Source: Candidatus Deferrimicrobium sp. (GTDB taxonomy: Archaea > Asgardarchaeota > Lokiarchaeia > Helarchaeales > HEL-GB-A). From it: DNA of 10,532 nt. The position numbers were made by a program, and so were the translations under genes. Below, piece by piece: positions 1 to 10,532 of this stretch; position 1 is the stretch's first letter, and every line of letters begins with the position of its first letter. The notes under the pieces were generated by a model. The model did not search any database, was not told where the DNA came from, and was given only the letters and a program-made list of their open reading frames with translations. The stretch covers positions 1-10,532 of the forward strand of contig DATKTP010000169.1 in NCBI GenBank assembly GCA_035531115.1. Reading direction: 5' to 3'.

Positions 1-249
1 TGGGCTGGAGGCGTATTTGGTCCTCTCATATATCGTTATACGAAGAAGATTCCCAAACTACGCCGCAAGAACTGCATTAGATGTGCGAATTGCGCAACGG
101 TTTGCCCCAGCGCGGCGATTACCCTTACCCCCTACCCCTCCTTTAACCGGAAAAAGTGTATTCAGTGTCTCTGCTGCGTTGAAACATGCCCCAATGACGC
201 GCTCCGGGTCGGGATTGCAGGCTTTGGTGGGCTTTTAGGCACTCAATAA
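1..249 (+). CDS. 4Fe-4S dicluster (ferredoxin-type) domain protein, C-terminal fragment; 5' end lies outside the window
   Basis: Frame 1 is open from base 1 to TAA at 247-249. It reads ...KNCIRCANCATVCPSAAITLTPYPSFNRKKCIQCLCCVETCPNDALRV..., which contains two CxxCxxCxxxCP cluster motifs. It is missing from the ORF track because there is no Met in the window. The listed 17..238 ORF is in frame 2 and has no motifs. Confidence 0.7.
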   Translation, partial: WAGGVFGPLIYRYTKKIPKLRRKNCIRCANCATVCPSAAITLTPYPSFNRKKCIQCLCCVETCPNDALRVGIAGFGGLLGTQ

Positions 250-286
250 GGAAATCAATTATTAAAAATAAGGAACTTAAAATAAG

Positions 287-808
287 TTATTTATTCCTCA
301 ACCTATGAATTATTGTCTTAATGATTTTTTCGAAAGCAGCTTCTACCTGCACCCCAGTTTTTGCGGAAGTTTCAATATATTCTATCGCTTTCAATTCAGT
401 TGCAAGTTTTTTTCCCTCTTCTTCAGAAATAACCCGCTGATCCGTCAAGTCTGCTTTATTCCCAACGAGAATAAAAGGAACATCACCCGCAAAGGTTATC
501 AGTTCCTTCAACCATGCTCTAATATGATCAAATGTCGCTTTCTGGGTAAGGTCAAATAAGAGAAGCGCTCCATTTGTACCTTGTAAATATTCCTCGCGAA
601 TCGTCTCAAATATTGTCTGACCTGCTAAATCCCAAATAAGCAATTCTGCTTCTATTCCTTCCTCTTGGATCTTAATGGTTTTCAACGCGATATCAAAGCC
701 AATGGTAGGTTTATATTCCTCAATAAATCGCTTATCCACATGGCGGATTATCATTGAAGTCTTTCCTACCGCACCATCTCCTAATACACAAAGCTTCAAA
801 ATATGCAT
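287..808 (-). CDS. Ras/Rab-like small GTPase (173 aa)
   Basis: All G-boxes are present: G1 GDGAVGKT, switch I YKPTIGFD, G3 WDLAGQ, G4 GNKAD, G5 ETSAK. AGAGGA lies about 10 nt upstream of the ATG. There is no C-terminal Cys prenylation motif (the protein ends RLRNK). Confidence 0.9.
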   Translation of the reverse strand: MHILKLCVLGDGAVGKTSMIIRHVDKRFIEEYKPTIGFDIALKTIKIQEEGIEAELLIWDLAGQTIFETIREEYLQGTNGALLLFDLTQKATFDHIRAWLKELITFAGDVPFILVGNKADLTDQRVISEEEGKKLATELKAIEYIETSAKTGVQVEAAFEKIIKTIIHRLRNK

Positions 809-990
809 GATGATTCTTTCCTCTTTCTATCTGTTTCAATATCTTTTGCAATACAATTATTCATTTTATTTTTAATATTTATCGTAAATCTTACTCATTA
901 ATACTGCTTTAAATAATTTTATTACGATAGATTCTTCATAAAAGAATATTGAATAAGTCATTTAAAGATGTTGAATAGGTTTAAAGAATA

Positions 991-1024
991 GAAAAAAATT
1001 GGTAAAAATTTTGATTTTTACCAA
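991..1024 (-). terminator. Hairpin plus oligo-T terminator candidate downstream of the ArsR-family gene
   Basis: Perfect 11-bp inverted repeat ttggtaaaaat (999-1009) / atttttaccaa (1014-1024) with a 4-nt loop, starting 10 nt after the stop codon at 1035-1037. On the minus strand it is followed by a T7 run (complement of 992-998). Confidence 0.5.
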
Positions 1025-1034
1025 TAGTACAATT

Positions 1035-1352
1035 TTATATGTTAATTATTATGCGATCGAGATTGGGTTCGCAGATTTTCTTCACTCCATGACGGCCTGC
1101 TTCATAACGGGGTGTAATTAATCTAGCTTGTTCCAATATTTTAATCTGGGCACTAATATTTGCTTCAGTCTGATTCATTTTTTTAGCAGTTTCACAAACA
1201 TCCATTTTTTGCTTGAGATTTGTTAAAATTTGTAATCGTGTTTTTGAAGCCAGAGCTTTCATGATTATAAATACCATTGGATCTTCTAAATCAAGTTCAA
1301 TAGTACTGGACACTCGGGAGCCTTTTAGGGGAAGTTCTTGCGTTTCAGCCAT
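1035..1352 (-). CDS. ArsR/SmtB-family winged-helix transcriptional regulator (105 aa)
   Basis: The segment ALASKTRLQILTNL...DVCETAKKMNQTEANISAQIKILEQARLI matches the ArsR-type HTH layout (alpha2-turn-alpha3 recognition helix, then a wing RYEAGRHGVKK). The gene is divergent from the radical SAM gene. Confidence 0.75.
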   Translation of the reverse strand: MAETQELPLKGSRVSSTIELDLEDPMVFIIMKALASKTRLQILTNLKQKMDVCETAKKMNQTEANISAQIKILEQARLITPRYEAGRHGVKKICEPNLDRIIINI

Positions 1353-1423
1353 TTGTTGTTGCCCCTCATAATTTGCATTAACTTAACTTTTTTTCTGTCA
1401 ATTACAATTACTTTACTTGATAC

Positions 1424-1501
1424 TCCTATATAAATCTTACAATGCTTTAAAAAACCGTAAAAAACAGCATAAAACTCCTCCTTTTCATATCTCCTATATA
1501 A
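1424..1501. promoter_or_regulatory. Two copies of a TATA-containing module in the 563-bp divergent intergenic region
   Basis: ctcctatataaa occurs at 1424-1435 and 1490-1501. Each copy is followed about 30-36 nt later by aaaaaacagcat. The TATA core is near-palindromic, so orientation is unresolved. The proximal copy lies about 75 nt upstream of the ArsR ATG. Confidence 0.3.
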
Positions 1502-1915
1502 AGCTTTTCCTTTTTTAAGAAAAAAAACAGCATTTTCATAATACGGTTTTTAACATCGCATTTTACAAAGAGAAAAATTATCAATTGACGTTATAAAATT
1601 TTATCGCTTTATAAGTCTTTTAAAACTAAATCTATCCTAGGTATAACTTATTGTAGTACATTAATATATGATTTAGTTTTTCCCTCTATTTTATGAAAAA
1701 AAAATACTATTTCTCTTCGCTTTGTGATCTTACACATTTATAGATATAAAATACTTAGGTTCGATAAATATTGAGTTACCTATTTTTTAAACCGATTAAA
1801 TTTAAATAGTTAGATAGGTATTTCTTTAAAAAATTAACAAAATCTCTCTTCAAACTTGTCTTTTTATTTTTAATAAATAAACTGTGAAGAGAACAGACAA
1901 AAAAGTGATGTAAAA

Positions 1916-3634
1916 ATGAGTTATCTGAGTTATAAAACAGCTGAGATTTCAAGTGAAAAGTATTATAAAGAAGTTACATCTGTGTGTCCAGAATGTATTA
2001 AGGTTATACCTGCTATTATAGAAGAATCTGAAGGTAAAATCTGGCTTAAAAAGAAATGCCCAGAGCATGGAGAATATAAAGACATTTTATCACAGCACCC
2101 TGATTATTATAAGTGGTCACAAAACTTTCTTGTGGAAGGAGTGGCAATTGATCAAGATAAACGCTGTATGCCCGATACTGAGAAGGGCTGTCCATGGGAT
2201 TGCGGAACTTGCCAAAGACATAAGACGACTCCCATTCTTTCCTTAATCGATATTACGAATAAATGCAACCTACGTTGTCCTATTTGTTTTGCGAATGCTG
2301 CAGTGACCGGTAATGTGGTTGAGCCCACCTTTGAAGAAGTAGTTAAAATTATGAAGCATCTTCGTTCCCTAACACCATATTCAAACATTGCCGTTTCATT
2401 TTCAGGCGGTGAACCAACGCTTCGATCAGAATTACCTGATATGATCCGTAAGGCGTATGAGCTCGGATTTCTTCAAGTTATGCTTATTACCAACGGTATT
2501 AAATTCAAAAATCTTGATTATTGCAAGGAAATAAAGGAAACTGGATTACAAACCATTTATATGCAATTTGATGGGACCACTCCTGAAACATGGGAACAGA
2601 CGCGTGGCTTTAATCTTTGGCCAATAAAACAGCGTATTATTAAAAATCTCCGGATCGCTGGCTTTGATAGTGTTGTGCTCGTTCCCACTATCGCTCGCGG
2701 CGTAAGCGATCATGAAGTTGGGAACATTATCCAATTTGCGATCGATAATATTGATATTGTTCGTGCAGTCAATTTCCAGCCGGTCTCGCTCTGTGGGCGT
2801 ATTCCAGCCGATAAACTCGCGGAAATGCGGATTAATATATCCGACCTTATCCATAAAATTGATATACAGACTAATCACGTTCTCAACCCAAATGTCTGGT
2901 ACCCAGTTCCGGTGATCGCCCCAATGGCGAACCTAATAACATGGTATACTGATGTCCCAGGCGTGGATTTTGGTTGCTCTCCCGAATGTGGCTTTGCAAC
3001 TTTCATGGTCTTGAATGATAAGACTGGTGAACTCGATTGTATAACGGATTACTTAGATATTCCAGAATTATTCAGGCTTTCTAATAAATACTGGGATGAA
3101 GTGTGTAAACGGAAGGGCAAATTCCACCGGTTTGAAACCATTACAGGCGGCATTAATGAAATATTCAACTCGAGTATTCCATTTCTCAAAGACATTGGAA
3201 AAGGTTTAGATGGTCTCCACGAGCGTGCTTATAAGCGGTATGTTATGGCGCGGTATTTTCTTGAAGTTTTAGGAACAATTAAGAAGACCGGTAGAGGCAT
3301 TCAATCTGTAAGTAAAATTTTATTGCGGACTAAATGGGAAGATGTAGCCTCATTCATGTATGATACGCTCATGGTGTCATGTATGCATTTTCAAGACTTA
3401 TATTCCATGCGAACCACCCGAACCGAGCGCTGCATAATTCATTATGCAGTTTATGATCGCCGCGATAATACTGTCAAGCAAATTCCATTCTGTACTTATA
3501 ATTCAATCCATCGCCCGTTAATTGAAGCAGCTATCAAAGTTCCAATTTCTCAGGTTGATGAAGGCGAAATTCTCACCATGGAAAAGGAGTACAAGGCGCT
3601 CGAGAAAGAAGCGACGCCTATTGCCAGAGATTAA
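1916..3634 (+). CDS. Radical SAM enzyme with N-terminal Cys-rich domains, Tes/GDGT-MAS-like (putative tetraether lipid synthase family; 572 aa)
   Basis: Radical SAM motif CNLRCPICF (CxxxCxxC) followed by SFSGGEPTL. The N-terminus has a zinc-ribbon-like CPEC...CPEHG and a second Cys cluster CPWDCGTCQRH. Size and domain order fit the archaeal Tes family as I recall it. The family call is inference; the radical SAM call is solid. Confidence 0.88.
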   Translation: MSYLSYKTAEISSEKYYKEVTSVCPECIKVIPAIIEESEGKIWLKKKCPEHGEYKDILSQHPDYYKWSQNFLVEGVAIDQDKRCMPDTEKGCPWDCGTCQRHKTTPILSLIDITNKCNLRCPICFANAAVTGNVVEPTFEEVVKIMKHLRSLTPYSNIAVSFSGGEPTLRSELPDMIRKAYELGFLQVMLITNGIKFKNLDYCKEIKETGLQTIYMQFDGTTPETWEQTRGFNLWPIKQRIIKNLRIAGFDSVVLVPTIARGVSDHEVGNIIQFAIDNIDIVRAVNFQPVSLCGRIPADKLAEMRINISDLIHKIDIQTNHVLNPNVWYPVPVIAPMANLITWYTDVPGVDFGCSPECGFATFMVLNDKTGELDCITDYLDIPELFRLSNKYWDEVCKRKGKFHRFETITGGINEIFNSSIPFLKDIGKGLDGLHERAYKRYVMARYFLEVLGTIKKTGRGIQSVSKILLRTKWEDVASFMYDTLMVSCMHFQDLYSMRTTRTERCIIHYAVYDRRDNTVKQIPFCTYNSIHRPLIEAAIKVPISQVDEGEILTMEKEYKALEKEATPIARD

Positions 3635-3677
3635 ACTTTTTTCTTTTCATCTATTTGAAATGAGAGGCTGAAAAAGA

Positions 3678-3938
3678 ATGGCTACTGAAAAAGAGATAAT
3701 TGCAGTACTTTTTAAGTTAGTGGAAGAAGGCGCCAATCCGCGGGAAGCGAGAGAAGCTATTAACAAACAATTTCCGGATTGGAACGATCGCAAGAAGTTA
3801 AAACCCATTATTCCAAGAGTTGAGAAAATGTTTCCTGCCATTAGGCAAACCTATATCCGAAAGACATCTTACTTCAAAGTTTTTCTCGTAGGTGCAGATA
3901 ATATCCGTGCCCGTGGTAAAAAATTATCTGATCTTTAA
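3678..3938 (+). CDS. Hypothetical small basic protein (86 aa)
   Basis: The ORF starts 44 nt after the radical SAM stop and has GAGAGG about 10 nt upstream of its ATG. I recognise no motif. The antisense ORF 3647..3841 looks spurious. Confidence 0.5.
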   Translation: MATEKEIIAVLFKLVEEGANPREAREAINKQFPDWNDRKKLKPIIPRVEKMFPAIRQTYIRKTSYFKVFLVGADNIRARGKKLSDL

Positions 3939-4099
3939 ATCCCTTCTTAATCCTCTTTTTAAACATCTTATCTATTTTCTAACCTAAACTTTTTAGAGGA
4001 TTAAAGAAAAAATCACATAGACACTTTTCATTTTATTTGTCGTCTCTCGAGTGCAAATCAAAGGTTTAAATAGATAATAGAGCAGTTTGAGGTGAATAA

Positions 4100-5251
4100 A
4101 TGACATCTAGAATCTTTTCAACCGAAGAAGAAGAATTTCGCAAATCTGTTGCCGAATTTGCGGCTGCAAAAATTAGCCCTTACGCGGATCAAATTGACAA
4201 AACTAATGAAATTCCTCAAGATATTTATACAAACATGGCTGAAATGGGTTATTTTGGATTAACGTTTCCAAAAAATTGGGGTGGAACTGAAAAAGGTGTT
4301 TTATATCATTGTATTATAGTGGAGGAATTAGCCCAAGTTTCGGGCGCGGTTTCTATGTCCCGAAATGCAACAATCTATTCGGGAACCCCGATCGCGATGT
4401 TCGGAACCGATCTCCAGAAAAAGAAGTTCCTAAAACCGCTAGCTGAAGGTCAGACCTTGGGCGCGATCTGTATTACAGAACCCGAGGTGGGATCCGACAC
4501 CGCCCGAATGCAGACCAAGGCTCAACTGGATGGATCTACGGGAAACTGGGTTATAAATGGTAAAAAAAGATTTATCACGAATGGTGGTATTGGGCAACAC
4601 ACCGTCTGGGCAATTACCAATCCTGATAATCCTCGAAGAGGGATGAGCTGTTTTATTGTCCCCAAAGACACGCCGGGCTTAACCATAGAGAAACGTCATG
4701 ACTTAATGGGAATGCGTGGAGTCCATAATGCCCAGTTAAAGTTTGAAAATGTGCGTGTTTCCCAAGAAAATGTAATAGGCCATCTTCATCAAGGGTTTGA
4801 TATTTTGATGCAAATGTTTGTTACAGAAAGAGCCACCGCCACTGCTGAAGCAACCGGCTTAATGATGGGTGCCATTAAGACAGCCAAGGACTATGCAAAA
4901 AAACGCGTCCAATTTAATCAACCTATCTCAAATTTCCAAGCTATTCGCCATCTAATTGCGGACATGGTGACTGATTGTTATGCGGCCCGTGTAATGCTCT
5001 ATCATCTCTGTAAATTGATCGATGAGGGTTGGAACCCCTTTAAAGAAGCGGCAATGTCCAAATTATTTGCCGCATCGCGTGGGATCCAAGTCTGCCTCAA
5101 TGCAATTCAAATTTGTGGGGGCGATGGTTACACAAAGGATTACCCCGTCGAGCGCTATCTTCGGGATATGAAACTGATGCAAATTGGTGGCGGAACCGAC
5201 CAGATCCAACGTTTAATAATTGCTCGAGAGGAGCTAGGGCGCGAAATTTAA
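4100..5251 (+). CDS. Acyl-CoA dehydrogenase (383 aa)
   Basis: Strong SD GAGGTG 7 nt upstream. Family hallmarks are present: [59 protein letters not shown], and C-terminal [18 protein letters not shown]. Confidence 0.93.
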
Positions 5252-5333
5252 GAAGCTGAGCGTTGAAGACTGCGAATGCCTTTGGTCTTGTAATAGGCTT
5301 GCTTTTTGGCTTTATTGGGACCACAACGTATAA

Positions 5334-5347
5334 TTTTTTTAAAAAAA
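5334..5347. terminator. Palindromic T7/A7 tract between convergent genes (candidate bidirectional oligo-T terminator)
   Basis: tttttttaaaaaaa lies 83 nt after the ACAD stop and 33 nt after the stop of the minus-strand ORF at 5380. Archaeal termination uses oligo-T runs. Confidence 0.4.
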
Positions 5348-5379
5348 GAAGATGCTGGTGTAAACCCGCGCACTAACTC

Positions 5380-5616
5380 CTAGCATCCTTGGTGGGATTT
5401 ATCCTTAATACCTTTGCTAGATTCTCTCATGACGGGTAATATCCCAGCATCACATTCACCTGTCACCGTGGGGGTTGACTCCCATTCATTGATCAGATGA
5501 CGCATCTGCTTCTCATGCAAGAGCCCATCGTCACGGTATTTGCGGTGAATGGGGGTGCTTCTTTCGAAACACAGGTGTTTTCCCTTGCTTGCACAAAATT
5601 TCATCGTTTTCTCCAT
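5380..5616 (-). CDS. Hypothetical Cys/His-containing small protein (78 aa from the SD-preceded Met; the track ORF extends to 5640)
   Basis: The internal ATG at 5614-5616 has GAGGA 5 nt upstream, whereas the ATG at 5638-5640 has no SD. This stretch is locally GC-richer than its surroundings. I recognise no family, so it could be non-coding. Confidence 0.3.
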   Translation of the reverse strand: MEKTMKFCASKGKHLCFERSTPIHRKYRDDGLLHEKQMRHLINEWESTPTVTGECDAGILPVMRESSKGIKDKSHQGC

Positions 5617-6226
5617 TTGTCCTCGGAAGGGAAAAAACATCGACCCGCATTATAACCTAGTTTTTGGAGGCTAAAGAATTTTTGGGATCAACGCATTTTT
5701 AGTCTAAAATTCTTTGTTTAAAGTCTTTGTAATCAAATTCATCCCCAATTTCGAGAATGAGCGGAGATGCAAATACTGGATCTATTCTTTTTATTTGTTT
5801 CAACGTTAAAATATTTTTATCATGTGTAATAATAGGTTGAACATTTAATTAGGGAATGAATATCGCCCCGCACAAGAATAAATGCGTTGGGACTATAAAG
5901 ATTGTAATATCTTTAAACTAATCAAAAATTAGAATGAAAAAATAAGATTCTTCTTGCTTCTTTTTAAAATTCTCCAAAGGATTGCATTGTAATCGTAATT
6001 CTTCTTTGTCGATTGCCTCGAGAATTTTATCATTCCATGACATACAAATTCCTCTGAATCGTTGAATATATCTAACAATTTCCCTAATAAAAATGAGAAG
6101 AATATAGAGATATGCTCTCGATCTTACAAATGCTAAGTTAACTTCAAGAAAATCAAAATAAAAAGAAGGAACATTTGAAAATATGAGAGATCTATATAAT
6201 TGAACTTAAAAGGAGAAAGATAATAA

Positions 6227-7102
6227 TTACTCTGCAGAACCTTTATCATTTTCTTGAATATCTGTCTCTGGTTTAGTATCTGATTCCTTTTCAGGGAGTG
6301 GACCTTTAATGAGCTCTTCTACCTTTTTCACTTTTTTTCTTTTAACTTCTTCTTTAGGTTCTTCTACGAGTTCTTCTTCAGGCAATTCCTCAGGTGCTTC
6401 TTCTAAGTCTTCTTCCGCTTCTCCTTCTTCTTTTGTGCCAATCTTTTCTAAAATCTTCTTTTGATCACCTATAATATCGTAACTTATCGCAGCTCTTGAC
6501 TGGAAACTGTTCATATCGATGTTGAAATCTTCAGGTTTTCCAATTTCCCCTTTATCTAGCAGCGCCGACCTTGTGAGTAACCAGAAAAGTAACGCGAGGG
6601 CTTTTCTGCCACGATTATTCGCTGGAACACATAAGTCTATATTGCCCATGTTATTATCGGTATCACAGAAACTGATGACAGGAATTTTTGCAATTTTCGC
6701 TTCCTTTAAGGCTTGTTTATCGGCTCGCGGATCGGTGATTACTAGTAGATCACATTCAATAAAACTGCGTGCATTAGGATTCGTCAATGTGCCAGGAACA
6801 AATCTGCCAGGAATTGCATGACTACCAATTAACCGCGCAAATTGTTGAATAGGATTATGCCCATAACGCCGCGCAGAAACAATCACGATTCGATCTGGAT
6901 CAAATCGTGAAATAAACTTAGAGGCAATGCGCATTCGTTCGTCAGTCTTTCTGATATCAATTACATAGAGCCCTGCTCTTGTAATTCGATAAATAAATTC
7001 TTCCATATCCTTAGTTTTAATCTGGGTTCCTATATGAATACCTGCGGCCAAGTACTGATCTCGGGGTAATAAGAGATCATCCTCTTTTACTTCTTCCGTC
7101 AT
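6227..7102 (-). CDS. rps2: 30S ribosomal protein uS2 (S2/SA type) with a long charged C-terminal extension (291 aa)
   Basis: The core LLAAGIHIGTQ...YVIDIRKT...IVIVSAR...GRFVPGTLTNP...LLVITDPRADKQALKEA..IPVISFCDTDN is the archaeal/eukaryotic uS2 fold. Residues from about 205 to 291 are E/K/P-rich low complexity. Confidence 0.93.
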   Translation of the reverse strand: MTEEVKEDDLLLPRDQYLAAGIHIGTQIKTKDMEEFIYRITRAGLYVIDIRKTDERMRIASKFISRFDPDRIVIVSARRYGHNPIQQFARLIGSHAIPGRFVPGTLTNPNARSFIECDLLVITDPRADKQALKEAKIAKIPVISFCDTDNNMGNIDLCVPANNRGRKALALLFWLLTRSALLDKGEIGKPEDFNIDMNSFQSRAAISYDIIGDQKKILEKIGTKEEGEAEEDLEEAPEELPEEELVEEPKEEVKRKKVKKVEELIKGPLPEKESDTKPETDIQENDKGSAE

Positions 7103-7151
7103 AACTCAATCTCTCTTTAAATCTCTCTAAATCATTGGGTAAGATCTTTCT

Positions 7152-7197
7152 AAATCTATTTGGTCAAAGGTTATAAATCTATTTGGTCAAAGGTTAT
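7152..7197. repeat. Perfect 23-bp tandem duplication (aaatctatttggtcaaaggttat x2) spanning the dnaG stop codon
   Basis: Copy 1 is at 7152-7174 and copy 2 at 7175-7197, and they are identical. Read directly from the sequence. Confidence 0.95.
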
Positions 7198-8403
7198 TAT
7201 TTTTAGGTCTATCGGTTTTTTAGTGAGGCTGCTGAGTCTGGCGCCTATCAAATATTGAATATTTTTTTCCGCGGCAATATCGACCAATCGCTGCGTGATT
7301 ACGCCATCAAAAACTATCGCAGAAACTTTTTCTTTGTAATCTACTAACTTATCGGTTAAATCTCTTACACCTATTGATTCTATTAGGTTATAATTTGAAT
7401 CATATAGATTTGCTTGTAAAGTTTCTCTTAATTGATCGATACTTTCCTCAAGAATGAGAGGCAATTCTACCTTAGGTTCTTGCTCCTTTTTATAATCTGG
7501 AGATCCATCTGATTTTGGTTTCAAGGAAAATCCTTTTGGTTTTTTGTTTTTCTTATTTTTTTGTTTCTTTTTATCCGGCTCTTGTACTGTTTGGTTGACT
7601 GGCGCTTTATTTCTAATCGTCTTAATTATTTCTTTTTTCGTTAAATCCTCTACTTCTTTCCCAGCTGGTGCTCTAATCACATATTTTATATCTGCTACCT
7701 GAAGAATCTCCTTTAAAATTAAGTCACCGCCCCGATCTCCATCCAGGAAGACAGTACATATTTTCTTTTTGGATAATTCAATAATACTCTTTGGAATATT
7801 CGTTCCTTCAACCGCAATTGTATTTTTAATTCCACACCTGAGAAGATTAAGAATGTCCGCACGTCCTTCGACAATTATAATACTCTCTGAATCCTCCACT
7901 TCAGGACCTGCAGGGAGATTTTCAGGACCATATTTTTGGATTTCCCCAGGCTTTATCGATTGCATTACTTCGTTTGTAATTTCTTGACTCTCTGGAATAC
8001 CATCTTCCTCCCAATGTTTTAAGATATTAGCTGCCCGGTTGATAATTTGCCGTCGTTTGACTTCGCGTACATCCTCAATTTGCTCCAGGGCTATACTCGC
8101 AGTGCAAGGTCCAACACGATCCACCGTCTCTAATGCGGACGCTAAAATAGAGGTTTCGACTCGATTAAGACTCGATGGAATAAGAATTATTCCAGTCGAT
8201 TTGCCTGACTCGGATTTGATCTCGACTTGGATGCGCCCAATGCGCCCAGTTTTTTGTAATTCACGAAGATCTAATTCTTCTCCGAGTAAACCCTCTGTTT
8301 GCCCAAATATTGCCCCAACTACGTCGGGCTTCTCAACAATCCCTTCAATATCAATTTTTCCATGAATAATATATTTTGTTGTACTGATTGTAGAATGTGA
8401 CAT
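7171..8403 (-). CDS. dnaG: Archaeal DnaG primase / exosome-associated TOPRIM protein (410 aa)
   Basis: The N-terminus KYIIHGKIDIEGIVEKPDVVGAIFGQTEGLLGEELDLRELQKTGRIGRI is typical of archaeal DnaG. TOPRIM motifs IIIVEGRAD and FLDGDRGGD are present. SD GGTGA lies 7 nt upstream. Confidence 0.92.
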   Translation of the reverse strand: MSHSTISTTKYIIHGKIDIEGIVEKPDVVGAIFGQTEGLLGEELDLRELQKTGRIGRIQVEIKSESGKSTGIILIPSSLNRVETSILASALETVDRVGPCTASIALEQIEDVREVKRRQIINRAANILKHWEEDGIPESQEITNEVMQSIKPGEIQKYGPENLPAGPEVEDSESIIIVEGRADILNLLRCGIKNTIAVEGTNIPKSIIELSKKKICTVFLDGDRGGDLILKEILQVADIKYVIRAPAGKEVEDLTKKEIIKTIRNKAPVNQTVQEPDKKKQKNKKNKKPKGFSLKPKSDGSPDYKKEQEPKVELPLILEESIDQLRETLQANLYDSNYNLIESIGVRDLTDKLVDYKEKVSAIVFDGVITQRLVDIAAEKNIQYLIGARLSSLTKKPIDLKIITFDQIDL

Positions 8404-8773
8404 ATAATCTTCACCTTTTTTTCATTTCCTTCGAAATTTTAACAAGTCAATCAAAAAGAGCTTACCTAATTACTTCTACTATTAACTATTTCGACCTTCT
8501 CGACCTATCTTAACTCTACTTGCTTAACTACCAACTTGAACAAATCCTATTCAACAAGTGTAAGGGCGTGGTGAAATGAGTTAATAAATAATCTTGTGAG
8601 CGTCTTACTGATTGATTTTATGAATTATATGTGAATTATTAATTGGAATTTTTTTTGTGTTATTACTCCCGACTGTCCCTTATTAAGATTACGTCTTTGT
8701 CCTCATGCTCATATCTCGAATTCTTATGTTCAAGCACATTAAAATCCTTAAGAAAGCGATATAAAAAAAGGAA

Positions 8774-8913
8774 TGCAGGGGGTGGGGCTTCCGAACCCCT
8801 GAATTCAGGAGCTTTTCGAACCCACGGAAACAGGTCAAAAACGCTACGTTTTCAATCTCCTGCGAGACTGGATCTTAAGTCCAGCGCCGTTGGCCTGGCT
8901 TGGCTACCCCTGC
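8774..8913 (-). tRNA. tRNA-Leu (anticodon UAA), 140 nt, with two inferred non-canonical introns
   Basis: Minus strand reads GCAGGGG-TA-GCC-AAGCCAGGCCAAC-GGC-G-CTGGA-CTTAAGA-TCCAG...GTGGG...CCCAC-CCCCTGC-A. There are 42 nt between the anticodon stem and T stem (8826-8867), versus about 14-16 expected for a Leu variable arm. There are 34 nt between the T-stem strands (8787-8820), versus a 7-nt loop. This implies introns of about 26 nt and 27 nt. Exact splice sites are ambiguous because GGGTTCGAAAAGC and GGGGTTCGGAAGC are near-duplicates. Confidence 0.8.
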
Positions 8914-8928
8914 TATACTTCTGATCAG

Positions 8929-9061
8929 TGCCGGGGGCGGGCTTCGGTCCCGCGATCTCCGGATTTCACAGGCCGTGCATTTCTCAATCTACCTTATGAG
9001 TCCGGCGCAGTGGTCACCTAATCATCATGGTTACATTATAACCAAGCTATGCTACCCCGGC
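8929..9061 (-). tRNA. tRNA-Met elongator (anticodon CAU), 133 nt, with a D-loop intron and a canonical anticodon-loop intron
   Basis: GCCGGGG-TA-GCAT-AGCTTGGTTA-[28 nt, ~9011-9038]-CTGC-G-CCGGA-CTCATA-[30 nt, 8965-8994]-A-TCCGG-AGATC-GCGGG-ACCGAAG-CCCGC-CCCCGGC-A. The G1-C72 pair indicates an elongator rather than an initiator. The T loop ACCGAAG is atypical. Confidence 0.75.
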
Positions 9062-9178
9062 ATAACTAATCTTCTGTATGAAAATTTTTAATAGCGGGTA
9101 TTATTAAATATTTCTAAGGTAGAAAAAAGTTCCTTTTTACACCGCCCCCCCTACAATGGACCCTCTGTGAAAAACGGT

Positions 9179-9251
9179 GCCTCGGTAGCTCAGTCGGTGG
9201 AGCGATAGACTTGTAATCTATTGGTCGGGGGTTCAATTCCCCCTCGAGGCT
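9179..9251 (+). tRNA. tRNA-Thr (anticodon UGU), 73 nt, intronless
   Basis: GCCTCGG-TA-GCTC-AGTCGGTG-GAGC-G-ATAGA-CTTGTAA-TCTAT-TGGTC-GGGGG-TTCAATT-CCCCC-TCGAGGC-T. This is a complete cloverleaf with one G7-U66 wobble. No CCA is encoded. Confidence 0.95.
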
Positions 9252-9438
9252 TCCTTCTTCTTAAGCACGAAGAACATATAATACATTTACATGCATGAAA
9301 CTCCCTGCTCTGGTCTTCAAATCCTCGTTGTATCTATTGAAACGGTATTTAATACAAAAATTATTCCTTCTATCTCATTAATAAAATTAGAACAAATGTT
9401 GCAATCCTTGTACAAGAATGCCTCATTTTATAGTGAAA

Positions 9439-9543
9439 TGGGCCGGATGGGATTTGAACCCACGACCTCTGGTTCCCAAAACCAGAATCTTCGCCAACTC
9501 AGGCAGAAATACCTGACTCTATACCAAACTAGACCACCGACCC
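9439..9543 (-). tRNA. tRNA-Pro (anticodon UGG), 105 nt, with a ~30-nt intron in the D-arm
   Basis: GGGTCGG-TG-GTCT-AGTTTGGTAT-AGA[~30 nt, ~9488-9517]T-T-CTGGT-TTTGGGA-ACCAG-AGGTC-GTGGG-TTCAAAT-CCCAT-CCGGCCC-A. The intron boundary is ambiguous within a duplicated AGA. The mature length would be 75 nt. Confidence 0.85.
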
Positions 9544-9552
9544 AATGAAAGA

Positions 9553-9723
9553 TGGGGATGAAGGGATTTGAACCCTTGATTATTACTCGAAATACCCTTT
9601 TCCTGGGTATCTCCCTGGGTCTCGCCAGGAATCGCTCCAGAACCTCGTCATCCTTGCGTCAGCAGACCCTAGTTCTAAAATCCTTCTGGAGCCCAGCATC
9701 TTGCCTGGCTTGATTACATCCCC
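9553..9723 (-). tRNA. tRNA-Trp (anticodon CCA), 171 nt, with a 77-nt intron at 37/38 and a ~20-nt intron near the variable-loop/T-stem boundary
   Basis: GGGGATG-TA-ATC-AAGCCAGGCAA-GAT-G-CTGGG-CTCCAG-[77 nt, 9609-9685]-A-CCCAG-GAAAA-[~20 nt, ~9578-9597]-AAGGG-TTCAAAT-CCCTT-CATCCCC-A. The 3' splice site fits BHB geometry: CTCC (positions 32-35) pairs with GGAG, then comes the 3-nt bulge ATA, then the CCCAG stem. The gene ends 9 nt upstream of tRNA-Pro, so the two are probably co-transcribed. Confidence 0.8.
9609..9685 (-). ncRNA. tRNA-Trp intron with box C/D-like guide architecture (internal D'/C' pair good, terminal boxes degenerate)
   Basis: The intron reads AAGGATTTTAG-AACTAGGGTCTG-CTGA-CGCAAGG-ATGACGA-GGTTCTGGAGCG-ATTC-.... 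CTGA (9659-9662) and ATGACGA (9645-9651) are 7 nt apart, like a D'/C' K-loop. Each is flanked by a 12-nt element complementary to the tRNA-Trp anticodon arm. Confidence 0.5.
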
Positions 9724-9996
9724 TTGCGAGAATCATACTGCCATATCTGAAATGAGATCTGACCATACGAGAACCACTTTGCCATACCCAGGAGGGTCGC
9801 TCTCGCCTCTTCTTTCCTCGAAAGAAAGGTAAATCTCAAATGGAGTATATCTTGCTAGAATGGTGGAAGCTCTCTATTAAAAAGATTCTCCCCTCATTTG
9901 TATTTAGATTTTTTTATAAAAATAATTTTCATTGTAAAAATTTATTTAAAAATTTGATTTAAACGGAAGATCGATGAGGGAACATCAATAATTTCA

Positions 9997-10044
9997 GGGA
10001 GAAGCGAAGAGAGAAGGAGAAGAAGAAAGAGAAGCGAGAAGGGA
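9997..10044. repeat. 48-nt polypurine (plus) / polypyrimidine (minus) tract, imperfect mirror repeat
   Basis: gggagaagcgaagagagaaggagaagaagaaagagaagcgagaaggga has 46 of 48 purines and contains gagaagcga twice. On the minus strand it is a C/U-rich run immediately 3' of the 5S trailer helix. Confidence 0.9.
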
Positions 10045-10069
10045 TAGATTTGCTCATGTGGGACTCACT
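10042..10069 (-). other. 5S trailer arm of a bulge-helix-bulge processing stem
   Basis: Minus-strand RNA reads ...CGGC-AG^A-GTGAG-tcccacatgag-CAAATCTATCC. GTGAG (10064-10068) and CAAATCTATCC (10042-10052) pair with the leader arm. AGA (10069-10071) is a 3-nt bulge. Confidence 0.7.
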
Positions 10070-10190
10070 CTGCCGTGTTCGGGATGAGAACGGGTATTAC
10101 CTCTCAGCTATGACCGACCCGAAGATCAGCTTTTTGACCTTCCCGCAGGCTCTCGCACTGCAGTACAAATCAGAACGTGTGAGAGCTTGA
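10070..10190 (-). rRNA. Circularly permuted 5S rRNA gene (121 nt between the predicted BHB cleavage sites)
   Basis: Minus strand reads TCAAGCTCTCAC-ACGTTCTGATT-TGTA-CTGCAG-TGCGAGAGC-CTGCGG-GAA-GGTCAAAAAG-CTGATC-TTCG-GGTCGG-T-CATA-GCTGAGAGG-TAATA-CCCGT-TCTCATCCCGAAC-ACGG-CAG. Every conserved 5S block is present (CATAGC, CCCGAAC loop C, AAGC, GTACTG...GCGAGAG...GGGAA), but the order is 3' part, then helix I hairpin, then 5' part. Confidence 0.8.
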
Positions 10191-10219
10191 TTCGGCGTGA
10201 GCTCAATACAAATCTATCC
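10191..10219 (-). other. 5S leader arm of the bulge-helix-bulge processing stem
   Basis: Minus-strand RNA reads GGATAGATTTG-tattgag-CTCAC-GCCG-AA^T.... GGATAGATTTG (10209-10219) is the perfect complement of 10042-10052. CTCAC (10197-10201) pairs with GTGAG. GCCG (10193-10196) pairs with CGGC (10072-10075). AAT (10190-10192) is the second 3-nt bulge. Confidence 0.7.
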
Positions 10220-10245
10220 AATCTTGCTTGATCGATAGATTGATC

Positions 10246-10252
10246 TATAAAA
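10246..10252 (-). promoter_or_regulatory. Candidate TATA box for the permuted 5S transcription unit
   Basis: The minus strand reads TTTTATA, with about 26 nt between it and the first base of the leader helix (GGATAG...). That spacing fits an archaeal TATA-to-TSS distance. The background is AT-rich, so this is weak. Confidence 0.35.
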
Positions 10253-10532
10253 GTGTACTTATTTTAAAAAAGTTTTGTAATGCTGAAAAAAAAGGTTAGA
10301 TATGGGTTTGAGAAAATGAAGGGGAAAAAGAAAACCAGAATCATTTCCAGAGAGCGAATCCGCAATCCAAATTATTTTGGTAAAAAGAATGAATAATTAA
10401 TGTTTAAATATGATAATTTTAAAATTCTCGTATATTGGTCCGAATGAGATAAAATTGCCAAAATTTTTTAATACCTAGTTAAATTTATTCCTTTAGCCTA
10501 GATAAGGTTTGAAAAAAAATACTCTAGATGAA

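What the first reader, a model, noticed from the sequence alone, without database searches (positions are those of the whole stretch)
9609..9685. tRNA-Trp intron carries box C/D-like guides that map by the N+5 rule to positions 34 and 39 of its own tRNA
Seen: the 77-nt intron has the layout [11 nt]-12 nt guide-CTGA-7 nt-ATGACGA-12 nt guide-ATTC. The guide upstream of CTGA (AACTAGGGTCTG) pairs with C35-C41 (CAGACCC) across the spliced junction. The fifth guide nucleotide upstream of CTGA pairs with C39. The second guide (GGTTCTGGAGCG) pairs with G31-A38 (GCTCCAGA). The fifth nucleotide upstream of its 3' boundary pairs with C34. Established: in Haloferax volcanii and other Euryarchaeota the pre-tRNA-Trp intron is a box C/D RNA that directs 2'-O-methylation of exactly C34 and U39. 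What is unusual here: the internal D'/C' pair is good (one mismatch to RUGAUGA). The terminal boxes, however, are unrecognisable (ATTTTAG in place of box C, ATTC in place of CUGA). An AGGA/TCCT stem sits where the terminal K-turn would be. The element may be a decaying guide, a single-K-loop variant, or a lineage-specific box variant.
Basis: partly seen in the sequence, partly recalled or inferred. Interest (0 to 1): 0.65.

Follow-up and report, generated by a model that had tools for sequence, protein, structure and literature searches.

The report
tRNA-Trp intron: one-K-loop methylation guide
The intron of a tRNA-Trp gene from an Asgard (Helarchaeota-like) archaeon carries a strongly conserved half-set of box C/D signals and two antisense stretches aimed at tRNA positions 34 and 39, with a plain helix where the second signal pair should be, which makes it a candidate natural example of a guide-RNA design so far shown to work only as an engineered construct.

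Summary
One detail is wrong. Twelve orthologues show the anticodon-loop intron is 65 nt (9685-9621), not 77 nt. The extra 12 nt belong to a 6-nt micro-exon and a second intron at tRNA position 43/44.

The core (GGGUCUG-CUGA-CGnnAGG-AUGACGA-12-nt spacer) is 95% identical across the orthologues. That is more conserved than the tRNA exons (89%); flanking intron segments are about 51-59%. It is therefore not decaying.

No orthologue has terminal C or D boxes. The AGGA/UCCU stem is the outer helix (h') of a canonical bulge-helix-bulge splice motif.

The 12-nt spacer after C' pairs through its nucleotides 2-11 with the pre-tRNA 5' exon-intron junction. Nucleotide 5 faces C34. The spacer before D' pairs over 6-7 bp, and its nucleotide 5 faces C39.

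This is the architecture of the engineered guide BMG1 (Wang, Yang & Ye 2022). BMG1 has its terminal C/D motif replaced by a 4-bp stem and is active at both sites with Sulfolobus proteins. Those authors left open whether natural versions exist.

No expression or methylation data exist. Verdict: a new variant of the known tRNA-Trp intron guide. Function is inferred, at about 0.6.

The parts
9553..9723 (-). tRNA-Trp(CCA) gene with two introns. Exons are 9723-9686, 9620-9615 and 9582-9553, giving a 74-nt mature tRNA.
   Evidence: ARAGORN -i; Rfam tRNA 40.8 bits; exon structure from the 12-orthologue alignment and the BHB search.
9621..9685 (-). Intron 1, 65 nt, at the canonical position 37/38. This is the guide-like element.
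   Evidence: Conserved 3' end UCCUGGCGAG|ACCCAG in the orthologues. hBHBh' geometry is compatible in all of them.
9681..9684 (-). AGGA, 5' strand of the terminal stem. It is the BHB outer helix h' and sits where box C would be.
   Evidence: Pairs with UCCU: three of the four pairs hold in 12/12 orthologues and the fourth (A5-U) in 10/12. The next two positions (9680-9679) pair only in about half of the orthologues.
9663..9674 (-). The 12 nt upstream of D' (AACTAGGGTCTG). The antisense core GGGTCTG (9669-9663) faces C41-C35, and nucleotide 5 upstream of D' (9667) faces C39.
   Evidence: The core is conserved in 10/12 orthologues (L009 has GGTCTG, L031 has GGGTCTA). Duplex -13.1 kcal/mol with spliced tRNA and -11.4 with pre-tRNA in most orthologues; -13.6 and -11.9 in the window.
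9659..9662 (-). Box D' (CTGA).
   Evidence: Invariant in 12/12 orthologues.
9652..9658 (-). 7-nt loop of the K-loop (CGCAAGG; consensus CGnnAGG).
   Evidence: The third loop nucleotide also varies in a strain variant from run X4.
9645..9651 (-). Box C' (ATGACGA; one mismatch to RUGAUGA, giving C.U in place of U.U).
   Evidence: Invariant in 12/12 orthologues.
9633..9644 (-). 12-nt D-type spacer (GGTTCTGGAGCG; consensus GCUUUUGGAGCG). Counting nucleotide 1 from the stem end, nucleotides 2-11 pair with G31-G37 plus intron A1 A2 G3. Nucleotide 5 (9637) faces C34.
   Evidence: The duplex is 10 bp and -17.1 to -17.3 kcal/mol in 11 orthologues. In the window it is 9 bp and -16.5 with pre-tRNA, and -19.1 with spliced tRNA.
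9627..9632 (-). ATTCCT, 3' strand of the terminal stem. ATTC occupies the box D position ('segment D' in BMG terms). TCCT (9630-9627) pairs with AGGA.
   Evidence: structural analogy from PMC9670817.
9621..9626 (-). GGCG (9626-9623) is the BHB central helix strand that pairs with C32 U33 C34 C35, with one U.C mismatch. AG (9622-9621) are the two intron nucleotides of the 3' bulge AG|A38.
   Evidence: three of the four pairs hold (two in 12/12, one in 11/12). The U33 pair is mismatched in all 12.
9615..9620 (-). 6-nt micro-exon ACCCAG (tRNA positions 38-43).
   Evidence: Invariant in the alignment.
9583..9614 (-). Intron 2, 32 nt, between tRNA positions 43 and 44. It is not part of the guide.
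   Evidence: Best consistent BHB in the orthologues: central helix ACCC/nGGU, bulges AG|G and AA|U, and a 6-8 bp hairpin in most. The hairpin covaries.

Best explanation
The 65-nt anticodon-loop intron of this Helarchaeota-like tRNA-Trp is most likely an RNA guide for 2'-O-methylation of its own tRNA at C34 and C39. It would be a functional counterpart of the euryarchaeal pre-tRNA-Trp box C/D intron, built with only one kink motif.

Proposed mechanism (all steps inferred):
1. The splicing endonuclease cuts at a canonical bulge-helix-bulge motif. The excised intron keeps the 4-6 bp terminal stem AGGA(nn)/(nn)UCCU and is probably circularised.
2. L7Ae binds the internal K-loop (D' CUGA, 7-nt loop, C' AUGACGA).
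3. A Nop5-fibrillarin dimer docks on the K-loop at one end and directly on the plain stem at the other. This is what happens in the engineered guide BMG1.
4. The 12-nt spacer between C' and the stem pairs through its nucleotides 2-11 with another pre-tRNA-Trp molecule, across the 5' exon-intron junction. That places C34 at position 5.
5. The spacer upstream of D' pairs over 6-7 bp with A36/C35-C41, which places C39 at position 5.

The weak duplex is the one coupled to the L7Ae-binding K-loop. The strong duplex is the one coupled to the protein-free stem.

Shown here: the sequence features, their registers and their conservation. Inferred: RNP assembly, action in trans, circularisation and methylation.
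For: 1. Anatomy is as described.

2. Twelve distinct orthologues were retrieved without using the intron as query. They came from synteny with DnaG and from an exon-only pattern. All carry the same intron.

3. Mean pairwise identity by region: core 0.949, exon 1 0.886, T-arm and acceptor 0.736, variable intron segment 0.508, intron 2 0.592. The upstream flanks cannot be aligned.

4. A strain variant in run X4 differs only at variable positions.

5. Minimum-energy folds of the intron alone differ between orthologues. The conservation is therefore of sequence, as expected for boxes and antisense elements, and not of an internal fold.

6. The K-loop motif is rare by chance (5.8e-4 per shuffled intron). 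It was found nowhere else in 153 kb of related DNA.

7. The registers fit the RNP ruler reported for archaeal C/D and C/D-free RNPs. In that structure the spacer is 12 nt, nucleotides 1 and 12 are unpaired, nucleotides 2-11 form a 10-bp duplex, and the target is at nucleotide 5 (PMC9670817). In 11 of 12 orthologues the spacer after C' does exactly this on the pre-tRNA, with C34 at nucleotide 5.

8. BMG1 has its terminal C/D replaced by a 4-bp stem and keeps the internal C'/D'. It guided methylation at both sites with Sulfolobus proteins. The stem-coupled spacer did not need L7Ae. L7Ae mattered for weakly paired substrates.

9. Positions 34 and 39 are the sites guided by the Haloferax intron. 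Cm34 is present in S. acidocaldarius tRNA-Trp. The S. solfataricus intron is also 65 nt, is a stable circle and lacks consensus boxes.
Against: There is no RNA evidence. No RNA run holds the locus, so expression, circularisation and methylation are all untested.

The 39-directed duplex is only 6-7 bp. The shortest substrates tested in vitro were 8 bp.

The spacer upstream of D' is 13-15 nt measured from the stem, not 12 nt.

The two stem pairs nearest the spacers form in only about half of the orthologues. If only AGGA/UCCU counts as the stem, the spacer is 14 nt and position 5 would face C32 instead of C34.

The anticodon arm and the guides never vary, so there is no guide-target covariation. 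Shuffle controls show no significant covariation for the stems.

All orthologues belong to one clade (DnaG 67-77% identical).

No canonical C/D sRNA was found in 153 kb, so the lineage's own box consensus is unknown.

Presence of L7Ae, Nop5 and fibrillarin genes in this genome was not checked. I assume it from their general occurrence in Archaea.

The 10-bp pairing is also the predicted lowest-energy fold in cis. It could therefore serve folding rather than guiding.
Confidence: 0.6

Rival explanations
1. The element controls folding or splicing and is not a methylation guide. The conserved UUUUGGAGC stretch pairs in cis with the 5' splice junction, and GGGUCU pairs with AGACCC at the 3' junction. 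This would hold the pre-tRNA in a conformer that competes with the two overlapping BHB motifs and so sets the order or timing of removal of the two introns. The K-loop would recruit L7Ae only as an RNA chaperone or stabiliser.
For: RNAalifold puts the 10-bp pairing of spacer with 5' junction into the consensus minimum-energy structure of the pre-tRNA. The BHB of intron 2 uses A38-C41, so the BHBs and the anticodon stem compete. From my memory of Bortolin et al. 2003, not re-read here, mutually exclusive splicing and guide conformers are described for the euryarchaeal pre-tRNA-Trp.
Against: This does not explain why the pairing sits exactly at spacer nucleotides 2-11 of a 12-nt spacer after a C' box. 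It does not explain why position 5 falls on 34 and 39, the sites methylated in Haloferax. It does not explain why CUGA and AUGACGA are invariant. In L009 the 3'-junction pairing in cis is nearly lost (-2.7 kcal/mol) while pairing to the spliced tRNA is kept (-9.4).
Confidence: 0.2
2. Only half of the element works. The K-loop with its upstream spacer guides Cm39 (or the stem-coupled spacer guides Cm34/Cm32), and the other antisense stretch is kept for a different reason, such as substrate capture.
For: Half-mer C/D RNAs with a single K-turn or K-loop are active and specific in holo-RNPs in vitro. The proximal stem pairs are imperfect.
Against: Both antisense stretches are equally invariant. 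BMG1 shows that both sites can work with this architecture.
Confidence: 0.1
3. The element is a relic: a former two-K-turn box C/D intron that has lost its terminal boxes and is decaying.
For: The terminal boxes are absent. The intron and its methylations are dispensable in Haloferax under standard conditions.
Against: The core is 95% identical across orthologues whose neutral flanks are saturated. It is more conserved than the exons. All differences in a strain variant avoid the boxes and the antisense cores.
Confidence: 0.05
4. The resemblance is chance. Intron-exon complementarity is required for the BHB anyway, and CUGA/AUGACGA is fortuitous.
For: Some 7-mer complementarity to the anticodon arm occurs in 4.5% of shuffled introns.
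Against: The BHB uses other nucleotides (GGCG and UCCU), not the two spacers. The K-loop motif occurs in 0.06% of shuffles. It is invariant in 12/12 orthologues and absent elsewhere in 153 kb.
Confidence: 0.01

Closest known systems
Euryarchaeal pre-tRNA-Trp intron box C/D RNA (Haloferax volcanii 103-105-nt intron; Pyrococcus sR50)
   Same: Same host gene and same intron position (37/38). It is embedded in a BHB splice motif. It has two antisense elements aimed at positions 34 and 39 of its own tRNA. The internal D'/C' motif is present. The known intron acts in trans and is a stable circle.
   Different: The euryarchaeal intron has both a terminal C/D and an internal C'/D' motif. Here the terminal pair is absent in all 12 orthologues and a plain 4-6 bp helix (the BHB h') stands in its place. 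The intron here is shorter (65 nt). Position 39 is C, not U. The host is an Asgard archaeon. Homology versus convergence is therefore open.
Sulfolobus solfataricus tRNA-Trp intron (Danan et al. 2012, PMC3326292)
   Same: The length is identical (65 nt). There are no consensus terminal C and D boxes. Two short (7-bp) complementarities are aimed at positions 34 and 39. That intron is a highly stable circle. Cm34 is present in S. acidocaldarius tRNA-Trp.
   Different: The authors report that no consensus C or D boxes can be found in it. The element here keeps a near-canonical D'/C' K-loop and a 10-bp duplex for position 34.
Engineered guide BMG1, and BMG2/BMG3 (Wang, Yang & Ye 2022, RNA 28:1597, PMC9670817)
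   Same: [quoted passage not shown] In BMG1 both sites are methylated by Sulfolobus Nop5/fibrillarin, and the stem-coupled site does not need L7Ae.
   Different: BMG1 is synthetic and was derived from a trans-acting sRNA. The element here is natural, sits in a tRNA intron, and its stem doubles as a splice-site helix. Its proximal stem pairs are imperfect. Its other spacer is 13-15 nt and pairs over only 6-7 bp. No activity has been shown.
Canonical archaeal box C/D sRNAs
   Same: The size falls in the 60-70 nt range. It has a CUGA and RUGAUGA-like K-loop with a 7-nt linker. One spacer is 12 nt. The antisense elements obey the position-5 rule (for the family definition).
   Different: The terminal box C/box D K-turn that defines the family is missing. 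There is only one L7Ae site.

Membership tests
Box C/D guide RNA (archaeal sRNA) | Box C (RUGAUGA) near the 5' end | tested here: not met
   The 7 nt that would precede a 12-nt spacer are ATTTTAG in the window and differ in every orthologue.
Box C/D guide RNA (archaeal sRNA) | Box D (CUGA) near the 3' end, forming a terminal K-turn with box C | tested here: not met
   The box D position holds ATTC, GATC, CTTC, GGCC or TGTC. I found no tandem G.A arrangement next to the stem by inspection.
Box C/D guide RNA (archaeal sRNA) | Internal D' (CUGA) and C' (RUGAUGA) forming a K-loop | tested here: met
   CTGA-N7-ATGACGA is invariant in 12/12 orthologues. There is one mismatch, C.U in place of U.U. 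The bulge U and both G.A pairs are possible. The motif is rare by chance.
Box C/D guide RNA (archaeal sRNA) | Spacers of about 12 nt | tested here: inconclusive
   From C' to the box D position is exactly 12 nt in all 12 orthologues. If only AGGA/UCCU counts as the stem, it is 14 nt. From the stem to D' is 13-15 nt.
Box C/D guide RNA (archaeal sRNA) | Antisense element with the target at the 5th nucleotide upstream of D or D' | tested here: met
   Upstream of D': 6-7 bp, with position 5 facing C39. Spacer after C': 10 bp on the pre-tRNA (8 bp on spliced tRNA), with position 5 facing C34.
Box C/D guide RNA (archaeal sRNA) | Assembly with L7Ae, Nop5 and fibrillarin, and site-specific 2'-O-methylation | not testable with these tools
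   No RNA runs hold the locus. This needs biochemistry or RiboMeth-seq.
tRNA-Trp intron guide (euryarchaeal type) | Located in the tRNA-Trp intron at 37/38, flanked by an hBHBh' motif | tested here: met
   The BHB has a 5-bp anticodon stem, bulges AG|A and AG|A, a 4-position central helix with one mismatch, and the h' helix AGGA/UCCU.
tRNA-Trp intron guide (euryarchaeal type) | Guides aimed at positions 34 and 39 of the same tRNA | tested here: met
.
tRNA-Trp intron guide (euryarchaeal type) | Sequence homology to euryarchaeal or Sulfolobus tRNA-Trp introns | not tested
   No such sequences could be fetched. No Rfam family matched the intron at E <= 10.
Stem-substituted methylation guide (BMG1 type, so far only engineered) | Terminal C/D replaced by a duplex of at least 4 bp that abuts both spacers | tested here: inconclusive
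   In AGGA/UCCU three pairs hold in 12/12 orthologues and A5-U in 10/12. The two pairs that abut the spacers form in only 5/12 and 6/11 orthologues, which is no better than shuffled controls.
Stem-substituted methylation guide (BMG1 type, so far only engineered) | Internal C'/D' retained; 12-nt spacer with nucleotides 2-11 paired to the substrate | tested here: met
   compared with the structural description.

The most novel reading that the evidence does not exclude
This is the first natural methylation guide RNA in which one of the two defining C/D kink-turn motifs is replaced by a plain helix, the 'BMG1-like' form that Wang, Yang & Ye (2022) built and explicitly left as an open question for nature. 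In this reading the helix is shared with the tRNA splicing motif, so one 4-6 bp stem serves both the splicing endonuclease and Nop5. L7Ae would be needed only for the weakly paired site (C39). The 10-bp site (C34) would run without L7Ae. If the boxless 65-nt Sulfolobus intron is related, this would be an old design shared by TACK and Asgard archaea, not a lineage quirk.
Probability: 0.45. Interest if true: 0.72.

Novelty: new variant of a known kind. Interest (0 to 1): 0.58.

Why it matters
Box C/D guide RNAs are defined by two kink-turn motifs bound by L7Ae. In-vitro engineering showed that archaeal Nop5-fibrillarin can use a plain stem instead, and its authors left open whether such guides exist in nature.

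This intron gives a concrete, conserved natural candidate with exactly that architecture. The idea is directly testable by reconstituting the 65-nt RNA with L7Ae/Nop5/fibrillarin and mapping Nm34 and Nm39.

It would also extend intron-encoded tRNA-Trp methylation guides from Euryarchaeota to Asgard archaea, alongside a boxless candidate in Sulfolobus. It suggests that box-based sRNA finders miss a class of guides.

It shows how one helix can be shared between splicing and RNP assembly.

On the practical side, tRNA finders mis-set intron boundaries in Asgard tRNAs that have several introns.

Tried and rejected
I therefore could not fetch tRNA-Trp genes from other Asgard orders, Sulfolobus or Euryarchaeota.

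2. Loki-type DnaG loci (L012, L013) and the three loci hold no tRNA-Trp. Synteny stops at the Helarchaeota-like clade.

3. There is no RNA evidence. The look-up of sequencing runs found five DNA metagenomes and no RNA run.

4. The primary papers were not held: Clouet d'Orval 2001, Bortolin 2003 and Joardar 2008. I used reviews and later papers instead.

5. An Rfam scan of 9100-10000 at E <= 10 gave no snoRNA or sRNA family on the intron.

6. A regular-expression scan for canonical C/D sRNAs in 153 kb of related DNA found none, and none in shuffles either. The lineage's own box consensus stays unknown.

7. A conserved fold of the intron alone is rejected. Minimum-energy structures differ between orthologues.

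8. A stem between the A-rich segment and the U-tract of the spacer, and a 2-bp extension of h', showed no covariation beyond the shuffle controls.

9. I looked by eye for a hidden terminal K-turn in four places: the D-stem ATGATGC in exon 1, the circular junction GAG^AAGGA, GA dinucleotides next to UCCU, and CUGA in intron 2. None is conserved across the orthologues.

10. The 77-nt intron reading is rejected on comparative grounds.
Full report
**What is in the window**

The window is archaeal and has about 38% G+C. It encodes a Ras/Rab-like small GTPase, an ArsR-type regulator, a radical-SAM protein, an acyl-CoA dehydrogenase, ribosomal protein uS2 and primase DnaG. The closest named DnaG relatives are 'Candidatus Helarchaeota' at 74-77% identity. 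The organism is therefore an Asgard archaeon of the Helarchaeota type.

Three tRNA genes follow DnaG:
- tRNA-Thr(UGU), 9179-9251, plus strand.
- tRNA-Pro(UGG), about 9543-9439, minus strand.
- tRNA-Trp(CCA), 9723-9553, minus strand.

**Checking the observation**

Four points hold:
- GGGTCTG is the complement of C35-C41 of the spliced tRNA. Its fifth nucleotide upstream of CTGA faces C39.
- TCTGGAGC is the complement of G31-A38. The fifth nucleotide from the 3' end of the 12-nt stretch faces C34.
- ATGACGA differs from RUGAUGA at one position.
- There is no terminal box C or D, and AGGA and TCCT can pair.

The 77-nt length comes from ARAGORN-like logic, and ARAGORN also reports 77. That boundary does not survive comparison with orthologues.

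**Orthologues**

I collected relatives without using the intron as a query. Contigs encoding close DnaG homologues gave five loci with a syntenic tRNA-Trp. A metagenome scan with an exon-only pattern (acceptor start plus anticodon arm) gave 28 stretches. Eight of them are real tRNA-Trp genes (L015, L016, L024, L026, L031, L033, L038, L041) and the rest are chance matches. L033 is truncated and L041 is identical to L010, so the scan added six new complete sequences. Every real tRNA-Trp hit carries the same kind of intron. Together with the window this gives 12 distinct sequences (alignment A1).

**Intron boundaries**

In all orthologues the first intron ends ...UCCUGGCGAG|ACCCAG (GGUGAG or GGCGAA in a few). 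The first intron of the window is therefore 65 nt, 9685-9621.

After the 6-nt block ACCCAG (tRNA positions 38-43) every orthologue has a second insertion of about 30 nt. Its sequence is not conserved, but its hairpin covaries. A search for splice motifs gives one consistent solution: an intron between positions 43 and 44, with central helix ACCC/nGGU, bulges AG|G and AA|U, and a 6-8 bp inner hairpin in most orthologues. In the window this second intron is 9614-9583. It leaves a 5-nt variable loop, TAATC.

The second ACCCAGG that misled the 77-nt reading (9608-9602) lies in that hairpin. ARAGORN reports 90, 77 and 93 nt for three orthologues, which shows that its boundaries are unreliable here. 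Many introns per tRNA, at non-canonical positions, have already been described for other Asgard lineages (PMC11291895).

**The AGGA/UCCU stem**

With the 65-nt boundaries the pre-tRNA forms a textbook hBHBh' motif:
- the anticodon stem (5 bp);
- the 3' bulge A-G|A38;
- a four-position central helix, C32 U33 C34 C35 against GGCG, with one U.C (or U.U) mismatch;
- the 5' bulge A36-G37|A;
- the outer helix AGGA/UCCU.

In AGGA/UCCU three pairs hold in all 12 orthologues and the fourth, A5-U, in 10 of 12. The stem 'where the terminal K-turn would be' is thus the h' helix needed by the splicing endonuclease.

**Conservation**

Mean pairwise identity by region:

| Region | Identity |
|---|---|
| Intron core, GGGUCUG to GGAGCG | 0.949 |
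| AAGGA | 1.0 |
| 3' end of intron 1, CTGGCGAG | 0.91 |
| Exon 1 | 0.886 |
| T-arm and acceptor | 0.736 |
| Variable segment after AAGGA | 0.508 |
| Linker before UCCU | 0.53 |
| Intron 2 | 0.592 |

The 60 nt upstream of the genes cannot be aligned at all. A strain variant in a marsh metagenome (run X4) differs from the window at four intron positions. All four lie in the variable segment or at the third loop nucleotide.

Minimum-energy folds of the isolated intron, linear or circular, differ from orthologue to orthologue. Selection therefore acts on the primary sequence of the boxes and the two antisense stretches, not on an internal fold. This rules out a 'decaying guide'. No orthologue has anything resembling box C or box D at the ends.

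**Chance**

The motif CTGA-N3-9-RTGAYGA occurs in 0.06% of shuffled introns. In 153 kb of related DNA, on both strands, it occurs only in the 12 introns.

**Register of the antisense elements**

The family rules are stated in Wang, Yang & Ye 2022 (PMC9670817). Archaeal C/D RNAs are 60-70 nt long and have spacers of about 12 nt. The target pairs with the fifth spacer nucleotide upstream of D or D'. In crystal structures, spacer nucleotides 1 and 12 are unpaired and nucleotides 2-11 form a 10-bp duplex capped by the two Nop5 C-terminal domains.

In 11 of the 12 orthologues the 12 nt after C' read (G/A)CUUUUGGAGCG. Counting nucleotide 1 from the stem end, nucleotides 2-11 pair with G31-G37 plus the first three intron nucleotides A1 A2 G3. 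That is a 10-bp duplex of -17.1 to -17.3 kcal/mol. Nucleotides 1 and 12 are unpaired and nucleotide 5 faces C34.

The window's own spacer, GGUUCUGGAGCG, makes 9 bp with the pre-tRNA (-16.5 kcal/mol). With the spliced tRNA it makes 8 + 2 bp (-19.1 kcal/mol).

The spacer upstream of D' pairs over 7 bp with C35-C41 of the spliced tRNA (-13.1 kcal/mol in most orthologues) or over 6 bp with the unspliced 3' junction (-11.4). Nucleotide 5 faces C39. In L009 only the pairing with the spliced form survives (-9.4 against -2.7 kcal/mol).

**The link to engineered guides**

Wang et al. deleted the terminal C/D motif of a Sulfolobus sRNA while keeping a 4-bp terminal stem and the internal C'/D'. They called the construct BMG1. 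With Sulfolobus Nop5, fibrillarin and L7Ae, it guided site-specific methylation at both sites. The stem-coupled spacer worked without L7Ae. The K-loop-coupled spacer needed L7Ae. The four stem pairs nearest the spacers take the place of the G.A stem of the K-turn. L7Ae matters mainly for weakly paired substrates.

The intron studied here has that architecture. The division of labour also fits: the weak 6-7 bp duplex is coupled to the K-loop, and the strong 10-bp duplex is coupled to the stem.

**Proposed mechanism (inferred)**

1. The intron is excised at the BHB. By analogy with Haloferax and Sulfolobus it is probably circularised and stable.
2. L7Ae binds the K-loop.
3. A Nop5-fibrillarin dimer bridges the K-loop and the stem.
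4. The RNP methylates C34 on another pre-tRNA-Trp molecule, and C39 on pre-tRNA or spliced tRNA.

Action in trans is likely because the full 10-bp duplex uses intron nucleotides A2 and G3, which are also part of the stem. Trans action is also what reviews report for Haloferax.

From memory, not re-read here: Bortolin et al. 2003 reported that the euryarchaeal pre-tRNA-Trp can be methylated without L7Ae at high Nop5-fibrillarin concentration. That would fit a relaxed need for kink-turns in this system.

**Weak points**

- No RNA or modification data exist.
- The C39 duplex is shorter than any substrate tested in vitro.
- The other spacer is 13-15 nt long.
- The two stem pairs that abut the spacers form in only about half of the orthologues, no better than shuffled controls. 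If the effective stem begins at UCCU, the spacer is 14 nt and position 5 would fall on C32.
- Nothing in the anticodon arm or the guides varies, so there is no guide-target covariation.
- All 12 sequences come from one clade.
- The 10-bp pairing is also the predicted lowest-energy fold in cis. A role in folding or splicing order therefore remains a real rival, especially since the BHB of intron 2 uses A38-C41 and must compete with the anticodon stem.

**Comparison with what is known**

The closest natural systems are two.
- The euryarchaeal pre-tRNA-Trp intron shares the gene, the intron position and the target positions, but has two complete box pairs.
[quoted passage not shown] It has no consensus boxes and has two 7-bp complementarities to positions 34 and 39. 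Cm34 is present in S. acidocaldarius tRNA-Trp.

The element fails two defining tests of a canonical box C/D RNA, box C and box D. It should not be filed as an ordinary member of that family. It most likely works like one, through the BMG1 route. I rate it a new variant of a known kind.

Noticed in passing
window 9583-9614 (-) and 9615-9620 (-): tRNA-Trp has a second, 32-nt intron between positions 43 and 44. It leaves a 6-nt micro-exon, ACCCAG. The position is conserved in all 12 orthologues but the sequence is not, and the hairpin covaries. Its BHB central helix uses A38-C41, the 3' strand of the anticodon stem, so the two splice motifs and the anticodon stem compete. That suggests ordered splicing.
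   Followed up: partly
window 9602-9608 (-): A second copy of ACCCAGG sits inside the intron-2 hairpin. It makes ARAGORN call a 77-nt intron, with a perfect CUCC/GGAG central helix but no outer helix. I did not resolve whether this is chance or a small duplication.
   Followed up: partly
L007:5102-5301: This orthologue of tRNA-Trp carries a third intron, about 30 nt, inside the T-loop (GGTTCAAG[AACCAGTGCGATACCTCAACTGGTTGAGA]ATCCC).
   Followed up: no
window 9439-9543 (-): tRNA-Pro(UGG) starts 9 nt after tRNA-Trp and is probably co-transcribed. It has a non-canonical intron of about 30 nt in the D-arm region. The intron is absent from the L009, L014 and L024 orthologues. Other orthologues (L010, L015, L016, L026, L038) have a different insertion in the D-loop.
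   Followed up: no
window 9743-9748 (-): An A/T-rich TATA-like element (AGATAT) lies 20-25 nt upstream of tRNA-Trp. Similar A/T-rich boxes stand at the same distance in most orthologues, although the flanks are otherwise unalignable.
   Followed up: no
window 287-808 (-): A Ras/Rab-family small GTPase (173 aa; Pfam Ras E = 5e-52), typical of Asgard genomes. The same gene order (GTPase, ArsR, radical SAM, acyl-CoA dehydrogenase, uS2, DnaG) is seen in L007 and L010.
   Followed up: no
window 6227-7102 (-): Ribosomal protein uS2 has a long, highly acidic and lysine-rich C-terminal tail of about 90 aa. The length of this protein varies greatly among the orthologous loci (207-388 aa).
   Followed up: no
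L001:5478-5628: ARAGORN calls this gene 'tRNA-Pro with a 76-nt intron'. It reads more like a tRNA-Leu(UAA), with anticodon loop CTTAAGA, carrying several insertions. This is another example of tRNA finders failing on multi-intron Asgard tRNAs.
   Followed up: no

What the first reader, a model, noticed from the sequence alone, without database searches (positions are those of the whole stretch)
10042..10219. Circularly permuted 5S rRNA gene bracketed by a bulge-helix-bulge motif, predicting a covalently circular 121-nt 5S rRNA
Seen in sequence: on the minus strand the 5S 3' portion comes first (helix II 3' strand GCTCTCAC, helix V, loop E GTA/GAA, helix IV CTGCAG/CTGCGG, loop D). It is followed by CTGATC-TTCG-GGTCGG and then the 5S 5' portion (CATAGC, helix II TGAGAG, helix III CCGT/ACGG, loop C TCTCATCCCGAAC). 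Helix I is therefore a 6-bp hairpin (two G-U pairs) capped by a cUUCGg tetraloop, where a normal gene has its 5' and 3' ends. The new ends fall between helix III and helix II. The flanks pair. There is an 11-bp perfect helix (10042-10052 with 10209-10219) and a 5-bp helix CTCAC/GTGAG. Next come a 3-nt bulge AGA on the 3' strand, a 4-bp helix GCCG/CGGC, and a 3-nt bulge AAT on the 5' strand. That is the bulge-4bp-bulge geometry cut by the archaeal splicing endonuclease. Cutting at symmetric positions in the two bulges always releases 121 nt, which is 5S size. Joining the ends gives ...GAACACGGCAG^TCAAGCTCTCAC. This restores the consensus ...GAACCCGG-AAGTT-AAGC... with the correct 5-nt spacing and a central AGT. 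Established knowledge: BHB cleavage plus RtcB ligation circularises archaeal introns and pre-16S/23S intermediates. Permuted genes repaired this way are known for some tRNAs and for Thermoproteus SRP RNA. I do not know of a permuted or circular 5S rRNA. Standard 5S covariance models would probably miss this locus or only partly hit it, which could explain apparently missing 5S genes in related genomes. Caveats: there is no inner h' helix after the second bulge. Helix II has only 6 Watson-Crick pairs, flanked by C-C and G-G mismatches.
Basis: partly seen in the sequence, partly recalled or inferred. Interest (0 to 1): 0.93.

Follow-up and report, generated by a model that had tools for sequence, protein, structure and literature searches.

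The report
Permuted 5S rRNA gene, Asgard archaea
This is a 5S ribosomal RNA gene whose two halves are encoded in swapped order between cut signals for the archaeal splicing enzyme, so the working RNA is most likely cut out and joined into a closed ring; the same layout occurs across Asgard archaea, the closest known relatives of eukaryotes, and explains why their 5S genes escape standard annotation.

Summary

- **Gene layout.** Window 10042-10219 (minus strand) encodes a 5S rRNA in the order 3' part, then helix I closed by a cUUCGg loop, then 5' part.
- **Rfam.** RF00001 misses the locus at its threshold. It matches the two halves separately, in swapped order (34.4 and 15.3 bits).
- **Relatives.** A pattern scan of GTDB species genomes gave 31 hits. 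27 are the same permuted gene, and all 27 lie in Asgard archaea (Heimdall, Hod, Njord, Loki/Hel, Hermod, Jord, Frey).
- **Cut signal.** All 26 distinct precursors carry a helix / 3-nt bulge / 4-bp helix / 3-nt bulge motif at the new ends. The motif sits in three different registers, yet cutting and joining always restores the 5S consensus ...CGG-AAGU-UAAG... in a 120-131 nt product.
- **Covariation.** It is strong in the flanking helices and in all the 5S helices that vary (helix III is nearly invariant).
- **Model test.** A permuted covariance model scores the window at 116.5 bits. The same sequences rotated to canonical order find ordinary bacterial 5S genes full length.
- **Literature.** No paper on this was found. 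One paper on complete Heimdall genomes says 5S genes "could not be predicted".

Cleavage, ligation and circularity are inferred; no RNA data were available. The motif competes with helix III in predicted folds.

The parts
10244..10253 (-). TATA-like box (CTTTTATAGA), about 25-30 nt upstream of the outer helix; putative archaeal promoter of an independent transcription unit
   Evidence: Read from the sequence. Comparable A/T boxes lie upstream in the loci with enough upstream sequence. Function is inferred, not tested.
10209..10219 (-). 5' arm of the outer processing helix (GGATAGATTTG)
   Evidence: Pairs perfectly with 10042-10052. The Helarchaeota relative L109 has GGTTTAGATTTG / CAAATCTAAACC, with changes on both strands that keep the pairing.
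10197..10202 (-). 5' strand of helix h of the cut motif ((G)CTCAC)
   Evidence: Pairs with 10063-10068. The five pairs of h nearest the cut motif are formed in 26 of 26 sequences, with 4-6 pair types each.
10193..10196 (-). 5' strand of the central 4-bp helix H (GCCG)
   Evidence: Pairs with CGGC at 10072-10075. Other lineages have CCGG/CCGG, CGUG/CACG, GUCG/CGGC and CUGG/CCGG.
10190..10192 (-). 3-nt bulge AAU on the 5' strand; predicted 5' cut (between 10191 and 10190 if the cut follows the second bulge base)
   Evidence: Geometry. The exact cut position within the bulge rests on established knowledge of the splicing endonuclease and is not tested here.
10070..10190 (-). Permuted 5S rRNA, 121 nt: 3' part (helix II 3' strand, helix V, loop E, helix IV, loop D), helix I hairpin, then 5' part (loop A, helix II 5' strand, helix III, loop C)
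   Evidence: Rfam matches to the two halves. The permuted model R1 scores 116.5 bits, E about 1e-23, at 10071-10191. Covariation in all 5S helices that vary.
10113..10130 (-). Helix I closed as a hairpin: GCUGAUC-UUCG-GGUCGGU, where an ordinary gene has its 5' and 3' ends
   Evidence: In 24 distinct sequences helix I is paired in 100% of cells and 3 of 6 pairs covary. Loops are 3-5 nt in all but one of the 26 sequences as scored.
10072..10075 (-). 3' strand of helix H (CGGC); overlaps the 3' strand of 5S helix III (ACGG)
   Evidence: The competition with helix III is quantified.
10069..10071 (-). 3-nt bulge AGA on the 3' strand; predicted 3' cut (between 10070 and 10069)
10063..10068 (-). 3' strand of helix h (GUGAG(U))
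10042..10052 (-). 3' arm of the outer processing helix (CAAATCTATCC)

Best explanation
The locus is the functional 5S rRNA gene of a Helarchaeota-like Asgard archaeon, encoded in circularly permuted order.

**Proposed pathway**
1. The gene is transcribed from its own promoter as a precursor of about 180 nt (inferred).
2. Leader and trailer pair to form an outer helix, helix h and a 4-bp helix H. H is flanked by two 3-nt bulges on opposite strands. This is a relaxed bulge-helix-bulge motif without the inner helix h' (shown in sequence and by covariation).
3. The archaeal splicing endonuclease EndA cuts in both bulges and releases a 121-nt RNA (inferred).
4. The RNA ligase RtcB joins its ends, as it does for tRNA introns and pre-16S/23S rRNAs (inferred).
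5. The new bond recreates the ...CGG-CAGU-CAAGC... linker between helix III and helix II. The 3' strand of helix III is then free to leave helix H and form helix III (inferred).
6. Helix I stays closed by a UUCG tetraloop, so the mature 5S rRNA is a covalently closed circle (inferred).

The arrangement is shared by at least eight named Asgard lineages (shown).
For: **Identity and order**
- Rfam 5S matches both halves in swapped order. The matches abut at model positions 51-54, exactly at the bulges.
- The permuted model R1 gives one full-length hit of 116.5 bits in the window. It gives 58-91 bits in lineages left out of the model.
- Model R2, built from the same RNAs rotated to canonical order, finds ordinary bacterial 5S genes full length: 57.3 bits against 28.2 bits with R1. 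On Asgard DNA R2 breaks into two partial hits, 53.2 and 28.6 bits in the window.

**Conservation**
- 27 of 31 hits of a permutation-specific pattern in 185,579 species genomes are this gene, all in Asgard archaea, including three records labelled as chromosomes.
- The neighbouring genes DnaG and S2 and the tRNA genes are kept in relative L130.

**Cut motif**
- It is present in 26 of 26 distinct precursors, giving products of 120-131 nt.
- 88% of cells are paired against 56.7% in shuffles. 13 of 14 pairs change on both sides. The covariation score is 0.789 against 0.173. Sliding the partner strand gives 31-44% paired.
- Three registers exist: CCGG-AA|G...CCGG-AA|A, GCCG-AA|U...CGGC-AG|A and CGUG-AA|A...CACG-GA|A. 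All yield the same ligated consensus.

**5S fold in permuted topology**
- 95.8% of cells are paired against 76.8% in shuffles. 22 of 35 pairs change on both sides.
- Helix I is capped by loops of 3-5 nt in nearly all sequences, many of them UUCG-, UACG- or CUUG-type.

**Enzyme and context**
- Asgard archaea are reported to carry the (alpha-beta)2 EndA with the L1 loop, the type linked to relaxed motifs (PMC5829648).
- The window itself holds three tRNA genes with introns at non-canonical sites.

**The gap this fills**
- Rfam finds no 5S in 20 Asgard loci.
- Wu et al. 2022 could not predict 5S genes in complete Heimdall genomes.
Against: - No RNA data were available. Cleavage, ligation and circularity are all inferred.
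- The 3' strand of helix H is also the 3' strand of 5S helix III. The full motif (H, h and both bulges unpaired) appears in the predicted minimum-energy fold of only 3 of 26 precursors. Forcing it costs 0-1.3 kcal/mol in the window, Hel, Jord/Frey and L023 groups. It costs 1.7-7 kcal/mol in the other lineages, the Heimdall/Hod group among them.
- There is no inner helix h'.
- The H pair next to the missing h' is mismatched (A-C or G-A) in 6 of 22 sequences.
- I could not scan the rest of this genome, or whole Asgard genomes, for a canonical 5S gene. Only 21 kb of the source contig were checked.
- No sequence labelled Thor, Odin or Baldr was among the hits. Their S2 neighbourhoods held no 5S of either kind.
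- Part of the covariation in helix H comes from the register shifts between lineages rather than from independent substitutions.
Confidence: 0.78

Rival explanations
1. Circular intermediate, linear product. The precursor is cut and circularised as above. The circle is then reopened in or near the helix I loop, giving an ordinary linear 5S rRNA. This would parallel permuted tRNAs in Cyanidioschyzon merolae, or Pyrococcus 23S rRNA, which is reopened at helix 98.
For: Known precedents reopen circles: PMC7758197 and other papers listed, and C. merolae tRNAs as cited in PMC4267664. Nothing in the sequence forbids a nuclease acting on the loop.
Against: The helix I caps are only 3-5 nt in nearly all sequences and are often thermostable tetraloops (UUCG, UACG, CUUG). 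There is no spacer, tRNA-like element or second cut motif. With 7-8 pairs in most lineages, an opened helix I would be short and weak. Loop sequences are kept within lineages, as expected for a structural cap.
Confidence: 0.1
2. Linear permuted 5S. The ends are trimmed or cut at the motif but never joined. The ribosome then carries a 5S with a nick between helix III and helix II and a closed helix I, analogous to the linear permuted mitochondrial 5S of brown algae.
For: Linear permuted 5S rRNAs exist and are expressed (PMC4267664). Helices II and III could hold a nicked molecule together.
Against: A conserved, covarying cut motif is not needed just to make ends. Three different registers all give exactly the consensus linker with no base lost or gained. 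That points to selection on a joined sequence. By established knowledge, the cyclic-phosphate and 5'-OH ends left by the endonuclease are the natural substrates of RtcB, and the excised archaeal RNAs studied so far are circularised.
Confidence: 0.08
3. Non-functional remnant. The locus is a rearranged pseudogene, or a piece of a tandem 5S array, and the real 5S gene is canonical and lies elsewhere in the genome.
For: I could not scan the whole genome. A degenerate partial 5S copy does exist next to the gene in one relative (L140 3223-3330). Some MAG descriptions list a 5S gene as present (PMC9723677).
Against: The sequence and fold are kept with compensatory changes across phylum- or class-level distances, which pseudogenes do not show. 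The flanks are not 5S halves; they are complementary helices. Each of the three chromosome-labelled records gives exactly one hit to the scan pattern. No 5S could be predicted in complete Heimdallarchaeum genomes.
Confidence: 0.03
4. Assembly artefact: short-read assemblers collapsed or chimerised a repeated 5S array.
For: The window comes from a short-read metagenome contig (ENA ERZ27256847).
Against: The same structure appears in 27 independent assemblies from different projects, including records labelled as chromosomes. Lineage-specific sequences and unique flanking genes differ between them.
Confidence: 0.01

Closest known systems
Circularly permuted SRP RNA gene of Thermoproteus
   Same: An essential structured non-coding RNA is encoded with its 3' part before its 5' part. 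Bulge-helix-bulge motifs sit at the new ends. Cutting and ligation restore the conserved sequence, and the functional RNA is a closed circle.
   Different: It is a different RNA (7S, not 5S) in a narrow crenarchaeal group. Here the design spans at least eight named Asgard lineages and concerns a ribosomal RNA.
Permuted tRNA genes (Cyanidioschyzon merolae; Thermofilum pendens)
   Same: The gene halves are swapped, the canonical ends are joined by a short linker, and a bulge-helix-bulge motif at the new ends is processed through a circular RNA (cited in PMC4267664, and PMC5829648).
   Different: The tRNA circles are reopened at the acceptor stem by RNase P and tRNase Z to give linear tRNAs. Here no reopening signal is visible and the cap is a tetraloop.
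Circular pre-16S/pre-23S rRNAs, and circular or permuted mature 23S rRNA in archaea
   Same: A processing stem with a bulge-helix-bulge motif is cut by EndA and the product circularised by RtcB. In several lineages the circular or permuted 23S is the form found in the ribosome (PMC7758197; PMC12918454; bioRxiv 2026.03.23.713588).
   Different: Those genes are collinear, and the ligation joins the natural ends. Here the gene itself is permuted, so ligation is needed to rebuild an internal segment. PMC12918454 explicitly excludes 5S from this pathway.
Permuted mitochondrial 5S rRNA of brown algae and other stramenopiles (Rfam mtPerm-5S; Valach et al. 2014, PMC4267664)
   Same: It is a 5S rRNA whose helix I is replaced by a closed hairpin, with its termini elsewhere in the molecule.
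   Different: Its ends lie at the three-way junction (loop A). The RNA stays linear, with no cut motif and no ligation. It is organellar. No Rfam 5S family, mtPerm-5S included, reached its gathering threshold on the window or on 20 Asgard loci.
Low-abundance circular 5S reads in Sulfolobus and Halobacterium (Danan et al. 2012, PMC3326292; PMC12558985)
   Same: Covalently circular 5S-derived RNAs have been detected in archaea.
   Different: They come from ordinary collinear genes. Their junctions are variable, they are minor species, and the authors read them as possible degradation or processing intermediates. No permuted gene or cut motif is involved.

Membership tests
5S rRNA (Rfam RF00001) | Collinear match to the covariance model at or above the gathering score (38 bits) | tested here: not met
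   No hit at the gathering threshold. The whole locus gives 24.7 bits, covering the 5' half only. 20 related loci give no hit either.
5S rRNA (Rfam RF00001) | All conserved elements present: loop A CAUAG, loop C CAUCCCGAAC, loop E GUA/GAA, helices I-V, length about 120 nt | tested here: met
   The two halves match model positions 1-54 (34.4 bits) and 51-114 (15.3 bits). The rotated-order model R2 finds ordinary bacterial 5S genes full length at 57.3 bits. All the 5S helices that vary covary. Products are 120-131 nt.
5S rRNA (Rfam RF00001) | Incorporated in the large ribosomal subunit | not testable with these tools
   Needs ribosome purification or cryo-EM.
Substrates of the archaeal splicing endonuclease (bulge-helix-bulge motif) | Two 3-nt bulges on opposite strands separated by a 4-bp helix, each bulge lying 3' of its strand of the central helix | tested here: met
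   Window: GCCG/CGGC with bulges AAU and AGA. Found in 26 of 26 precursors, with H paired at 4 of 4 positions in 19 sequences and 3 of 4 in 7. That this arrangement is the canonical one is taken from established knowledge.
Substrates of the archaeal splicing endonuclease (bulge-helix-bulge motif) | Outer helix h | tested here: met
   5-16 contiguous pairs. The five pairs of h nearest the cut motif are formed in 26 of 26 sequences, with 4-6 pair types each.
Substrates of the archaeal splicing endonuclease (bulge-helix-bulge motif) | Inner helix h' (strict hBHBh' form) | tested here: not met
   No pairing continues inward; both strands run into 5S structure (read from the sequences). The motif is therefore the relaxed hBH form. 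PMC5829648 reports that Asgard archaea have the (alpha-beta)2 EndA with the L1 loop, the type linked to relaxed motifs.
Substrates of the archaeal splicing endonuclease (bulge-helix-bulge motif) | The motif is the favoured fold of the precursor | tested here: inconclusive
   The full motif is in the minimum-energy fold of 3 of 26 precursors. Forcing it costs 0-7 kcal/mol because H competes with helix III. The 178-nt window precursor does fold into it.
Substrates of the archaeal splicing endonuclease (bulge-helix-bulge motif) | Actual cleavage by EndA and ligation by RtcB | not testable with these tools
   Needs an in vitro assay or RNA sequencing.
Circularly permuted RNA genes repaired by splicing (permuted tRNAs, Thermoproteus SRP RNA) | 3' part encoded upstream of 5' part, with the canonical termini joined by a short linker | tested here: met
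   Linkers are 3-5 nt loops in nearly all sequences.
Circularly permuted RNA genes repaired by splicing (permuted tRNAs, Thermoproteus SRP RNA) | Cutting and joining at the motif restores the conserved sequence and spacing | tested here: met
   The junction reads ...CGG(A/C)A^GU(U/C)AA... or its equivalent in all 26 sequences, from three registers. It matches the Rfam consensus Cgg-AAgu-UAAGc.
Circularly permuted RNA genes repaired by splicing (permuted tRNAs, Thermoproteus SRP RNA) | Circular RNA detected | not testable with these tools
Permuted mitochondrial 5S (Rfam mtPerm-5S) | Termini at the loop A junction, linear product, match to the family model | tested here: not met
   The break here lies between helix III and helix II. 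No Rfam family other than tRNA reaches its threshold.

The most novel reading that the evidence does not exclude
The mature 5S rRNA in the ribosomes of most Asgard archaea, including Heimdallarchaeia and Hodarchaeales, is a covalently closed circle made from a permuted gene. The arrangement would then date back to an early Asgard ancestor. In that case the archaeal lineage that gave rise to eukaryotes carried a permuted gene and a circular 5S. The collinear, often tandemly repeated, eukaryotic 5S genes would have to be a secondary re-linearisation, for example by copying of the circle back into DNA.
Probability: 0.45. Interest if true: 0.95.

Novelty: new variant of a known kind. Interest (0 to 1): 0.9.

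Why it matters
- **A universal ribosome component.** 5S rRNA is generally treated as a simple linear transcript. A recent paper on archaeal rRNA circularisation explicitly excludes 5S from that pathway (PMC12918454). If this reading holds, a whole major archaeal group makes its 5S from a scrambled gene that only works after RNA cutting and joining.
- **A practical puzzle solved.** It explains why 5S genes are reported as unpredictable in complete Asgard genomes (PMC8813620). The permuted model R1 built here separated the permuted genes (58-137 bits) from ordinary 5S genes (28 bits). A model of this kind could be used to annotate such genomes and to improve MAG quality calls that require a 5S gene.
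- **More work for the splicing enzymes.** The essential substrates of the endonuclease and RtcB would extend to a third rRNA.
- **Ribosome structure.** It predicts a closed helix I in Asgard ribosomes.
- **Eukaryote origins.** The design is present in Heimdall and Hod lineages, so it raises a concrete question about how the eukaryotic 5S gene arose.
- **Directly testable.** All of this can be checked with existing cultures and public RNA-seq data.

Tried and rejected
- **Standard annotation tools.** Rfam at the gathering threshold and ARAGORN saw only tRNA-Thr in the window.
- **First metagenome scan.** Almost all were chance matches; only L023/L085, L030, L064, L109 and L116 were real. A tighter pattern was then used for the genome collection.
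- **RNAalifold on a plain MAFFT alignment.** It recovered only helices III and V and part of IV, because helices I and II were misaligned by one column in some lineages. I therefore built a covariance model from a consistent subset and realigned with it. Such an alignment leans towards the model's structure, so the slide and shuffle controls are reported alongside.
- **Scoring a rotated sequence with Rfam.** Custom sequences cannot be given to that tool. I replaced the test with separate scans of the two halves and a reciprocal pair of models, R1 and R2.
- **Thermodynamic support for the cut motif.** It is weaker than hoped.
- **Extending to Thor, Odin, Baldr and another Loki genome.** I fetched the neighbourhood of the S2 gene. 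No 5S of either order lay within 10 kb, so the status of those lineages is open.
- **The 'Thermoproteota archaeon' label of L145.** It is probably a mislabel: the flanking genes are syntenic with Jordarchaeales.
- **Literature.** The library lacks most subscription journals, so prior publication cannot be excluded.
Full report
**1. What is in the window**

On the minus strand, positions 10219 to 10042 read as follows:

GGATAGATTTG-TATTGAG-CTCAC-GCCG-AAT-[121 nt]-A-GTGAG-TCCCACATGAG-CAAATCTATCC

- The outer arms, 10209-10219 and 10042-10052, are perfectly complementary.
- (G)CTCAC pairs with GTGAG(T).
- GCCG (10193-10196) pairs with CGGC (10072-10075).
- AAT (10190-10192) and AGA (10069-10071) are left as 3-nt bulges on opposite strands.
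- Each bulge lies 3' of its strand of the 4-bp helix. By established knowledge of pre-tRNA introns, this is the arrangement cut by the archaeal splicing endonuclease.
- The minimum-energy fold of the 178-nt stretch reproduces this architecture at -61.4 kcal/mol.

**2. The interior is a 5S rRNA in swapped order**

- Rfam finds nothing here at its curated threshold. Without the threshold it gives only a 24.7-bit hit to the 5' half.
- Scanned separately, 10068-10121 matches RF00001 positions 1-54 (34.4 bits, E 2e-6). 10127-10192 matches positions 51-114 (15.3 bits, E 0.32).
- The two pieces are complementary parts of the model. They lie in the wrong genomic order and meet exactly at the two bulges.
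- Between them, where an ordinary gene has its ends, helix I is closed: GCUGAUC-UUCG-GGUCGGU (10113-10130).
- Joining the ends of the excised RNA gives ...ACGG-CAGU-CAAGC.... The Rfam consensus is ...uCgg-AAgu-UAAGc..., with the same spacing.
- Any symmetric cut position within the bulges gives the same 121-nt length.

**3. Which organism**

- The window encodes a Ras-family GTPase (176 bits), archaeal S2, a DnaG-like Toprim protein and a radical SAM enzyme.
- Its S2 protein is about 80% identical to proteins named Helarchaeota.
- Relative L130 has DnaG (70% amino-acid identity), S2 (78%), the tRNA genes and the same permuted 5S in the same order.
- The source is a 27-kb metagenome contig (ENA ERZ27256847). 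One database labels it as a Deferrimicrobium bacterium, which is almost certainly a binning error.
- The window is therefore from a Helarchaeota-like Asgard archaeon.

**4. Relatives**

- A permutation-specific pattern (loop E, then helix IV, then loop C in that order) was scanned over one genome for each of 185,579 species. It returned 31 loci.
- One is a chance match in a bacterial contig. Three are ordinary Acidobacteriaceae 5S genes with a chance upstream match.
- The other 27 are the same permuted gene. Their labels are:

| Label | Loci |
|---|---|
| Heimdallarchaeota (three labelled as chromosomes) | 5 |
| Hodarchaeota | 5 |
| Promethearchaeota / Promethearchaeati | 5 |
| Uncultured archaeon | 5 |
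| Jordarchaeia / Jordarchaeales | 2 |
| Helarchaeota | 1 |
| Hermodarchaeota | 1 |
| Njordarchaeota | 1 |
| Freyarchaeota | 1 |
| 'Thermoproteota archaeon' | 1 |

- The flanking genes of the 'Thermoproteota archaeon' locus are syntenic with Jordarchaeales, so it is probably a mislabelled Asgard contig.
- An earlier metagenome scan added a few more copies among many chance hits.

**5. The cut motif is conserved and it moves**

- An automatic search found the motif in all 26 distinct precursors. Helix h has 5-16 contiguous pairs and H has 3-4 of 4 pairs. Both bulges are 3 nt and the products are 120-131 nt.
- Shuffling the 3' flank reaches the observed score in 1.4% of trials (111 of 7800).
- On a gap-free alignment anchored at the bulges, 88% of cells pair, against 56.7% in shuffles and 31-44% when the partner strand is slid. 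13 of 14 pairs show changes on both sides. The covariation score is 0.789 against 0.173, and 0 of 500 shuffles reach it.
- The motif sits in three registers relative to the 5S core:

| Lineages | 5' side | 3' side |
|---|---|---|
| Heimdall, Hod, several Loki-type | CCGG-AA\|G-UUAAG | CCGG-AA\|A |
| Window, Helarchaeota | GCCG-AA\|U-CAAGC | CGGC-AG\|A |
| Jord, Frey | CGUG-AA\|A-GUCAA | CACG-GA\|A |

- In every register, cutting and joining gives the same linker, CGG-(A/C)AGU-(U/C)AA. This is what selection on a ligated product predicts. It is hard to explain if the ends were merely trimmed.
- In the Jord and Hel registers the leader is complementary to the 3' strand, not identical to it. The pairing is therefore not just a leftover of a duplicated 5S sequence.

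**6. The 5S fold in permuted topology**

- I built model R1 (121 positions, 35 pairs) from 14 excised sequences with a hand-drawn 5S structure.
- R1 gives one full-length hit in the window: 10071-10191, 116.5 bits, E about 1e-23.
- It also gives full-length hits in lineages left out of the model: Jord, Frey and the Jord-like L145 at 85-91 bits, L124 at 74 bits, and the L023 group at 58-60 bits. Ordinary bacterial 5S genes reach only 28 bits.
- On the resulting alignment (24 distinct rows), 95.8% of cells pair, against 76.8% in shuffles and 32-46% when slid. 22 of 35 pairs change on both sides.
- Helix II bridges the two swapped halves, and 7 of its 8 pairs covary. The helix I hairpin is paired in 100% of cells and 3 of its 6 pairs covary. 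This alignment was fitted to the model, so it leans towards the structure; the controls are large all the same.
- As the reciprocal test I rotated the same RNAs to canonical order, dropped the loop, and built model R2.
- R2 finds ordinary bacterial 5S genes full length: 57.3 bits (E 6e-14) and 37 bits. On Asgard DNA it falls apart into two partial hits, 53.2 and 28.6 bits in the window.
- So the RNA is homologous to 5S over its whole length, and the gene is permuted.

**7. Is the mature RNA a circle?**

- This step is inferred, not shown.
- The helix I stems are 7-13 pairs. The caps are 3-5 nt in nearly all sequences: UUCG in three groups of sequences, plus UUUG, UUAG, CUCG, CUUG, UACG, CACG, AUU, GUU, AAUUA and CGUUA.
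- There is no spacer and no second processing signal, so reopening at helix I looks unlikely.
- By established knowledge, the endonuclease leaves a 2',3'-cyclic phosphate and a 5'-OH. These are the substrates of RtcB, and excised archaeal introns and pre-rRNAs are circularised.
- Asgard archaea are reported to have the (alpha-beta)2 endonuclease with the L1 loop, the type linked to relaxed motifs that lack h' (PMC5829648).
- The window itself carries three tRNA genes with introns at non-canonical positions, so this enzyme system has other work in the same genome.

**8. Caveats**

- The 3' strand of H (CGGC here, CCGG in most lineages) is also the 3' strand of 5S helix III. The motif and helix III cannot form together.
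- In predicted folds helix h is nearly always formed. The full motif appears in the minimum-energy structure of only 3 of 26 precursors. Forcing it costs 0-1.3 kcal/mol in the window, Hel, Jord/Frey and L023 groups, and 1.7-7 kcal/mol in the other lineages, the Heimdall/Hod group among them.
- I read this as a structural switch captured by the enzyme, as happens for tRNA introns at non-canonical sites. That reading is an assumption.
- The H pair next to the missing h' is mismatched in 6 of 22 sequences.
- I could not scan whole genomes for a collinear 5S gene. The 21 kb of the source contig that I could read hold none.
- No sequence labelled Thor, Odin or Baldr was among the hits. Their S2 neighbourhoods held no 5S of either order, so 'pan-Asgard' is not established.

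**9. Transcription signals**

- TATA-like boxes lie upstream in the loci with enough upstream sequence, and T-runs follow in most.
- The window has CTTTTATAGA at 10244-10253 and a pyrimidine-rich tract after 10042, but no clean T-run.
- Heimdall-type loci have longer leaders that pair with the trailer beyond helix h.

**10. What is known**

- Permuted mitochondrial 5S rRNAs exist. They are linear, with their ends at loop A (PMC4267664).
- Minor circular 5S species from ordinary genes have been seen in Sulfolobus and Halobacterium. The authors read them as possible degradation or processing products.
- Circular or permuted 23S rRNA is established in several archaea, and 5S is explicitly described as outside that pathway (PMC12918454).
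- Permuted tRNA genes and the Thermoproteus SRP RNA use the same cut-and-join logic.
- Nine literature searches found no permuted or obligately circular archaeal 5S.
- Rfam release 15 has no family that detects these loci.
- Wu et al. [quoted passage not shown]
- Some MAG descriptions list a 5S gene as present. These may be partial matches to one half, but I did not check that.

**11. Verdict**

- The permuted, conserved, functional 5S gene with a covarying cut motif is shown.
- Endonuclease cleavage, RtcB ligation and a circular mature 5S are the best-supported mechanism (about 0.78) but remain untested.
- This is a new variant of a known kind of system. It is of high interest because it concerns a universal rRNA, spans much of the Asgard group, explains an annotation gap, and can be tested with existing cultures and data.

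Noticed in passing
window 9553-9723 (-): tRNA gene (40.8 bits, above Rfam's threshold of 29) with an 81-nt insert in the anticodon loop and a second insert of about 21 nt in the variable region. It was missed by ARAGORN and by the default Rfam filters. It lies only 7 nt upstream of the next tRNA gene on the same strand.
   Followed up: partly
window 8929-9061 (-): tRNA gene (34.2 bits) with two inserts: about 31 extra nt in the D-loop and about 30 in the anticodon loop. It is probably a two-intron tRNA. It overlaps spurious ORFs on the plus strand (8890-9021 and 8900-9091).
   Followed up: partly
window 9440-9545 (-): The Rfam hit at 9439-9500 (28.1 bits, no D arm) extends upstream to GGGTCGG at about 9545. 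This gives a tRNA with anticodon UGG (Pro) and an intron of about 30 nt in the D-arm. The 85-aa ORF at 9291-9548 (+) overlaps this tRNA gene on the opposite strand and has no Pfam match, so it may be spurious.
   Followed up: partly
window 6227-7102 (-) and the whole contig: The window's S2 protein is recorded at NCBI under 'Candidatus Deferrimicrobium sp.', a bacterium. Its closest named relatives are Helarchaeota (about 80% identity), and the contig carries Asgard-type genes. The contig is probably mis-binned.
   Followed up: partly
window 287-808 (-): Ras-family small GTPase (Pfam Ras, 176 bits), a typical Asgard 'eukaryotic signature' gene. Homologues lie a few kb from the permuted 5S in the L023, L124 and L133 group of loci.
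   Followed up: no
L140 3223-3330 (+): A degenerate partial copy of the first 53 nt or so of the permuted 5S (GUAUUG instead of GUACUG; 20.8 bits). It lies about 240 nt upstream of the intact gene and may be a remnant of a local duplication.
   Followed up: partly
Heimdall/Hod/Loki-type loci, e.g. L142 5236-5449: In the commonest register the precursor begins ...CCGGAAG|UUAAG and ends ...CCGGAA|A. The gene is thus bounded by a direct repeat of a palindrome plus three bases, and the central helix is CCGG paired with CCGG. This is what a tandem duplication of an ordinary 5S gene followed by fusion at helix I would leave behind. It is an origin hypothesis and was not tested.
   Followed up: no
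L145 (JAPDJY010000015.1): The contig is labelled 'Thermoproteota archaeon' but carries a Jord-type permuted 5S. Its flanking genes are 50-65% identical at the protein level to those of Jordarchaeales L138 and lie in the same order. It is probably mislabelled or mis-binned.
   Followed up: yes
L128 and L147 (Hodarchaeota YT1_021): Two contigs of the same MAG each carry a permuted 5S with identical scores (129.5 bits). This is either two gene copies in one genome or redundancy in the bin.
   Followed up: no
window 9990-10041 (-): A pyrimidine-rich tract of about 50 nt (CTTCTCGCTTCTCTTTCTTCTTCTCCTTCTCTCTTCGCTTCTCCC) directly follows the 5S precursor, where relatives mostly have plain T-runs. Whether it acts as a terminator is unknown.
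   Followed up: no
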